The notes under the pieces: generated by a model
What the model was told of the DNA's origin: nothing
The model's input: the letters and a program-made list of their open reading frames with translations, nothing else
The model's database searches: none
Program-made: the position numbers and the translations under genes
Assembly: GCA_023229945.1 (NCBI GenBank)
Contig: JALNYH010000002.1
Location: forward strand, 21,548-85,547
Length of the DNA stretch: 64,000 nucleotides
From: Arcobacteraceae bacterium
Lineage (GTDB): Bacteria; Campylobacterota; Campylobacteria; Campylobacterales; Arcobacteraceae
Direction: 5' to 3'
Part shown: positions 1 through 64,000 of the stretch, piece by piece
How positions within the stretch are numbered: the stretch's first letter is position 1
How the letters are laid out: the number at the start of each line of letters is the position of its first letter

Positions 1-91
1 TTTTTGAATATTTTTGTAGCAATCTATTTAATAAAAACCTTATTTCTTCTTCATCATCTACAATTAAAAGATTAAGTTTTGATAAATACAT
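1..91 (-). CDS. response regulator receiver domain, N-terminal fragment (gene runs off the left edge)
   Basis: Minus-strand ATG at 91..89 preceded by GAGG. Translation MYLSKLNLLIVDDEEEIRFLLNRLLQKYSK has the LLIVDDE acidic pocket of CheY-like receivers. Only 30 codons are visible. Confidence 0.5.
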   Translation of the reverse strand, partial: MYLSKLNLLIVDDEEEIRFLLNRLLQKYSK

Positions 92-159
92 ATTTTACCT
101 CATTTGTATATAACTTTATAAAATTGATTTAATTATACACAAAAATTTAAATTATAATT

Positions 160-173
160 TTGACATTCATCAA
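160..173 (-). promoter_or_regulatory. FNR/DNR-type box TTGAC-ATTC-ATCAA
   Basis: Dyad centre 166.5. Minus-strand TATAAT (rc of 132..137) lies exactly 29.5 nt from the centre. About 70 nt upstream of the receiver-gene ATG at 91. Confidence 0.6.
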
Positions 174-253
174 ATTAAGAATAAAAATTTCTAATAGATA
201 AATATAAGTATTTGATATGTAGTAAAGGAAAGGAATATTTGATTTTTTCTAAA

Positions 254-658
254 TTAAAGATTTTTTTCTAAATTAATTTCATAAAAAGTTTTCTCTAAAA
301 AACTATTTTTTATTGCGGTTTTTGGCTTTTGCCAACTATCATGAAGTTGACATTTTTTATCATTATTACATAATCCATTACCAAGTACACATAACTTATA
401 ACTATTATCTGCAAGTGCATTTAGTACATCTTTGATTATAAGTTCTTTTGTATCTTTTGATAAAATAAACCCACCATATCTACCTTTAATGGAAGCTATT
501 ATATTGCTCTTGGATAGTTTTGTCATTACTTTAGTGAGATATTTGTAAGGTATATCTAAAGTATCGGATAAATATTTGGCACTATATAATTCTTGTGGTT
601 TTAAAGACATAAGACCTACCACTTTTAGGGCATATTGTGAAGTAGTATTAAGTGTCAC
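254..658 (-). CDS. Rrf2-family transcriptional regulator (NsrR/IscR-like)
   Basis: 134 aa. N-terminal wHTH (SQYALKVVGLM...DIPYKYLTKVMTKL...GRYGGF) and three clustered Cys (CVLGNGLCNNDKKC) as in Fe-S Rrf2 regulators. Last gene of the nor-operon strand. Confidence 0.8.
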   Translation of the reverse strand: MTLNTTSQYALKVVGLMSLKPQELYSAKYLSDTLDIPYKYLTKVMTKLSKSNIIASIKGRYGGFILSKDTKELIIKDVLNALADNSYKLCVLGNGLCNNDKKCQLHDSWQKPKTAIKNSFLEKTFYEINLEKNL

Positions 659-751
659 ATAGATTCCTTTAAAATTTTTTCAATTCTAACAAATTTTTCT
701 TTCTTTGTCAATAATACCATCTTTAAATCGTATATAAAAACTCACTCTACT

Positions 752-994
752 TTAGTGTAAAATAGCTATTAAAGATAATACAACTAAAAGCCAAATAAGA
801 GGTATAAGTCTATATTTAAATCTAACATTTTTCAAATCCATAAAATAATCAATAACCAACTGCCCTTTTATCAGTGTACTAAGAAGTAAAATTCCAACAA
901 GTAAATTTGGTATAAAGTCTAAATTTCCCAATACAAAAGCAAAAATAGTAAGTGCCAACAAAACTATCCAAACAATTTCTAAAGTTTTTTTCAT
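752..994 (-). CDS. small 3-TM membrane protein in the NorF / oxidase subunit IV-like position
   Basis: Start moved to MKKTLEIVWIV (ATG 994, ATGA-type overlap with the upstream gene end at 991). Hydrophobic throughout. Follows the NorE-like gene as norF does in norCBQDEF clusters. Confidence 0.45.
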   Translation of the reverse strand: MKKTLEIVWIVLLALTIFAFVLGNLDFIPNLLVGILLLSTLIKGQLVIDYFMDLKNVRFKYRLIPLIWLLVVLSLIAILH

Positions 995-1584
995 ATTATA
1001 TACACCAAAGGAAAAAGTACAATCCACAACAAATCAACCATATGCCAATATGAAGCTCCAGTTTCCAAACCACTACAATTATCTGGCGTATATCCTTGAA
1101 GTCTAGTTTTTTGATAGAGAGTAAACAATATTACCATACCCAAAATAACATGTAAAAAATGAAAAACAGTCAAAAACAGATAAAACATAAAAAACTTATT
1201 GGTACTTAGTGTAATACCTTGAGCAAATAGATGGTTAAACTCATAAATCTTAAATACCAAAAATCCTCCACCCAAAAGCATAGCTCCTAAAAGCCATTTT
1301 GATGATAGAAGACTAGTTTTGAGCAAAGAGTTTTTTGATAGTTTTATCGTGTGTACAGCTTTTGCTACAAAATAACTGCTTGTTATCAAAAGTATTGTGT
1401 TTACAAAACCTATGGTTTGATTTACCAAAACTTGCGAATCAATAAAAACTTCTAAATCTTGCTTTCTTGAATACGCATATCCCAAAAACAACAACCCAAA
1501 AGTCAACAACTCTATATAAATAATCACCCAAATTGCAAAATCCCCAGGTGGATACTGCTCTTCTACATAACTATTTTTTGACAT
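991..1584 (-). CDS. norE: cytochrome c oxidase subunit III-like protein (NorE-like)
   Basis: 197 aa, multi-TM. C-terminal HMVDLLWIVLFPLVYI and FHFLHVILG motifs are typical of CoxIII/NorE. Embedded in the nor operon. Confidence 0.7.
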   Translation of the reverse strand: MSKNSYVEEQYPPGDFAIWVIIYIELLTFGLLFLGYAYSRKQDLEVFIDSQVLVNQTIGFVNTILLITSSYFVAKAVHTIKLSKNSLLKTSLLSSKWLLGAMLLGGGFLVFKIYEFNHLFAQGITLSTNKFFMFYLFLTVFHFLHVILGMVILFTLYQKTRLQGYTPDNCSGLETGASYWHMVDLLWIVLFPLVYII

Positions 1585-2368
1585 CTAAACTCTTTGGAAA
1601 GTGCAATAGTATCAGTTTTTCAAGTACTCCTAAAACTTCACTTTCATCACTTAATGACTCTACAACTGTGTGCATACAAGCTTGGTATGGGTCAAATCCT
1701 TTGACTATAAGTTTTCCTGCATAAATAAGAAGTCTTGTTGAAACTGCTTCTTGAATATCCACATCACTAAGCTGTCTCACTTCTTTTGCTATATTGACTA
1801 GTTTTTGAGCTATTGTATCATCTATACCGCTTTCTTTTTTGATAACTTCTTTTTCTATTTCTTCTTTTGGATAATCAAAACTTAGTGAAATAAATCTTTG
1901 TTTTGTACTTGGTTTCATCCCTTTTAAAACATTTTGATACCCTGGATTATAAGATACCACAAGCATAAAATCAGGATGAGCTTCTATTGTCTCACCTGTT
2001 CTATCTATACTCAAAACCCTCCTATAATCTGCAAGAGAATGAAGCACTACTGTAGTATCTTTTCTAGCTTCTATTATCTCATCAAGATAGCAAATACCGC
2101 CATATCTAACAGCTTTTGTCAAAGGTCCATCTTGCCAATAAGTACCATTTTCACCAATAAGATGTCGCCCTATCAAATCAGCTGCACTCAAATCATCATG
2201 GCAAACAACCGTATACACATCTCTTTTTAGCTCTTCTCCCATATATTCTATAAATCTTGTTTTTCCACATCCAGTAGGTCCTTTGATAAGCACTGGCAAG
2301 TTCATCTGTGCAGCAGTTGTAAAAAGTTCCACTTCATTTGATTGGGCTAGGTAATAGTTTTTTGACAT
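1571..2368 (-). CDS. norQ: NorQ/CbbQ MoxR-type AAA+ ATPase
   Basis: 265 aa. Walker A GPTGCGKT, Walker B YLDEI. Sits between norD and norE. Confidence 0.85.
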   Translation of the reverse strand: MSKNYYLAQSNEVELFTTAAQMNLPVLIKGPTGCGKTRFIEYMGEELKRDVYTVVCHDDLSAADLIGRHLIGENGTYWQDGPLTKAVRYGGICYLDEIIEARKDTTVVLHSLADYRRVLSIDRTGETIEAHPDFMLVVSYNPGYQNVLKGMKPSTKQRFISLSFDYPKEEIEKEVIKKESGIDDTIAQKLVNIAKEVRQLSDVDIQEAVSTRLLIYAGKLIVKGFDPYQACMHTVVESLSDESEVLGVLEKLILLHFPKSLDVKK

Positions 2369-2378
2369 TTTTTTCCTT

Positions 2379-5538
<3,160 letters not shown>

Positions 5539-5541
5539 CTA

Positions 5542-5988
5542 CTATCCTTCAATTGTCGGTGGCCATTCATTGGCATTTACTTTTGATGTCCAAATCAAGA
5601 AATCAGATAAAAAATCTACTTGTTCTTGTGTCAAATTAAACTGTGGCATTTTTCTTCTATGAGGTGTATCCAAAGGCTGTGCAGCCATCCAACCTTGCAT
5701 ATAGTCTTTAAATGCCACTTCATCAGAACCGCCTCTTCTTTGAAATACATTCATAAGCTCAGGTGCATAATATGCTCCCTCTCCTATAATTGTATGACAA
5801 CCAACACAGTTATTATCTTCCCATATTTTCTTACCAGCTACAACACTTGCAGTCATATCTTGCTGATTTGATCTATGTGGTATCTGATTTACTGTATCAA
5901 ATGTAAGGGCAAAAAATATCAATAATGCAAATGCTCCACCACCATAATAAATATTTTTTGCCATACTTTTCGTTATACGCTCAGTCAT
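5542..5988 (-). CDS. norC: nitric oxide reductase cytochrome c subunit NorC
   Basis: 148 aa. N-terminal TM anchor, CVGCH heme c motif followed by GEGAYYAPEL. Confidence 0.9.
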   Translation of the reverse strand: MTERITKSMAKNIYYGGGAFALLIFFALTFDTVNQIPHRSNQQDMTASVVAGKKIWEDNNCVGCHTIIGEGAYYAPELMNVFQRRGGSDEVAFKDYMQGWMAAQPLDTPHRRKMPQFNLTQEQVDFLSDFLIWTSKVNANEWPPTIEG

Positions 5989-6099
5989 TTATAATCCTTT
6001 TTTAAATTCTACCTAGAAGTAGTATTTGGAATCATATCAAAAAAATATTAAATATTTCTTAAGCCAAGTTTTTAATACTTACAAACAAATATTTGAGTA

Positions 6100-6113
6100 T
6101 TGATATCAATCAA
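6100..6113. promoter_or_regulatory. FNR/DNR-type box TTGAT-ATCA-ATCAA shared by divergent norC and peroxidase promoters
   Basis: Centre 6106.5. Plus-strand TATAAT at 6135..6140 and minus-strand TATTAA (rc of 6072..6077), each about 29 nt from the centre. Confidence 0.6.
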
Positions 6114-6168
6114 TGGAATATTTTGTGAAATAAGTTATAATACTACCAATTACATATTGGAGTTGAAT

Positions 6169-7152
6169 ATGAAAAAGATTTTCTTATTAATAGCTATTGT
6201 AATCAATTTGTTAGTTGCAGATAATATATTGCTAGAAAAAGCTCAAAAAGCCAACCTTTTACCAATACCTTCAAGCACATCTGAACTCCTAAAGCTTATC
6301 GATGAGCCACAAAATCCGATAACAGATGCAAAAATAGAACTTGGTAAAAAGCTTTTTTTTGATCCAAGACTATCCAAAAGTAATCTTATAAGTTGTAATA
6401 CTTGTCATAATCTAGGACTTGCTGGTGTAGATGGTGTAAGTACAGCTATTGGAGACAACTGGCAAGCAAATCCACAACATTTAAACTCACCTACAGTATA
6501 TAACTCTGTATTTTTGACTTTTCAATTTTGGGATGGGAGAAGTCCACATTTAGCTGACCAAGCCAAAGGTCCACTAACTGCACCTTTTGAAATGGCATCG
6601 AAGCCAGAAGATTTAGCCAAAAAAATTTCATCTATAAAAGGGTATCAAGAGCTTTTTGACCAAACTTATGGACAAAATACACAAATCACATTTGAGCTTA
6701 TTGCCGATACCATTGCTATTTTTGAAAAAACTCTTGTTACACCATCAAAATTTGATAAGTTTTTAGAAGGTGATATGGATATCTTAAGTGAAAAAGAAAA
6801 AAAAGGATTACATACATTTATAGATAAAAGATGTGTTAGTTGTCACAATGGTGTAGCACTTGGTGGTATGATGAAATATTTTGTAATGAAAAATTTTACA
6901 TACAAAGATATAGGCTCTTTTAGTGGAAATGATAATTTTTTAGTTAAAGTTCCAACTTTGAGAAATATATCAAAAACTGCACCATATTTTCATAATGGTA
7001 GTGTATGGTCTTTAAATGAAGCTGTTTTAGAAATGGCTAGAATACAATTAAAACTTAAAATCACAGATGAAGAAGCTCAAAGTATTGTTGATTTTCTAAA
7101 ATCACTTGATGGAGATATGCCCAATATTACATACCCTACACTACCATATTAA
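6169..7152 (+). CDS. di-heme cytochrome c peroxidase (CCP/MauG family)
   Basis: Start moved to MKKIFLLIAIV (ATG 6169, GGAG 8 nt upstream). Signal peptide, two heme motifs CNTCH and CVSCH, PTLRN motif. Confidence 0.85.
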   Translation: MKKIFLLIAIVINLLVADNILLEKAQKANLLPIPSSTSELLKLIDEPQNPITDAKIELGKKLFFDPRLSKSNLISCNTCHNLGLAGVDGVSTAIGDNWQANPQHLNSPTVYNSVFLTFQFWDGRSPHLADQAKGPLTAPFEMASKPEDLAKKISSIKGYQELFDQTYGQNTQITFELIADTIAIFEKTLVTPSKFDKFLEGDMDILSEKEKKGLHTFIDKRCVSCHNGVALGGMMKYFVMKNFTYKDIGSFSGNDNFLVKVPTLRNISKTAPYFHNGSVWSLNEAVLEMARIQLKLKITDEEAQSIVDFLKSLDGDMPNITYPTLPY

Positions 7153-7212
7153 TCTTGGTTTCATTATATTTTGATATTTTAAAGAATAATTTAAATATTT
7201 AATCTAATTTTC

Positions 7213-7226
7213 TTGACTTAGGTCAA
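7213..7226 (+). promoter_or_regulatory. FNR/DNR-type box TTGAC-TTAG-GTCAA
   Basis: Centre 7219.5. Extended -10 TGtTAAACT at 7246..7254 (hexamer starts 29.5 nt from the centre). Upstream of the Crp/Fnr gene at 7293. Confidence 0.7.
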
Positions 7227-7292
7227 ATTCTTTTTCTTAATTTTTTGTTAAACTTTAAAATTCAAGAAAATAATTAAGAAAGAGGTTTTAAT

Positions 7293-7931
7293 ATGAAGAA
7301 TATTTTACAAAATATTAAATATTTTGCTTCATTTGATGACTATAGTTTTGAAAGGTTGTCATCAATATCTTTTACAAAAAGATTGGTTAATGGTGAGATA
7401 TTATTTTATGAAGGTGATGAACCTAGATATATATATTATCTAATCAAAGGACATCTAAAGGTACTCAAAAGCCAAGGTGATTTAAAACAAGTTTATATTC
7501 ATACTATGTGTCCAGGTATGCTAGTCGCTGAAATCACAATGTTTGATGATATACTTTATCCAGCTACTTCAGAAGCTATAGGTGAATGTGAAGTATTAGC
7601 TATAAATAAAAATGATTTTATAAAAGATTTTCTAAATGACCCTTCACTTCTTAGAGAAATGTTAAAATCTCTGAGTATCAAAGTCAAATATTTGATGATG
7701 TCTATTGAATTTGAAACTACACTCACTACAGAAGTAAAAATAGCAAAATTTATCATCAATCATCAAAATGAAATTTCAAAAATCAAACATAAAGATATTG
7801 CTATGGAGCTAAATAGTACACCAGAGACAATCTCAAGAATTCTAAAAAAATTTGTAACAAATAGTTTCCTAGAAAAATCCAACCCAATCACTATCAAAAA
7901 CTTACAAGGATTAAGAATATTATGCAACTAA
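7293..7931 (+). CDS. Crp/Fnr-family transcriptional regulator (DNR/NnrR/NssR-like, no FNR Cys cluster)
   Basis: 212 aa. cNMP-binding-like beta-roll plus C-terminal HTH with PETISR (E--SR recognition motif). No N-terminal Cys cluster. Confidence 0.85.
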   Translation: MKNILQNIKYFASFDDYSFERLSSISFTKRLVNGEILFYEGDEPRYIYYLIKGHLKVLKSQGDLKQVYIHTMCPGMLVAEITMFDDILYPATSEAIGECEVLAINKNDFIKDFLNDPSLLREMLKSLSIKVKYLMMSIEFETTLTTEVKIAKFIINHQNEISKIKHKDIAMELNSTPETISRILKKFVTNSFLEKSNPITIKNLQGLRILCN

Positions 7932-8128
7932 CAGATATCACAAATATAGTAGTTTATTTAGTTTTTGTTGGAGCATTAATGATATTTTCTTTATATCCAG
8001 CAATTTGGATAAGTGAAAAATTATCTTTAAAATCACAATTATTTGCAAATAATTCTAGAACTATTACTATTATTCTCACTATAACTTTTGCTAGTATTGC
8101 TTCTTTATTCTTATATTCTTCAAGATAG
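7922..8128 (+). CDS. hypothetical small 2-TM membrane protein
   Basis: 68-aa ORF overlapping the regulator stop by 10 nt. Two hydrophobic helices. No recognisable family. Confidence 0.3.
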   Translation: MQLTDITNIVVYLVFVGALMIFSLYPAIWISEKLSLKSQLFANNSRTITIILTITFASIASLFLYSSR

Positions 8129-8221
8129 ACTATTTCTCTTTATATCTTTTATCTATTAAAAAACTGAACTATTAATTTAAATAAAATATTAATTTAATTT
8201 AATCAAATACTATTAAAAAAG

Positions 8222-8235
8222 TTGATGATTGTCAA
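8222..8235 (+). promoter_or_regulatory. FNR/DNR-type box TTGAT-GATT-GTCAA
   Basis: Centre 8228.5. TACAAT at 8258..8263, 29.5 nt from the centre. Upstream of the membrane protein / second norCB operon. Confidence 0.7.
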
Positions 8236-8296
8236 TTGTAAAACTTTTATTTTGTTCTACAATTGCTCAAGGTAAAAATTTGATAAGGAGTCAGAA

Positions 8297-8626
8297 ATGT
8301 TAAATGAAATTGTTAGGTCAAGACCAGAGATTGCATTGAATGATTTTTTACCTATATTTTTATCATCATCACTTGTGCTTATTTTTGGAGTCTTTTTTGT
8401 AGCTATTTACACATTAGTCAAAATGGGTTTGCTTAGAGGTTTTTTTATGCCTTTTGCATATTTATTTTGGGGACTTCAAACATATTGTATGTATTTTATG
8501 GCTGTAACCATTCAAGTAGAACCATTTACGCAAAATGCACTTATGCTAGCAATGCTAGCATATCTTACTTTGCCTCATTTGTACTTCTATTTGAATGAAA
8601 AAGCAGACGAAAAATACGAAAATTAA
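8297..8626 (+). CDS. hypothetical 3-TM membrane protein, first gene of the second NOR operon
   Basis: 109 aa, AGGAG RBS. Hydrophobic, no family recognised. Confidence 0.5.
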   Translation: MLNEIVRSRPEIALNDFLPIFLSSSLVLIFGVFFVAIYTLVKMGLLRGFFMPFAYLFWGLQTYCMYFMAVTIQVEPFTQNALMLAMLAYLTLPHLYFYLNEKADEKYEN

Positions 8627-8644
8627 AGAAAGGGAGGTAGCAAA

Positions 8645-9292
8645 GTGTCTAAAAAAGTTTCTGTCTGGGCAGACAACAAATTTTGGCAACGATCAGCTGC
8701 ATGGGTCACAGGTTTTGCTGCGATGTTGTTAATTTGGCTTACTTTTGATAGTATGGGTCAAATTTCAATGGGAACAGCAACTGAACTAAATAATGGTGTA
8801 ACAAAAAGAGTTCCATCACCAACAGTTATAAATCATAAGGTAACTTATGAGATGAGTGAAAAAAGAGGACACGAGGTGCCAGTAATTGGTGGTAAAGAAT
8901 TGTTTTTTGGAAGAGATGATTATAGTGAAGAAGAAGCTGGTGCATTACTTCGTCTTGGAAAGCTAGGCATACAGGCAAAAAACTGTATGAATTGTCATAC
9001 ACTTCTTGGAAATGGTGCATATTATGCTCCAGATTTGACAAAAGCTTGGCTTGACCCTATGTGGGAAAGCTATATAGCAAGAACTGAAAAATCTACAAAA
9101 GAAGAGGCTATTGCAGAGTTTTTACAAAACCCTTCAATGTATCCATCACATGAAAGAATGATGCCAAATCTTGGCATAACTGCTGAAGAAGCAAAAGGAA
9201 TCGTAGCCTTTTTGAAACATATGTCTTCAATTGATACAAATGGTTTCCCTAGAAACTTCGGAAGAATGCAAGGAGCTATCCATGGTAAATAG
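8645..9292 (+). CDS. NorC-like membrane-anchored monoheme cytochrome c (second copy, extended)
   Basis: GTG start after GGGAGG. 215 aa, TM anchor, CMNCH followed by GNGAYYAPDL (same context as NorC at 5542..5988), but about 65 aa longer. Confidence 0.75.
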   Translation: MSKKVSVWADNKFWQRSAAWVTGFAAMLLIWLTFDSMGQISMGTATELNNGVTKRVPSPTVINHKVTYEMSEKRGHEVPVIGGKELFFGRDDYSEEEAGALLRLGKLGIQAKNCMNCHTLLGNGAYYAPDLTKAWLDPMWESYIARTEKSTKEEAIAEFLQNPSMYPSHERMMPNLGITAEEAKGIVAFLKHMSSIDTNGFPRNFGRMQGAIHGK

Positions 9293-10709
9293 TTTTAATA
9301 CTTTACAATATGAATCAAAAAAATTAGGTGTTATGTATTTTACAGTAGCAGCTATACTTTTAGGGGCTCAATTATTACTAGGACTAGTTGCTGCAATTCA
9401 GTTTATTTATCCAAGTTTTTTATTTGAAATTTTAGATTTTAATGTTGCTAGAATGGTACATATTAATGCTCTTGTAGTTTGGTTACTTTATGCGATGATT
9501 GGTTCTGTTTACTTTTTGATGCCAGATGAAACTGGGATTGAAACTGTAGGAATTGGTCTTGGCAAACTTGGATTTTATGTCTTAACTGCAGCTGTTACTG
9601 TTGTTGTTTTGGTATATATTTTGGTACAAGTTGGACCTGCTAGTGAATCTACAATATGGCTTATTAATGAAGGTAGAGAATATATAGAAGCTCCAAGATG
9701 GGCTGATATTGGTATCGTTGTAGTTGTTTTAGTTTTTTTAGCAAATGTTTATCTAACTGCTATAAAAGGTGAAAGAACAGGAATTATGACTGTATTGATG
9801 GCTGACCTTATGGCTCTTGCTGGGCTTTATTTAGCTGGTATGTTTTATACAGACAATATTTCTATGGATCAATACTGGTGGTGGTGGGTTATCCACTTAT
9901 GGGTTGAAGCAACTTGGGAAGTATTCGTAGCTTCTATTATTGGATGGGCGTTAATCAAGATTATTGGTGCAAACAGAGAAATAGTAGAAATGTGGTTATG
10001 GATTGAAGTTGCAATGCTTTTTGGTTCTGGAATTTTGGGTATAGGACACCATTATTTTTGGATTGGAACACCTGAATATTGGTGGGAAATTGGGGCATTA
10101 TTTAGTGCTTTAGAGCCTATTCCATTGGTTGCTATGTTTGTACATGTTATGTATGACTGGGGTAAAGAAGCTGGAGTCAAAAAAGCTCATGGTGAAGAAG
10201 CTGTTATGAACAACAACCCTGCATTTTTATGGTTTGTTGGGAGTGCATTTGGAAACTTCCTTGGTGCTGGTGTATGGGGCTTTTTCCACACATTACCACA
10301 AGTAAATATTTATACACATGGTACTCAGTTTACTGCAGCTCATGGTCACCTTGCATTTTTCGGTGCTTTTGCGATGGCGATGATTGCTATGTTTTATATG
10401 GGTGTTCAAGCTACCAACGGTATAGAAAGAATGAAAATGACATTTGCATCAAAAATGGGATTTGCATTGATTTGTATCGGTGTTGTAGGGATGACTGTAG
10501 CTCTTACAATAGCAGGTTATGGACAAGTTCTTGTTGAAAGAGCTCAAATGGGTGCTACTTGGGAAGCTTACTTTATCTCTCAAAATGGTCATTGGTTCCT
10601 TCAAGCGATGGGCTGGAGACTTGTAATGGGTATTGTAACACTTGTTGGTTTTGCTTATTTGGTTTATGATTTGCTAACAATTGGTAAATCTAAAGTTCAA
10701 AACGGTTAA
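9282..10709 (+). CDS. NorB-like nitric oxide reductase large subunit (second copy)
   Basis: Start moved to MVNSFNTLQY (ATG 9282, 11-nt overlap with the upstream stop). [19 protein letters not shown] and [12 protein letters not shown] conserved as in cNOR NorB. Confidence 0.8.
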   Translation: MVNSFNTLQYESKKLGVMYFTVAAILLGAQLLLGLVAAIQFIYPSFLFEILDFNVARMVHINALVVWLLYAMIGSVYFLMPDETGIETVGIGLGKLGFYVLTAAVTVVVLVYILVQVGPASESTIWLINEGREYIEAPRWADIGIVVVVLVFLANVYLTAIKGERTGIMTVLMADLMALAGLYLAGMFYTDNISMDQYWWWWVIHLWVEATWEVFVASIIGWALIKIIGANREIVEMWLWIEVAMLFGSGILGIGHHYFWIGTPEYWWEIGALFSALEPIPLVAMFVHVMYDWGKEAGVKKAHGEEAVMNNNPAFLWFVGSAFGNFLGAGVWGFFHTLPQVNIYTHGTQFTAAHGHLAFFGAFAMAMIAMFYMGVQATNGIERMKMTFASKMGFALICIGVVGMTVALTIAGYGQVLVERAQMGATWEAYFISQNGHWFLQAMGWRLVMGIVTLVGFAYLVYDLLTIGKSKVQNG

Positions 10710-10719
10710 GGAGTAAATT

Positions 10720-10878
10720 ATGATAGAACCATTTACAGATATTGTACCAAGTTTTTTTGGTATGTTAAATCAAGGTCCATTGACATTGACATTATTCTTG
10801 CATACGGTGATTATATTACCTATGTTTTGGATATATGCTCAAGAAAAGAAAAGATTGGAAGAAGAAAACCAAGATTAA
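10720..10878 (+). CDS. possible 52-aa single-TM protein downstream of the second norB
   Basis: Hand-translated MIEPFTDIVPSFFGMLNQGPLTLTLFLHTVIILPMFWIYAQEKKRLEEENQD. AAGGAG 7 nt upstream of the ATG. Below the ORF-track size cutoff. Confidence 0.4.
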   Translation: MIEPFTDIVPSFFGMLNQGPLTLTLFLHTVIILPMFWIYAQEKKRLEEENQD

Positions 10879-10886
10879 AAAAAGTT

Positions 10887-10916
10887 ATATAGAAGAGAGG
10901 AAAGTCTCTTCTATAT
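10887..10916 (+). terminator. 12-bp perfect hairpin after the second NOR operon
   Basis: atatagaagaga / tctcttctatat arms with loop ggaaag. No clear T-tract, so possibly only a partial terminator ahead of nirS. Confidence 0.45.
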
Positions 10917-11007
10917 GTAAGTTTGAGAAAACTTGTCGGGATGATAACTTATTTTTTATAAATCTAAGTTTAATCCAAATAAATGATTTTTTATATAAGG
11001 AGAAAGT

Positions 11008-12660
11008 ATGAAATTATCAAGATTTTTAAGCGTAGCAGCAATTGCTTGCATAGGTTTTGTTGGTACGGCTCAAGCAGAGGTTAAATTATCAGTTGCAGAA
11101 ATGGAACATGCTACACAAATTTATTTCGATAGATGTGCAGGATGCCATGGTATGCTTAGAAAAGGGGCTTTAGGACCTGCACTAACACCTGAAAAACTTA
11201 AAGAAAAAGGTTATGATTCAGCATCACTGAAACATATTATTCATGAAGGTACACCTGGTGGTATGCCAGAGTGGGGAAAATCTGGAGAGATTACAGCTGC
11301 TGAGACTGATTTGATGGCTAAATATATCCAGCTTCCAGCACCTCAACCACCTGAAAAATCTCTAAAAGATATGAAAGATACACACAAAGTATTGATACCT
11401 GTAAAAGATAGACCAAAAGCTCCTGAAATGAAAAACTGGAAAGACTATTTTGCAGTAATTTTAAGAGATGTTGGGCAAATTGCTATTATTGATGGTGTTA
11501 CTAAAGATATAATGTCTGTTGTTCCATCAGGTTATGCAACACACATTACTAGAACTGGTGCATCTGGAAGATATATGTATGTAATTGGTAGAGATGGTAA
11601 AGCATCTGTTATCGACCTTTGGATGAAAGAGCCAAAGAATGTTGCTGAAATTAGAGTTTGTAACGATGCAAGAGCTATTGATACATCAAAACACAAAGAT
11701 TTCCTAGATAAATATGCGGTTGTTGGTTGTTATTGGCCACCATCTATTGTAACACTAGAAGCTGAAACACTAGAACCTCTCAAAATCGTATCAACTGCAA
11801 GTTATACTTGGGATACTGGTGAATATACAAGAGAAGCAAGAGTTGCAGCTATTATAGCATCACACGACAAACCTGAGTGGGTTATCAATATCAAAGAAAC
11901 TGGACAAGTTTGGCTATATGATTATTCAAATATTATGAATCCAAAAATTACAATGGTTAATGCTGAAAGATTCTTGCATGATGGTGGTTGGGATTTATCA
12001 AAAAGATATTTCATGACTGCAGCTAATTCAAGACATATTATTTCTGTTATTGATACAAAAGAGGGAAAACTAGTTGCTAATATCCCATCTCAAGGGAATA
12101 TTCCACATCCAGGAAGAGGTGTGAATGTAGACCATCCTAAATTTGGTCCAGTTTGGGGAACAGGTCATATTGGCTCTGCTGATATAGTGTTCATTGGAAC
12201 TGACCCAAAAAATCATCCAAAAAATGCGTGGAAAGTTGTTAAAAAAATCAAACTTCCAGGTGATGGCGGAGGAAATCTATTTATCAAAGGTCATCCAAAT
12301 TCAAAATATATATTTGTTGATAGACCAGTGAATCCAGATAGAGAGCTACAAACTCAAATTTATGTAATCGATAGAGATACACTAGAGTTTGTAAAAACTA
12401 TCAAAATAGATCCAAAATACCTAGAACCAGCAAAAACTGCTGATGGTAAAGAGATTCAAGCAAGAGGACCAGTGCATTTTGAATTTAATGCTGATGGTTC
12501 AGAAGTTTGGACAAGTATTTGGGGTAATAAGCTTAAAGCATCTCCTATTTTAATTTATGATACAAAAACATTAGAACTTAAAAAAGTAATTAATGACGAA
12601 AGACTTAAAACACCAACTGGTAAATTTAATGTAACCAACACAATGACGGATACTTATTAA
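11008..12660 (+). CDS. nirS: cytochrome cd1 nitrite reductase NirS
   Basis: 550 aa. Signal peptide, CAGCH heme c domain, long d1 beta-propeller domain. AGGAG RBS. Confidence 0.92.
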   Translation: MKLSRFLSVAAIACIGFVGTAQAEVKLSVAEMEHATQIYFDRCAGCHGMLRKGALGPALTPEKLKEKGYDSASLKHIIHEGTPGGMPEWGKSGEITAAETDLMAKYIQLPAPQPPEKSLKDMKDTHKVLIPVKDRPKAPEMKNWKDYFAVILRDVGQIAIIDGVTKDIMSVVPSGYATHITRTGASGRYMYVIGRDGKASVIDLWMKEPKNVAEIRVCNDARAIDTSKHKDFLDKYAVVGCYWPPSIVTLEAETLEPLKIVSTASYTWDTGEYTREARVAAIIASHDKPEWVINIKETGQVWLYDYSNIMNPKITMVNAERFLHDGGWDLSKRYFMTAANSRHIISVIDTKEGKLVANIPSQGNIPHPGRGVNVDHPKFGPVWGTGHIGSADIVFIGTDPKNHPKNAWKVVKKIKLPGDGGGNLFIKGHPNSKYIFVDRPVNPDRELQTQIYVIDRDTLEFVKTIKIDPKYLEPAKTADGKEIQARGPVHFEFNADGSEVWTSIWGNKLKASPILIYDTKTLELKKVINDERLKTPTGKFNVTNTMTDTY

Positions 12661-12683
12661 TTTTACAAATTTATTTTAAATAT

Positions 12684-12710
12684 CAAGCCTTTGGGCTTGG
12701 TATTTTTTTT
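12684..12710 (+). terminator. intrinsic terminator/attenuator after nirS
   Basis: caagcc-tttg-ggcttg stem-loop followed by an 8-T run, then the GGAGG RBS of nirN. Confidence 0.7.
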
Positions 12711-12720
12711 GGAGGAATTT

Positions 12721-14289
12721 ATGAAAACAACGATTTTATATACTATGGTTTTGACTCTTTTTTTAAGTAATGCAAATGCTATTGATAGTGCGGCTGGGCA
12801 TATGGTAGAAGCATTGCCTAAAAAAGAAGTTGGGAAAGAGCTTTATAATCAATATTGCTCATCATGTCACCATACCAAAAGAGTAGGAAAAGATGGGCCA
12901 CCTTTACTACCAGACAATCTAAAAAAATATACCATCAATGACCTAGCTTCAAAAATCAAAGATGGCTTTCCTCAAACACTTATGCCAAAATATGATTTTC
13001 TAAATCCATATGAGCTTTTGAAAATTGCTCAATATATCAAGTCTGATTCGGATGTAGATACTACATGGAATAGTGAAGATATCACAAAATCTATTGTGAC
13101 ATTTGATGACCCATATTCACCACTTGATATCAAAGACAAAGAGCAAATTTTGCCAGTTGTAGAAAGAGATGGCAATAAAGTTTGGATTATGGAAGATACG
13201 AGAGTTTTGAGTAAATTTGAATTAGCCAATGTACATGGCGGAATCAAATACACAATGGATGCAAAAAACATATATGTACCTACTAGAGATGGATATATAC
13301 AAAGATATTCACTACAAAGTGGACAAAGACTCAACAAAACTAGAGCTTGTATAAATCTACGCAATATTTCTCTTAGTCGAGATGGAGAAAAAATATTTGC
13401 CACATGCCTCTTACCAGAGCAACTCGTAATTCTAGATTCTCAAACAATGCTACCAAGTCATATAGAAAAGCTTGATGGCAAAGTTTCGGCACTGTATGAG
13501 TTTTATTCCAAAGATGAAGCTGTATTTACTTTTAGAAATAAACCATTGTTAGCTACAATCAACACAAACACTTTTGAAATCAAATATCAAACAATAAAAG
13601 AGCCAATTGAGGACTTTTTCATAGACCCATTTGAGGATTTTTTGATAGGAACAGCAAGAAGAGGTGATATATTGAGTGTGTATGACCTCAATAAAAATAA
13701 GTATGTTTTTGAACATGCAATGAAAGGTATGCCACATCTTTTTTCTGCTACTTATTGGTATGAAAATGGTAACTTTTATTTTGCAACTCCACATATCAAA
13801 AAACCTTATTTGACTATATGGAAAATGTATGACTGGGAATTTACAAAACAAGTTGAAATAGGTGGCGATGGTTTTTTTGTCAAAACACATCCAAATACTC
13901 CTTATCTTTGGACGGATAATGGAAGTGACGAGCTAGTATTGATATCAAAAAAAGATTATCAAATCAAAAAAATAGTACCTAGAAAAGGGAAACAATATAT
14001 CCATACAGAATATAGTGGAGATGGTAAATATGCCTATTTGAGTATATACGAAAAAGATGGAGAGATTATGGTCTTGGATACTCAAAATTTCAAAGAATTA
14101 GCTTCATATGATGCAAATATGCCAGTTGGTAAATATAATTTTATCAATAAAAACAGAGAATTTTATCCAAGGCTTTTTGGGATTGATATTTTTAAAGAAA
14201 AATGCAACAATACTCTACCTTGTAATACAAATGGGCTAAACAAATATGAAAGCCAAAGTTTAAGTGACTTTCTTGAGTCAATCAAATAA
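12721..14289 (+). CDS. nirN: NirN-like cd1-family protein (c-heme + beta-propeller; dihydro-heme d1 dehydrogenase family)
   Basis: Start moved to MKTTILYTMV (ATG 12721 after GGAGG). CSSCH heme c motif plus cd1-type propeller length. Follows nirS. Confidence 0.75.
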   Translation: MKTTILYTMVLTLFLSNANAIDSAAGHMVEALPKKEVGKELYNQYCSSCHHTKRVGKDGPPLLPDNLKKYTINDLASKIKDGFPQTLMPKYDFLNPYELLKIAQYIKSDSDVDTTWNSEDITKSIVTFDDPYSPLDIKDKEQILPVVERDGNKVWIMEDTRVLSKFELANVHGGIKYTMDAKNIYVPTRDGYIQRYSLQSGQRLNKTRACINLRNISLSRDGEKIFATCLLPEQLVILDSQTMLPSHIEKLDGKVSALYEFYSKDEAVFTFRNKPLLATINTNTFEIKYQTIKEPIEDFFIDPFEDFLIGTARRGDILSVYDLNKNKYVFEHAMKGMPHLFSATYWYENGNFYFATPHIKKPYLTIWKMYDWEFTKQVEIGGDGFFVKTHPNTPYLWTDNGSDELVLISKKDYQIKKIVPRKGKQYIHTEYSGDGKYAYLSIYEKDGEIMVLDTQNFKELASYDANMPVGKYNFINKNREFYPRLFGIDIFKEKCNNTLPCNTNGLNKYESQSLSDFLESIK

Positions 14290-14321
14290 TGATAAATTAA
14301 AAACATAAAATAAGGAAAACA

Positions 14322-15134
14322 ATGAAAACTTTTAAAACATTACTAATACTACTATTTTGCGGAATAAGCCTAAATGGTCAGAGTTTTGCCACGGTAAATG
14401 GTGAAAATGTCACAATAGAAGATATAAACATAGTGCTAAAATCATACGAACAAGCACCAGCTTTTAGTGAATTATCAAAAGTAGATAAAGAGTTTGTAAT
14501 CAATCAAGCAATAGAAGCAAAACTAATACAACAAATTGCAAAAAAAGAAAAAATCCAAAATAGAGATGATTATACGAGTGCCTTGAGCGATATACAAAAT
14601 CAACTTTTGATAGAAATATGGATGAAAACAAATTTGGAAAAAATTACTATCACAAAAGAAGAAGTTGAAACTTCTTATAAGCAAAATATAGCTGATTACA
14701 AACAGCCTTTACAAGTAAAAGCTAGGCATATTATAGTAGAAACTCAAAAAGAAGCCCAAGATATAATAAATGAGCTAAACAACACAAAAACAGATATTCA
14801 AGGAAAATTCATAGAACTTGCAAACACAAAATCCATAGAACCTACAGCCAATACAAGAGGTGGGGATTTGGGATGGTTCAAACAAGGTGATATGCTAGAA
14901 GAATTTTGGCAAGAATCTTTGTCTTTAGAGGTAGAAAGCTACTCCAATAAACCTTTGCAAACCCCTTTTGGATACCATATAGTATTTCTTGATGGCAAAA
15001 AAGAACCATACACTATCAGCCTAGAAAATGTATATACAGCTATAGAAAACAAACTAAAAATGGACAAACTACAACTAAGTGTTGGCAAAAGACTAGAAGA
15101 AATCAAGAAAAATGCAAAGATTTCTATAAATTAG
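14322..15134 (+). CDS. parvulin-type peptidyl-prolyl cis-trans isomerase (PpiC/SurA-like), periplasmic
   Basis: 270 aa. Signal peptide, ARHIIV...GGDLGWF...FGYHIV parvulin motifs. Confidence 0.8.
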   Translation: MKTFKTLLILLFCGISLNGQSFATVNGENVTIEDINIVLKSYEQAPAFSELSKVDKEFVINQAIEAKLIQQIAKKEKIQNRDDYTSALSDIQNQLLIEIWMKTNLEKITITKEEVETSYKQNIADYKQPLQVKARHIIVETQKEAQDIINELNNTKTDIQGKFIELANTKSIEPTANTRGGDLGWFKQGDMLEEFWQESLSLEVESYSNKPLQTPFGYHIVFLDGKKEPYTISLENVYTAIENKLKMDKLQLSVGKRLEEIKKNAKISIN

Positions 15135-15188
15135 CTTCAAAATTTATTTGAGATAGATATTTATATGACCACACTGCTAGTATAAAAA

Positions 15189-15944
15189 TTAAAATAAACT
15201 AGCTTGTTGTGGTTTTTTTTCTTCTTTAATATGCTTTTCAATCCAAGTTATAAATTCATTTTTAAACTTAATACCTTTGATTTTTCCATGGTATTTATCA
15301 ATAATAAATAAATCTTTATATTTATTAGTTGGTGTATAAGTTTTATCTTCTTTTTGTATCACGGCTTCATGGATTAAATATTTATTCAAATCTTGTGTTT
15401 TTTGAAATAAATCTTCTGCTTCATCTTTTAAATATTGCACTACCTCAGAAGCTGTATAGCCATTATTTTCTCTATAGATGAACTCTATTTCATCTTTTTT
15501 TATCTTACTTTGTTCCATAAATAAATTTTTATTAGATAAATAAACTTTTATTTTTTTATTGTTGTCTACCCCTCGAAGTATATTGTCATAACTTCCTTTA
15601 CTCATGCCATCCCATATAACAAAAGTAAACTCACTATCTATTGTCATAGCTTTATCTTTTTCTTGTTGTCGTTCTCGTTCTTTTTTAATGCTATTTGAAA
15701 CTTCAATATACTTTGTCTTAAAACTTTCATTTGCTTTATATCTAGGACACATAGAAATGGAATAAACCGTTATCTTACAATAATTTAATGATGCACAATA
15801 ATCTTGTACTAATGTATCAACTCCAGAAGCATCACCAATTATTATTTCAAAATTTTGTTCAATTATTTTATTAATACTTGTTTTAACCTCTTGAGGAAGT
15901 TCTTTAATTGATATAGAACCACTTATAAAAACTTTATTTTTCAT
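15189..15944 (-). CDS. SLOG/DUF2493/DprA-like Rossmannoid domain protein with an unknown C-terminal domain
   Basis: 251 aa. KVFISGSISI...EIIIGDASGVDTLVQDY...FVIWDGMSKGSYDNI pattern. ATGA overlap with the upstream PRTase gene. Family call is by eye only. Confidence 0.45.
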   Translation of the reverse strand: MKNKVFISGSISIKELPQEVKTSINKIIEQNFEIIIGDASGVDTLVQDYCASLNYCKITVYSISMCPRYKANESFKTKYIEVSNSIKKERERQQEKDKAMTIDSEFTFVIWDGMSKGSYDNILRGVDNNKKIKVYLSNKNLFMEQSKIKKDEIEFIYRENNGYTASEVVQYLKDEAEDLFQKTQDLNKYLIHEAVIQKEDKTYTPTNKYKDLFIIDKYHGKIKGIKFKNEFITWIEKHIKEEKKPQQASLF

Positions 15945-16663
15945 CTTTTAACATCCTTGAGTGGAATGAAAAAGAAATTTACTTTTTTATTGAAATCATA
16001 TAACTTATACATGCTTTCACATATTGAAGCAGTTGTACCCATTACATCATCAATAAGTACAAAAGTATCACTAATATTTGATTGACTTAAATCTATAGAA
16101 TATTTATTAAACTGTTGTGTTGATAAATTTATCATGCTTTTGCTTGATACTTGAGTATTTTTAGAAATAATTGTTTTTAGCGGGATGCTATTTATCGCTG
16201 ATAATTTGGTTGCAATTTCATCAGGTATTTGAGAACTTGAAGGTATAAAAACAATCTTTAAATCAGTATAATTTTCTTTTAGATACTTAATATATCCATT
16301 AAAATGAGAAATTATTTCATCAACATAAGTTTCTCTTATTTCTTGTTTTATTGGGTCTCTCTTTAAATACTTCATCTCATACAATTTTTTTCCAAAATAT
16401 GTGTATTTTTGATATTCTTGACCCTTATATTCAAATGTTAAAATATGAGTAAAAAGATTTTGATTAAAATCTTGAAGGATCTCAAACTCTTTGTAAAAGT
16501 CTAGAATAACACCCTGTGCAATTAGAGTTTTTTGAAAAAATATTTTACATTGTAAATGATTATTTTGTAAAGAAGTATCTTGTATATATTCAATGATTTC
16601 ATTATTAATATTTACGGGTACTTTTTTAGCTTTAATTACAATTTTAAAATCATTTACAACCAT
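15941..16663 (-). CDS. ComF-like type I phosphoribosyltransferase-domain protein with a novel N-domain
   Basis: C-terminal PRPP loop FVLIDDVMGTTASI and IVFIPSS strand. No ComF Cys4 finger. Start placed at MVVNDFKIV (ATG 16663). The track start 16738 lies inside the conserved leader repeat. Confidence 0.6.
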   Translation of the reverse strand: MVVNDFKIVIKAKKVPVNINNEIIEYIQDTSLQNNHLQCKIFFQKTLIAQGVILDFYKEFEILQDFNQNLFTHILTFEYKGQEYQKYTYFGKKLYEMKYLKRDPIKQEIRETYVDEIISHFNGYIKYLKENYTDLKIVFIPSSSQIPDEIATKLSAINSIPLKTIISKNTQVSSKSMINLSTQQFNKYSIDLSQSNISDTFVLIDDVMGTTASICESMYKLYDFNKKVNFFFIPLKDVKR

Positions 16664-16745
16664 CCTAACCCTTTTAAACTTTATACTATATTTGATATAA
16701 ACTTTTAACTTAAATACAAATAATACAACATAGTTCATCGATAGA

Positions 16746-16890
16746 CTAACTATTTATTCAACCTACATTATACACAAAATACCCTAAAAATAAATAAATG
16801 CCATACATACAAAATATTAGATAATCCAACAATTATAAATACATTAAATAAAGCAATTATAAAACTTTTTACTAAGAAATATTGCAAAAG
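16746..16890. repeat. copy A of a ~140-nt promoter/leader repeat (partner at 17882..18018)
   Basis: Direct repeat, roughly three-quarters identical by eye. Identical blocks aactatttattcaacc, acattata, actaagaaa and attgcaaaag. Minus-strand TGTGTATAAT -10 lies inside. Confidence 0.7.
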
Positions 16891-17123
16891 CCTATTTAAT
16901 GGTACCTGTACTTTTTTTAACCCTTATCTTTAAAAAAGACATTCATATAGAGCAACGCACCTATTTTAGTTATATAATAGGGTGTATTTGGTATCATAAT
17001 TCTTCTTATTCTTACCATTTTTATCTCTAATATTTAGATATTAAAAATGTTACAAAAATAAAATCCATTTATTTAAGCATATTATAATCTGGAATTAATT
17101 AGTATACTGTCTTTAGATTTAGA

Positions 17124-17285
17124 TTAAATTTCATAGCAAGATATAATTTCATCAACATTATATCCAGATGCAAGTAACACACTTTTTACATCTTTTTTAG
17201 ATAGTGCCTTAATTGTTTGCACTTTTACAGGTATTTCTCCTTGTAAAGTAAAACTAACTCTATATGTTCTCATAATATTTGACAT
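17124..17285 (-). CDS. possible 53-aa protein downstream of the P-loop gene
   Basis: Hand-translated MSNIMRTYRVSFTLQGEIPVKVQTIKALSKKDVKSVLLASGYNVDEIISCYEI. AAAGGAAAAG RBS. No family recognised. Confidence 0.35.
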   Translation of the reverse strand: MSNIMRTYRVSFTLQGEIPVKVQTIKALSKKDVKSVLLASGYNVDEIISCYEI

Positions 17286-17387
17286 TAAACTTTTCCTTTA
17301 TATTATAAATATTTAATCACTAACGATTAAAATAAGTCAATCAATTATCCATGAAGAAATTGATTGACTCCACTTATTTGTTATCTT

Positions 17388-17864
17388 TTAGACTAAGTCA
17401 TATATCTTTTGTTTAACTACCTGAGCTTTTTTCTTTGGGTCTTTTTCACTAATAGTTATAATTTGTAAATTTTTTAGACTCGAATAATAATTTTGAAGTT
17501 CACTTATATTTAATTGTGCATGTAAACACCACTTATTCTCTAATGCAATTAAATATACATCTGAATCTTTGTATAAATCTTTAAGAATTTTTATTGAATC
17601 ATTGGAAGGTTCTTTTGTTGGACAAAAAGCACTGATAATATAATCTGGTTTTGAACTGAGTTGATTTAATCTACTATTTATCTCATTAATATATCCTGCT
17701 TCTCCCCAATCATCATTTGATTGCGACTGAACACAAAACTTCTTATTACATAGTTCATAAAACTTATTTTTATAAAATCTTTCTCTACCATTAAATAGTT
17801 CTTTGATAATAAAACTTTTACCCCAATTTTGGAAACCTGTGATTAAAAAAACTTTTTGTTTCAT
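17388..17864 (-). CDS. small P-loop NTPase-like protein
   Basis: Start moved to MKQKVFLITG (ATG 17864, AAGGA RBS). Walker A-like GFQNWGKS. 158 aa, otherwise unassigned. Confidence 0.45.
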   Translation of the reverse strand: MKQKVFLITGFQNWGKSFIIKELFNGRERFYKNKFYELCNKKFCVQSQSNDDWGEAGYINEINSRLNQLSSKPDYIISAFCPTKEPSNDSIKILKDLYKDSDVYLIALENKWCLHAQLNISELQNYYSSLKNLQIITISEKDPKKKAQVVKQKIYDLV

Positions 17865-17881
17865 ATATATCCTTTTATAAG

Positions 17882-18018
17882 CCAACTATTTATTCAACCC
17901 ACATTATATAAAACACAACCTTCGAATAAACAAATAACATACATTAAAAATATCATATAACAAAACAACTATAAATAAAACAATTAGAAAACTTTTAACT
18001 AAGAAAACATTGCAAAAG
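17882..18018. repeat. copy B of the promoter/leader repeat (partner at 16746..16890)
   Basis: Immediately upstream (minus strand) of the P-loop gene. Contains a TATATAAT -10-like element at the position matching copy A. Confidence 0.7.
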
Positions 18019-18149
18019 TTCTGTAAATCTTACTTACCCGTAACTTCAAATACGATAAAACTTAGTAAAAACTCAACATATCTTTTAGTAAACTTTCTTT
18101 TTTTTGTTATAATTTACACTAAATTTAATATATTTGAGGAATATCGCCA

Positions 18150-18461
18150 ATGGGAACAAAACTTGTATTAGAGAGATTGAAAACTATAAAATCAAAGTAT
18201 CAACAAGATGGTTTCAATATCATAGCACTTTTTGGCTCTTATGCTACAAATTCTCAAAATGACACGAGTGATATAGATTTGCTATATGATGTTGATAAGT
18301 CATTTTTAGACAAATACAAAGGTTTTCGTTCTGTATCAAAAGTTATGGAAATACAAAATGAATTATCTAGCTTACTCCATACAAAAGTGGATTTAACATC
18401 TCCATCAGGTCTAAATCAAAAAATAAAAGATGATATAACTTCAAAGGCTATATATTTCTAA
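18150..18461 (+). CDS. MNT-type nucleotidyltransferase (MntA antitoxin family of HepT/MNT type VII TA modules)
   Basis: 103 aa. LFGSYATNSQNDTSDIDLLYDV = GSx10-11(D/E)xD pol-beta NTase motif. Confidence 0.8.
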   Translation: MGTKLVLERLKTIKSKYQQDGFNIIALFGSYATNSQNDTSDIDLLYDVDKSFLDKYKGFRSVSKVMEIQNELSSLLHTKVDLTSPSGLNQKIKDDITSKAIYF

Positions 18462-18578
18462 AGATATAAAAACATTCATAGCCATGATTATGATGGTGTA
18501 AATCAAACAGCTATCAGATACGGTTTACCTGAACTGTTGCGTATATATAATAGTATACTTGATAAGCAAGTCAGATAG
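18462..18578 (+). pseudogene. C-terminal remnant of a HepT (DUF86) toxin gene
   Basis: No start codon. The frame after the MNT stop reads RYKNIHSHDYDGVNQTAIRYGLPELLRIYNSILDKQVR*, i.e. a HepT Rx4HxY-like motif (K-NIHS-H-D-Y) plus the C-terminal helix. About 75 N-terminal residues are missing. Confidence 0.5.
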
Positions 18579-18769
18579 AGGAAATGAGAAAAGCAAAGCC
18601 TAATAGAATTTAAAAAAGTTCCATTTTGTAAACTTAGCACCTTCCTTTATTCGTGCCATTTATATATCTTATATTTTGATATAAAATAATACAAAAATAA
18701 AACATATCTTATTGAAAATATTACAATTTATGATTATTTGTTATCTATTAGATATCCTGCTCCCCAGAA

Positions 18770-19333
18770 TTATCTAACCTTCCGTCTTTCTTTCCACTTA
18801 TAATCCGTATCTTTTGTGACATAACTAAAAAACATCGTTCCAGAATTTCTCCATGCGTCAAGTAAGATTCCTTCATCAAATGGTCTTCCTTTGGCGGTGA
18901 TGCTTATGGCGTGATGTTCGTGGAAGTAGCTTCCTTGATTGGCTACTACTTCGTAGATACCGAGGGTGGGGTATTCTTCTGTTTTGAGATATGATACTAT
19001 ATCACTTACCCAATGATGACACAATCCTCTTTCTCTTTGATTTTGATTTACCAAAAAGTTTTGAAATGATGGTGGGGCTACTAAATTATAACTATTGGCT
19101 AGATACATTGCATAGTAGATACTTTTATTTGCTACATCTCGTGCTTCTTGTTTTGTGATTTGAGGGGAAAGATTTTGAATCATTTGGGAAAGTAGCTCAA
19201 TATTTTGTACTGTTTTGGGGTCGGTTTTGGTCACTTCGATAGTGTTATTGGAATTAAGTGCTACGCTATCATATTTGACACTACATCCTGTGAATATAAA
19301 AAAAGATAGTAAAGATAAGATAATGGTTTTCAT
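18770..19333 (-). CDS. hypothetical lipoprotein
   Basis: 187 aa. Lipobox LSFFIFTGC. No family recognised. Confidence 0.6.
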   Translation of the reverse strand: MKTIILSLLSFFIFTGCSVKYDSVALNSNNTIEVTKTDPKTVQNIELLSQMIQNLSPQITKQEARDVANKSIYYAMYLANSYNLVAPPSFQNFLVNQNQRERGLCHHWVSDIVSYLKTEEYPTLGIYEVVANQGSYFHEHHAISITAKGRPFDEGILLDAWRNSGTMFFSYVTKDTDYKWKERRKVR

Positions 19334-19449
19334 TGGGTGATTTTATCAAATTTTTGCTGTAGATGTGATTTGAGGACAAGAATCACCGGATGAATCCGGC
19401 GTTCCGTAAGAAGCATATGAATCTGGTGTTCCAAACAATATATTTGGGA

Positions 19450-19812
19450 TTACTCCACTATACACCTTGAAGTGTGAAAAATTCTCTCATAATCACTAGA
19501 TTTGAATACATCTTCTACGATTTCCCAACCCAGTTTTTGGTTGATAACCAAACTTTGGGCTACTTTTCTCACGGCTCTACTTTCGCAAAGGATATTTTGT
19601 CCGTTGTAAAATGCAGTTTTTACATCATCCATCCTATCTGTAGTGATAAGATAATGTGCGGATATTGCCATTACCAAAACCACAATCACAGCAGGTAAAC
19701 CTATTTTGAAACTACCTTTTGGCATAAAAGGTCTTGTTGTGACATATATTGCCACAATAATTATAAATGCAGCTATTGCTAGATAGCCTCCTTCTAGTTC
19801 AAGAAATCTCAT
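19450..19812 (-). CDS. hypothetical 2-TM membrane protein, last gene of the heme d1 operon
   Basis: 120 aa. Overlaps the nirDL-like stop by 14 nt. A ccgga-tgaa-tccgg hairpin lies downstream at about 19392..19405. Confidence 0.5.
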   Translation of the reverse strand: MRFLELEGGYLAIAAFIIIVAIYVTTRPFMPKGSFKIGLPAVIVVLVMAISAHYLITTDRMDDVKTAFYNGQNILCESRAVRKVAQSLVINQKLGWEIVEDVFKSSDYERIFHTSRCIVE

Positions 19813-20806
19813 TCAAAATCCTTTGTTCAAATTTGTCAAATTCATTACTAAAATATACGATTCTTACTTTCTTGAACTCTTTTAAAGAGTGCAAAATCAT
19901 ATTTGATTTAAACTCTATTTCATTTGCAATTGTCTCTATAATCTTTTGTAATTCTTGGCTACTTTGGGCATGAATCATAGTAAATAAATTGTATTTCCAC
20001 TCTTTATATACAGGTCTTAAATAACAATGGCTAACACTACTAAAACTGGCTGCTTTTTTGCCTATTTCCCCAGCCATATTTTCATCTATTTCCCATACTA
20101 CCATAGCATTTGAGCCAAAACCTGCTTTTTTGTGGTTTAAAATAGATGCAAATCTTCTCATGACTCCAGAGCTTAATAACTCTCCACAAACAGTAAATAA
20201 TCTTTCATAGCTAATCCCCAGAGTATCTATAATATATCTAAAAGGCTCTTTAGTAAACTCAATATCTTTTTGCAAAACTTCTATTATTTTATAATACTCA
20301 TCATTTAGCTCAATAGTTGTATAAGTTTTTTGTACTACTTCTTCTTTGATACTTTTGTTTTTGGTGGTGTCTAGTTTGACAGCTATTTTAAACATCTTAA
20401 TAGTAGGCAAGATAAGATAGTTTTTTGCTTTTGTTTTTGTAGCTAAAAAATCTATGGTTTTGTCTAAAGTAAGCTTTGAATTTGGTGGTAAAGCTATGGT
20501 AAACCATACATTAAACTTATGACTTCTTAGATAATTGTGTGAAATTCCTGGGTGGGAGTTTATAATCATTATTGCATCTTCTATATCTTTTTCATCAATT
20601 TCAAATGCCACTAAAGATGATTTGTATCCTAGTTTTTTGGTATCAAATATAGCTGAAGTTTGGCGTATTATACCTTCACTTTTTTGCTTATTCAATATCT
20701 CTATCACCTCATCTTCACTAATTCCAAATTTATTCCCAATATCCAAAAATGGTCTTGAAGTAAGTGGAAAGTTGTGTTGAATTTCAAGCAAGATTTCATC
20801 TGTCAT
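19799..20806 (-). CDS. fused two-module Lrp/AsnC-like siroheme decarboxylase (NirDL/NirGH, AhbAB-like)
   Basis: 335 aa, equal to two about 165-aa AsnC-like modules. Lies in an operon with nirE/nirF/nirJ. Confidence 0.7.
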   Translation of the reverse strand: MTDEILLEIQHNFPLTSRPFLDIGNKFGISEDEVIEILNKQKSEGIIRQTSAIFDTKKLGYKSSLVAFEIDEKDIEDAIMIINSHPGISHNYLRSHKFNVWFTIALPPNSKLTLDKTIDFLATKTKAKNYLILPTIKMFKIAVKLDTTKNKSIKEEVVQKTYTTIELNDEYYKIIEVLQKDIEFTKEPFRYIIDTLGISYERLFTVCGELLSSGVMRRFASILNHKKAGFGSNAMVVWEIDENMAGEIGKKAASFSSVSHCYLRPVYKEWKYNLFTMIHAQSSQELQKIIETIANEIEFKSNMILHSLKEFKKVRIVYFSNEFDKFEQRILNEIS

Positions 20807-21204
20807 TTGATATCTCCCGTACTAATTCCTTCAAAAAAATAGCTAATCACAAACTCTTTTTCTTTTTGAGTTTCAAGTGCTATAGTTTTGATTATATTTT
20901 GTGAGTCATCTAAGATTTGTACGCTATTGTTTGTCACTTTTAAGTGAGTTTTACCCCAGTTCTTATCTATAGTTTCTACCATTTTGAAGACTTCTTCATT
21001 TGATGGTTTGAGCTTTTCATCACCATTTTTAAACACTATACTAAAGCCACCTACCCTTTTTTCTAATGTATAAGGCATTTCTTGCTGAATTAGAGAATAT
21101 ATCCTTTCTTCTTTGGGTGAAGGTAATGCACTTTTCAAAGCAAAAAAGCCAAAACCAAAAAATACAACTATCAATATCACAAAAACTAAATTATTTGGTT
21201 TCAT
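20803..21204 (-). CDS. hypothetical N-terminally anchored protein within the d1 operon
   Basis: 133 aa, one N-terminal TM. Stop/start overlaps with both neighbours. Confidence 0.5.
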   Translation of the reverse strand: MKPNNLVFVILIVVFFGFGFFALKSALPSPKEERIYSLIQQEMPYTLEKRVGGFSIVFKNGDEKLKPSNEEVFKMVETIDKNWGKTHLKVTNNSVQILDDSQNIIKTIALETQKEKEFVISYFFEGISTGDIK

Positions 21205-21767
21205 TTTTTGACCTTTTCAAAATATTTAAGTGCTTCATTACTCAAAAACTCCATTCTTTCTTTCCCTTTTGGCAAACCATTTCTTAGACTATCCATATAA
21301 TCCAAAAAATCACTTATATCTTCTGGTAGTGCAGTTTGAAGATATTTTTTTAGATGTTTTGCAACTGCTGGTGATTTGCCACTTGTGGAAATAGAAACAA
21401 TCAAATCCCCTTTTTTGATATATGCTGGAAAAATAAAATTACAAAAATCAACACTATCTACACTATTGCATAGCTTATTACTCCTAGTACACTCATCAAA
21501 AATCTCTTTTTGCAAATCCAAATCATCAACAGCCACTACAATAATATCAAAATCATTGATATCACCGTCACAATAGCTTCTTTGCTCAAACTCAATATCA
21601 AACTTATCAATAAAATCTTTTGTATCTTCACAAATTCTTGGTGAAATAATCTTAATATCCAAAGTAAAATCTTTTATTTTATCAAGTTTTTCATACGCAA
21701 TATGTCCGCCACCCACTACCAAAACTTTGATTTTATCCATTTTTAGATATATAGGGAAATAGCTCAT
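21201..21767 (-). CDS. precorrin-2 dehydrogenase / sirohydrochlorin ferrochelatase (SirC/Met8/CysG-N like)
   Basis: 188 aa. NAD-binding VLVVGGGHIAYEKL. Confidence 0.75.
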   Translation of the reverse strand: MSYFPIYLKMDKIKVLVVGGGHIAYEKLDKIKDFTLDIKIISPRICEDTKDFIDKFDIEFEQRSYCDGDINDFDIIVVAVDDLDLQKEIFDECTRSNKLCNSVDSVDFCNFIFPAYIKKGDLIVSISTSGKSPAVAKHLKKYLQTALPEDISDFLDYMDSLRNGLPKGKERMEFLSNEALKYFEKVKK

Positions 21768-22504
21768 TTTGTTCCTTCAAACCATTGTAGCTGTTCTCTC
21801 AAATTCACAACTTCTCCAACCACAAACATCACAGGCGATTCCAACCCTCCAACTTTGCCATAAATATCTTCCAAAGTTCCAGTAATGCACTTTTGATCTT
21901 TTGTAGTACCCTTGCTTATCACTGCTATTGGTGTGGCTGGGTCTTTACCAACTTTGATAAGGTTTGAACAGATTTGTTTTAGCTTATGAAAACCCATCAA
22001 AAATATCAATGTATTTTCATTTTTCATACACTCCCAGTCAATCTGAGATACTTTTTTGTGAGCTGATTCATGACCAGTTACTACCTTGAAAGAAACTGCC
22101 ATATTTCTTTGAGTTACAGGAATACCAGCATATGCAGGAGCTGCTATAGATGAGCTGATTCCTGGTACTATCTCAAACTTTGCCCCTTTTTCATACAAAT
22201 GCAAAGCCTCTTCCCCTCCCCTTCCAAAAACAAAAGGGTCACCCCCTTTTAGTCTTACTACACATTCATATTTTTGAGATAATTGGTATAAAATTTCATT
22301 TATTTCTTCTTGAGGGACTAGATGATTTCCATCTTCTTTGCCAACATTTACAAACTCACACCCCTTAGAAGCCAAATCCAAAATCGCTGGGTTTGCAAGT
22401 CTGTCATATACTATTGCATCTGCACACTGTACCAATCTATAAGCTTTTATTGTCATCAATTCTATATCCCCAGGACCTGCTCCAGTTAAATATACTTTTC
22501 CCAT
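21764..22504 (-). CDS. nirE: uroporphyrinogen-III C-methyltransferase (NirE/CobA)
   Basis: 246 aa. GKVYLTGAGPGD, VVRLKGGDPFVFGRGGEE. Confidence 0.88.
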   Translation of the reverse strand: MGKVYLTGAGPGDIELMTIKAYRLVQCADAIVYDRLANPAILDLASKGCEFVNVGKEDGNHLVPQEEINEILYQLSQKYECVVRLKGGDPFVFGRGGEEALHLYEKGAKFEIVPGISSSIAAPAYAGIPVTQRNMAVSFKVVTGHESAHKKVSQIDWECMKNENTLIFLMGFHKLKQICSNLIKVGKDPATPIAVISKGTTKDQKCITGTLEDIYGKVGGLESPVMFVVGEVVNLREQLQWFEGTK

Positions 22505-22508
22505 AATT

Positions 22509-23585
22509 TCAACTCCTATTATATAAAAATATACCAGATGGTTTTTTTATATTTTGTATTTCTTCTTTTATTGTCCAATTTGATGTATTTAGTACCATTA
22601 CTTTATTTGTATCATTGACAGACACATATAAAATTGGCTCTTTTGAACTCCACCTTACATGCAACACTTTCCCATCAAATTGATACTTTTTGATAACTTC
22701 TAAGGTTGAAGTATCTATGATTTCAATATATGGAAATTCTTTGCCACTGTATGTTACTGCTAGATATTTATTATCAGGGCTAAGTGATGTAAATACTGGC
22801 AAACCAACCGTATCAATATTTTTTACAAAATTGAACTTTTGGTCATAAACTAATACTTTTTTATCACCAACGGCTGGAATATATATAAGCTCACTTCCCA
22901 AGCTCCAAAATCCAAAATGTGGAACTTTTAAAACTGGGAGATTGTTTTGGGCAGTAATAGATATTTTGCTAAATTGCATACTATCCAAATCAACTACACC
23001 AAAATAATCACTTTGAAAAAATCCTACAATATAGTTCTGATTCTCAACCATAGCATCAAAAGGCATTTCGCCTACATTGCTAAAACTATGATGAAATACA
23101 AAAAATGGCTCTTTTGATGGGTTTCTTCGTAGAACTGTCAATCTATCATTATCCATCTCAGCAAAAATCAAAAGATTTTTATATGTTCTTATCCCTACAT
23201 TTCTAGAATTTGTACCTATTTTTTGTATAGGATTCAAATCTCTATCTAATATATCTACACTTTTATCATCATAATTAGCCACAGCTACAAAATCATCTTC
23301 CACCACAAATCCGATAGCACTTTTGCTTGTTTTATATTCTGCTACTATTTCCAAAGTCTTTGGGTTTATTTTGATTACATAGCCATCTCGTGTGATAGCA
23401 TATCCGTCGTTTTTATAAAATTTCACAATACCATGATTCATATCACGCATATTTTCTATTCGACCTACTAGCTTTTGATTATCAATAACTGCTAAAGAGG
23501 AGCTTTCCCTCTCTACAACAAATACTCTCTCATCAGCAACCAAACTTGCAAATGCACATAAAATCAAAAAGAATAATCTATTCAC
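22509..23585 (-). CDS. nirF: NirF, cd1-like beta-propeller protein without heme c
   Basis: 358 aa. Signal peptide, no CxxCH, propeller-length protein between nirJ and nirE. Confidence 0.75.
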   Translation of the reverse strand: MNRLFFLILCAFASLVADERVFVVERESSSLAVIDNQKLVGRIENMRDMNHGIVKFYKNDGYAITRDGYVIKINPKTLEIVAEYKTSKSAIGFVVEDDFVAVANYDDKSVDILDRDLNPIQKIGTNSRNVGIRTYKNLLIFAEMDNDRLTVLRRNPSKEPFFVFHHSFSNVGEMPFDAMVENQNYIVGFFQSDYFGVVDLDSMQFSKISITAQNNLPVLKVPHFGFWSLGSELIYIPAVGDKKVLVYDQKFNFVKNIDTVGLPVFTSLSPDNKYLAVTYSGKEFPYIEIIDTSTLEVIKKYQFDGKVLHVRWSSKEPILYVSVNDTNKVMVLNTSNWTIKEEIQNIKKPSGIFLYNRS

Positions 23586-24697
23586 GCTATCTCCTTTTCA
23601 CTCAAATAACAACTAGGGTCTTCACCCCACAAATCACCACTTACGGCAAATGCCCTACTTCTACTACCACCATTACAAATAAACATATATTTGCAATCAG
23701 TACATTTACCTGAAATTTGTCGCTCACTTCTTAGCCTATCTAGAAGTAAACTTTTTTTATCATTCCAAATATCACTAAAACTTTGTTCTTGAATATTACC
23801 AAGTCTAAAAGGGAAAAACGGGTCAGGCTTGACATATCCAAAACTATCAATATTTACAAGTTTTCTACCAGCACTGTTCCCTCCCCAAGCGCTAAGTCGT
23901 GAGACTAATTTAGATACAAGATGAGGATATCTTTTCTTAACCATTTTTAAAAACATTATCGCATCACACTCCATATTTCCTGTAACTATCTCTATATCTT
24001 TGCCATTTTCTTGATATTCAAATGTTTTATTCAATATATATTCAACAGATTTCATTCTCTCTTCTTTAGACAAATCCATCTCAAGATTTTCTAATCCTCT
24101 ACCACTATATACAAAATGTGAGATATAAATCTTACTAAAATTCTCTTTTTCACTGAGTGCAAAAATATGTTCTAGACTATCAATAGTAGTTTTGGTGATA
24201 GTAAATCTAATACCAACTTTTCCACCTTTTGATTGAACTAGTTTCATAGCATCTATTGATTTGCGGTATGAGCCTTTTAGCCCTCTAAAATAATCATGTG
24301 TTATCTCATCACCATCTATACTAATGCCTATATAATCAAATGTATCAACTATTCTTTGAGCATTGGAGTGATTGATGTATAAACCATTAGTAGATAAATA
24401 GGTGATAATTCCTTTGTCTTTGGCATATTGTGCTATTTCAAAAATATCTTTTCTTACCAATGGCTCTCCACCAGAAAAAATGATAAACTTAATCTTATTT
24501 TCAATAAATTCATCAATAGTTGATTTGATTATTTCAATATCAAGTGTGTCATTTGAATCAATATCGGCTTTTGAATAACAATGCAAACATGAAAGATTAC
24601 ATCTATTTGTAAAATTCCAAATCACAATACTCCCATCAAGTACCCTTGAAGGTGTATCATTTATGATAGTTTTTAATAAATTTGATGCTCTAAACAT
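23582..24697 (-). CDS. nirJ: radical SAM heme d1 biosynthesis protein NirJ
   Basis: 371 aa. CNLSCLHCY (CxxxCxxC) and a C-terminal Cys-rich SPASM-like region. Confidence 0.85.
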   Translation of the reverse strand: MFRASNLLKTIINDTPSRVLDGSIVIWNFTNRCNLSCLHCYSKADIDSNDTLDIEIIKSTIDEFIENKIKFIIFSGGEPLVRKDIFEIAQYAKDKGIITYLSTNGLYINHSNAQRIVDTFDYIGISIDGDEITHDYFRGLKGSYRKSIDAMKLVQSKGGKVGIRFTITKTTIDSLEHIFALSEKENFSKIYISHFVYSGRGLENLEMDLSKEERMKSVEYILNKTFEYQENGKDIEIVTGNMECDAIMFLKMVKKRYPHLVSKLVSRLSAWGGNSAGRKLVNIDSFGYVKPDPFFPFRLGNIQEQSFSDIWNDKKSLLLDRLRSERQISGKCTDCKYMFICNGGSRSRAFAVSGDLWGEDPSCYLSEKEIA

Positions 24698-25008
24698 TAG
24701 TTATTTCCTTTTGTTGGCTTAAAAGATAAAATATACTGAGAGATTGATAGATATTCTTCTTGAGTTAAACTAAATGATGGCATTACACTTCTTCTGTAAC
24801 TAAAAGATTTATATGATAATTTTGGATTAAATATATAAGAGATAATTTCACTTTCAGTTCTTTTTGAGGCGATTTCACTAAAAGATGGACCAAATGCCAA
24901 AGATGTTTGATGATGACAACCCCAGCAATATTTTTCAAAAACTTTTTTACCATCTATTTGTCCAAAAAGTCCAGAAAATAAAACTAATATTAAAAAAAAT
25001 ATCTTCAT
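24697..25008 (-). CDS. nirC: monoheme cytochrome c (NirC / c55X-like)
   Basis: Start moved to MKIFFLILVLF (ATG 25008). Signal peptide, CWGCH. Confidence 0.7.
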   Translation of the reverse strand: MKIFFLILVLFSGLFGQIDGKKVFEKYCWGCHHQTSLAFGPSFSEIASKRTESEIISYIFNPKLSYKSFSYRRSVMPSFSLTQEEYLSISQYILSFKPTKGNN

Positions 25009-25063
25009 ATTATCCCCCACCTTTTGATTAAGCCAATAGTAACATCTTTTAAAAAATTCTAAA

Positions 25064-25077
25064 TTGATGTATATCAA
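25064..25077. promoter_or_regulatory. FNR/DNR-type box TTGAT-GTAT-ATCAA shared by the divergent d1 operon and trpD2-like gene
   Basis: Centre 25070.5. Plus TATTAT at 25100..25105 and minus TACTAT (rc of 25036..25041), both 29.5 nt from the centre. Confidence 0.65.
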
Positions 25078-25129
25078 GTTGAAAATAGTTATTTTAAAGT
25101 ATTATTTTATTTAACATAAAAGGGATAAA

Positions 25130-26023
25130 ATGAGTTTTACACAATATATAAAAGCTGTTGGAACCGGTCCAAAACACAATCATGATTTAACCCAAGAACA
25201 AATCACTGATGCCCTTTCTTTGATTTTTGATTCCAAAGTTTCAAAAGAAGAAATTGGAGCTTTTTTGCTAGGATGGAGAGTAAAGGGAGAAAGCATAGAT
25301 GAGTTTATTGGGGCATTAAATGCTTTTGATAAATATATACAAAAAGTAGATTTACCAAACTCCATAGAACTTGGCTATCCCTATGATGGGAAAGCTGATA
25401 ATCCGTATCTTTTCCCTATTATTGCCAAATATTTAAAACCATTTGATATCAACTTGGCATTATGTTTTGATAGTCTAAGCCATGCAAAAAAAGGTATTAC
25501 TCTAAAGCAAATTTGTGACAATATAATCCTATCATCCAATATTAAAATCTACGATAGAAAAACGATATTCCCCCAATTGTCTAGTTTAAATCAATTAAGA
25601 GAAAATCTATCCATAAGAACATCACTTAATGCTTTGGAAAAATTAACAGGTTTTGCTCAAAGTAAAGTTGGGATTTTGGGTGTTTTTCATAAGCCTTATG
25701 TGGATAAATATTTACAATGTTATAAAAATCGATATGAAACTCTTGCTATTATCAAAGGAAATGAAGGTAGTTTTGAGATATTTAGTAAGGTAAAAGTATG
25801 GATTTATAAAAATAATACCTTAGAAGAACTTATAATTGACCCAAAAGATTTTGATATAAATTACATTAAATCTTGGGATAGAATTAGTGATACAGAATCT
25901 TTCCAAATGACTCAAAACCCATCACTAGAGTTGGAGAAACTCGCTAAATTAAATGCTGCTTTATTCTTATACATTTATACAGACTTATTTGATTCAATAA
26001 GTAATGCTTATAATAATTTATAA
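25130..26023 (+). CDS. TrpD2/YbiB-like glycosyl transferase family 3 protein
   Basis: 297 aa. The N-terminal helical bundle pattern (DLTQEQITDALSLIF...EEIGAFLLGWRVKGES) resembles anthranilate PRTase paralogues. Confidence 0.55.
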   Translation: MSFTQYIKAVGTGPKHNHDLTQEQITDALSLIFDSKVSKEEIGAFLLGWRVKGESIDEFIGALNAFDKYIQKVDLPNSIELGYPYDGKADNPYLFPIIAKYLKPFDINLALCFDSLSHAKKGITLKQICDNIILSSNIKIYDRKTIFPQLSSLNQLRENLSIRTSLNALEKLTGFAQSKVGILGVFHKPYVDKYLQCYKNRYETLAIIKGNEGSFEIFSKVKVWIYKNNTLEELIIDPKDFDINYIKSWDRISDTESFQMTQNPSLELEKLAKLNAALFLYIYTDLFDSISNAYNNL

Positions 26024-26061
26024 GTATTACTAAATTTCAATATTACATTAAGTTGTAATTT

Positions 26062-26075
26062 ATGACTTAAGTCAA
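26062..26075 (+). promoter_or_regulatory. FNR/DNR-type box aTGAC-TTAA-GTCAA (nosZ promoter)
   Basis: Centre 26068.5. TGtTAAACT at 26095..26103. The 42 nt from the box to the -10 are about 90% identical to 7214..7256. Confidence 0.7.
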
Positions 26076-26133
26076 ATTCTCTTCGTTAATTTTTTGTTAA
26101 ACTTCGCTTACATTTCAAAATTAGGAGAGAGAC

Positions 26134-28728
26134 ATGAAGTGGAATTTAAAGAAAATATCGGTTATCAGTGCGATGCTTCTATTTTCTGCACAATCTGTAT
26201 TGGGCTCAACAGCTTTACAGAAAGTAATGAAAGATAGAGGATTATCAGAAAGAGATGTTCTTGCTGCTGCAAAAACTTTCGTTCCAACTGGTATGAAAGA
26301 TGAATACTATGTATTTAGTTCAGGTGGTCAATCAGGACAAGTAATTGTTTATGGTGTCCCATCTATGAGAATCCTTAAATATATTGGTGTATTTACACCT
26401 GAGCCTTGGCAAGGATATGGTTTTGATGAAGAATCAAAAAAAGTTCTTGAAAGTGGCTATATTAGAGGTCAAGAGATTAAATGGGGAGATACACACCATC
26501 CAAACTTTAGTGAAAAAAATGGTGAGTATGCAGGTGATTATTTATTTATCAACGACAAAGCAAATCCTAGAGTTGCTGTCATTAACTTACACGATTTTGA
26601 AACTACACAAATAGTTGTAAATCCTGTTTTAAGAAGTACTCATGGTGGTAGCTTTGTTACTCCAAATACTGAATATATAATTGATGCATCTCAATATGCA
26701 GCTCCTTATGAAAATGATTGGGTTCCTATTGAAATGTATGAAGAAAAATATCGTGGTGGGGTTACTCTTTGGAAATTTGACTATGAAAAAGGTAAAATCA
26801 ATGAAAAAGCATCTTTTACATTAGAACTTCCTCCATATATGCAAGATTTAAGTGATGCTGGTAAAGGTGTATCTATGGGATGGGGCTTTACAAATAGCTT
26901 TAACTCAGAAATGTACACTGGTGGTATCGAAAAAGGATTACCTCCTTTTGAAGCTGGTATGAGTAGAAATGATACTGACTATATGCATGTATATAACTGG
27001 CAAATTTTGGAAAAACTTGCAAAAGATTCAAAAAACTATAAAGTTATCAATGGACATAAAGTTGTAACTATTGAAGCAGCGGTAAAAGCTGGGGCATTAT
27101 TTTTGATTCCTGAAGCAAAATCACCTCATGGTGCTGATGTTACACCTGATGGAAGATATATTATTGTTGGTGGAAAGCTTGATACTCATGCTTCAGTTTA
27201 TGATTTCCAAAAAATCAAAAAACAAATCGACAACAAAGAGTTTATTGGAAAAGACCCTTATGGTATTCCTATCTTAGATATGAAAAAATCACTACATGGT
27301 CAACTTGAACTTGGACTTGGGCCATTGCATCATACTTTTGATGAAAAAACAGGGATTATTTATACATCATTATATGTTGATTCACAAATCGTTAAATGGG
27401 ATTATCAAAACCTAAAATTACTTGATAGAGTAAATGTACACTATAACATTGGACACTTAGATTCAATGGAAGGTAAATCTGCTAAACCAAAAGGTAAATA
27501 TGCTATTGCACTAAATAAACTATCAATTGATAGATTCTTACCAGTTGGTCCACTTCATCCACAAAATCATCAGTTGATTGATATTGCTGGTGATAAAATG
27601 GAGCTAATTTATGATATGCCTATAGGTCTTGGTGAGCCACATGATGTTATTTCTATTCATGCGAGCAAAATCAAACCAGCTGTTAGATATAAAATCGGAA
27701 CAAACAGTAGAACAGGTGAAGTTCACGAAGGTGCAACACTAGCAGGGCAAGAAAGAATTGAAAGAGATGGAAACAAAGTCAAAGTTTATATGACAGCTAT
27801 TAGAAGTCACTTAAACCCAGAACATATTGAAGTCAAAAAAGGTGATGAAGTTACAATTTATGTGACAAACCTTGAGCGTGCTGTGGATGAAACTCATGCA
27901 TTTGGGGTATCTGGATTAAATGTACATGCTTCAGTAGAACCTGGTAAAACATCTTCTGTAACATTTACAGCTGATCAAGAAGGGGTTTTCCCATACTATT
28001 GTACAGAGTTTTGTTCTGCACTTCACCTAGAGATGATGGGTTATTTGTATGTTAAAGATGGAGACAAAAAATATCCAGATTTCAAAGCTGCAAAAGTAGC
28101 GAAAATGAGCCCAGCTGAACTAGAAAAAGAATACAAAAAAGTTGTTGCAACAAACAAAGCGACAGATGATGTAATCCAAAGTGTTGTGAAATTCCTTAAA
28201 GAAAAAGGATTTGATAAACACGCTGATGTTGCTGCTCTTGTAACTGATGCACTTGATCAATATGGAAAAATTCCAGAAGAAAAAGCAAAAGCGGACAAAG
28301 CATATAAAGCAGGTGATTTGAACACTGCTATTCTTTGGGAAAACCAAATATGGCAATATATGGTAAAAACTGCTGATGTTGGTTTGAGAGCTAAAAATAT
28401 GCTTTCTCGTAAACTTGCTACTCCTATGAGTGAAAAAGCAAGACTTGGAGAAGAAGCTTATTTAAGAGGCGGTTGTAATGGTTGCCATGTGGTTGGTAAA
28501 GTAAGTTCTGGTCCAGATATTACAGGGGCTCTTATGAGACATGAAAATGCTGAAGAGTTTTTACATAACTTTATATTAAACCCAGAAAAATACTATACCC
28601 ATCCATATATCGATGCAATGATTAAAGCATTCAACTTAAGAATGCCAAATCAAAATATGAAATCTGAAGAGGTTAAAAATATTATCGAATATATGAAATG
28701 GATTGATGAAAACGCTGGTCTTCATTAA
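26134..28728 (+). CDS. nosZ: nitrous oxide reductase NosZ, clade II with a C-terminal cytochrome c domain (cNosZ)
   Basis: 864 aa. Sec-type signal peptide (no twin Arg), GDTHHP, CuA site CTEFCSALHLEMMG, C-terminal CNGCH domain. Confidence 0.93.
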   Translation: MKWNLKKISVISAMLLFSAQSVLGSTALQKVMKDRGLSERDVLAAAKTFVPTGMKDEYYVFSSGGQSGQVIVYGVPSMRILKYIGVFTPEPWQGYGFDEESKKVLESGYIRGQEIKWGDTHHPNFSEKNGEYAGDYLFINDKANPRVAVINLHDFETTQIVVNPVLRSTHGGSFVTPNTEYIIDASQYAAPYENDWVPIEMYEEKYRGGVTLWKFDYEKGKINEKASFTLELPPYMQDLSDAGKGVSMGWGFTNSFNSEMYTGGIEKGLPPFEAGMSRNDTDYMHVYNWQILEKLAKDSKNYKVINGHKVVTIEAAVKAGALFLIPEAKSPHGADVTPDGRYIIVGGKLDTHASVYDFQKIKKQIDNKEFIGKDPYGIPILDMKKSLHGQLELGLGPLHHTFDEKTGIIYTSLYVDSQIVKWDYQNLKLLDRVNVHYNIGHLDSMEGKSAKPKGKYAIALNKLSIDRFLPVGPLHPQNHQLIDIAGDKMELIYDMPIGLGEPHDVISIHASKIKPAVRYKIGTNSRTGEVHEGATLAGQERIERDGNKVKVYMTAIRSHLNPEHIEVKKGDEVTIYVTNLERAVDETHAFGVSGLNVHASVEPGKTSSVTFTADQEGVFPYYCTEFCSALHLEMMGYLYVKDGDKKYPDFKAAKVAKMSPAELEKEYKKVVATNKATDDVIQSVVKFLKEKGFDKHADVAALVTDALDQYGKIPEEKAKADKAYKAGDLNTAILWENQIWQYMVKTADVGLRAKNMLSRKLATPMSEKARLGEEAYLRGGCNGCHVVGKVSSGPDITGALMRHENAEEFLHNFILNPEKYYTHPYIDAMIKAFNLRMPNQNMKSEEVKNIIEYMKWIDENAGLH

Positions 28729-28737
28729 TGGATTAAT

Positions 28738-28761
28738 TTAGTAGGGATTTTTCCCTGCTAA
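28738..28761 (+). terminator. hairpin after nosZ (attenuator)
   Basis: ttagtaggga / tccctgctaa arms (one G-U) with loop tttt. No T-tract. Followed by a new box/promoter for nosB. Confidence 0.5.
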
Positions 28762-28784
28762 ATTATCACTTACCCTAGTAATCA

Positions 28785-28798
28785 TTGATTTAAGTCAA
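28785..28798 (+). promoter_or_regulatory. FNR/DNR-type box TTGAT-TTAA-GTCAA (nosB promoter)
   Basis: Centre 28791.5. TACAAT at 28821..28826, 29.5 nt from the centre. Confidence 0.7.
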
Positions 28799-28857
28799 TG
28801 TTATTAATTACAAAACACACTACAATTAATTAGTTTTTTATCGTTAGGAGATTTATA

Positions 28858-29625
28858 ATGAAAAAATATCAAATATTTACAGTACTTGCTTTATTGTTGC
28901 TTACTTTTGGTTTTACAATACCTATTATTGGCTTTCATGGGGTTATTGATAAAATCAAAAATCATCAAACAGATGAAATCCCAGCTCATTCATATGCTAT
29001 TTGGGATTTTTATAATAAATTCCAATATCAAAGCCCATATATACCTCAAGGAGCTGATGGTTCTTTAGAAAAAATGATAGAAACAAAAGCAGAGATTGGA
29101 TCTGCTAGTGTTCCTGTATGGAGAGTTTCACTAGAAGCACCAAATTATCCAAAAGAAGCATTCCCAGATGGAATACCTGTATATTTTCACTTTGATGGAT
29201 ATAGTGGAGATGTAGAAGAAATGAATACAATTAACCATTATATTGGTATGTATCCTATGGAGTACGGCGGACAATTTGAAAGAGTTTTAGTTCCATACTT
29301 TTTCTTAGCACTTACACTTATGATGATTGGTTATTTATATTGGGAAAGCAAACATTCATGGCTATTGATGGCTATACCTATAGCTTTACCTATTGGATTT
29401 TTGATTGATTATGCTGGATGGCTTTATTGGTACGGGCATAATATGCAAGATTGGGGTGCATTTACTATAAAACCCTTTATGCCAACAGTATTTGGACAAG
29501 GTAAAGTAGCACAATTTACTACACACTCTTATCCTACTATTGGTTATTATATCATACTAATAGCGAGTGTTTTGAGTATTTTGGCAGTATTTTCAAAACT
29601 AAAAGACCAAAAAGTTCAAGATTAA
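28858..29625 (+). CDS. nosB: NosB-like integral membrane protein
   Basis: 255 aa, multi-TM. Occupies the position after nosZ as in the Wolinella-type nos cluster. Confidence 0.65.
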   Translation: MKKYQIFTVLALLLLTFGFTIPIIGFHGVIDKIKNHQTDEIPAHSYAIWDFYNKFQYQSPYIPQGADGSLEKMIETKAEIGSASVPVWRVSLEAPNYPKEAFPDGIPVYFHFDGYSGDVEEMNTINHYIGMYPMEYGGQFERVLVPYFFLALTLMMIGYLYWESKHSWLLMAIPIALPIGFLIDYAGWLYWYGHNMQDWGAFTIKPFMPTVFGQGKVAQFTTHSYPTIGYYIILIASVLSILAVFSKLKDQKVQD

Positions 29626-29629
29626 TATA

Positions 29630-30859
29630 ATGAAACATTTAATCCTTTTTATGATTTTTTGTACTGCTATATTTGCATCACCTTTGCAAGAAGCTATCAA
29701 CAAAGCTCCAAGTGGGGCAAAGATTGTACTTCAAAGTGGTGAATATCATGGCAATATTGTTATTGATAAACCTCTAACTATTGATGGCATTGACAAAAGT
29801 GCTCATATAGTAGGTGATGGAACAGCATCAGTGATAACCATAAAAAGTTCAAATGTTGTTATAGAAAATCTTACTATTCGAGGAAGCGGTGAGAGTTACG
29901 AAAAAATTGATAGTGCAATAGTTGCACTTGATTCAAGTAATCTAACGATAAAAAACAATCATATTGAAGATGCTCTTTTTGGAATAGATTTCCAACAAGT
30001 GAATAGATCAATAATAATAGATAACTATATTACATCTAAAAAGTTTGATTTAGGATTAAGAGGTGATGGTATTAGACTGTGGTATGCACATGATAATCAA
30101 ATATTAAAAAATCATATCCATAAATCAAGAGACTTTGTTGTGTGGTATTCTAGTGGAAATATTATTGAAGATAACCATGGTAGCTACAATAGATACTCTT
30201 TACATTTTATGTATGCTGGTAGAAATATGGTGAGAAACAACCTTTTTGAACATAGTTCTGTTGGAATATTTTTTATGTATAGTAGTGGTACTACCGCTAT
30301 TAATAATACTATTAGAAATTCTATTGGTGCGTTTGGAGTTGGGATTGGTATGAAAGATAGTTCAAATTTTACACTTTTGGATAATACTATCATTTACAAT
30401 GCTAGAGGTCTTTATATAGACCAATCACCTTTTCAACCAGGTACTATAAATAGATACGAAAGAAATAAAATTTTGTATAACTCAAGTGGTGTTCAATTTC
30501 AAGTTTCAAGAGAAAAAAGTATATTTCATGAAAATATCATACAAGGCAATATGGAGCCAATTGTAAATGATTCTCCTAGAAATAACTTAGAATTGAATGT
30601 TTGGAATAGAAACTATTGGGATACATATGAAGGCTTTGATAGAAATTCAGATGGTGTAGGAGATATTCCATTTGAACACTATGCATATGCTGATAAATTA
30701 TGGCTTTATAATCCAAATATAAAGTTCTTTTATGGTTCAGTAGTTATGGATTTGTTAAATTTTTTATCAAAAATAGCACCATTCTCACAGCCTGATTTAT
30801 TGGCTCGTGATAATAAACCCTTAATGGAGTGGAAACTTGAAAACAACGAACAATACTAG
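29630..30859 (+). CDS. nosD: NosD, periplasmic parallel beta-helix protein
   Basis: 409 aa. Signal peptide and repeated beta-helix motifs (NLTI.NN.I, G...). Cluster context. Confidence 0.85.
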   Translation: MKHLILFMIFCTAIFASPLQEAINKAPSGAKIVLQSGEYHGNIVIDKPLTIDGIDKSAHIVGDGTASVITIKSSNVVIENLTIRGSGESYEKIDSAIVALDSSNLTIKNNHIEDALFGIDFQQVNRSIIIDNYITSKKFDLGLRGDGIRLWYAHDNQILKNHIHKSRDFVVWYSSGNIIEDNHGSYNRYSLHFMYAGRNMVRNNLFEHSSVGIFFMYSSGTTAINNTIRNSIGAFGVGIGMKDSSNFTLLDNTIIYNARGLYIDQSPFQPGTINRYERNKILYNSSGVQFQVSREKSIFHENIIQGNMEPIVNDSPRNNLELNVWNRNYWDTYEGFDRNSDGVGDIPFEHYAYADKLWLYNPNIKFFYGSVVMDLLNFLSKIAPFSQPDLLARDNKPLMEWKLENNEQY

Positions 30860-31562
30860 AAGAAAATTTATAAAAATTAGTGCTGGAACACTTTTTTTTG
30901 GATCACTTCTTGGTGGTGGTGCATATTTAGCACCAAAGCTAAATTCGAATTCATTGCTATTGAGACCACCTGGAGCTATTGATGAAAAAGACTTTTTGGC
31001 GACTTGTATAAAATGTGGACAATGTGTTCAAGTATGTCCTTATCATTCTTTACATCTTTTGGATATAGGCAATGGTAATAGTGTAGGTACGCCATATCTT
31101 GACGCAAGAGATAGAGGATGTTATCTTTGTGACTTACTTCCTTGTGTACTAGCTTGTCCTAGTGGCTCACTAAATCATGATATTACAGAAGCTCATCAAG
31201 TCGAGATGGGAATGGCAATACTAAAAAGACCAGATAGATGTCTAGCAATGCTTGGTAAAAATGTAGAAATTGAAGATATTGAAGGAATTTTAACCCATTC
31301 AAACAAAAATGAAAGAGAAGCAAAGGTTTTGGATGATTTAAAAAGTTATGTTGGAAAACCATGTACTATATGTGCAGACCTTTGTCCTTACCCAGAAAAC
31401 GAAAAAGCAATAGGTATGGTTCAAGATAAAAATGGCAAATGGTATCCAGAAGTTAGAAGTGAATGTGTAGGGTGTGGAGTTTGTGAAGAACTTTGCCCTG
31501 CAAAAGGAGAAGCTGCAATTGTGATAGTACCAAGAGCAACTTATACGGAGGTGTATGGATGA
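30837..31562 (+). CDS. nosG: NosG, NapG-like Tat-exported poly-ferredoxin
   Basis: TTG start. Twin-arginine TRRKFIK. Four Fe-S motifs (CIKCGQCVQVCP, CYLCDLLPCVLACP, CTICADLCP, CVGCGVCEELCP). Confidence 0.8.
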   Translation: MKTTNNTRRKFIKISAGTLFFGSLLGGGAYLAPKLNSNSLLLRPPGAIDEKDFLATCIKCGQCVQVCPYHSLHLLDIGNGNSVGTPYLDARDRGCYLCDLLPCVLACPSGSLNHDITEAHQVEMGMAILKRPDRCLAMLGKNVEIEDIEGILTHSNKNEREAKVLDDLKSYVGKPCTICADLCPYPENEKAIGMVQDKNGKWYPEVRSECVGCGVCEELCPAKGEAAIVIVPRATYTEVYG

Positions 31563-32101
31563 GATATTTTATTTTTTTAACAGCATTAATATTGTTGATA
31601 AGTGGTTGTGGCGAGAAAGAGAAAAAAGAAGAAACTAAAGTTGTAGAACAACCAAAAGTTACTCCACAAATTGAGATTATTGAAAATGGTACAAAAATTG
31701 AGACTGAAAGCCCTTTTGTATCATATGATATAGATGGAAATAGAGTCATTAGGATAGCACCAGATGGGGAAGAAACAGCACTTACAAAACAAATAGGTGC
31801 ATTAGCAACTATCAAAAATAATTATGAAAACTTAAATGCTAAGATTTTGTCACAAAGACTTAGTAAAAACTATATAGTTAAATGTTCAGCTTGTCATGAT
31901 GACTATGCAAATGGAGTAGTTGGACCATCGTTATTAGATAAAAGTGCTGAAGAAATATTTGATAAAATAAAAGCATATCAAGACTTAACAAAAGTAAATG
32001 TTTTGATGAAATATTTAGTTTCACAAATGGAAGATGAAGAGATAAAATCTTTAGCAAAAGAAATAGCAGATTTAAATTCAGAAGTAAGGGAGAACAGATG
32101 A
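31559..32101 (+). CDS. nosC1: NosC1, lipoprotein-type monoheme cytochrome c
   Basis: Start moved to MRYFIFLTALILLISGC (ATGA overlap with nosG, GGAGG RBS). CSACH. Confidence 0.7.
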   Translation: MRYFIFLTALILLISGCGEKEKKEETKVVEQPKVTPQIEIIENGTKIETESPFVSYDIDGNRVIRIAPDGEETALTKQIGALATIKNNYENLNAKILSQRLSKNYIVKCSACHDDYANGVVGPSLLDKSAEEIFDKIKAYQDLTKVNVLMKYLVSQMEDEEIKSLAKEIADLNSEVRENR

Positions 32102-32541
32102 GTATAGGAAAAATTATTGGACTTGTATTAGGCGGTTTGGTTGTAGTTTTAATGGTTTATGTTATGTCTCAAGGAGGTAGCAAAACACCAGTTACAAGTA
32201 AGTTTGAAGAACAGGTAAAACCAAAAGTTCAAGAAGTAAAAGTTGAAGAAAAAAGCGAAGAAGAAGTAGTTTTAGATGATCTAAAAAAACAAGCTGGAGT
32301 TAATCTAGACCAAAAAGTTAGCCAACTTTATACACTTAGATGTTCTTCTTGTCATGGAAAAGTTGGAGAAGGTACCAAAGTAGGACCTAGTATCAGCGGT
32401 AAATCACAAGATTATATATTATCAAAACTTGATGATTATAAAAATGACCGTGTAGTAAATTCTTTGATGAAAGGTTTATTAAATAATATTTCAGATGAAG
32501 AAGTCAAGTCACTAGCAGAAGAAATCTCAAAATTTAATTAG
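32098..32541 (+). CDS. nosC2: NosC2, membrane-anchored monoheme cytochrome c
   Basis: 147 aa, TM anchor, CSSCH. The C-terminal region is paralogous to NosC1 (EE(I/V)KSLA(K/E)EI). Confidence 0.7.
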   Translation: MSIGKIIGLVLGGLVVVLMVYVMSQGGSKTPVTSKFEEQVKPKVQEVKVEEKSEEEVVLDDLKKQAGVNLDQKVSQLYTLRCSSCHGKVGEGTKVGPSISGKSQDYILSKLDDYKNDRVVNSLMKGLLNNISDEEVKSLAEEISKFN

Positions 32542-32549
32542 AGGCAAAA

Positions 32550-33443
32550 ATGGATAAATATAATACAAGAGCTACAATAGAAGCAACACCATTTTTTGAT
32601 ACTTTTGTCACAACCACAAAAGATGGAAAGAAGAAATTGGGCATAAGATTTTATAGATGGGCTAGTGTCATCTCTATACATTTACTGTTTTTTTTATCTT
32701 ATTATATTGACTTACAAATGCTAGAAGGGACTCTTAGTGGCTCAAGGTTTTTAGGGTTTCATCTAATTGACCCTTTTATGACATTTCAAGTATTTGCAGC
32801 TCATCATCAAATGCCTATCAATTTACTTATAGGTACTATTACAATTGTTGTTGTCTACCTTTTGATTGGTGGGAGAGCTTATTGTTCGTGGGTTTGTCCA
32901 TATACGATAATAGGTGAAATTGGTGAGAAAATTCATAGAAAACTGGCAAAAGCCAATATTATCAAATCATATGAATTTGACCATAGAATTAAATATATTT
33001 TTTGGTCAATATTCTTAGCTTTGGCATTTATTAGTGGATATTTGATTTTTGAGATATTCAATATTGTAGGAATCATCAGCCGTGCTATCATCTATGGATG
33101 GAGTGTTGCTTTGTCTTTGGTTTTGGCAGTTTTTTTGGTAGAAGTATTTTTTTCTCAAAGAGCATGGTGTAGATATGTATGCCCTATTGGTACAACTTAT
33201 GGTTTTATTGGATGGCCTAGTGCAACAAAAGTTGTTTGGGATGATAGTTGTGACCACTGTAGGGTATGTATTGATGTATGTATAGTTCCTCATGTACTAG
33301 AAATTGTGAAGAAAAATGCTGATACTCAAGGTAAAAGTGAACTAGCAATTATCTCAGGTGATTGTACACTTTGTGGAAGATGTATAGAGGTGTGTCATCA
33401 AGATGCACTTAGATATGATACTAAATTAAAGAAGTTAATATGA
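32550..33443 (+). CDS. nosH: NosH, NapH-like membrane-bound Fe-S protein
   Basis: 297 aa. TM helices with CSWVCP and CRYVCP, C-terminal CDHCRVCIDVC and CTLCGRCIEVC. Confidence 0.8.
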   Translation: MDKYNTRATIEATPFFDTFVTTTKDGKKKLGIRFYRWASVISIHLLFFLSYYIDLQMLEGTLSGSRFLGFHLIDPFMTFQVFAAHHQMPINLLIGTITIVVVYLLIGGRAYCSWVCPYTIIGEIGEKIHRKLAKANIIKSYEFDHRIKYIFWSIFLALAFISGYLIFEIFNIVGIISRAIIYGWSVALSLVLAVFLVEVFFSQRAWCRYVCPIGTTYGFIGWPSATKVVWDDSCDHCRVCIDVCIVPHVLEIVKKNADTQGKSELAIISGDCTLCGRCIEVCHQDALRYDTKLKKLI

Positions 33444-34078
33444 TAGAAGTAAAAGAACTAACCAAAAAATTTGGAGATCAAATCTCATTGGATAGCGTTT
33501 CACTAAAGTTTGAAGAAAATGATAGTGCGATAGTAATGGGACAAAATGGTGCTGGTAAAACTACACTTGTAAGATCTATTTTAGGAGAATATATACCATC
33601 AAGTGGTAGCGTATCTATAGATGGTTATAATCCTTTCAAAAATAGAGAAGAAGCTCTCAAAAATATTGGATTTGTTCCTCAACTTCCACCACCTATTAAA
33701 CTAAGTGTTAGAGAATTAATCCACTATGCAGTCGTTTCAAGTGGCTCAAACAAAGACACAATAGTAAATCTTTGTGAAAAAATGGATTTAGATATAAAAT
33801 CAAACTTTAATAAGTTGTTTTTCAAACTCTCTGGTGGTATGAAACAAAAACTTCTTATTTCTATTGCTTTATCAAGAAATCCAAAGATTTTTATCTTTGA
33901 TGAACCAACGGCAAACTTAGACCCAAAAGGGAGAGAAAGTTTTTATTCATTATTAGATGACTTCAAACATGACAGAATTATGATTTTTATAAGTCATAGG
34001 ATTGAAGAAGTAAATCATATTGTAAATCGTAGGATTGAGATGGATTTAGGAAAGGTGATATTAGATGAAAAAATTTAG
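33440..34078 (+). CDS. nosF: NosF ABC transporter ATPase
   Basis: 212 aa. GQNGAGKTT, LSGGMKQK, IFIFDEPT. Confidence 0.85.
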   Translation: MIEVKELTKKFGDQISLDSVSLKFEENDSAIVMGQNGAGKTTLVRSILGEYIPSSGSVSIDGYNPFKNREEALKNIGFVPQLPPPIKLSVRELIHYAVVSSGSNKDTIVNLCEKMDLDIKSNFNKLFFKLSGGMKQKLLISIALSRNPKIFIFDEPTANLDPKGRESFYSLLDDFKHDRIMIFISHRIEEVNHIVNRRIEMDLGKVILDEKI

Positions 34079-34496
34079 TTTATTAGCACTTATTTTTGCT
34101 TTATTCTTTATAGGGTGTGATAGCAAAATTGATTTATCCCCAAAAGAAGTAAAATGGGATAGAGAAATTTGTGAAAGATGCAAAATGATTATTAGTGATA
34201 GATTATATGCAGCTCAAATAATCAATCCACAAAATGGCAAAAGATACTATTATGATGATATCGGATGTACTATTTTATGGTTTGACGAAGAAAAAATCAC
34301 TTGGGAAAAAGAAGCTGTAATATATGTAACAGATGCAAGTAGTGGAAAATGGATAGATGCAAAAAAAGCTTATTGGACTTATGGCAAAGTAACTCCAATG
34401 GATTTTGGTTTTTCAGCATATGAGACAGAACAAGCTGGAACAACAAACCATAAATATGACTATGTAAGAGACCATGTACTAGGAAAACCACAATGA
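34065..34496 (+). CDS. nosL: NosL copper chaperone lipoprotein
   Basis: 143 aa. Lipobox LFFIGC, CERCKM metal motif. Lies between nosF and nosY. Confidence 0.75.
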   Translation: MKKFSLLALIFALFFIGCDSKIDLSPKEVKWDREICERCKMIISDRLYAAQIINPQNGKRYYYDDIGCTILWFDEEKITWEKEAVIYVTDASSGKWIDAKKAYWTYGKVTPMDFGFSAYETEQAGTTNHKYDYVRDHVLGKPQ

Positions 34497-35320
34497 AAAA
34501 CTTATTTCTAATTTTTACAACAGATATCAAAGAGTCCTTGAGATCAAAATGGTTTTTATCATACAGCCTTATTTTTGGTGGTATTGTGGCACTATTTTTT
34601 ATCTCAGGTATCACAGAATCAAGGATACAAGGCTTTAGTGGACTAAGTAGACTTTTACTTATATTTATAGAAATTTGTATTGTAATATTACCTATTTTTA
34701 TCCTTGTAAGTACTGTACGAACCATAGCAGCAGATAGAGATAGTAATGTCTTGGAATATCTTTTGTCATTTCCAATTTCGCTAAAGGATTATTTCTTTGG
34801 GAGATTTTTGGGAAGATTATTTAGTGTAACCATACCTATATTTGGAGCATTAATTTTGGCTCTTGTTTGGGGAGTTATAAAAGGTGTAGATGTTCCTTGG
34901 GGTATCTTTTTTTACTATATGGCTTTGATTTTTGCTATAAATGTGAATTTCTTAGGATTTAGTTTCTTTATATCTTCAATTGTCAAAACACAAGAAGTTG
35001 CACTTGGATTCGCTTTTTTCCTATGGCTAGCCCTTTTGGCTTTTATTGATATTTTACTAATAGGTTTGCTTACAAAAGAGTTTGCAAATGCAGAATTGAT
35101 TTTTTCTATAGCACTTAGCAATCCTTTACAAGTTTTTAGACTTGGTGCAATATCACTATTTGACCCAGAACTAGCTGTAATTGGACCATCGGCATATTTT
35201 ATTTTGGATGAATTTGGAAAAGAGTTTTTCTCTTATTATGCAGTGATATATCCTATTATATTAGGTGTTATTTTTGCACTTTTAGGATTTTTAGCATTTA
35301 AAAAGAAAGATTTAGTGTAA
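34493..35320 (+). CDS. nosY: NosY ABC-2 type permease
   Basis: 275 aa, six TM. Overlaps the nosL stop. Confidence 0.8.
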   Translation: MKNLFLIFTTDIKESLRSKWFLSYSLIFGGIVALFFISGITESRIQGFSGLSRLLLIFIEICIVILPIFILVSTVRTIAADRDSNVLEYLLSFPISLKDYFFGRFLGRLFSVTIPIFGALILALVWGVIKGVDVPWGIFFYYMALIFAINVNFLGFSFFISSIVKTQEVALGFAFFLWLALLAFIDILLIGLLTKEFANAELIFSIALSNPLQVFRLGAISLFDPELAVIGPSAYFILDEFGKEFFSYYAVIYPIILGVIFALLGFLAFKKKDLV

Positions 35321-35328
35321 AAGAAGTT

Positions 35329-35363
35329 CTGAGGTACTGAGCAAGAAAAACTCAGCACCTCAG
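35329..35363 (+). terminator. 13-bp hairpin after nosY
   Basis: ctgaggtactgag / ctcagcacctcag (one mismatch), loop caagaaaaa. The left arm can alternatively pair with gtacctca at 35363..35370. Confidence 0.5.
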
Positions 35364-35393
35364 TACCTCAAATAATTAAAAAGGAGTTTTAAG

Positions 35394-35867
35394 ATGAGAA
35401 TTTTAGTTGTATTGGCGTTAGTTGCAAGTTTTGTTTTTTCAGCTATTACCAATTTTGTAGGGCTTGGATATGATGATTTGAATATCAAATCAACTACTGT
35501 TTGCCCAGTCAAAGGGGTAACATTAGAAAAAAATAGAGATTTTATAGGTGTAGTTTTATATACAGATGGTGCTTATGAAATAGCAAGTTCACCAAAATAT
35601 ACATTTCAAACTTCTTTTGTAGCTATAAAAGAAGGTAAAACTGTAAAAGATATATTTTTGACTGATTACAAAACCAAAAAATTAATAAATGCAAAAGATG
35701 CGTATTATGTTTTTGGAAGTACTCTTATGAGTGTAGGTGGAGATGATATTATCCCTTTTATTAGTGAAAATGATGCAAATGAGTTTTTCGCAAAGAACAA
35801 AGGTAAAAAAATCTTCAGAATCGATAGAATGAATGAAAACTTTATTAACTATTTAGATATGAGATGA
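35394..35867 (+). CDS. NosL-family-like periplasmic protein (second copy, lacks the CxxC-M motif)
   Basis: 157 aa. Signal peptide. The YYVFGSTLMSVGGDDIIPFISENDANEFFAKNKGK region resembles the NosL C-terminal fold. CPVKG replaces a metal motif. Confidence 0.5.
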   Translation: MRILVVLALVASFVFSAITNFVGLGYDDLNIKSTTVCPVKGVTLEKNRDFIGVVLYTDGAYEIASSPKYTFQTSFVAIKEGKTVKDIFLTDYKTKKLINAKDAYYVFGSTLMSVGGDDIIPFISENDANEFFAKNKGKKIFRIDRMNENFINYLDMR

Positions 35868-36133
35868 AAACAGTAACAAATTTTTTTAGATTAAATATCG
35901 CATTTTTATTGCTAATAGTTGTGTTGATTGGGCATAGTATATATTTATCAAATACTATGCCTCGTCTTACACACCTTACACAACAAACAGGTTTGATAGG
36001 CAATGCCTACCAAAATAATACACTTTACTTTAGACATTTTGAATATAGTGATTATTTTAGTGGCCATTTTTACTATCCATCAAGTCCTTTGCTAGAAAGC
36101 GAAGCATTTATTTATAAAGGTGTTTTAAAATGA
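35864..36133 (+). CDS. hypothetical single-TM protein
   Basis: 89 aa. Overlapping stops/starts with neighbours suggest operon membership. Confidence 0.4.
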   Translation: MKTVTNFFRLNIAFLLLIVVLIGHSIYLSNTMPRLTHLTQQTGLIGNAYQNNTLYFRHFEYSDYFSGHFYYPSSPLLESEAFIYKGVLK

Positions 36134-37314
36134 ATTTAAAGCTTTTAAATTATTCACTAACTTCTATTTTAAGAAAAAAGAACAAAAATTTAATCCTCTT
36201 TTTTGGGTTATTATTTTCATTGACTTTGCTTATATCATCACTTTTTACATCTTTTTCTATCAAATCTATGGTATTAAGTGATATTTCGTCTCTACCAGAA
36301 ATTACTGTCCAAAAAGTCTTAGGTGGAAGAACTGAACAAATAGAAATTGATAGAATTTATGAAATCCAAAAAATAAGAGGAATAAGTAGCGTAAAAGAAA
36401 GAGTCTGGGGATATTACTTTTTCCCACATAGACGACTAAGCAATGGTGGGGTAAATTTTTCTATAGTTGGCGTTGATTTGTATTTGGATGAATACAATCA
36501 AACACTCACAAACCTAACCCAAAAATATCATGATATCTTAAATAGCGACAAGCTACTTCTTGGTAAAGAAGCTATGGAGACTATTAAACTAGGCTATTTT
36601 GAAGATTTTTTTGATTTTTATACCCCTGATGGCAAAAAAACAAGAGTCCCAATAGGGGAAGTTGTAGAAGAATTAGTAGGATTTGAAGCTAGTAGTACTT
36701 TGATAGTTTCTCAAGATTTAGGTAGAGAAATTCTGGGTTTAAATGATGGCTATGCTACGGATATTGTAGTAAAAGTCCCAAATGATGCTGAAATAGACAA
36801 TATAAAAGACCAAATTATAAGACTTTATCCTGATACTAGAGTGATCACAAAAGATGATATCCATTCAGCTTATAATGCTATGTTTGACTTCAAAGGTGGT
36901 TTTTTCTTGGCACTTTTTGTCATCTCTTCATTTGCTCTATTTTTGCTTATTTTTGAAAAATCAAGTGGTTTGGGTGAACTAGAAAAAAGAGAAATTGCAA
37001 CTTTGAGAGCTATTGGCTGGAGAATCAATGATATTATCAAAGTCAAATTTATAGAACATTTTATTTTAGTTTTTAGTGCCACGATTAGCTCTATTATTGC
37101 TTCGTATATAATAGTATTTATTTTTGATGCACCGCTTATAAAAGAGATATTTTTCAGTTCAAATGAAGCATCACCTCCTTTTACTATGATACCAAATATA
37201 GAACTTCTAAGTATTTTGGGAATCATCGCAATTACTTTGATTTTATACCTTGCATTAGTTCTTATTCCAATTTGGAAAAGTGCAATAATTGACCCAAGTG
37301 AGAGTTTAAAATGA
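36130..37314 (+). CDS. FtsX/MacB-like ABC transporter permease
   Basis: 394 aa. N-terminal TM, large periplasmic domain, C-terminal 3-TM FtsX-like block. Confidence 0.7.
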   Translation: MNLKLLNYSLTSILRKKNKNLILFFGLLFSLTLLISSLFTSFSIKSMVLSDISSLPEITVQKVLGGRTEQIEIDRIYEIQKIRGISSVKERVWGYYFFPHRRLSNGGVNFSIVGVDLYLDEYNQTLTNLTQKYHDILNSDKLLLGKEAMETIKLGYFEDFFDFYTPDGKKTRVPIGEVVEELVGFEASSTLIVSQDLGREILGLNDGYATDIVVKVPNDAEIDNIKDQIIRLYPDTRVITKDDIHSAYNAMFDFKGGFFLALFVISSFALFLLIFEKSSGLGELEKREIATLRAIGWRINDIIKVKFIEHFILVFSATISSIIASYIIVFIFDAPLIKEIFFSSNEASPPFTMIPNIELLSILGIIAITLILYLALVLIPIWKSAIIDPSESLK

Positions 37315-37985
37315 TAAAACTACAACATATTTACAAAATTTACGAAGATGAACATGCAAAACATGATGCGTTAAATGATATCAATTTAGAAATACTTGAA
37401 GGTGAATGTGTACTCTTAAGAGGACATAGTGGAAGTGGCAAAAGTACACTTTTATCACTAATTGCTGGTATTTTAAAGCCAACAAAAGGATTATTAGAAG
37501 TTGATGGAGTAAGTCTTTCAAAAGTACCTGATGATGCAGCTACACTTTTTCGAAGAGAACACATTGGAAATATATTCCAAAAATACAACTTAATAGAAGA
37601 TTTGACAGTTTTGGACAATATCATTACCCCTTTGATTCCTACAGATTTATCATACTCAGATGTGTTGAAACTAGCAGATGAAGCACTAGAAATTGCAAAT
37701 ATATCACACAAGAAATATAATCTTGCCAAAAAGCTTTCAGGTGGAGAGCAACAAAGATGTGCGATAGCCAGAGCCATAGTAAACAAACCAAAAATTATCC
37801 TAGCAGATGAACCAAGTGCAAATTTGGATTTAAATCTTACTATGGAGTTTATTGAAGAGATGAAAAAACTAAAAAGCCATAATAAAACAATCATCATAGC
37901 AAGTCATGATGATTTACTTTTTCAGAGTAAAATTTTTACAAAAATCATAGTATTAGACAAAGGAAAAATAAGTGATATTAACTAG
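37311..37985 (+). CDS. ABC transporter ATP-binding protein (LolD/MacB-type)
   Basis: 224 aa. GHSGSGKST, LSGGEQQR, ILADEPS. Confidence 0.88.
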   Translation: MIKLQHIYKIYEDEHAKHDALNDINLEILEGECVLLRGHSGSGKSTLLSLIAGILKPTKGLLEVDGVSLSKVPDDAATLFRREHIGNIFQKYNLIEDLTVLDNIITPLIPTDLSYSDVLKLADEALEIANISHKKYNLAKKLSGGEQQRCAIARAIVNKPKIILADEPSANLDLNLTMEFIEEMKKLKSHNKTIIIASHDDLLFQSKIFTKIIVLDKGKISDIN

Positions 37986-38943
37986 TGGTACTATATCGTA
38001 CTTAGGGAGCAATATTGCCCTTTTTGCACTTTCTAGTGTGGCTTTTATTGGTGCATTGAAAATACTAAAAAGTTGGAATTTTGACTCAACTACCAATTTA
38101 CAATACTCCAATGAAAAACAAAGCTTTTTAATCTCCACAATAATCAATTTTTTGCTTATTGTCAAAATCATACTATCTTTTTATCTTCTTTATTTGATAG
38201 ATTCTCTTGTCCCTTTTATTAAAGCTGCTATGTGTGGAGTAGGAGTTATCAATGCCACACATTTTGGTTGGGAACTTTTGACATTAAAAATAGTTTTACT
38301 TATACTCTTTGGTCTTTGGATTGGTACAGATAAAACAGATATGAAAGCATCAAACTATCCATATTTGAAATTCAAATTCAAATTTTTTATTCTAATCTAT
38401 ATTTTGATGATAGTAGAGCTTATCTTAGATTTAAATACAGTTGTAGGACTTGACACCCAAAAAGTGGTAAGTTGCTGTTCTATAACTTTTTCAAATACAA
38501 ATCAAGTTGGCTCTTTATTCTCACTATCTCCACAAAGTGTTGGGCTAGTACTTGCTATTGTTTTTAGTTTATACCTCATATCTGGTATTTTTGCATTATT
38601 CAAAGAAAAAGCAACAATCTTTTTTGGTGCTATATCTATTATATTGATTTATGTTGGATTACTAGCTCTTATTTATACATTTTCCCCTTATGTGTATGAA
38701 TTACCAACTCATACTTGCCCTTTTTGTTTGATACAAAAAGAATATCACTATATTGGGTATTTTTTCTATATTTCTCTTATTTTTGGGTGTTTCTTTGGTA
38801 TCAAAAGTGGCTTTAGTTATTTATTTCTAAATACAAGAAATAAAAAAGATATTTTGATTTCAATAATCCTAATTTCAATCTTCCTACTTCTAGGACTTTA
38901 CTATGTTCTTGGCTATTTTCTCAAAAATGGTGTTTGGCTATAA
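37972..38943 (+). CDS. polytopic membrane protein with conserved-looking Cys motifs
   Basis: 323 aa (GTG start, uncertain), about 8 TM. Cys motifs MCGVG, SCCS and HTCPFC. No family recognised. Confidence 0.45.
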   Translation: MILTSGTISYLGSNIALFALSSVAFIGALKILKSWNFDSTTNLQYSNEKQSFLISTIINFLLIVKIILSFYLLYLIDSLVPFIKAAMCGVGVINATHFGWELLTLKIVLLILFGLWIGTDKTDMKASNYPYLKFKFKFFILIYILMIVELILDLNTVVGLDTQKVVSCCSITFSNTNQVGSLFSLSPQSVGLVLAIVFSLYLISGIFALFKEKATIFFGAISIILIYVGLLALIYTFSPYVYELPTHTCPFCLIQKEYHYIGYFFYISLIFGCFFGIKSGFSYLFLNTRNKKDILISIILISIFLLLGLYYVLGYFLKNGVWL

Positions 38944-38973
38944 TCCTTATTTATAAATTCATTTTATAATTCA

Positions 38974-38987
38974 TTGACTATTGTCAA
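38974..38987 (+). promoter_or_regulatory. FNR/DNR-type box TTGAC-TATT-GTCAA (autoregulatory position)
   Basis: Centre 38980.5. TAGAAT at 39010..39015, 29.5 nt from the centre. The palindrome extends to ttcattgac...gtcaatgaa. Confidence 0.7.
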
Positions 38988-39096
38988 TGAATTTAAGAAA
39001 TAATTACTGTAGAATTCAATATGGTTTTTAAGAGGTGTTGCAATAGTTATAAATTTATTTGTAATTATTATTGGCTTATACATGGAGGTGTTTGAA

Positions 39097-39768
39097 ATGT
39101 TGCGTAAATATTTAAAAGAGTTTTTTACAAGCTTCTCATCAGAAATGATTGACAAAGTTATTGACATGTCTTATTTTAGTAAACTAAATAAAGATAATAT
39201 CTTATTTTACGAAGGTGATGAACCAAAATACCTATATCTAATAGTTGAAGGGGTTGCATCAGTATACAAAACATACGAAGATGGCTCAACCCAAGTATTA
39301 AAATATTTTTATCCACTAAGTCTAATAGCAGAACTTGCAAATATCCAGAATATTCCATATCCAGCAAGTTGTAGATGTGAAGAAGACTCTAAATTTGTTG
39401 TTATAGATTATGAAAAATACCAAAAGAACTTTTCAACCAATCCACTAACTTCCAATAATGCCGCAACACTATTACTTCATTCTATTGCATCAAAGCTATA
39501 TTTTCATATCAATGAAAACAACCTAAGACCTATGAAGAATATCTCCATTATACAAAGAATTTCTGGTATGTTACTACAAGATTGTGACTACCTAAATCGC
39601 ACAAAAAGGTGGAAAGTTGCACAAGATTTATGTATATCTTCTGAGACACTCTCAAGAAATCTAAAAAAACTAAAATCCTTAAAAGCCATCAAAATTGAAA
39701 AAACTAAAATAACTGTTTTAGATGAAAATATTTTAGAAGCCATCATACAAGGGAATACTATAGAATAA
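39097..39768 (+). CDS. Crp/Fnr-family transcriptional regulator (second paralogue)
   Basis: Start moved to MLRKYLKEFF (ATG 39097, GGAGG 8 nt upstream). HTH with SETLSR. No FNR Cys cluster. Confidence 0.8.
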   Translation: MLRKYLKEFFTSFSSEMIDKVIDMSYFSKLNKDNILFYEGDEPKYLYLIVEGVASVYKTYEDGSTQVLKYFYPLSLIAELANIQNIPYPASCRCEEDSKFVVIDYEKYQKNFSTNPLTSNNAATLLLHSIASKLYFHINENNLRPMKNISIIQRISGMLLQDCDYLNRTKRWKVAQDLCISSETLSRNLKKLKSLKAIKIEKTKITVLDENILEAIIQGNTIE

Positions 39769-39780
39769 CAAATCATAAAG

Positions 39781-39794
39781 TTGACTCCCATCAA
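39781..39794 (+). promoter_or_regulatory. FNR/DNR-type box TTGAC-TCCC-ATCAA (MCP promoter)
   Basis: Centre 39787.5. TATAGT at 39817..39822, 29.5 nt from the centre. Confidence 0.7.
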
Positions 39795-39872
39795 TTTTAT
39801 TTATTTTCAATTTAAGTATAGTGTCGAACTAATAAGAATAAATATATATCATATTAGTTTGGAGGCTTTTGT

Positions 39873-42071
39873 ATGTTTAAAAATTTTTATATTAAGACTA
39901 AGTTACTTATTCTTTTTATTATCCCATTGTTGGCTGTCTTAATTCTTCTTGTGGTTAAGTTTATAGAATTAAACCAAAGCCTTTCCAATGCAACCAAAGC
40001 AGCTTCTATTGAAGAGATTAGAGGAATTGGTGACATCATACACAATTTACAAGTTGAAAGAGGCTTAAGTGCTAGATATATAGCTTCAAATGGAACAAAT
40101 TTTAAAGATGTATTGCAAGAACAAAGAACTCTATCAGCGAGTTCTATCAATAAGTTAATAAATTTCCAAACACAACAAAACAATATCATAGCTTCTCAAA
40201 TTGTTAAAGATTTAGACACAAAAAGAAATCTTATAGATACATTATCATATAATTTAAATCAAAGTGGCAGTTACTATAGTGATATGATATCTCAACTTCT
40301 AAATTACTATCGAACCATTTTACTAAAATCAAAATTACCACAAATTAAAAATGATTTACTAGCTCACTATTGGCTTTTACTAGCAAAAGAAAACTTTGGT
40401 CAATTAAGAGCAAATTTAGCAATAACTTTTCGACAAAAATATTTTTCTGATGATATATTACAAAAATCTAGTGCTAATCAAGCTACTATAATACTTGGCT
40501 TTCAAAACTTTGAATCAGATGCAAATATCGATATTGTCAATTATTTCAAAAAAACTTTTCAAGGAGAAAGTGTAGATACTACAAACAATATGATTCAAAT
40601 TGCTTTTGAAAAGCAAAAAGATGATTGTGGGAATATTGAACCATCTTTATGGTTTGACACAGCCACAAAAAGTATTGATATTCTAAAAAATATTGAAGAT
40701 TATAGTATAGCACATATAGAATCAACTATGAAAAAAACAATCTCTTCTATTTATTTTGAGATTATGAAAGACTTAATCATCAGCTTGGTTCTAATCATTG
40801 TAGTAATATTTTTATATCTTCAAATCTCAAAAGATATTCTTACATCTTTAGAGTCATTTAAAAATGGGTTATCACTATTTTTTGATTTCTTAAATAAAAA
40901 ATCAAATAATGCCAACAGTATTGATATAAATAATAAAGATGAATTTGGTCAAATGGCTAAATTAATAAATGAAAATATAGAAAAAACTCAAGTCATGATT
41001 TCACTAGATAATGAAGTAATAGCTGATGCAAAAAATGTTGTTGCAAGGGTAAATAATGGATGGTATAGCCAATGTATTGAAGCAACAACTACAAATGAAT
41101 CACTAGAACAATTTAAAGAAAGTGTTAATGAAATGATAGTAAATACAAAAAATAGATTTTTAGATGTAAATAATATCTTAAATCTCTATACAAAACATGA
41201 CTACACAAAAACTCTTCACCTAAAGCCTACAGATGAAAAAGGTGGGGTTTTAGAATCATTAATTTTAGGTGTTAACTCTTTACAAAATTCTATTACACAG
41301 ATGCTTATCCAAAACCAAACAAATGGAACTACACTTGATAAAAGCTCAAATATTTTACTTCAAAATGTAAATACCCTAAGTCATAGTGCAAATTCCGCTG
41401 CAGCTGCATTAGAAGAAACTGCTGCGGCACTTGAAGAAATTACTGCCACAGTTGTCAGTAATTCATCAAATATTCTTCAAATGTCACAATATTCAAAAGA
41501 AGTTATAAACTCAGCAAAAAAAGGGCAAGAATTAGCCAAAAACACATCAACAGCTATGGATGAAATAACAACTCAAGTTCATACTATAAATGAAGCTATA
41601 GCTGTAATCGATCAAATATCATTTCAAACAAATATTCTATCCTTAAACGCTGCAGTTGAAGCAGCAACTGCTGGAGAAGCTGGAAAAGGATTTGCAGTAG
41701 TTGCTGCAGAAGTGCGAAACCTAGCATCAAGAAGTGCTGAAGCTGCCAAGGAGATAAAGTATATTGTAGAGATAGCTACATCCAAAGCCAATTTAGGTAA
41801 ATCAATAAGTAGTGAAATGATAAAAGGATATGATGAACTTTTGCAAAATATTGATAAAACTACAGCAACAATTTCAGAAATTGCAAATGCTTCCAAAGAA
41901 CAAGAAGCTGGTATTACACAAATAAATGATGCAGTAACTGGACTTGATCGCCAAACTCAAGAAAATGCCTCCATAGCATCTCAAACACATGATATTGCAA
42001 TACAAACTGACAATATTGCAAAAGCAATAGTATCTGATGTCATAAATAAGCAATTTATTGGCAAAAGTTGA
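39873..42071 (+). CDS. methyl-accepting chemotaxis protein with a NIT-like (nitrate/nitrite-sensing) periplasmic domain
   Basis: 732 aa. TM1, large helical sensor with IIHNLQVERGLSARYIASNG (NIT-like motif), TM2, HAMP, conserved MCP signalling hairpin ([34 protein letters not shown]). Confidence 0.8.
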   Translation: MFKNFYIKTKLLILFIIPLLAVLILLVVKFIELNQSLSNATKAASIEEIRGIGDIIHNLQVERGLSARYIASNGTNFKDVLQEQRTLSASSINKLINFQTQQNNIIASQIVKDLDTKRNLIDTLSYNLNQSGSYYSDMISQLLNYYRTILLKSKLPQIKNDLLAHYWLLLAKENFGQLRANLAITFRQKYFSDDILQKSSANQATIILGFQNFESDANIDIVNYFKKTFQGESVDTTNNMIQIAFEKQKDDCGNIEPSLWFDTATKSIDILKNIEDYSIAHIESTMKKTISSIYFEIMKDLIISLVLIIVVIFLYLQISKDILTSLESFKNGLSLFFDFLNKKSNNANSIDINNKDEFGQMAKLINENIEKTQVMISLDNEVIADAKNVVARVNNGWYSQCIEATTTNESLEQFKESVNEMIVNTKNRFLDVNNILNLYTKHDYTKTLHLKPTDEKGGVLESLILGVNSLQNSITQMLIQNQTNGTTLDKSSNILLQNVNTLSHSANSAAAALEETAAALEEITATVVSNSSNILQMSQYSKEVINSAKKGQELAKNTSTAMDEITTQVHTINEAIAVIDQISFQTNILSLNAAVEAATAGEAGKGFAVVAAEVRNLASRSAEAAKEIKYIVEIATSKANLGKSISSEMIKGYDELLQNIDKTTATISEIANASKEQEAGITQINDAVTGLDRQTQENASIASQTHDIAIQTDNIAKAIVSDVINKQFIGKS

Positions 42072-42142
42072 TTTGTATCAATGATAATAATTATGAAAGC
42101 TGTTAATATTCACCTAATTTCATAAGTAATTAAGGAGAAAAA

Positions 42143-42439
42143 ATGCCTATCCCTACAAATTCTACCGAAGTAAATGTTGTTGGTGCTACTGTACCGTTTT
42201 TTAAAGAAACTATTGATGGTATCGATATTTATTATTTTGATACATCCGCTACAGAACCACCAGTTCCTATGATAAATGCTATGGCAGGATTAAATCTTGT
42301 CACAAAAACATCCAAGCTTATTATGATAAATCATAAAATGCCAACAAAACTTTTGGAAAATCTTGAAAATACATATAAGATTACAAAAGAAACACTAACA
42401 AATGGGAATGCAAAAGTTACATTTGAAACCAAAATATAA
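42143..42439 (+). CDS. DUF2249-like small protein
   Basis: 98 aa. The TEPPVPMINAMAGLN...LIMINHKMPTKLLENL pattern parallels the 75-aa protein at 56385. Confidence 0.5.
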   Translation: MPIPTNSTEVNVVGATVPFFKETIDGIDIYYFDTSATEPPVPMINAMAGLNLVTKTSKLIMINHKMPTKLLENLENTYKITKETLTNGNAKVTFETKI

Positions 42440-42454
42440 CTTAGGTTAAATTAT

Positions 42455-43672
42455 ATGAATAATTTAGCCACAGATATGTCACCCCCTTTTGTATCAGTAG
42501 CAATATTTTTCTTTAGTGGGGTAATATTTCTTATAATCTCACTTTTAGTACTTCTTGGCTCATTTGAAAACCTAATTGGTCACTACCAATTGCAGTCAAA
42601 TATCGGTCTTGCACATCTATTTTTAGTAGGTTTTGTAATGAGTGTTATTTTTGGAGCTTCATATCAACTTCTTCCTGTAGCTCTTGAAGTTCCTATGTTT
42701 TCAAAAGACTTTTCATATATTCACTCAATTTTACATATTATAGCAACTATCCTATTTTGTAGTGGATTTTTTATCAATATTGAACTTATAAGATTTGGAA
42801 GTTTACTACTTTATGTATCAATGATGATTTTTATAATAAATGCGTTGATAACCTTTATAAAAAACAAAAAATATGATATTCAAAGTAGATTTATTTTTTG
42901 GGGTATTATATTTTTAACAATCGGTGTTTTGATTGGCTTTTTATTAGCTCTTAATTACTTCTACCCACTTTTGGGTAATTTGAGCCAAAAACTGCTTTAT
43001 TCCCATATTATTTTAGTACTTTTTGGTTTCGTATTTTTTATAATTATTGGTATTTCTATGACTTTAGTACCTATGTTTATGATTTCACACAATTTCAACC
43101 AAACTCCAATAGAAAACTCATTTTATATAGCAACTTTGGGTATTAGTTTATTGATTATAGGTGTTTTTACAAACTCATATTTTATTATCTTTGGATTAAT
43201 ATTAATCTTTATTGTATTTTTTGCATATTTATATCAAATGTATATTATTTACAAAGTCCGAGCTAGAAAAAAAATAGATAGCTGGGCTTTACATCTAATA
43301 TTTTCATTTTGGGGATTATTTGGATTTTTGGCACTATTTTTTATAGATACCAAGAGTGCTTTTCTTGTTTTATTTTTTTTAGTATTCATACCATTTATCA
43401 ATGGACACCTTACCAAAATAATTCCATTTTTAAGATGGTTTGACAAATTCTCACCACTTGTAGGCAAACAAAAAGTTCCTATGTTACATGAAATGATAAA
43501 TGAAAAAGTTGCTATTTACGAAACATACACTAGTTTCATAGGGGCAATCTTACTAATAAGCGGTATATTATTGCATATTAAATCAATCTATATTATCGGC
43601 GTTTGTTTTCTAATCATAGGTGCTTTTATGGTAGTTTATAACATATTTCATACAATGAAATTCAAAGTTTAA
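42455..43672 (+). CDS. 12-TM membrane protein (NnrS-like / heme-copper-oxidase-like helix motif; family uncertain)
   Basis: 405 aa. Paralogue of 56649..57860. The motif AHLFLVGFVMSVIFGASYQLLPV resembles helix II of NorB. Confidence 0.5.
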   Translation: MNNLATDMSPPFVSVAIFFFSGVIFLIISLLVLLGSFENLIGHYQLQSNIGLAHLFLVGFVMSVIFGASYQLLPVALEVPMFSKDFSYIHSILHIIATILFCSGFFINIELIRFGSLLLYVSMMIFIINALITFIKNKKYDIQSRFIFWGIIFLTIGVLIGFLLALNYFYPLLGNLSQKLLYSHIILVLFGFVFFIIIGISMTLVPMFMISHNFNQTPIENSFYIATLGISLLIIGVFTNSYFIIFGLILIFIVFFAYLYQMYIIYKVRARKKIDSWALHLIFSFWGLFGFLALFFIDTKSAFLVLFFLVFIPFINGHLTKIIPFLRWFDKFSPLVGKQKVPMLHEMINEKVAIYETYTSFIGAILLISGILLHIKSIYIIGVCFLIIGAFMVVYNIFHTMKFKV

Positions 43673-43681
43673 GGATTCAAA

Positions 43682-43990
43682 ATGACAACAAAAGAAGAAG
43701 TATTACAACAAATTTCTACAATCATAGACCCAGAAGTAGGATATAACTTAGTAGATTTAGGGTTGATTTATGAAGTTGATATTAGTGATGATGGCACTAT
43801 GGTCATAGTAACCATGACTTTATCTACAAGAGGATGCCCACTTCACCAAATGATGGTAGAATGGGTAGAAGCAGCAGTTCTTAGATGTGAAGGGGTAATA
43901 AAATGTATGGTACAAGTAGTATGGGAACCAGCTTGGACTATCGAAAAATCAGCCCCACATGTACAAAAAGCCCTTAGTAGCTGGATGTAA
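43682..43990 (+). CDS. DUF59 (SufT/MIP18-like) Fe-S assembly-related protein
   Basis: 102 aa. IIDPEVGYNLVDLGLIYEV and TRGCP motifs. Confidence 0.8.
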   Translation: MTTKEEVLQQISTIIDPEVGYNLVDLGLIYEVDISDDGTMVIVTMTLSTRGCPLHQMMVEWVEAAVLRCEGVIKCMVQVVWEPAWTIEKSAPHVQKALSSWM

Positions 43991-44037
43991 GTAAGCCTCC
44001 TGAATCTACATATCCCGTCATCTCGAACTCGCATATC

Positions 44038-44068
44038 CTGTCATCCTGAACTTGATTCAGGATCTCAT
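44038..44068. repeat. 31-nt REP-like hairpin unit, copy 1
   Basis: ctgtcatCctgaActtgaTtcagGatctcat. 8-bp stem atcctgaa/ttcaggat, loop cttga. Confidence 0.7.
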
Positions 44069-44136
44069 CCCAACTAAATTCCGTCTCAAGCACAGAATGA
44101 CAAATCCCACGCCATTATCTCTCAAACCTGCAAAAT

Positions 44137-44167
44137 CTGTCATGCTGAGCTTGACTCAGCATCTCAT
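44137..44167. repeat. 31-nt REP-like hairpin unit, copy 2
   Basis: ctgtcatGctgaGcttgaCtcagCatctcat. All four differences from copy 1 form two compensatory base pairs. Abuts the stop of the minus-strand gene at 44169. Confidence 0.7.
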
Positions 44168-44168
44168 T

Positions 44169-44762
44169 CTAATGAATCTTGATAGCTTTTTCTTTATGAC
44201 TCAATAAAATCTCTTTTACCCTAGCTTGCCATTGTTTCCCAAAAAGTTCAGTTTCTTCTTTTGTGGCACGATTTTGTAATGCTTTTTGCATCAAAGTAGA
44301 GTCTAATTCAGGTAGATACAAATTCCCAAGATCATAGCTTACATCTACAATTTTGCCAGTGTCAAGTCTTGTAAATCTAATTTCACCTTTGCTCTTTGCA
44401 TTAAAAAACAATAAATTGTTTCTTGCAAAAACTCCACCAAGCCCTTTGAATCCATCTTCTTCTTTAGCCCCTGTAATATATGAGACAACATTTGCTATCA
44501 CACCTACTACTCCATCACTTTTTTTGCCACGCATCTCAACTTTGATATTTCCTCTTATTGGTGTTTCATTACCATTATGAAGTGCTTTCAAAGCATATAA
44601 ACTCATCAAATAAGCTCCAGTTACCGTAGGACAAGAATGACCACTAAGCTTTACCACATCTGCAAAACCAATCTCACACACTCCACCAGAACCCAAAAAC
44701 TCACCCAAAGGCTCATATAAAACTATTTTTTCAACACTATCAAAAAATTCTGGATACAACAT
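44169..44762 (-). CDS. hypothetical protein, possibly FmdE-domain-like
   Basis: 197 aa. The LSGHSCPTVTGAYL motif resembles the FmdE-family H-x-CPG region. Weak call. Confidence 0.35.
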   Translation of the reverse strand: MLYPEFFDSVEKIVLYEPLGEFLGSGGVCEIGFADVVKLSGHSCPTVTGAYLMSLYALKALHNGNETPIRGNIKVEMRGKKSDGVVGVIANVVSYITGAKEEDGFKGLGGVFARNNLLFFNAKSKGEIRFTRLDTGKIVDVSYDLGNLYLPELDSTLMQKALQNRATKEETELFGKQWQARVKEILLSHKEKAIKIH

Positions 44763-44825
44763 AGCACAATCCTTTTCTATTATTTTTATTTTGTGTTATT
44801 TTAGACTAATATATGGATTTTTGCA

Positions 44826-44839
44826 TTGATTTATATCAA
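44826..44839 (-). promoter_or_regulatory. FNR/DNR-type box TTGAT-TTAT-ATCAA
   Basis: Centre 44832.5. Minus-strand TAAAAT (rc of 44798..44803) 29.5 nt from the centre. Serves the gene starting at 44762. Confidence 0.65.
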
Positions 44840-45055
44840 TATTCAAGAAATATTAAAAAAACTTTAGGTATAATTTAGGTGAGATGTTATCAAAGGACTT
44901 ATTCTATACATAACCGGCAAACTTGTATCTTCTTTTAGCACAAAGGAGGTGTTGTTGCTTGTTGTTGAGGTGTTATAAAAAGTCAAATTCACTTTTTTTT
45001 ATGTACTCGTCGCCGGTTACTTCTGAAATATTAACACAAATCAAAACCCATTTCC

Positions 45056-45069
45056 TTGACTTTTGTCAA
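45056..45069. promoter_or_regulatory. orphan FNR/DNR-type box TTGAC-TTTT-GTCAA with no CDS nearby
   Basis: Centre 45062.5. Minus-strand TGtTAATAT (rc of 45028..45036) at the canonical 29.5 nt; plus-strand ATTAAT at 45092..45097. The 17-nt core cttgacttttgtcaaat is identical to the nrdD box. Confidence 0.55.
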
Positions 45070-45222
45070 ATTATTCAAACTTTTTATTTAAATTAATACA
45101 TTTTGTAATTTTTGTTTACAAATCTCAAAACTACGGTTACAATGTTTATCAGTTTTAGGAGGAGGATTCATGTGTGTGTAACCGCAGTTTTCAGATTATG
45201 GAAGTGGGACTTTAGTCCCGCA

Positions 45223-45248
45223 CAAAAAAGTGAGGCATTAGCCTCACT
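45223..45248 (-). terminator. intrinsic terminator of ahpC
   Basis: Minus strand: agtgaggc-taat-gcctcact followed by TTTTTT. Confidence 0.8.
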
Positions 45249-45282
45249 TCCAATTATATGACAATAATATGTATCAATTAAA

Positions 45283-45897
45283 TTATGACAATATCTCTTC
45301 GATAGTGATATAATCCCCTACTCTTCCAGTCATTTGCTCTACATCAGTATTTACTGGTAGTGTTTTTTTACCTGGTCTCCAACCTGCTGGGCATACTTCA
45401 CCCGTAGCAGTTGCATGTTGCCATGCTCTTACTTGTCTTAAAAATTCATTTACATTTCTTCCAACAGAGTCCGCTTGTACTTCTTGAGCTACACAAACAC
45501 CGTTTGGATTGAACAAAAATCTTCCTCTAAGTGCAACACCCTCTTCTTCGATAAGTACACCAAAAGACTCTGCAACTGATTTAGTTGTATCAGCTCCAAT
45601 TGTAAGTTTCAAACCTTTTAAAATAGGCTCAGTTTCTACAAATCTTTTGTGAGAAAATTTTGTGTCTGTTGAAATAGGTAATATCTCAACTCCTAGTTCT
45701 TGAAACTCATCATATTTAGCATTCATAGCCGCAATCTCTGTTGGGCAAACAAATGTAAAATCCGCTGGATAAAAACAAACTACTGTCCATTTACCTACAT
45801 AATCTTCACTTGATACTGTTGTATAGTGACCAGTTGCTGCATTATATGCACTCATTTTAAATTCTGGCATTTTTCTTAGAACCATTGTTGAACTCAT
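45283..45897 (-). CDS. ahpC: 2-Cys peroxiredoxin (AhpC/TsaA family)
   Basis: Start moved to MSSTMVLRKMPEF (ATG 45897, AAGGA RBS). FYPADFTFVCPTE peroxidatic Cys and GEVCPAGW resolving Cys. Confidence 0.88.
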   Translation of the reverse strand: MSSTMVLRKMPEFKMSAYNAATGHYTTVSSEDYVGKWTVVCFYPADFTFVCPTEIAAMNAKYDEFQELGVEILPISTDTKFSHKRFVETEPILKGLKLTIGADTTKSVAESFGVLIEEEGVALRGRFLFNPNGVCVAQEVQADSVGRNVNEFLRQVRAWQHATATGEVCPAGWRPGKKTLPVNTDVEQMTGRVGDYITIEEILS

Positions 45898-46144
45898 TTT
45901 CTTTTCCTTTGTTATTTCTGTTTTATTATTTTCGACGATTTCTTTTTTTTCGTCTCTAGCTTTTATTCCTGCATCGCAAGCCATTTTATCTCCTTTTTCA
46001 AAATATTGTTTTTGAATGAAAGAATTATATCAGAGTAAAATAAAATCTATTATTGGATAAAAATTATCGTTTAGTTTTTTAAGAATAATTTAAGTTATAT
46101 AATTGGATTATATTAGCATCATAAGTTTATATTATGATTTTAAG

Positions 46145-46855
46145 TTAAAAGTTTCTATATTCTATTTTAAATTTATCTGTATGCAATTTCTTTAGGTCAA
46201 TATAAGATAGTTTTTTTGTTAGATTACCAAAGTTTTCTTTGGATTCAAGGAAGTTTTGTAGATAATAAGTACCATTGTAATCTATATTTTCAAGAGTTTT
46301 TATCATCATTTGTATATCATAAGTATCCAATAAATCTGGATGAATTGTAGAGCGTATCTCAAAGTTAACACCACTTTTTACGAGCATGATTACTGAATTG
46401 ATAAAAAACTCAAAATATTTTGATGGGTTTTTTGTCACAAGTTCAAATTTATCTTTTGGTGCTTTGAAATCAACCGCCACAAAATCCAAAAGACCCATAT
46501 CCAAAAGCTCTTGCAAACTTTCATGATGCACACCATTTGTATCAAGTTTTACCATAAATCCCATATTTTTGACTTTTACAATAAAACTAAGCATTGCATT
46601 ATCATAGCCAAATAAAGGCTCTCCACCACAAAGAACTACCCCTTGAAGTAGCCCTTTGCGAGTCTCTAAAAACTCAAGAACCTCATCATAGCTATAATTT
46701 CCACTTCCAGTTACAATCTCAGTATTATAACAATACCCACACCTCATCCCACATCCACATATCCATACAATACATGCTACATGTGATGGAAAGTCCAGCA
46801 ATGTAAATGGCGTAATATTATAAACTTGCTTCTTTTTGACAATATGTTTGTTCAT
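46145..46855 (-). CDS. nrdG: anaerobic ribonucleotide reductase activase NrdG (radical SAM)
   Basis: Start moved to MNKHIVKKK (ATG 46855). CGCGMRCGYCYN cluster motif. Confidence 0.8.
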   Translation of the reverse strand: MNKHIVKKKQVYNITPFTLLDFPSHVACIVWICGCGMRCGYCYNTEIVTGSGNYSYDEVLEFLETRKGLLQGVVLCGGEPLFGYDNAMLSFIVKVKNMGFMVKLDTNGVHHESLQELLDMGLLDFVAVDFKAPKDKFELVTKNPSKYFEFFINSVIMLVKSGVNFEIRSTIHPDLLDTYDIQMMIKTLENIDYNGTYYLQNFLESKENFGNLTKKLSYIDLKKLHTDKFKIEYRNF

Positions 46856-46997
46856 GAAAATATGTTCTTTGTCTATGCTCACCAATTTTTCCTATATTAA
46901 AGCTTTCCACTGGTCTATGATACCCCATAACTCTAGTATAAACCATACATTTCGTTCTTTTTTCTTTGTTTTGCTCTAAAACTTCATTTTTACTCAT
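46818..46997 (-). CDS. stand-alone NrdD glycyl-radical domain (59 aa)
   Basis: Hand-translated MSKNEVLEQNKEKRTKCMVYTRVMGYHRPVESFNIGKIGEHRQRTYFHEQTYCQKEASL. It carries the class III RNR C-terminal pattern (V)Y(S/T)R(V)xGY..PV..(W/F)N.GK..E...R. AAGGAG sits 6 nt upstream. Same frame as nrdD. Confidence 0.65.
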   Translation of the reverse strand: MSKNEVLEQNKEKRTKCMVYTRVMGYHRPVESFNIGKIGEHRQRTYFHEQTYCQKEASL

Positions 46998-47012
46998 TTT
47001 TTACTCCTTTTC

Positions 47013-47136
47013 TTTAGTTTTTAGTTTGTAGAGGGTAGAGAAGATAATGAAGAAATAATTTTCCGTTACCACCTACCACCTACCACCTACCACCTACCAC
47101 CTACCACCTACCACCTACCACCTACCACCTACCACC
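47013..47136. repeat. heptad-repeat hairpin element, copy 1: conserved 54-nt core + (TACCACC)x10
   Basis: tttagtttttagtttgtagagggtagagaagataatgaagaaataattttccg, then ten exact TACCACC units (47067..47136). Homologous to 60822..60931. Confidence 0.85.
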
Positions 47137-49217
47137 TAAGCACCTAAAATCTCCTCATCACACTTCGGACAATACTCATGCTCACCACTTATATACCCAT
47201 GCACTGGACACACACTAAAAAGTGGAGTGATAGTCACATAAGGAAGTCTGAAATTTGTAATAACAGATTTCAAAAACTCCCTACAGCTATCACCACTTTC
47301 TAGTTTTTCATTCATATAAAGGTGAAGTACAGTTCCCCCTGTATATTTGCACTGCAAATCATCTTGATGAAGAAGTGCAGCAAATGGATCAGCAGAAAAA
47401 TCCACTTGAAGTTGAGATGAGTTGGTATAATATATATTTTCCCCCATTCCAGCTTGCAAAATATCTGGATATCTTTTGATATCTTCTTTTGCAAAACGAT
47501 AAGTAGTTCCTTCAGCTGGTGTTGCTTCAAGATTATACAAGTTTCCAGTTTGTTCTTGATAGCTAGTCATTAGCTCTCGTATAAAGTCCAAAATCTCCAA
47601 AGAGAGTTGTTTCCCAAATTCACTAGCAATATCATGCTTATCACTTGTAAAATTTCTCACCATTTCATTAAGCCCATTTACTCCAATAGTAGAGAAGTGA
47701 TTATTGAAGTTTTTTAGATACCTTTTCGTATATGGATAAAGTCCTCTATCAAACATTGTATTGACAAAAACTCTTTTCTTTTCCAAAGTCTCTTGAGCAA
47801 TATCGCAAAGTTCCTTGACTCTTAGCAACAGCTTCTTTTTATCCCCACTATAAAGATACCCAAGTCTTGCCATATTAAGTGTCACCACACCAATACTTCC
47901 AGTCATCTCAGCACTCCCAAAAAGCCCACCACCTCGCTTTAGAAGCTCTCTCAAATCAAGCTGAAGCCTACAACACATACTTCTTACATGACCTGGTTTA
48001 TAAGCATTTGGATTTTCACAAAGATTTCCAAATTCATCTTTTGTATATTGACTACCTATAAAGTTTTGGAAATAACTAGAACCTATTTTTGCACTATTTT
48101 CAAACAACACATCAGTATTTTCACCATACCAATCAAAATCTTCTGTGATATTTACCGTAGGAATCGGGAAAGTAAAAGGTTGTCCATTTTGGTCACCTTC
48201 TGTCATCACCTCATAATATGCTTTATTGATTAGATTCATCTCTTTTTGAAAATATTTATAAGTCATATCACTTAGATTTGATACCCCTCTAGCTCTTGCT
48301 TCTTCAATCAAATCATCATCGCTCACACCACTTAATAAATGTCTTTGATTTTTAGTAGGAATTTGGTCTTTTAGGTCACTTGGTACAGTCCAATCAATTG
48401 TCACATTTGTAAAAGGACTCTGACCCCAACGAGCAGGAACATTTAGATTATAAATAAAACTCCGAACTGCCTTTTTGACATCATTATATTCAAGCTTATC
48501 TTTGAAAACATAAGGAGCTAGATATGTATCAAAAGAGCTAAAAGCCTGAGCTCCAGCCCATTCACTTTGAAGTATCCCCAAAAAGTTTGCCATCTGACCA
48601 AGAGCCTCCCTAAAATGGCTCGGAGCTGAGCTTTCAACCCTACCTCTTATACCATTGAACCCCTCATCAAGAAGCACTCTCAAACTCCACCCAGCACAAT
48701 ATCCTGTTAGACAATCAAGGTCATGTATATGAATATCCCCATTTCTATGGGCGTATCCTTGAGTTTTGGTGTATATTTTATCAAGCCAATAGTTTGCTAT
48801 TAGTTTTCCAGCTAGATTATTGACAAGCCCAGCATTAGAATATCCAGTATTTGCATTGGCATTTATTCTCCAATCAGATTTGTTTATATATTCTTCTATA
48901 GAGCTTGTAGAGTTTACATAAGTAGTATCTTCATTAAGCCCCAAGATATGTTCTCTTTGCATCTTATGCAAGAATCTATATGTGATAAAAGATTTTGCCA
49001 CATCAAAATATTTAGCTTCAAAAAGTCTTTTTTCGATTGTATCTTGTATCTCTTCTACAGTTTGAAGATTGTTTTTTTCAATATCACCCATAACTTGTTT
49101 GAATATTTGTCCATCATATCTTGATATCACACTATCAAATGCCTTTTTTATAGCATCTTCTATCTTGAAAGCACGAAATTCTTCTTTACTTCCATCTCTT
49201 TTAAATATAAATTGCAT
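47136..49217 (-). CDS. nrdD: anaerobic ribonucleoside-triphosphate reductase NrdD, large fragment lacking the glycyl-radical domain
   Basis: Start at MQFIFKRDG (ATG 49217, GAGGG RBS). ATP-cone, class III RNR core, ends just after the Zn-ribbon CPVHGYISGEHEYCPKC. The stop TAG is formed at the edge of the heptad repeat. Confidence 0.85.
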   Translation of the reverse strand: MQFIFKRDGSKEEFRAFKIEDAIKKAFDSVISRYDGQIFKQVMGDIEKNNLQTVEEIQDTIEKRLFEAKYFDVAKSFITYRFLHKMQREHILGLNEDTTYVNSTSSIEEYINKSDWRINANANTGYSNAGLVNNLAGKLIANYWLDKIYTKTQGYAHRNGDIHIHDLDCLTGYCAGWSLRVLLDEGFNGIRGRVESSAPSHFREALGQMANFLGILQSEWAGAQAFSSFDTYLAPYVFKDKLEYNDVKKAVRSFIYNLNVPARWGQSPFTNVTIDWTVPSDLKDQIPTKNQRHLLSGVSDDDLIEEARARGVSNLSDMTYKYFQKEMNLINKAYYEVMTEGDQNGQPFTFPIPTVNITEDFDWYGENTDVLFENSAKIGSSYFQNFIGSQYTKDEFGNLCENPNAYKPGHVRSMCCRLQLDLRELLKRGGGLFGSAEMTGSIGVVTLNMARLGYLYSGDKKKLLLRVKELCDIAQETLEKKRVFVNTMFDRGLYPYTKRYLKNFNNHFSTIGVNGLNEMVRNFTSDKHDIASEFGKQLSLEILDFIRELMTSYQEQTGNLYNLEATPAEGTTYRFAKEDIKRYPDILQAGMGENIYYTNSSQLQVDFSADPFAALLHQDDLQCKYTGGTVLHLYMNEKLESGDSCREFLKSVITNFRLPYVTITPLFSVCPVHGYISGEHEYCPKCDEEILGA

Positions 49218-49273
49218 AATCACACCCTCAAAAATCGTTTTGTGTATATTAGCAAAAAGGGAAAAGGATTGTC

Positions 49274-49287
49274 TTGACTTTTGTCAA
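49274..49287 (-). promoter_or_regulatory. FNR/DNR-type box TTGAC-TTTT-GTCAA (nrdD promoter)
   Basis: Centre 49280.5. Minus-strand TGcTAATAT (rc of 49246..49254), hexamer 29.5 nt from the centre. Confidence 0.7.
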
Positions 49288-49295
49288 ATCAAAAG

Positions 49296-49317
49296 AGCCC
49301 AAGCTTAAACTTGGGCT
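49296..49317 (-). terminator. intrinsic terminator of the TsdA-like gene
   Basis: agcccaag / cttgggct 8-bp stem, 6-nt loop, followed on the minus strand by CTTTTGATTT. Confidence 0.65.
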
Positions 49318-49327
49318 ATAGAGAAGA

Positions 49328-50314
49328 TTAATTTTTTATAATATTGCCATATGGACCGAATTTATGAGTAGTTTCACTCTCTTTATCCATATATGGTCCT
49401 TTTGGTACATCAGCAGCTTTTACCCTTACATCAGAAAAATCAGAACTTCTATTGATTTTTTCTGGTCTATAATGAGAATCCAGATTCATAAATGCAGCCA
49501 CATCATAAGCCTCAGCATCTGTTAAAATTGGATGTTCATTTGTAGCACCTAAAGGCATATTGCTTTTTATAAAATCAGCTGCTTTTAAAAGTCTAAACAT
49601 TCCAGCACCTCTATTATAGCTATCTTCTCCCCAAAGTGGTGGATACATATATCCATTTGCAAGTCCTTCATTTTTTATACCCTCACCATTAGCACCATGA
49701 CAAGCCACGCAATGCACTTCATACACTTTTTCACCTGCTTTTGGGTCAGCTGCTCTTTGTTTTACCATTTTTCTATCAATTTTAGCCAAACCTCTACCTT
49801 CCATCTTAGCACCACCTACAGGAACTCCTTGGCTTAACCAATGAATATAAGCTTCAAATGCTTTCATCTCTTTAGAGTTTGGTGGTAGTGGATAGCCATT
49901 CATACTTCTTTGCATACATCCATTTACTCTTTCACTAAGAGTTCCTATAGTATCTTCTCTTGGTCTATATTGTGGAAATTCTGCTGCAGTACCAACAAAA
50001 GGTGCTGAATAAGCTTTTGTTCCAGCATCAAGGTGACAACTTTGACATGAAAGATTATTCCCTGCAAATCTCATTTTAGGATCTTCAACTTCAGGTCCAA
50101 TATATTTAAATGTATTTACAGTTAGCTCTTTACCATATTTTACCAAATCACCATATTGGTTGTTTGGAATAGTGCTTTCATCTGGTATTTTGTACTCCAT
50201 TGTAGGTTTTTTAATACCTTTGTCACTTCTTTTTGCAAGTTCTTTTAAATCTATTGCAAAAAGTGTTGTCACACACACAGCAGCTGCAGTTGATAGTAAT
50301 ATTACTTTTTTCAT
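49328..50314 (-). CDS. di-heme cytochrome c, TsdA-like (thiosulfate dehydrogenase / tetrathionate reductase family)
   Basis: 328 aa. Signal peptide, CQSCH and CVACH, RVNGCMQRSMNG...EMKAFEAYIHWLS pattern. Confidence 0.6.
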   Translation of the reverse strand: MKKVILLSTAAAVCVTTLFAIDLKELAKRSDKGIKKPTMEYKIPDESTIPNNQYGDLVKYGKELTVNTFKYIGPEVEDPKMRFAGNNLSCQSCHLDAGTKAYSAPFVGTAAEFPQYRPREDTIGTLSERVNGCMQRSMNGYPLPPNSKEMKAFEAYIHWLSQGVPVGGAKMEGRGLAKIDRKMVKQRAADPKAGEKVYEVHCVACHGANGEGIKNEGLANGYMYPPLWGEDSYNRGAGMFRLLKAADFIKSNMPLGATNEHPILTDAEAYDVAAFMNLDSHYRPEKINRSSDFSDVRVKAADVPKGPYMDKESETTHKFGPYGNIIKN

Positions 50315-50401
50315 ATTTGACTCCTCTTTTATGATTTGTCAAATTATACAAATACAAAGTAAATTGAAAGTAATTTTTAAAAAGTTTCTTTTAAGTATTA
50401 T

Positions 50402-51544
50402 TTAAGATTTGAAGCTATACAAGAAAGTAGAGCCTTGTGATACTTGTGTTTGTACTTTTATATCTACTTCGTTTTTGTCACATATAGCTTTTACTATACT
50501 AAGCCCCAGTCCAAAGCCCCCTTTGATGGAGTCTTCTTTGACATACCTTCTAAATATAGCCACTTTATCTTTTATCCCTATTCCAAAATCTTGTACACTA
50601 AATACTATTTCTTGAGAGTTTTGGCTCAGTTTTACGATTACTTCACCTTTTTTGTGAGAATATTTAATAGCATTTGATATGGTATTATCTACTATCCTTT
50701 GAAGCTCTATTTTATTGAAATTTATTACTATATCTTTATCAATATTTGAGAGGATAACTATCTCTTTTGTATATGCAACATCTTCAAAAAACTCTATCCT
50801 TTGCTGTAAAAACATAGAAAAATCTATCTCTTCTTTTAAATACTCTACCCTTTTGTGTTTGATAAGATATTCTATATCATCATATATAGTATTAAGCCCT
50901 TTTACACCATTTAAAGCTCTTCTTATCTCTTTAGTTTTGCCTATTTTTTCTTCAAGCATCTCAAGATTTATACTGATTACCCCAAGCGGAGTTTTCAGCT
51001 CGTGCATAGCATCATTGAAAAACCTATCAAGATACCTATTTGCTTTTTGCAAAGGCTCAATAGTAGCTTTGAAAACAAAATAAAGGGAAATAAATACAAA
51101 AAGTATCAAAGTCAAACATATGATATATATTTTTATCAATATTTCTTGGTCTTGAAACTCTTTTGAAACCACCAAATACTCACCTTCTAGTCTATTTGGT
51201 ATAAGATGAGATATCTGATAAAACTTACCATCTTTAAAATATTCAAACCTTTCAAAACTAACTTTTTCTTGTTTATTTGTGCCAAAAATTAGCTTTTTAC
51301 TCTTATCATATATAAAATAGTCATAATTGAAAGATAAAGGCAGTTGATGAAGTTGCTCTTTATTTATACTAGCAATTTTCTTTTCCAATATCAATATATA
51401 ATTAACAAGTTCTAGTTTTTGATTGGTTGTATATTTATCATATTCACTTTGAAGATAAAAATAAGTAGGCACTCCAATAAGCAACAAAATAAATAAAGAG
51501 TAAAGAAAAGTAGTCTTTAATATATAATTATTTGCTTTTAACAA
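50402..51544 (-). CDS. sensor histidine kinase
   Basis: 380 aa, two TM. H-box HELKTPL, G-box GFGLGLSIV. Confidence 0.85.
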   Translation of the reverse strand: MLKANNYILKTTFLYSLFILLLIGVPTYFYLQSEYDKYTTNQKLELVNYILILEKKIASINKEQLHQLPLSFNYDYFIYDKSKKLIFGTNKQEKVSFERFEYFKDGKFYQISHLIPNRLEGEYLVVSKEFQDQEILIKIYIICLTLILFVFISLYFVFKATIEPLQKANRYLDRFFNDAMHELKTPLGVISINLEMLEEKIGKTKEIRRALNGVKGLNTIYDDIEYLIKHKRVEYLKEEIDFSMFLQQRIEFFEDVAYTKEIVILSNIDKDIVINFNKIELQRIVDNTISNAIKYSHKKGEVIVKLSQNSQEIVFSVQDFGIGIKDKVAIFRRYVKEDSIKGGFGLGLSIVKAICDKNEVDIKVQTQVSQGSTFLYSFKS

Positions 51545-52196
51545 CTCTATACCCTACCCCACGCTGTGATACTATGAAATCTTTTGAAGTTTTTTTTCGT
51601 ATATTCTTGATGCACATTCTCACATCTACATCATTTACATAGCTATCATTCCAAACCTCATCTTTTATCCTATCTATTGATACATAATTATTGATATTTG
51701 ATACTAGAAGCAAAACTAGCTGTTTTTCTTTATTGGTCAAATCCACTACAATATCTGAGTTGTCATATAAAAGCTCATTTTTCACATCATAGCTATACCC
51801 CTCAAAAAGCAAAACTTTATCACTATTTGTATGAAAATAATAAAGTTTCAATATCTGCTCTACTCTGTATTTCAGCTCTTTGAGTGCAAAAGGTTTTTTT
51901 ATATAATCACTACATCCAAGCTCATAGCCAATACTAAGATTGTTTATATCAGTCAATGATGTTATGAAAATCACAGGTGTATCTTTGTTATCAGCTTTTA
52001 GCTTTTTCATCAGCTCATATCCATCAAGCCCAGGTACTCTAATATCTAGTAACAACAAATGATAAGATTTCTCATATATGGCATAATAAGCATCCATCCC
52101 ATCTTCAAAAGCATCTACTTGATACCCCAAAGATTCCAAATACTCTTTTATACTTTGATTGTATGCCACATCATCTTCAAGTAAAAGGATTTTCAT
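51528..52196 (-). CDS. OmpR-family response regulator
   Basis: 222 aa. ILLLEDD...LLLDIRVPGLDG receiver and a winged-helix C-terminus (GVGYRV). Confidence 0.88.
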   Translation of the reverse strand: MKILLLEDDVAYNQSIKEYLESLGYQVDAFEDGMDAYYAIYEKSYHLLLLDIRVPGLDGYELMKKLKADNKDTPVIFITSLTDINNLSIGYELGCSDYIKKPFALKELKYRVEQILKLYYFHTNSDKVLLFEGYSYDVKNELLYDNSDIVVDLTNKEKQLVLLLVSNINNYVSIDRIKDEVWNDSYVNDVDVRMCIKNIRKKTSKDFIVSQRGVGYRVVKSK

Positions 52197-53062
52197 TTTA
52201 TCCCCTTTTTCTCAAGATTTATAGGTAGATTGGAATTTGTAGCAGTTATTATATATCCCAAATGTACATTATCCAAATCATAAATACTAAAATACCCAAA
52301 TGAGATATGATTATTTACCACATACCCATATTCTCCAAGATTATCAATATCCACATTTTCCAAACTATTCAAAAGAGTCAAATTATCAACCACATTACAA
52401 ACTACAAAATTCTTAATCTTCTTATTAGTCACCAAATCTGTTGCAATAGACAAAAACTCATCATCCAACAAAACAAAAAGTTCATATCCTCTTTGTTGTA
52501 AAATAAAAGACAATGTTTCAAACTCAGTGATAACTTCTATAGAACCAATAAACTCTTTATTATCCAAAATAGGCACTATTGCTTTGATATTCAGTCTTTT
52601 TCCAAGCTCTATAGATGCTATAGGTTTTTTGGTATTTTTTGCCACCACCAAACCTTTTCTAAAACTCTCCAAAGGCTCTCCACTAAGCTCAAAATTCCAG
52701 CTTCTTATATAAGTATTAAGTTTTTTATCATGTATTTGTATTCTAAATTTATCTGGTTGGACAAAAGAGAGCTGTTCAAGCTTTGTTTGAATTATTTCAT
52801 AAGCTTTTTTTCTATCGTTTTTTTGAAATGCGTCTAGGAATTCTTTATCCCCACCAAGCAATATAGCAAATGAAAGTGCTTGTTTTTTCTCTTCTTCAAG
52901 TAGATTTTTTGCCATCAACAAGGCATTTTCAAGATTATTGATTACCAACTTTTCTTTTTCTATATTGTTTAGATTATAAAACAAATATACCAAGACAATT
53001 GTTATCAAAACTATAAAACCAAAAGTGATTTGTTTAAGATTTATCATAAGAAATTGTAACAT
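52193..53062 (-). CDS. membrane-anchored periplasmic Cache/PDC-like sensor protein co-transcribed with the RR/HK
   Basis: 289 aa. One N-terminal TM, then an alpha/beta sensor-like domain. Overlaps the RR start. Confidence 0.5.
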   Translation of the reverse strand: MLQFLMINLKQITFGFIVLITIVLVYLFYNLNNIEKEKLVINNLENALLMAKNLLEEEKKQALSFAILLGGDKEFLDAFQKNDRKKAYEIIQTKLEQLSFVQPDKFRIQIHDKKLNTYIRSWNFELSGEPLESFRKGLVVAKNTKKPIASIELGKRLNIKAIVPILDNKEFIGSIEVITEFETLSFILQQRGYELFVLLDDEFLSIATDLVTNKKIKNFVVCNVVDNLTLLNSLENVDIDNLGEYGYVVNNHISFGYFSIYDLDNVHLGYIITATNSNLPINLEKKGIK

Positions 53063-53165
53063 ATAGTTACTTCACAACTCTTCAAATAAAACAAAAAATA
53101 TTATTCTTATCATACTTTTGCATTATTTAGGTAAAATATAAGAAATATATATTAGGTTTTATAAT

Positions 53166-54002
53166 ATGAGCAAACAACATTTAAAAGAATTCATAGGTTT
53201 TGGAATAGCAGGCAATTTTGCACATCATCTTGACCAAGCAGGTGAAGCAATAGACTTTATAGATATCAAAACAGAAGAAGAAAATGCTCCAAAAGGGATA
53301 TTTCCTTTTTATTTACCTCACAGTGAGAGTTTTTTGGGTACATATCCACTATCTTCTCAGGAGTTAATATCTCCAGTAGGAATCGATGGCAACTTACAGC
53401 TTGAACCTGAAATGGCACTAATTGGTGAGATTATTTATGATGATAAAATACAAGTTAGTGATTTGAAATTCAATTTTTTCACAGCTTATAATGATTGTTC
53501 TATCAGAAAAGAGGGAGCAAAAAAAATAAGTGAAAAGAAAAACTGGGGAGAAAATACCAAAGGAATTTCTAGCCAAATCATAGAACTAGACCGTTTTGAA
53601 AAAGGTGGCAAACTTGATAGTTACCATATAGCATCATTTATGAAGCGTGATGGAGTAGTACATGAATACGGAGAAGATAGCCCAGTGATTACTTACAACT
53701 ACTTTTATGGCAAATTAAAAACTTGGATTATAAACAAACTAAACACCCAACAAAACGAAGGTCCACTAGAAGATTTGAGCTTGCACCTCAAAAACTCATC
53801 TTACCCAAAAGGATTTGTGATAAGTGTAGGAGCTACTAGCTATACAAGCTTTGGTGAAAGTACATTTTTACAAGCTGGTGATGAAGTTTTTGTATATGTT
53901 TATGACTCACAGTTTTACACACCAAGCGATATCTTCTATCTTGCAAAAAATAGTATTATAGATATTCCAAACAGCTCTACATTACATCAAGTGATAATCT
54001 AA
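53166..54002 (+). CDS. hypothetical protein (possible FAH-fold)
   Basis: 278 aa, soluble. Weak resemblance (EPEMALIGEI, NDCSIR) to fumarylacetoacetate-hydrolase-fold proteins. Confidence 0.3.
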   Translation: MSKQHLKEFIGFGIAGNFAHHLDQAGEAIDFIDIKTEEENAPKGIFPFYLPHSESFLGTYPLSSQELISPVGIDGNLQLEPEMALIGEIIYDDKIQVSDLKFNFFTAYNDCSIRKEGAKKISEKKNWGENTKGISSQIIELDRFEKGGKLDSYHIASFMKRDGVVHEYGEDSPVITYNYFYGKLKTWIINKLNTQQNEGPLEDLSLHLKNSSYPKGFVISVGATSYTSFGESTFLQAGDEVFVYVYDSQFYTPSDIFYLAKNSIIDIPNSSTLHQVII

Positions 54003-54011
54003 TTTTAGAAT

Positions 54012-54035
54012 CCTTTGGGTATAATAACCCAAAGG
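54012..54035 (+). promoter_or_regulatory. 9-bp perfect hairpin overlapping the RBS of the third Crp/Fnr gene
   Basis: cctttgggt-ataata-acccaaagg. The right arm contains the AAAGG Shine-Dalgarno for ATG 54036/54042. Confidence 0.5.
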
Positions 54036-54041
54036 ATGTAT

Positions 54042-54668
54042 ATGTACAAAATTCTCAAACAAATTGATTTCTTCGCAAACTTTAGTGATGAAGATTTTGC
54101 AAAACTAGAACAACATATAAGTTTCAAAAAATACAATCAAGATAATATCGTATTTTACGAATCAGATACCCCAAAATATTTTTATATACTAATAAGTGGA
54201 GAAGTAAACGCCACCAAATCAAACTTCAAAAACAATCCAGTTTTGATAAATACATTTAGAGCTGTATCTTTTATAGCAGAAATGGCAGTAATAGAAAACA
54301 TCCCTTTCCCTGCAACTGCCACTTGTGCCAATGAATGTGAAATCATCCAAATCACAAAAGAACCATTACTAGATTTAATAAAATCAGATACAAATATAGC
54401 CTTTGGTATCATCAAATCCCTCACCAAAAAGATAAAAACCCTAGAACATACCATAAATATAAATATATTATTTGATGCCACCCAAAAAGTTATGTCCCAC
54501 ATACTAAACAACCCCGACTCCCTAAAAACATCAAAACACACCCACATAGCAAAAATCCTAAACACCACTCCAGAAACCCTATCAAGAACAATAAAAAAAC
54601 TAAAAGACCAAAACATAATAGACGACAACTACAATGTTGATATTGAGAAATTAAAGATGTTGATATAA
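54042..54668 (+). CDS. Crp/Fnr-family transcriptional regulator (third paralogue)
   Basis: Start at MYKILKQIDFF (ATG 54042; 54036 also possible). HTH with PETLSR. No FNR Cys cluster. Confidence 0.8.
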   Translation: MYKILKQIDFFANFSDEDFAKLEQHISFKKYNQDNIVFYESDTPKYFYILISGEVNATKSNFKNNPVLINTFRAVSFIAEMAVIENIPFPATATCANECEIIQITKEPLLDLIKSDTNIAFGIIKSLTKKIKTLEHTININILFDATQKVMSHILNNPDSLKTSKHTHIAKILNTTPETLSRTIKKLKDQNIIDDNYNVDIEKLKMLI

Positions 54669-54747
54669 AACCAAAACAATAATTTTTGTCTTTATTAAGT
54701 AATATTATGATATAAATTAAAATTACTTTTACAAAAGAGGTAGCATA

Positions 54748-55734
54748 ATGCAAAATAAAATAGAATTATTCCAATCATCAAATGGAATGATAGAATTTAA
54801 AAGTGATAGTGAACACGAAACTATTTGGGCAAGCTTAGACCAAATTGCACAGCTTTTTGGAAGAGACAAATCAGGTATTTCACGACATATCAAAAATATT
54901 TTTAAAAGTGGTGAGTTAGATGAGTTTTCAACTGTTGCAAAAATTGCAACAGCTCAAACAGAGGGTAAAAGAGAAGTTGTGAGAGAAATTGAATATTTCA
55001 ATCTTGATATGATTTTATCGATTGGATATAGAGTTGATTCAAAAGAAGCGACACACTTTCGTAAATGGGCGACATCTGTCCTCAAAAAATACCTCACAGA
55101 TGGATATGCCATAAATGAATCAAAAATATCACAAACCAAAACAATACTTCAAAACCTAAAGCAAACAATAGAGTTTTTGACCACTAAACAAATAGGTGAA
55201 GAAAAAGAGATACTTTCCTTACTTCAAAACTACACCAAAACTCTTTCACTACTTGAGAGTTATGATAAAGCAAATATTGAAGATTTTGATGGAAGAACTA
55301 CAGCTTATGAGCTCACTTACGATGAAGTGAAAAATGTATTAGCACAACTCAAAAATAGTCTCATCACGAAAAAAGAAGCAACAGAACTTTTTGCAAATGA
55401 AAAGGATGACCAATTAGCTGGAATCATAGGGAACCTTTACCAAACATTCGCAGGAGTAGAACTATACCCAAGCATAGAAGACAAGGCTTCAAATCTACTA
55501 TATTTTATCATCAAAGACCATCCTTTTAATGACGGCAACAAAAGAAGTGCAAGTTTCTTGTTTGTTTATTTTCTTGATAAGTGCGATTACCTCTACAAAG
55601 AAAATGGTGAAAAAAAGATAAATGACAATGCTTTGACTACATTAACCCTACTTGTAGCATCAAGTGATCCAAAGGAAAAAGATATTTTGATAAAACTCAT
55701 CAAACATCTGATTTTTGAAAAAGAGGTTATCTAA
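54748..55734 (+). CDS. RhuM-like N-domain + Fic/DOC domain protein
   Basis: 328 aa. Fic core motif HPFNDGNKRSA. N-terminal region typical of RhuM-type virulence-protein annotations. Confidence 0.7.
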   Translation: MQNKIELFQSSNGMIEFKSDSEHETIWASLDQIAQLFGRDKSGISRHIKNIFKSGELDEFSTVAKIATAQTEGKREVVREIEYFNLDMILSIGYRVDSKEATHFRKWATSVLKKYLTDGYAINESKISQTKTILQNLKQTIEFLTTKQIGEEKEILSLLQNYTKTLSLLESYDKANIEDFDGRTTAYELTYDEVKNVLAQLKNSLITKKEATELFANEKDDQLAGIIGNLYQTFAGVELYPSIEDKASNLLYFIIKDHPFNDGNKRSASFLFVYFLDKCDYLYKENGEKKINDNALTTLTLLVASSDPKEKDILIKLIKHLIFEKEVI

Positions 55735-55800
55735 AATATGGTCTTTTGCATATTTGTTTGAAGTAACTCAGCATACATATTGTCCTAATTTCACCGTATA

Positions 55801-55814
55801 TTGATATAAATCAA
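55801..55814 (+). promoter_or_regulatory. FNR/DNR-type box TTGAT-ATAA-ATCAA (hemerythrin operon)
   Basis: Centre 55807.5. TAAACT at 55837..55842, 29.5 nt from the centre. Confidence 0.7.
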
Positions 55815-55866
55815 TGAAAAAACCTAAAAAAGAGTATAAACTTACACAAAAAATACGGAGAATCTT

Positions 55867-56295
55867 ATGACAATCAATACTTTTATGACAGGTGAACACA
55901 GAAGATGTGATGAAAATTTTGCAAATTTGGAAAGTGTTATCGATAGTGGTGATTTTGAAAATGCAAAAAAAGTTTTTGAAGAATTTAAAAATGATATGCT
56001 AACACATTTCAAACAAGAAGAAAGCGTAATGTTTGCAGAGTTTAATTCATGTAGTGGTGGAGGATGTAATCCTACAAGTGTAATGCTTGCCGAACACGAC
56101 CAAATAAGAATTACTCTAGATCAAATCAAAACAGCCCTTGAAAATAGTGACAAAAATAGAGCATTAGGACTTTGTGAAAATTTACTTTTTATTATGCAAC
56201 AACACAATATGAAAGAAGAGCAAATTATGTACAACCTTGCAGATAATACACTAGATTCAGATGATATTATAGAAAAAATGAAATTAGTTTCGTAA
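55867..56295 (+). CDS. hemerythrin-like (HHE cation-binding) protein
   Basis: 142 aa. H/E pairs in HFKQEE, EHDQI and QHNMKEEQI. Confidence 0.75.
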   Translation: MTINTFMTGEHRRCDENFANLESVIDSGDFENAKKVFEEFKNDMLTHFKQEESVMFAEFNSCSGGGCNPTSVMLAEHDQIRITLDQIKTALENSDKNRALGLCENLLFIMQQHNMKEEQIMYNLADNTLDSDDIIEKMKLVS

Positions 56296-56384
56296 TTAGT
56301 TATTGGTATATTAGTAATTGGGAAGAATAAAATCCTACCAATATACTAATACACTAATATACCAATTACCAAAAAGGTAACACA

Positions 56385-56612
56385 ATGTTTGAAAATATGA
56401 CCCAAATAACCGTTGATGTAAGCGAAGATGAAGCACCTATTCCTTTACAAAAGGCTATTAATTCACTCTCATCTATCAATCCATCAACATATGTGAAATT
56501 CATCCATCGTATGAGACCATGTATGCTATTTGATGTATTAGACAAAGGTGGGTATTCTTATGAGATAGATGATAGTGGTGAACAATTTATAGTTTATATT
56601 TATAGGAAGTGA
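56385..56612 (+). CDS. DUF2249-like small protein
   Basis: 75 aa. DEAPIPLQKAINSL...FIHRMRPCMLFDVLDKGGY pattern. Confidence 0.6.
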   Translation: MFENMTQITVDVSEDEAPIPLQKAINSLSSINPSTYVKFIHRMRPCMLFDVLDKGGYSYEIDDSGEQFIVYIYRK

Positions 56613-56648
56613 CTGAGGTACTCATCAGCTCTAAAAAAAAGGATTCCA

Positions 56649-57860
56649 ATGAATTTTTCAGGACTTAGCCTAGACCAAGCACCGCCTATTTTCGTACCTT
56701 TTGGATTTTTTATCACAGCTTCTATTTTAGGTATTTTTGGAAGTTTTCATATCGCTTTTTTTGACTACAGCTATGTATATTTTCACTTTATCACCATAGG
56801 TTTTTTTGGTTTTGTGATGATTGGGGCTTTGTTTCAGATGTTCCCTGTTATGATTGGTATTGGGGTCAAAAAAGTACTTCCCACATTTTATATAGTCTTT
56901 TTTTCTCTACTTTTGGGACTTATTTGCTTTTACTTAGGATACACACTAGATAATCATATCTTTATGGCACTTACATCACTTTTTTTAATAAGTGGTTTTT
57001 TGAGTTTTTGTCTTGTTTTCCTATACTCTCTTTTTAGCTCATCCACTCACCACGATGCCACAAGCATTGCCATGGCAATATCACTCATCTTCCTAACCCT
57101 TGGTACACTTTTTGGAGCATATATACTAGCTCAATATTATATAATTCAAAATTCAACATTCATAATTCAACATTCACTCCACATCAACACCCTCTTCTTT
57201 GGAACAATATTCATCCTTATTATGGGTATTAGCTTCAAGATTATCCCTATGTTTTGGGTAGCCAAAGATTACCCAATTTATTGCAAAAAGTTCATACTTC
57301 CACTTATTACTTTTCTTGTAACTAGTTTTATTTTCTTACAACTTTTTGGAATAAATTTTGATGAGAATATCTATTATGCTCTATTTGCATTGCCTTTACT
57401 AGCTTTTTATTCCATTACTATAAGAAGACTCAAAGATAGAAAAAGAAGGCTCACAGACTACAGCATATATTTCTTATACACAGGACTAAGCTTAGGCTTC
57501 ATTGGGGCATTACTTCTAATTAGCAAAAACTTTATTACCATAGATTCTCATATATTTCTGACTTTATTTGGATTTGGTTGTGTTTTATCTTATATATTTG
57601 GATTATTATACAAAATAGTCCCTTTTTTGTGTTGGTTTCATCTCACATCAAAAGGCTTGTTTGATATTCCCACTATCAAAGAATTTATTGAACTAAAATA
57701 CATAAAAGCCCATTTTATCACACATATATTATTTATAGCAGTATCATTTTTTAGTATCCAACTTGCCTCATTTTTGCTTATTGTATCTTTTGCCTTACTT
57801 TTATACAATATTTCAAAAGCTTATTTGATTTATCAAGGTATTACCAAAAAACTGCTATGA
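56649..57860 (+). CDS. 12-TM membrane protein, paralogue of 42455..43672
   Basis: 403 aa. FHFITIGFFGFVMIGALFQMFPV motif aligned with its paralogue. Same position after a DUF2249-like gene. Confidence 0.5.
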   Translation: MNFSGLSLDQAPPIFVPFGFFITASILGIFGSFHIAFFDYSYVYFHFITIGFFGFVMIGALFQMFPVMIGIGVKKVLPTFYIVFFSLLLGLICFYLGYTLDNHIFMALTSLFLISGFLSFCLVFLYSLFSSSTHHDATSIAMAISLIFLTLGTLFGAYILAQYYIIQNSTFIIQHSLHINTLFFGTIFILIMGISFKIIPMFWVAKDYPIYCKKFILPLITFLVTSFIFLQLFGINFDENIYYALFALPLLAFYSITIRRLKDRKRRLTDYSIYFLYTGLSLGFIGALLLISKNFITIDSHIFLTLFGFGCVLSYIFGLLYKIVPFLCWFHLTSKGLFDIPTIKEFIELKYIKAHFITHILFIAVSFFSIQLASFLLIVSFALLLYNISKAYLIYQGITKKLL

Positions 57861-57866
57861 TACCAT

Positions 57867-58628
57867 ATGACTTTACAACAACATATTGAGCAACTTCTAG
57901 CACAACCTCAAAAAAACAGAGCCTTTTCTACCACTTACAATGGTGAAAAGATTTGGATTAAACTCCCTGCTATGGGAGAATCTAATATGTGGCATAGTGT
58001 TTTAAAAATACTATTCAAAATAACCCACAATCCTCTTCTAGCCCCAACAGTAGTGACAAACCCAAAACAATCTCTCAAAGATGAAGGACTAAAGCTAAAA
58101 CATCTTGATTCTTTGGGTATAAATGTACCAAAAGTGTTGTTAGCTACAGATGAATATTTAGCCCTTAGTGATTGTGGTACTCCACTTAGTATATTAATCA
58201 AAAAAGACAATATTACCAAAGAAGATAAATCTCAAATTTTTGCAAAACTAGCAACTACCCTAGCATCAATGCACAACAATCAAATGTATCATTCAAGACC
58301 AGCCTTAAGAGATATCACATATCATAATGGGAATATATACTTTATGGATTTTGAAGAAAACCTTGAAGGGATTTTGACTACAGAAGAAGCTATTTTGAGA
58401 GATGCAATGATTTTCATACATGCACTATATAGAAAAGTCCCAGATGAAAAGTTGATAAATCAAACACTATTGATATACACAAACTCACTACACCCAAACA
58501 TACTACAAAACCTCAAAAATGAAGCTCAAAAATATAAAATTTTGTACTTTTTATTACAAATTTGCTACAAAATATTAGGAAAAGATGCCAAAGCAATATT
58601 CAAAACTCTAAATTTTTTAATTTTTTAA
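57867..58628 (+). CDS. protein-kinase-like fold protein (Kdo/WaaP/RIO-like)
   Basis: 253 aa. HSRPALRDI catalytic-loop-like segment and a FMDFE (DFG-like) segment. Weak family call. Confidence 0.4.
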   Translation: MTLQQHIEQLLAQPQKNRAFSTTYNGEKIWIKLPAMGESNMWHSVLKILFKITHNPLLAPTVVTNPKQSLKDEGLKLKHLDSLGINVPKVLLATDEYLALSDCGTPLSILIKKDNITKEDKSQIFAKLATTLASMHNNQMYHSRPALRDITYHNGNIYFMDFEENLEGILTTEEAILRDAMIFIHALYRKVPDEKLINQTLLIYTNSLHPNILQNLKNEAQKYKILYFLLQICYKILGKDAKAIFKTLNFLIF

Positions 58629-58753
58629 TAAAATTATTTTATTCACACTATCTCACTTCATAGTATTTGTTTAAAGTTATTTATTTTATATTTATAATAT
58701 TAATTTATTATTATATTAAACATTGTATATAATTAATTTTAACTTCACATATA

Positions 58754-60826
58754 ATGAGATATAATAATACAAATTTTTTACAAAAAGATAGGGGATATTT
58801 AGTGTTAAATTCATTGACGGTAAAAGGTAAGTTACAAGTTGTAACTGCGTTGGTAGTTTTAGGTTTTGTGCTAATTGCATTGTTTAGTTATATAAGACTT
58901 AGTGCTCTAGATAAAGAATATAAAGATACAGTGGTAATAAGTGAAATAAAACAGCTTGTTAGTAATACTTTAATAAGTAATATAGAAGGGGCTTCAGCTA
59001 TTAGAATGATGATTTTAGCTCCAAATGATACACAAGCTCCGAAAACATTAGAAACAAATGTAGCTTCTGTTGAAGAAGCTATAAAAACTTTACAATCACC
59101 AAAGTATGCTAAAGCATCACAAGGGTTTACTAAGTTTAATATTGGTGAGTTACATACAAATTATGCAAATGTACTTCAATCAATTTTAATAAAAAGAGCA
59201 AAAGGTGAAGAAATTACTCCTGAAGATAATAAAAAAGTTGCAAAAAATCTTCGTCCTTACAAAGCAGCCCTAAATGAATGGTTAAAAGCAAATGATACAA
59301 AACAAATATCTCTTAGTGGTAAATTTGAAACTACAATAGCTTCTACTATTACTATATCTATTTTAATATCTTTGGTTATTATAATCTCAATATTTGTGAT
59401 TATATTGTTGATTGGCGGAAGTATAGTGAATTCTCTTCATACATTTAGTAATGGTTTAAAAGATTTCTTCAACTACTTAAATAAAACAACCAAAACAATA
59501 CAACTAATTCATATTGATGGTAAGGATGAGTTTAGTGTGATGGCTGATATGACAAATACAAATATCAAACATATTGAATCTCAAATCATAGAAGATGATA
59601 TGTTTGTATCTGATGTTAATAGATTTGCGAAAGAAATAGCTTCTGGAAATATGCTAGCAAAAATAGAAAAAAACACATCAACTCAAAACTTAGCAGAACT
59701 AAAAGAAATTCTTACTCAAATGCAAAAAAATTTAGAACATTCTATAGCAAGAAGTATCCCTATGCTTATAGAAATATTAGAAAGTTATACAAAACAAGAT
59801 TTTACAAAAAAATTCCCAGATGCTTATGGTAAAGTAGCCCTTAGTGTAAATTCTCTTGGTGAAAATATGTCAAAACTTCTTATGCAAAACTTACAAGATG
59901 GTATGGCACTAGATTATAGTACTGATGTTTTACTAGAAAATGTAGATGTACTAAGTCGTAGTGCAAACTCAGCTGCTGCATCTTTAGAAGAAACTGCTGC
60001 TGCATTAGAAGAAATCACAGCTACAGTTGTAAGTAATTCAAACAATGTAGCCCAAATGTCACAGTATTCAAATCAAGTAAGTAATTCAGCAAAAAAAGGA
60101 CAAGAGCAAGCTAGAAATACAACAACTGCTATGGATGAGATTACGGCTCAAGTAGCATTGATAAATGAAGCAATCACAGTAATAGACCAAATTGCATTCC
60201 AAACAAATATTCTATCCTTAAACGCTGCGGTTGAAGCTGCAACTGCTGGTGAGGCTGGAAAAGGATTTGCAGTAGTTGCTGCTGAAGTGCGAAATCTAGC
60301 ATCAAGAAGTGCTGAAGCTGCAAAAGAAATCAAAAACATAGTTGCAAATGCAACAAATAAAGCAAATGAAGGTAAATCTATAAGTAATGATATGATAAAA
60401 GGTTATGATGAGCTTTTAGGTAATATCAATAAAACTACAGCCGTTATTGCTGAAATTGCAAATGCTTCAAATGAACAACAAGCTGGTATCACCCAAATCA
60501 ATGATGCCGTAACAGGACTAGATCGTCAAACTCAAGAAAATGCGTCAATTGCATCACTTGTAAGAGAGATAGCAAGCGAAGCTGACCAATTATCAAAAAG
60601 AATGGTTGTTGATGCTTCTAGTAAAGAATTTTTTGGTAAAAACGAATTTCTAAAAGAATCAAAAAACAAAATCCCAACAAAAAATACACAAACAGTAGCT
60701 GTGAATAAATCAGTAGCAAAACCTCAAATAAAACATACCCATAATGAGAGCGTTAAACCTAAAACTCCACTAAAAACAATAACCCCAACCAAATCATCAA
60801 AAGATGACGAATGGGAGTCATTTTAG
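58754..60826 (+). CDS. methyl-accepting chemotaxis protein (helical-bundle sensor) with a C-terminal xWxxF tail
   Basis: 690 aa (start uncertain; GTG at LVLNS is possible). TM-sensor-TM-HAMP-MA. The signalling hairpin is nearly identical to the MCP at 39873. Ends DDEWESF. Confidence 0.85.
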
Positions 60827-60931
60827 TTTTTAGTTTGTAGGTGGTAGGTGGTAGAGGGTAGAGAAGATAACGAAGAAATAATTTTCCGCTACCACCTACC
60901 ACCTACCACCTACCACCTACCACCTACCACC
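60822..60931. repeat. heptad-repeat hairpin element, copy 2: core with (GTGGTAG)x2 left arm and (TACCACC)x6 right arm
   Basis: Same core as 47013..47066 (two substitutions) plus 14 extra nt in the left arm. The arms form a perfect long hairpin. Fills the entire MCP-dnaX spacer. Confidence 0.85.
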
Positions 60932-62715
60932 TACACTCTACTCTTAACAATAATCTTAGTTGGAGCAAATAGTTCTTTTGCAGTATTTACAAAACTTGAG
61001 TTTAAAATATCATTTACTTCAAGCTCTTTAGAAGCTGGTTTGGGATTGCTCGTTTGTGTCATATCTGCTACACATCCACTACCAAAAGATTCTTCTTCTA
61101 TCATAGAAGAGATATTTTCGCTATCCTCACTACACTCTTGAGGAACATTATCTACTTTTTTTTTTAGCTCTTCTTCGGTAGGTTTATAAAATTCTATTAT
61201 AGTATCATTTCCAAAACACTCTTCTACTACAGTTCTAATATAAGCAAAGTTTTTCCACAAAAGTTTTTTATCATCACCATCAGCAATACTCCAAATATTG
61301 AGTATTTTTGTCATATTATCAAAACTTTTGAATATAAAATTCTTCTCCAAACAAGTACCAAGTTCATAGCTTCTTTCAGATACTTTACTTATTACCAATT
61401 CATAAATATTAGTTTGAGGCTCTATTATTGGCTCTTCTTGGATTTGTTCTAATTGTGGCATTTCTTCCATATTTTCATGTTGGCTCATATTCATATCAAA
61501 ACTTTGAGCTTGTTCTATCTCTTCTTGTATAGGATGTTGCTGTTGAGCTACATCTATAGTAGTTGTTTTTGCTTGAGATATTGTTGGAGTAGTTGGAATT
61601 GGAGTTGGAGTTGAAGAAAGCTCATCTTGGGCTTTTGCTATCATATCACAAGTAGTTTTTTCAAGCTCATTTATAAGTGCATCAATAGTTTTTAGTTTTG
61701 TAGCTTCTACCATCTTAGAAACCATCAAAATAAGTACAAAATCACTATCACTATTAAGGGCTAGTAAATGTTTGCTATCTCCCAAAATCCTAAACATCCT
61801 ATCTATCAAAATAGTATTAAATTTATTGTTTTTGCTAAGCAATTGATTTTTGAGATATATCGCCATCTCATCTATTATCAAATCTGTTTCATAATCTTGC
61901 AATATATTTGAAATATCCAAAACCGTAGCATTTTTGAGTATCATATCAAATATATTATCCATCAAAGTAGGATCAATAAGTCCCAACATATCAGTAACAC
62001 AGCTAGTTGTGATATGCCCTTTTGAGTAAATAATAGCTTGGTCAAGCAATGTCAAAGTATCTCTCAAAGACCCATGCCCACTTCTTGCTATTAGCTCTAT
62101 CGCTTTTGGCTCATAATTTATATGTTCTATATTCAAAATATGTTCTATATGGTGAATTATATCTTTTAGTGCAATAGCTTTGAATCTAAAGTGTTGTGTA
62201 CGGCTCAGTATTGTAGCTGGTAGTTTCAAAGGATCAGTAGTAGCTAATATAAATTTTACAAAAGGTGGCGGCTCTTCTAGAGTTTTAAGAAGTGCATTAA
62301 ATGCTTGAGTTGTAAGCATATGTACCTCATCTATGATAAATACTTTGTATCTACCGCTTGATGGTTGGTATTTTGTATGCTCTATCAAATCTTTGATATC
62401 TTCAATACCACGATTACTAGCTGCATCCATCTCCACAACATCAAGATGTCTTCCACTATTAGAACTAAGACAATTTTGACACACTTCACAAGGTTTTGAA
62501 GTAGGACCTTGCTCACAAAGGAGTGACTTAGCCATAATCCGTGCAGTACTAGTCTTTCCACTTCCTCTAAGTCCACTGAAAAGATAAGCATGAGGCAATC
62601 TTTTCATATCAAGAGCCAAAGATAAAGTTTGAGAAACAGTTTGTTGTCCAACTAAATCTTCAAACCTTCTTGGTCGGTATTTAAGTGCTAATACTTTATC
62701 ACTACTATTCATCAA
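60931..62715 (-). CDS. dnaX: DNA polymerase III subunit tau/gamma DnaX
   Basis: 594 aa. GLRGSGKTS Walker A, IIDEVHML, clamp-loader domains. Confidence 0.9.
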   Translation of the reverse strand: MMNSSDKVLALKYRPRRFEDLVGQQTVSQTLSLALDMKRLPHAYLFSGLRGSGKTSTARIMAKSLLCEQGPTSKPCEVCQNCLSSNSGRHLDVVEMDAASNRGIEDIKDLIEHTKYQPSSGRYKVFIIDEVHMLTTQAFNALLKTLEEPPPFVKFILATTDPLKLPATILSRTQHFRFKAIALKDIIHHIEHILNIEHINYEPKAIELIARSGHGSLRDTLTLLDQAIIYSKGHITTSCVTDMLGLIDPTLMDNIFDMILKNATVLDISNILQDYETDLIIDEMAIYLKNQLLSKNNKFNTILIDRMFRILGDSKHLLALNSDSDFVLILMVSKMVEATKLKTIDALINELEKTTCDMIAKAQDELSSTPTPIPTTPTISQAKTTTIDVAQQQHPIQEEIEQAQSFDMNMSQHENMEEMPQLEQIQEEPIIEPQTNIYELVISKVSERSYELGTCLEKNFIFKSFDNMTKILNIWSIADGDDKKLLWKNFAYIRTVVEECFGNDTIIEFYKPTEEELKKKVDNVPQECSEDSENISSMIEEESFGSGCVADMTQTSNPKPASKELEVNDILNSSFVNTAKELFAPTKIIVKSRV

Positions 62716-63457
62716 TCAAACCTTTTAGCCAATCACTAGCAACATTTTTCAACCCATCAGGATTATCTGAAGCAAAGAATTGTACTTTTGTTTTTTCAAA
62801 ATTCTTGTCACAATGATAGTTTTTTTGCAAATACTCTACTATCGCATCTCCACTATGAATCACTTTCGCACCACCAAGATATGCTTGTATTTTATCTTGG
62901 ATTAGTGGGAAATGAGTACACCCTAGAATCACTGCATCAATTGAATTTAAATCTTTAAAATAAAAATCCATCACACTATCCAAGACAGCACCCTCAAAAA
63001 TCCCCTCTTCAACTACTGGCACAAAAAGCCCAGTAGGAATAGAGATAATATTTTTGTAGCCATCTTCAAAAAGTTGCGTTTCATAAGCTTTTGACTTAAC
63101 TGTAGCTTTCGTACCAATTACAAGTATATTGGCATCTTTATCTTTCACACCATTTTTGAGAGCTATTACACCTGGGTTTATTACACCAACTACAGGAATA
63201 TCAGCATCTGCTTGTAATTTATCCAAAGCATAAGCACTTACAGTATTACAAGCTATTATCAATATATCTATATCAAAATTCTTGAAAAACTCCAAAGCCT
63301 CTACGGCATATCTGACAATAGTATTTTTATCTTTTACACCATAAGGAACTCTAGCAGTATCCCCAAAGTATATAATTTCTTTAAAAAGTTTTTGTTCCAA
63401 AAGTGATTTTACAACAGTAAGTCCACCTATTCCACTATCAAATACACCAACTCTCAA
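62705..63457 (-). CDS. murI: glutamate racemase MurI
   Basis: 250 aa. GVFDSGIGGLTV, ACNT and GCTHFP catalytic Cys motifs. Confidence 0.9.
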   Translation of the reverse strand: MRVGVFDSGIGGLTVVKSLLEQKLFKEIIYFGDTARVPYGVKDKNTIVRYAVEALEFFKNFDIDILIIACNTVSAYALDKLQADADIPVVGVINPGVIALKNGVKDKDANILVIGTKATVKSKAYETQLFEDGYKNIISIPTGLFVPVVEEGIFEGAVLDSVMDFYFKDLNSIDAVILGCTHFPLIQDKIQAYLGGAKVIHSGDAIVEYLQKNYHCDKNFEKTKVQFFASDNPDGLKNVASDWLKGLIDE

Positions 63458-63469
63458 ATGATTCCTTTA

Positions 63470-64000
63470 CTACTCGTTCATTGAGTTAAAAAACTCTTCA
63501 TTGTTTGCAGTTTTTTGCATTTTTGAATATAAGAATTTCAATGCTTCCACATCGTCCATAGTAGCTATTGCATTTCTTAATATCCATATTTTTTGTAATC
63601 TATCTGCACTTATTAGTAACTCTTCTTTTCTTGTTCCAGATTTGATGATATCAAGGGCTGGATATACTCTTCTATCAGCTGCATTTCTACTCAATACTAC
63701 CTCAGAGTTTCCAGTACCTTTGAACTCTTCAAAAATTACCTCATCCATTCTACTTCCAGTATCTACAAGGGCAGTTGAGATGATAGTAAGACTTCCACCT
63801 TCTTCTATATTTCTAGCAGCTCCAAAAAATCTTTTTGGTTTGTGTAGTGCATTTGCATCCACACCACCACTTAGTACTTTTCCACTACTTGGTGTTACTG
63901 TATTATAAGCACGAGCTAGTCTTGTGATAGAGTCAAGTAATATTACTACATCTTTACCCATTTCTACCATTCTTTTTGCTTTTTCTATCACAAGCTCAGC
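63470..64000 (-). CDS. rho: transcription termination factor Rho, C-terminal part (gene continues past the right edge)
   Basis: [15 protein letters not shown] and SGGVD...[31 protein letters not shown] are hallmark Rho ATPase motifs. The ORF is open at the window end. Confidence 0.9.

Follow-up and report, generated by a model that had tools for sequence, protein, structure and literature searches.

The window analysed here, a stretch of 64,000 nucleotides from an Arcobacteraceae bacterium, very probably encodes a class III (anaerobic) ribonucleotide reductase (RNR) that is made natively from two polypeptides; its genes form a conserved module of nrdD-L, nrdD-S and nrdG on the minus strand. 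The original prediction had described nrdD as split into two open reading frames and had left three readings side by side, namely an enzyme in two pieces whose radical sits on a free peptide, a recent pseudogenisation by insertion of a repeat element, and expression that hinges on excision or on a change in repeat number. All elements of the split were found at their places, and the comparative evidence supports the first reading; the second is refuted, and so, for this locus, is the third.

The large gene, nrdD-L (47136..49217), encodes a class III RNR large subunit of 693 aa, as judged from its reading frame and profile matches. It matches Pfam NRDD (PF13597) with an E value of 2.7e-157 over profile positions 2-529 of 562, together with an ATP-cone domain, and reaches 1066 bits (cutoff 548) against NCBIfam NF006126, where positions 3-650 of 684 are covered, and 400 bits (cutoff 326) against TIGR02487. 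The cysteine loop MCCR occupies residues 414-417 in the catalytic barrel (motif classes of the RNR finger loop, of M/S-x-C-R type, are described in PMC9669993), and a C-x2-H...C-x2-C zinc ribbon is predicted at residues 670-686, with CPVH at 670 and CPKC at 683. The ribbon positions C, H, C and C, with His in place of the second Cys, are invariant in split and fused members of the clade. The C-terminus reads CPVHGYISGEHEYCPKCDEEILGA, and the stop follows 7 residues past CPKC (6 had been counted before), the shortest such tail among 84 split homologues (range 7-36). A motif search of the full 693-aa frame found no RVxGY, in line with the earlier statement that it holds no complete glycyl-radical motif. 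The best 120 homologues listed are 694-754 aa long, lengths that fit an end just past the zinc ribbon, and the 3 of them that were read all end there. One homologue of 754 aa (P0343) was considered as a longer form and rejected, its excess length being a miscalled N-terminus.

The missing motif is found in nrdD-S (46818..46997), a gene for a glycyl-radical peptide of 59 aa (beginning MSKNEVLEQNKEKRTKCMVYTRVMGYHRPVESFNIGKIGEHRQR) with Gly25 in RVMGY. As had been proposed, its product corresponds to the end of the NrdD profile: only positions 532-562 of the 562 in Pfam NRDD are matched (E 5.7e-6), and only 649-683 of the 684 in NF006126, coverage that is complementary to that of nrdD-L in both profiles. 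NRDD is its sole Pfam match; the pyruvate formate-lyase-type Gly_radical domain was not matched. The gene has a Shine-Dalgarno sequence of its own, AAGGAG (47004..47009, read directly), 6 nt before the ATG. The start codon of nrdD-S is conserved in the related loci, and AGGAG-type sites stand at the corresponding place in the Campylobacterota relatives. Stand-alone homologues are numerous. They form 1792 clusters at 90% identity, of which the 120 listed measure 49-81 aa. At 50% identity there are 1002 representatives, with all of the best 150 falling between 43 and 145 aa. A motif scan recovered the nrdD-S motif in more than 600 species genomes. Among 25 sequences from three phyla, 23 positions are invariant. 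The dN/dS ratio is about 0.06-0.09 for the first 50 codons. When the whole alignment is used, comparison with Arcobacter sp. FWKO B gives 0.08 and comparison with the closest sample 0.19, so that nrdD-S is under strong purifying selection; for nrdD-L the ratio is 0.07.

The third gene, nrdG (46145..46855), encodes a radical-SAM activase of 236 aa, and its start overlaps nrdD-S by 38 nt. It matches TIGR02495 (NrdG2) with an E value of 3.8e-54 and 183 bits (cutoff 131), and Radical_SAM/Fer4_12 in Pfam. In 84 of 84 related loci, searches with tblastn located nrdG as the next gene after nrdD-S, with an overlap of mostly 11-38 nt. Upstream of the module, a consensus scan found a terminator-like hairpin of the cytochrome-c gene (49296..49317, minus strand), a pattern match only, beyond which the nrdD-L/nrdD-S/nrdG transcription unit is predicted not to extend, and the scan found no terminator-like site between nrdD-L and nrdD-S.

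For the comparison with relatives, 85 related genomic and metagenomic loci were used, from Campylobacterota, Bacteroidota and one MAG of the PVC group, 79 of them with usable upstream sequence. In all 79 the same split is present: the large frame stops soon after the zinc ribbon (with the exception of the long-read MAG L020, which reads as a fusion), and a separate small frame of 49-64 aa follows. The PVC-group MAG also seemed to have a fused frame; this was rejected, as the frame is open by chance in DNA of high GC content and the two genes in fact overlap by 4 nt. The spacers between the two genes run from -35 (overlap) to +310 nt and fall into all three residues modulo 3, and the genes overlap in many lineages. 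The in-frame relation of nrdD-L and nrdD-S in the window is thus a coincidence. In many Bacteroidota the two frames overlap within an A-rich stretch, the small one being in the +1 frame.

Alignment with intact NrdD proteins, which the original prediction had called for, places the break within the linker between zinc ribbon and glycine loop. Fused relatives are 55-62% identical and have a matching C-x2-H...C-x2-C ribbon. The distance from its last Cys to the Gly varies among them from 11 to 42 residues in a hypervariable linker, and the fused forms with long linkers resemble the N-terminus of nrdD-S. The break therefore sits in a naturally hypervariable region, with nothing lost or duplicated at the junction. 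In a neighbour-joining tree the 85 split sequences are monophyletic beside the fused relatives, which indicates a single origin of the break, in an ancestor whose descendants are now found in Campylobacterota and Bacteroidota; the split is an old and conserved design.

The repeats in the spacer have to be seen against this background. The nrdD-L stop codon and the nrdD-S ATG are separated by 138 nt; the 141 nt (47 codons) counted before include the stop itself, whereas the preserved reading frame was correctly noted. Likewise, the five in-frame stops attributed to the spacer do exist (four TAG and one TAA), but the TAG of nrdD-L is one of them. A perfect tandem heptad array on the gene strand, (TAGGTGG)x10.3, occupies 47067..47138 (TRF: period 7, 100% matches), and the nrdD-L stop comes from its first unit. 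The part of the element outside the array (47013..47066, minus strand) consists of a core of about 41 nt and degenerate heptads (CTCTACC CTCTACA AACTAAA AACTAAA). A two-unit heptad probe gave 15 matches in the window, against 0.01 expected by chance. A second copy lies on the plus strand between convergent frames (60821..60934), with arms of (GTAGGTG)x2.6 and (CTACCAC)x6.6 around the core, which in the alignment shows only 2 differences from that of the spacer, and it folds into a hairpin of -50 kcal/mol (z -6.9). The element is palindromic, has a unique core and is present in at least two copies in the window. A metagenome scan with 32 nt of the core gave no match; a scan for four TAGGTGG units gave at least 120 stretches, and the 80 loci among the matches listed were set aside as unrelated and uninformative, their G+C content being 37-75% versus 31% in the window.

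Arrays of this kind resemble the TAACTGA heptamers of Beggiatoaceae, Cyanobacteria and Bacteroidetes, which are intergenic, lie near start codons and vary in copy number between relatives (PMC4679880). The array in the spacer likewise consists of short tandem 7-nt units in intergenic DNA and varies in copy number between samples. Its unit, TAGGTGG here and GGTTAAG in relatives, differs from the published ones, and the arrays, at two loci in the window, are part of a palindromic element with a unique core. The numbers of units vary even between near-identical samples, and one sample with a 99.3% identical nrdD-L protein (DNA 95-100% in blocks of 100 nt) carries another heptad array in that position. 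The element is a young, fast-changing intergenic passenger in a pre-existing gap, swapped within a nearly identical operon. A description in which the repeat element divides nrdD confuses cause and consequence.

That the element recently cut an intact nrdD in two and that the locus is now decaying is extremely unlikely. The element does supply the stop codon of nrdD-L in this genome and shortens its non-conserved tail to the 7 residues mentioned above, and its second copy at 60.8 kb marks it as dispersed. Arcobacter sp. FWKO B, however, has the split with a spacer of 58 nt and no repeat of any kind, and all the other loci with usable upstream sequence have it too, many of them with overlapping genes. 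Moreover, purifying selection acts strongly on both genes (dN/dS 0.07-0.19), the start codon, the Shine-Dalgarno site and the nrdG overlap are conserved, and the split forms make up one old clade. An assembly or sequencing artefact at the repeat, tandem repeats being error-prone in assemblies, has a negligible probability, as the matching gene structure is found in independent isolate genomes, MAGs and metagenomes obtained with different technologies, and the second copy in the window shares the core.

It is also very unlikely that a fused NrdD is made under certain conditions, be it by a change in heptad copy number, excision, ribosomal frameshifting, read-through or a translational bypass of 141 nt. 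Such a mechanism could draw on the spacer length, a multiple of three in the window, on the heptad numbers that differ between near-identical samples, and on the +1-frame overlaps of the Bacteroidota, in which an occasional frameshift fusion is conceivable, as well as on the fused reading of L020. The heptad unit itself contains TAG, however, and closes all three frames at any copy number. Since stops stand in every frame of the spacer, with a further TAA beside the ribosome-binding site, a change in repeat number cannot fuse nrdD-L and nrdD-S. The repeat number thus does not toggle the frame as in a phase-variable gene, though it varies between samples. In addition, the frame of the spacer varies among relatives, in which no fused product is needed, and the independent start signal is conserved. 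The fusion in L020 is of the +1 type, and this MAG carries another frameshift upstream; a second frameshift of this sort is typical of long-read homopolymer errors. The spacer RNA folds no better than shuffled sequences (z -0.12 in the window, +0.93 in the closest relative). With G-quadruplexes allowed, folding of (UAGGUGG)10 predicts four quadruplexes of two layers each (-58 versus -30 kcal/mol), a result given little weight because the arrays of the relatives have no predicted quadruplexes. The element neither caused the split nor regulates it by frame changes.

The closest single-chain counterparts of the two-chain enzyme are the NrdD proteins of NF006126 / PRK08270 type, for example in Geobacteraceae, Asticcacaulis and Rickettsiales MAGs. 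One equivalog profile spans both pieces, and the single chains share the ATP-cone, the MCCR loop, the zinc ribbon, a TRVMGYHRPV loop and a downstream activase of NrdG2 type. In them a variable linker joins ribbon and glycine loop, whereas here a stop, a spacer and a new start lie within that linker.

An AlphaFold2 model of an artificial fusion of nrdD-L and nrdD-S, calculated with an alignment of 87 rows, reached a pLDDT of 74.9 and a pTM of 0.72; concatenated chains run without alignment gave an unusable model (pLDDT 34.9). In the modelled fusion, strands 711-716 and 719-722 form a beta-hairpin with the glycine at its tip, and the cysteine-loop region (409-440) has a pLDDT below 50. Having been built as a covalent fusion, the model cannot show non-covalent assembly. 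With the 179 C-terminal residues as query, phmmer gave no match among the PDB sequences at E <= 0.01, and a fold search with Foldseek was used instead. Its best matches to the modelled fusion were class III RNR structures (TM 0.5-0.74), those of phage T4 (1H79), Thermotoga maritima (4U3E/4COI), Prevotella copri (8P2S) and Streptococcus thermophilus (9DCA), in which the glycine is also at the tip of a C-terminal hairpin. The sequence identity to them is only 17-20%, and all of them are single chains.

With its 59 aa, its RVMGY motif and its own start signals, nrdD-S is a small free-standing glycine-motif protein like GrcA/YfiD, which carries a radical glycine and docks into a large catalytic partner, a precedent for action in trans (PMC12288474 and the papers cited there). 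It is nevertheless unlikely that nrdD-S is a GrcA-like spare part or regulator for a complete enzyme encoded elsewhere, with NrdD-L alone being inactive or having another role. Size and autonomy would fit this idea. GrcA, however, is homologous to the C-terminus of pyruvate formate-lyase, whereas nrdD-S matches NrdD profiles only. The enzyme for which GrcA serves as a backup has a glycine of its own, whereas the adjacent nrdD-L has no glycine domain in any of the 79 usable loci, so that the peptide would be obligatory. Unlike GrcA, nrdD-S is encoded inside an operon beside the activase, always between a glycine-less nrdD-L and nrdG, and NrdD-L is strongly conserved with all its other catalytic features. 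GrcA is a suitable comparison for the way in which the peptide may act, not for the family to which it belongs.

Other RNRs have been divided elsewhere. The class I NrdA of phage Aeh1 is reportedly split by a homing-endonuclease gene ('genes-in-pieces'). The catalytic subunit of the class II enzyme NrdJa/NrdJb is encoded by two adjacent genes whose products must assemble (PMC9669993). Both belong to another RNR class and have another break point; by comparison, the piece detached here is the radical-bearing element of about 55 aa, and the gap contains no mobile gene. In the literature searched, which covers few subscription journals, no description of a split NrdD was found.

For the two-polypeptide enzyme we infer that two chains assemble, that NrdG activates the peptide and that the assembly is enzymatically active. 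NrdD-L would supply the ATP-cone, the catalytic barrel with the MCCR loop and the zinc ribbon. NrdD-S, translated from its own ribosome-binding site and made together with NrdG by virtue of the overlapping genes, would carry the glycine that NrdG turns into a glycyl radical, and NrdG may activate it while it is free or while it is loosely bound. The beta-hairpin of NrdD-S would then insert into the barrel of NrdD-L, and the radical would pass to the active-site Cys as in single-chain NrdD. The glycyl-radical domain has been described as a mobile unit in the NrdD of P. copri (PMC11226230), and a free small glycyl-radical protein can replace the damaged part of pyruvate formate-lyase, as stated in PMC12288474, citing Andorfer 2021 and Kammel & Sawers 2022.

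Tentatively, the split may be an adaptation in which the radical-bearing part serves as a cheap, exchangeable 'fuse'. Oxygen destroys the glycyl radical and cuts the chain at the glycine, and Arcobacteraceae, Sulfurimonas, Campylobacter concisus and Flavobacterium are mostly microaerophilic or aerobic-facultative. Should the idea be correct, oxygen would cost only a peptide of about 55 aa, and a fresh one, co-translated with NrdG and activated off the enzyme, would reload the intact 693-aa subunit. To our knowledge, every characterised glycyl-radical enzyme, including NrdD, has the radical glycine on the catalytic chain, and the only free-standing radical piece known to us is GrcA, a repair part. 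This would then be the first case of a glycyl-radical enzyme that natively keeps its radical on a subunit apart from the catalytic one, and it would parallel class I RNR, in which a separate subunit generates the radical.

Of the two features, the split is of greater interest than the heptad element. Because nrdD-S is readily overlooked or entered as 'hypothetical', which leaves nrdD-L looking truncated, annotation pipelines and RNR surveys may misjudge such genomes. A glycine on a separate subunit of about 55 residues would show that hetero-oligomeric forms of class III RNR can be functional, and would offer a natural system for how the activase meets the glycine loop and how this loop enters the barrel, as well as a testable idea of how bacteria exposed to oxygen maintain the use of an enzyme that is sensitive to it.

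The class III ribonucleotide reductase of the window is encoded by two separate genes on the minus strand. The large one, nrdD-L (49217..47136), codes for a protein of 693 aa that combines an ATP-cone with the NRDD catalytic domain, has the motifs MCCR at 414, CPVH at 670 and CPKC at 683, and ends in ...CPVHGYISGEHEYCPKCDEEILGA*, 7 residues past the second half of the zinc ribbon. A glycyl-radical motif that might have been overlooked was searched for in the whole 693-aa ORF, and RVxGY is absent from it. The glycine loop is instead found in nrdD-S (46997..46818), an ORF of 59 codons with the translation MSKNEVLEQNKEKRTKCMVYTRVMGYHRPVESFNIGKIGEHRQRTYFHEQTYCQKEASL. It is followed by nrdG (46855..46145), encoding an NrdG2-type radical-SAM activase of 236 aa, whose start lies 38 nt ahead of the nrdD-S end, the two genes thus overlapping. 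NrdD-L matches positions 2–529 of the Pfam profile NRDD and 3–650 of NCBIfam NF006126, and NrdD-S matches the complementary positions 532–562 and 649–683, respectively. The original prediction of a split nrdD with a separate ORF matching the C-terminal NrdD profile was therefore right, given these complementary matches and the lack of RVxGY in NrdD-L.

The stand-alone peptide is abundant. Searches with NrdD-S yielded 1792 protein clusters (90% identity), and the 120 matches listed are 49–81 aa long and originate from Arcobacter, Aliarcobacter, Campylobacter, Sulfurovum, Flavobacterium, Parapedobacter, Balneolaceae and others. A HMMER scan of 1.84 billion representatives gave 1002 matches at E ≤ 0.001, the best 150 of which are all 43–145 aa long. 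These small ORFs are named 'anaerobic ribonucleoside-triphosphate reductase' or 'hypothetical' in the databases, and an alignment of 25 diverse peptides contains 23 invariant positions (RTKC.VYTRVMGYHRPVESFNIGK.GEH.QR). When one genome per species was scanned with the peptide motif, at least 600 genomes were found; the 80 loci among the matches listed, together with Arcobacter sp. FWKO B and four contigs of close relatives, constitute the 85 related loci considered here, 79 of which have usable upstream sequence. In these 79 the large ORF stops shortly past C..HGY..GE...C..C and the glycine loop is located in its own ORF of 49–64 aa, the sole exception being L020, a long-read metagenome-assembled genome that reads as a fusion. 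Directly 3' of the small ORF, nrdG is present in all 84 loci with enough sequence, usually with an overlap of 11–38 nt. The gene order of this locus (sensor kinase, TsdA-like cytochrome c, nrdD, small ORF, nrdG) recurs in Arcobacter sp. FWKO B, whose spacer of 58 nt contains no repeats. The best 120 homologues of NrdD-L are 74–89% identical and 694–754 aa long, lengths which fit an end just past the zinc ribbon, as was seen in the three that were read; the N-terminus of the 754-aa homologue is miscalled. These sequence comparisons show that the split is old and conserved and that the repeat in the spacer is not its cause.

The distance between the two genes had been described as preserving the reading frame. 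Its length of 141 nt is correct, although this figure also counts the nrdD stop codon, and the spacer does contain five in-frame stops, although nrdD's own stop is among them. Stops interrupt the spacer in each of its three frames. In the relatives the distance ranges from a 35-nt overlap in the +1 frame, which is common in Bacteroidota, to +310 nt, including a 4-nt ATGA overlap in Sulfurospirillum and some Sulfurimonas, and every residue modulo 3 occurs, so that the in-frame spacing of the window is a coincidence. The suggestion that expression depends on a change in repeat number or on excision was rejected because of the stops in all three frames.

A recent pseudogenisation by insertion of the element, which had also been considered, was likewise rejected, since the split is conserved without the repeat and the genes are under selection. 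Compared with Arcobacter sp. FWKO B, dN and dS are 0.051 and 0.606 for the small gene, 0.068 and 0.916 for the large gene and 0.299 and 1.099 for nrdG; compared with the closest metagenomic relative, the small gene shows a dN of 0.031 and a dS of 0.164. These values are typical of working genes and not of a decaying fragment. The remaining proposal, a two-piece protein, holds in view of the conserved split, the purifying selection and the linkage to nrdG in relatives.

To define the junction, the last 120 residues of NrdD-L were joined with the peptide and aligned with intact NrdD proteins, as had been proposed. This query is 64–79% identical to split large subunits, with about 66–79% of it covered, and 54–62% identical to fused proteins (89–98% covered) from Geobacteraceae, Asticcacaulis, Rickettsiales and other Pseudomonadota. 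In the alignment of split and fused forms the ribbon residues C, H, C, C and TRVMGY.RP are invariant and the segment between them is hypervariable, the last ribbon cysteine being separated from the glycine by 11–42 residues in the 36 fused matches. As fused forms with a long linker (e.g. ...CDDAILREKPQGTPLLDEEREPCENWTRVMGY) resemble the joined ends of the window (...CDEEILGA + MSKNEVLEQNKEKRTKCMVYTRVMGY), nothing is missing or duplicated at the break, which sits in a loop tolerating any length. A rough neighbour-joining tree without bootstrap, based on the 112 residues up to the ribbon end, groups the 85 split sequences in a single clade and leaves the 35 fused ones paraphyletic, which agrees with the split having arisen once and then spread across Campylobacterota and Bacteroidota. 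Throughout the NF006126 clade a C-x2-H...C-x2-C pattern replaces the four-cysteine zinc ribbon (window 47136-47210, residues 670-686). In the peptide, the cysteine at residue 17 of the small ORF, 8 positions ahead of the glycine, is invariant; fused relatives with a long linker share it and those with a short linker lack it. It might help to bind metal or to tether the peptide.

In Bacteroidota (L018, L021, L042, L047, L053 and other loci) the small ORF usually starts 17–35 nt before the stop of the large ORF, in the +1 frame and inside an A-rich run, where a one-base slip would fuse both. An occasional frameshift fusion is conceivable in this group. L020 reads as one (YENKTNEVLE), but the same sequence carries a second frameshift further upstream, which makes a sequencing error likelier than programmed frameshifting.

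The spacer of the window itself contains a perfect (TAGGTGG)x10.3 array (47067-47138, minus strand), the first unit of which provides the TAG stop of nrdD-L; the resulting tail of 7 aa after the ribbon is the shortest seen (range 7–36). The array is followed by ~55 nt of non-array sequence, AAGGAG and the 59-codon ORF. A second copy of the element is located in the same orientation at 60821-60934, between the convergent ORFs 58754..60826 (plus) and 60931..62715 (minus); the 690-aa ORF beside it ends in ...DDEWESF, which we take to resemble the C-terminal pentapeptide of chemoreceptors. Common to both are TTTAGTTTTTAGTTTGTAG, a core of 41 nt that differs at two positions, and the (TACCACC)n arm. 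The second copy additionally has a short inverted arm, and its hairpin of -50 kcal/mol (z -6.9) suggests that it may be a bidirectional terminator or a REP-like element. This arm is missing from the nrdD copy, whose RNA folds no better than shuffled sequences do (z -0.12), and no terminator-like site was found in the window spacer between nrdD-L and nrdD-S. With G-quadruplexes allowed in ViennaRNA, the (UAGGUGG)10 of the mRNA sense (window 47067-47138) is predicted to form four tandem two-layer quadruplexes (-58.1 vs -29.8 kcal/mol); the arrays of relatives are predicted without them.

The metagenomic contig L083 encodes an NrdD-L 99.3% identical to that of the window, with a DNA identity of 95–100% per 100-nt window in this gene and of about 92–98% across the small gene and nrdG. 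Yet at the identical point past ...DEEIL its array is a different one, made up of (GGTTAAG/GTGTTAA)n with ACCAAT-type repeats behind it; the number of units in the former varies from about 5 to 9 among three samples. Such arrays (L083:2873-2985, L084:36-125 and L086:857-945) occupy the position of window 47013-47144. An entire spacer cassette was thus exchanged between flanks that are 95–100% identical, and the presence of the heptad element here is of very recent date. Spacers of Flavobacterium (L005, L007, L015, L004, L006, L003) contain other palindromic or short-repeat elements, one being a long palindrome, AACCGCAAGGTTCGCAAGG...CCTTGCGAACCTTGCGGTT, and others opposed arrays such as GTTTAGAAG.../...CTTCTAAAC and GGTTTAA.../...TTAAACC, just 5' of the small-gene start. 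The gap between both genes evidently tolerates the landing of such elements, and the heptad element is an incidental, rapidly turning-over intergenic repeat. Upstream, the TsdA-like cytochrome-c gene (window 49326-50016 vs L083:1-690) is just 60–80% identical and the adjoining nrdD promoter and gene are 94–100% identical, a sharp mosaic boundary which suggests that the nrdD operon has recently recombined or been transferred within the Arcobacteraceae.

A structure model of the concatenated NrdD-L and NrdD-S chains, built with an 87-row alignment, reached a pLDDT of 74.9 and a pTM of 0.72 and places the glycine (residue 718 of the concatenate) at a hairpin tip between strands 711-716 and 719-722. 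In a Foldseek search, only class III RNR structures rank among its best matches (S. thermophilus, P. copri, T. maritima and T4; TM 0.5–0.74, 17–20% identity). The model thus confirms the NrdD fold of the joined chains; as these were joined artificially, it speaks to the fold and not to non-covalent assembly.

As is established for glycyl-radical enzymes, NrdG removes hydrogen from a glycine in the C-terminal loop, and this loop must exit the barrel for activation and then return to pass the radical to the active-site cysteine. Most likely, we infer, NrdD-S would be made from its own start, its output stoichiometrically coupled to that of NrdG by the gene overlap, and would be activated by NrdG before its hairpin enters NrdD-L. 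The glycyl-radical domain of P. copri NrdD is highly mobile and behaves as a roughly rigid unit (PMC11226230). For pyruvate formate-lyase, free GrcA is reported to be able to replace the oxygen-cleaved portion (PMC12288474 and references therein).

Recent family-wide analyses mention the split class II NrdJa/NrdJb but place the glycyl-radical domain of class III enzymes at the C-terminus (PMC9669993, PMC9531940). Searches of 7.7 million open-access papers and of bioRxiv turned up no account of a split NrdD; an earlier mention in a subscription journal is possible. The comparisons presented here make a conserved, natively two-polypeptide class III reductase the most likely reading.

The operon is flanked by a 233-aa ORF (window 45283-45984, minus strand) that appears AhpC/peroxiredoxin-like when read by eye, and in the related loci L001 and L084 a catalase and an ankyrin-repeat protein (precomputed Pfam matches) lie downstream of nrdG. 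Oxidative-stress genes beside the operon are a suggestive context for an oxygen-sensitive enzyme, which may be coincidence. Oxygen damage to a glycyl radical cuts the chain at the glycine, and the lineages carrying the split live at oxic-anoxic interfaces. Speculatively, the detachable 55-aa subunit might serve these bacteria as a cheap replaceable part against oxygen damage.

Follow-up and report, generated by a model that had tools for sequence, protein, structure and literature searches.

A heptad repeat element that occurs twice in a 64-kb window (the whole 64,000-nucleotide stretch of DNA that was analysed) probably belongs to a REP-like family of 3'-end hairpins, composed of the unit TAGGTGG/CCACCTA and a 34-nt core, whose arms would evolve as complementary heptamer microsatellites. 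Turnover of 7-nt units is rapid and independent in the arms, with concerted evolution, and the element is placed exactly at gene 3' ends. It is real, non-random, and part of a wider, apparently undescribed pattern that draws on two known ingredients, and its role may be that of a translation-insulated hairpin with a Rho-loading tract. The host belongs to an uncultured species of Arcobacteraceae; metagenome contig ERZ27250894 k141_214084 matches the window at 99.99% identity, and the closest named relatives among the matches listed are uncultured Arcobacteraceae and Arcobacter sp. FWKO B.

Architecture and gene context of the two window copies

Both copies were located where the preliminary description had placed them, at 47011-47138 and 60820-60934, and they have a 34-nt core in common. 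In each copy the left arm is formed by degenerate heptads in tandem, (NNNNTAG)n, and the right arm consists of perfect TACCACC heptads (10.3 units in copy 1 and 6.6 in copy 2). The left arm of copy 1 (47011..47038, + strand) reads TTTAG, TTTTTAG, TTTGTAG, AGGGTAG, contains no C on the + strand, and adjoins the SD and ATG of a small nrdD gene on the - strand; its TAGs at 47015, 47022, 47029 and 47036 are spaced by 7 nt and occupy all three frames. The conserved core, or loop, follows at 47032..47066 on the + strand (core proper 47032-47065) with the sequence AGGGTAGAGAAGATAATGAAGAAATAATTTTCCG(T), and the same core is present at the two further loci L130 and L131 described below. The right arm (47067..47138, + strand) is (TACCACC)x10.3 with 100% match; its + strand is devoid of G, and its - strand is (TAGGTGG)n.

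Copy 2 has a longer left arm (60820..60861, + strand), composed of ATTTTAG, TTTTTAG, TTTGTAG, GTGGTAG, GTGGTAG and AGGGTAG, with TAGs in 7-nt phase at 60824, 60831, 60838, 60845, 60852 and 60859. The two additional GTGGTAG units, detected as (GTAGGTG)x2.6 at 60837-60854, have no counterpart in copy 1. Its core (60855..60889, core proper 60855-60888, + strand), AGGGTAGAGAAGATAACGAAGAAATAATTTTCCG(C), differs from that of copy 1 by a single T/C substitution, and its right arm (60889/60890..60934, + strand) is (CTACCAC)x6.6, equivalent to (TACCACC)x6 + TAC. When lags of 4-12 are compared, perfect tandem arrays are found at lag 7 alone. The motif TACCACCTACCACC, allowing at most one mismatch, has 15 matches against 0.02 expected by chance, and the 34-nt core has 2 against 0.00. 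The degenerate heptads of the left arm, the coincidence of the first TAG/CTA with the stop codon of the flanking gene, the gene context, and the broader class of heptad-armed hairpins were absent from the preliminary description.

The outermost TAG or CTA of the arms is the actual stop codon of the neighbouring genes, and three gene stops accordingly lie within the element: those of a methyl-accepting chemotaxis protein (MCP) gene at 60824-60826, of dnaX (CTA, 60931-60933), and of the large nrdD gene (CTA, 47136-47138). Intergenic arrays that flank the 3' end of an ORF begin 5-13 nt within that ORF, and hence span its stop codon. Copy 2 is situated between the MCP gene (58754..60826, + strand), which ends ...DEWESF-TAG, and dnaX (DNA polymerase III gamma/tau; 60931..62715, - strand), on which it converges. 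The stop of dnaX falls inside the first heptad and follows the C-terminus KSRV; since this C-terminus (KSRV, RSRI or RSKI) is conserved among relatives, the element starts exactly at the native stop. The 3' end of an MCP paralogue at 39873-42071 is free of the element, indicating that the element is not simply co-travelling with MCP genes.

Copy 1 is located inside the nrdD operon. The upstream gene encodes the large chain of NrdD, with ATP-cone and NRDD domains (47136..49223, - strand), and its 695-aa ORF terminates at the first heptad; an alternative called start gives 693 aa. Downstream of copy 1 is a separate gene for a 59-aa NrdD glycyl-radical peptide (46818..46997, - strand; RVMGY motif), which has its own AAGGAG SD and ATG and overlaps the start of an nrdG-like gene for a radical-SAM activase (46145-46885). 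The position of copy 1 between the large ORF and a 59-aa ORF with the glycyl-radical motif might suggest an intervening sequence in nrdD (a translational bypass, a mini-intron, or a disruptive insertion splitting the enzyme), but this reading is refuted and retains practically no probability: in many lineages the glycyl-radical peptide is as a rule a standalone product of 49-81 aa (the best 120 of 1792 matches to the peptide are all short, from Arcobacteraceae, Campylobacter, Sulfurovum and Flavobacterium), the same split exists in relatives that lack the element, and the small ORF has its own initiation signals. Judging from these matches, a glycyl-radical peptide gene of roughly 55 aa separate from the large nrdD gene is widespread, and the element does not split nrdD.

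Hairpins had been proposed for the two copies, long and perfect in copy 2 and imperfect in copy 1. Folding upholds a long hairpin for copy 2, which is near-perfect on both strands (+ strand, -50 kcal/mol, z -6.9; - strand, -62.7 kcal/mol, z -8.1), whereas copy 1 folds as weakly as had been noted and is almost stemless (z -1.5 and +0.2). Rfam at gathering thresholds places no family in the window, and at relaxed E-values yields only generic long-hairpin matches to eukaryotic miRNA precursors of at most 32 bits (cut-offs 58-129). The composition of the arms is extreme. They account for the three 60-nt windows with the strongest excess of C over G in the entire 64 kb (35C/0G, 31C/0G and 23C/1G), and their G-free runs comprise two on the + strand, one of 74 nt with 54% C and one of 70 nt with 46% C, and one of 51 nt with 35% C on the - strand.

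Further loci, strain variation, and history of the copies

A metagenome scan with the core returned at least two further loci of this species, L130 and L131, as a search for extra copies should if the element is a repeat family; together with orthologous copies in all strains examined, these two core loci speak for a family and against a chance pair. The scanned collection is incomplete, as known core-bearing contigs (for example, the L121 contig) are missing from the results. A scan of viral contigs with the core gave 0 matches, and blastn against plasmids gave none. The L131 copy is located 3' of the gamma gene of a 2-oxoacid:ferredoxin oxidoreductase (OFOR), whose TAG is the left-end TAG of the element. 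The gene beyond this copy is co-directional and has its own TATAAT-like box, identified by eye. The OFOR-gamma locus with its core is also carried by L150, a contig from the same sample as the window contig, and therefore belongs to the window species. The core is thus present at no fewer than four loci in roughly 110 kb of sequence of this species, two of them being in the 64-kb window. All four are intergenic, at ORF 3' ends between convergent or co-directional genes, and the first-unit TAG serves as the stop of the MCP, dnaX, large nrdD and OFOR-gamma genes. The sense strand is C-rich at two loci (L130 and L131), G-rich at one (the nrdD operon), and both at one (the convergent genes).

The instability of heptad number anticipated in the preliminary description is borne out by the strain comparison, in which right arms range over 6-10 units in the nrdD gap, 1-13 in the dnaX/MCP gap and 9-12 in the OFOR gap. 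Individual strains or assemblies have 10, 7, 10, 6 and 8 heptads in the nrdD gap; 6, 2 (three assemblies), 13, and 1-2 in the dnaX/MCP gap, where left-arm units vary as well; and 9, 9, 9, 9 and 12 in the OFOR-gamma gap. In the dnaX/MCP gap of L144 all 13 units are TAGATGG while the opposite arm is unaltered, which is concerted evolution without compensation. The left-arm units TTTTTAG, TTTGTAG, GTGGTAG, GTTGTAG and AGGGTAG differ in number among the variants. The TAG is invariant while the units vary, an observation that is only suggestive, the units having been recognised by their TAG. The nrdD-operon copy lacks complementary left-arm units in five strain variants. The arms thus churn around a 34-nt core that has been preserved among strains and at four loci.

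The histories of the copies differ. In a sister species (DnaX 69% identical) the 3' end of the MCP gene carries a 44-nt hairpin orthologue, GTAGGTGG...CCACCTAC (-20.4 kcal/mol, z -3.1), in the layout TAG TAGGTGGTAG CGAAAGAATATTATTCTTGTCCTATG CCACCTAC CGT CTAAAAT CTAAAAC. This short orthologue shows that the MCP copy is old and that its stem was expanded heptad by heptad in the window species; it argues for vertical inheritance and against a recent insertion there. In Arcobacter sp. FWKO B the stops of dnaX and the MCP gene overlap by 4 nt, the element is absent, and the MCP C-terminus differs. The nrdD gap of the sister species, by comparison, holds a different array, (GGGTTAA/GGGTTCA)n, of 4, 5, 9 or 15 units, the first of which provides a TAA stop, and strain L128 retains a remnant of an older nrdD-gap array, GGTAAGGGTTAGG, ahead of its TAGGTGG units. 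Together these two observations make the nrdD copy look secondary, as if acquired into an older array.

Replacement of one heptad hairpin by another is seen at the third locus. In a related species (OFOR gamma 95% identical) an OFOR gap of equal length holds a (TGAGTTC/TGAGTAC) hairpin, and homology resumes on both sides of it without duplication; the site is replaced rather than empty. Growth of such arms also has a simple counterpart within the window, where a short palindrome, TGATGAGTAC/CTCAGTCA (56610..56627, - strand), occupies the site at which L121, a strain 97-99% identical, has a hairpin with arms (TGAGTWC)n and (CTCAGTA)n. On comparison of the two sequences, this is an in situ expansion/contraction polymorphism of both arms.

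Heptad-armed hairpins in other unit families and other phyla

These genomes generally contain hairpins whose two arms are complementary heptad arrays, and such hairpins fall into several unit families. In addition to the TGAGTWC/CTCAGTA hairpin of L121 there are CTCAGTG (L153), CGTGAAT/ACTCACG (three loci), and an ATTAGTT/TAACTAN hairpin 3' of a gene at L131 6799-7542, and orthologous gaps in related species carry different heptad hairpins. A stop is present in the inward-read unit of all 7 families (null 0.495, p = 0.007) and in its complement, read outward, in 2 of 7. The stops in every frame noted in the preliminary description do face inward on both sides of the element, and this polarity is non-random; a fixed polarity is also found in other phyla.

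That polarity was examined in 118 usable arrays among the matches listed in a genome-contig scan with (TACCACC)x3, among which none is from Campylobacterota. At least three TAGs in 7-nt phase, representing the complementary arm, are present within 130 nt upstream of 14 of these 118 listed arrays and downstream of none; the stop-bearing, G-rich (TAG) arm is accordingly 5' of the TACCACC arm in 14 of 14 two-armed arrays (polarity 14:0 among the matches listed). The 14 arrays are from metagenome-assembled genomes of Acidobacteriota, Gemmatimonadota, Saccharibacteria, Cyanobacteria and Gammaproteobacteria, in addition to the stop-phased heptad hairpins of Campylobacterota. As a palindrome with its G-rich arm 5' keeps this form on either strand, the polarity must reflect some process that reads inward from the flanking genes. 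The four examples that were folded (L022, L033, L014 and L037) are hairpins with z of -4.4 to -7.9. Long open frames terminate at the arm TAGs in these other phyla, in a test that is noisy in GC-rich DNA. The Saccharibacteria array L033, TTTTTAG TAAGTAG AAAGTAG TTTGTAG GTTGTAG AATTTCC (TACCACC)4 TTTTTTT, closely resembles the window element and ends in a T-run on its 3' side. In the incomplete set of literature searched, no description of heptad-armed hairpins was found for Arcobacter, Campylobacterota or other organisms.

Proposed mechanism and competing explanations

In the explanation favored here, the arms would grow by slipped-strand mispairing between TAG...TAG direct repeats 7 nt apart, and quasi-palindrome template switching may contribute to expansion of the stem. 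A gain or loss of 7 nt at the end of an ORF would be harmless only when the unit carries a stop, and such a tolerance filter, which needs a stop-bearing inward unit, would explain both the invariant phase of the TAGs and the fixed polarity. In RNA, the stops of the module would release ribosomes in every frame, after which the hairpin without a U-tract, together with the G-free, C-rich tract, would form a Rho-dependent 3' end with a protective stem-loop in both directions. In the nrdD operon, where the G-rich strand is sense and the copy is nearly stemless, read-through would be permitted. The orientation at all four loci fits the reading in terms of Rho, as the G-rich strand alone is sense only inside the nrdD operon, though the loci are few.

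The RNA to which Rho binds is free of ribosomes, rich in C and poor in G over 70-80 nt (PMC6407284), and stem-loops that lack U-tracts are found at Rho-dependent 3' ends (PMC13613805, citing Dar & Sorek 2018). The element resembles Rho-dependent terminators in its succession of a stop, a stem-loop lacking a U-tract, and a tract of 50-75 nt that is poor in G and has C at regular spacing and in excess (PMC6407284, PMC13613805), but perfect heptads are not known in natural rut sites, and the C-rich tract of the element is partly in the stem, two or three of its heptad units being paired in copy 2. By composition alone, then, the arms match the ribosome-free, C-rich, G-poor tract of about 60-80 nt that Rho-dependent termination calls for past the stop, with stops in all frames upstream, and a gene for Rho is encoded in the window. 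Several observations sit uneasily with the favored explanation. Pairing is not obviously maintained, given the nearly stemless copy 1 and the uncompensated change in L144, and the explanation does not account for the spread of one core to four loci. Loading of Rho does not extend to the whole class of heptad-armed hairpins, since the CGTGAAT and TGAGTTC families are not G-free, and some of the cross-phylum hairpins belong to Cyanobacteria, which are generally reported to lack Rho.

A possible, though somewhat unlikely, alternative is that the element has no function: it would have arisen neutrally, through slippage of the polymerase on short gene-end palindromes, and would persist only because stop-containing units do no harm. 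In its favor are the free drift of units and of copy numbers, the uncompensated loss of pairing, and the different heptad hairpins in orthologous gaps of related species; heptamer SSRs, moreover, are common in bacteria with no demonstrated function (PMC4692102, PMC4679880). Among long-unit SSRs heptamers are the commonest, and they are attributed to polymerase slippage (PMC4679880, citing Mrazek 2007). Long heptanucleotide SSRs (the cyanobacterial STRR, TAACTGA, and the G4-forming GGGNATC) are, like the element, intergenic 7-nt arrays that are polymorphic in length between close relatives, are found near stop or start codons, and have no known function (PMC4679880, PMC4692102); tandem units longer than chance and copy-number polymorphism between close strains are likewise found here. 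For the most part, however, the SSRs on record are direct arrays with one arm, in which a single unit is used across the genome, whereas the element comprises two complementary arrays around a conserved core, forms a hairpin, coexists with many other unit families, and is fixed in its stop phase and in its 5'-G-rich/3'-C-rich polarity. The core has also been kept at four loci and across strains despite the churning of the arms, the 14:0 polarity (among the matches listed) and the invariance of the TAG require at least a selective filter, and the stemless copy is consistently the operon-internal one, none of which is readily expected from neutral slippage.

Mobility, the origin suggested in the preliminary description, is unlikely. 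The element would then be a non-autonomous MITE or REP/REPIN moved near gene ends by a transposase encoded elsewhere, such as a RAYT acting on GTAG-tagged hairpins. The core together with the outer left-arm units (TTTAGTTTGTAG) is near-identical at four unrelated loci, the sister species has a different array in place of the nrdD copy, and the L128 remnant points in the same direction. GTAG is contained in every G-rich unit, and GTAG REPs are proposed RAYT substrates (PMC3733652). These REPs lie at most 20 bp from ORF 3' ends and often donate the TAG stop (PMC3733652), and gene-end placement with donation of TAG is found at all four loci. More generally, GTAG-type REP, BIME and REPIN sequences are dispersed intergenic stem-loops at the 3' ends of convergent or unidirectional genes whose GTAG often provides a TAG stop (PMC3733652), and REPs, like the proposed element, are thought to act as RNA hairpins. 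REPs, however, are 20-40 bp long with a fixed stem and one unpaired GTAG (or CGTC) tag at one end, and are dispersed in high copy number. The window copies measure 110-128 nt and the sister-species orthologue 44 nt; GTAG, which becomes CTAC on the 3' arm, lies within the paired stem and recurs at 7-nt intervals in both arms; the arms are hypervariable microsatellites; and the core is so far recorded at four loci. Small palindromic MITEs (Correia/NEMIS, RUP, ERIC and RPE) similarly are inverted repeats of about 100-150 nt at or in gene ends that can supply stops or regulatory signals, but they have defined terminal inverted repeats and target-site duplications, and the element has neither.

Other findings also run counter to mobility. 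No target-site duplication or flanking direct repeat is present at any of the four loci, and the arms have no sharp ends but fade gradually into the flanks; the OFOR gap of the related species is not an empty site but contains another heptad hairpin of equal total length; and the MCP copy descends vertically from a short hairpin. Pfam detected no Y1/RAYT domain in the window, nor in related loci amounting to about 200 kb. The Pfam search for transposases among 30 ORFs in 1-37 kb identified only denitrification genes of the nor, nir and nos types, and the sole transposase among the related loci fetched is an IS110-type gene in L128.

Somewhat further removed, and quite unlikely as a whole, is the proposal that the hairpins of all these phyla form one class of tunable gene-end modules acting bidirectionally in ribosome release, hairpin protection of 3' ends, and loading of Rho or another factor. 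In such modules the 5' arm would free ribosomes in all frames, the hairpin would guard the 3' end, the G-free, C-rich 3' arm would load Rho, or another factor where Rho is absent, and gain or loss of heptads would set the strength. If the proposal is true, termination and antisense insulation would be a rapidly evolving and possibly phase-variable trait.

An improbable reading is that of a G-quadruplex, formed by the G-rich arm directly past the stop in DNA or mRNA, like the GGGNATC heptamers of Xanthomonas and Nostoc. The (GGTGGTA)n of the window element does supply one GG tract after another, the sense strand of the sister species carries the textbook G3N4 motif (GGGTTAA/GGGTTCA)n at the corresponding nrdD position, and G-rich heptamers have been reported on the sense strand at most 50 bp from stop codons (Rehm et al., PMC4692102). 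The window element is nevertheless restricted to two-G tracts, the C-rich strand is sense at two of four loci, and in copy 2 the complementary arm would compete by forming a duplex.

Very improbable, finally, is intrinsic (Rho-independent) termination in both directions at a site that convergent genes would share; bidirectional termination had been raised for testing in the preliminary description. A very stable hairpin, that of copy 2, is positioned exactly between the convergent MCP and dnaX genes, and seven consecutive T come after the Saccharibacteria look-alike L033, but there is no U-tract or T-run 3' of either arm in the two window copies on either strand (their T-rich stretch is 5' of the stem), a terminator scan that found a canonical terminator nearby at 49296-49317 detected neither copy, and the nearly stemless copy 1 lies between co-transcribed parts of nrdD. 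The element is neither a canonical intrinsic terminator nor a typical MITE.

A gene-end hairpin family with slipping heptad arms joins heptamer microsatellites and REPs, the latter among the commonest intergenic repeats, and the function and origin of both remain debated. Its distinctive features are a stop-codon phase that is fixed and a polarity that is likewise fixed and recurs in distant phyla. Natural alleles of 1 to 13 units at a single site could serve as a ready allelic series. If the hairpin and C-rich tract set transcript 3' ends, slippage would provide a simple means of tuning termination and antisense insulation; if they do not, the element would be a clean example of how a stop-codon tolerance filter shapes microsatellites at gene ends.

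Growth and shrinkage of hairpin arms in situ

At positions 56610-56627 the window holds only an 18-nt palindrome, whereas the corresponding site of strain contig L121, which is 97-99% identical, carries a hairpin that is 65 nt longer (L121 3583-3690) and whose arms are built of (TGAGTWC)n and (CTCAGTA)n. The difference between the palindrome and the longer hairpin shows that both arms expand or contract in situ at this site.

A heptad tract also lies within a gene, at 57141-57176 inside the ORF 56649-57860, which encodes a 403-aa membrane protein of unknown function. This tract codes for a short loop and exists as two alleles, YIIQNSTFIIQHSL with units of the AATTCAA type and LPSTIYDLPSSI with CCATCTA units. 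Their distribution is discordant with phylogeny, one being found in the window and the sister species and the other in strain L144 and Arcobacter sp. FWKO B. The dnaX-side array of L144 (11768-11877) is homogenised to (TAGATGG)x13, and the same TAGATGG is the unit of the in-gene tract 4 kb away (L144 15592-15628); in the window strain both the array and the tract differ from those of L144. The occurrence of TAGATGG in both L144 arrays could be a coincidence (about 1 in 21) or the result of exchange between them.

Neighbourhood of dnaX and distribution of heptad arrays

In the sister species a gene for a patatin-like phospholipase (L146 11800-12519; L147 4167-4886) is inserted between dnaX and the gene for the methyl-accepting chemotaxis protein (MCP), and a short orthologue of the hairpin is located between the patatin and MCP genes. 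The signalling-domain segments of two MCP paralogues in the window (41398-41439 and 59973-60014) are 81% identical, and each contains a 21-nt tandem duplication, CTGCWGCRGCAYTAGAAGAAA. Neither the DEWESF C-terminus nor the hairpin element is present in the paralogue at 39873-42071.

The strong heptad elements of the window are all confined to the stretch from 47 to 61 kb. None was found in positions 1-37000, a denitrification region with genes for a NorQ/CbbQ-like ATPase, cytochrome cd1 and heme d1 biosynthesis, NosL and a nos-type ABC transporter. Among the matches listed by the contig scan, hairpins with TAGGTGG/CCACCTA arms occur in MAGs of Acidobacteriota, Gemmatimonadota, Saccharibacteria, Cyanobacteria and Gammaproteobacteria (L022 1600-1700; L033 3670-3760; L014, L037, L004, L029, L043, L046, L051, L060, L062, L067, L073, L087). 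In every one of these listed hairpins the TAG arm is 5'; some bear a GC-rich hairpin at the apex, and in one case a T-run follows.

The gap behind nrdD-large and the split reductase

Directly 3' of nrdD-large, the sister species carries (GGGTTAA/GGGTTCA)n on the sense strand, the number of units ranging from 4 to 15 among assemblies (L135 9899-9964; L136 9932-9968; L137 9085-9113; L138 9861-9966). By sequence this is a telomere-like G3N4 quadruplex motif, with a higher-order periodicity of 14 nt. Because the nrdD-large/nrdD-small gap of FWKO B (L132 9942-10001), although free of heptads, still holds a short GC hairpin, CCCAGATGACTCTGGG, structure of some sort seems to be a recurring theme in this gap.

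In the window the genes flanking this gap encode an anaerobic ribonucleotide reductase in two pieces, a catalytic chain of 693-695 aa (47136-49223, - strand) and a separate glycyl-radical peptide of 59 aa (46818-46997, - strand), an arrangement common in Arcobacteraceae, Campylobacter, Sulfurovum and Flavobacterium. GrcA/YfiD serves as a spare part for pyruvate formate-lyase; by analogy, and speculatively, a separate glycyl-radical peptide might make the oxygen-sensitive radical domain replaceable.
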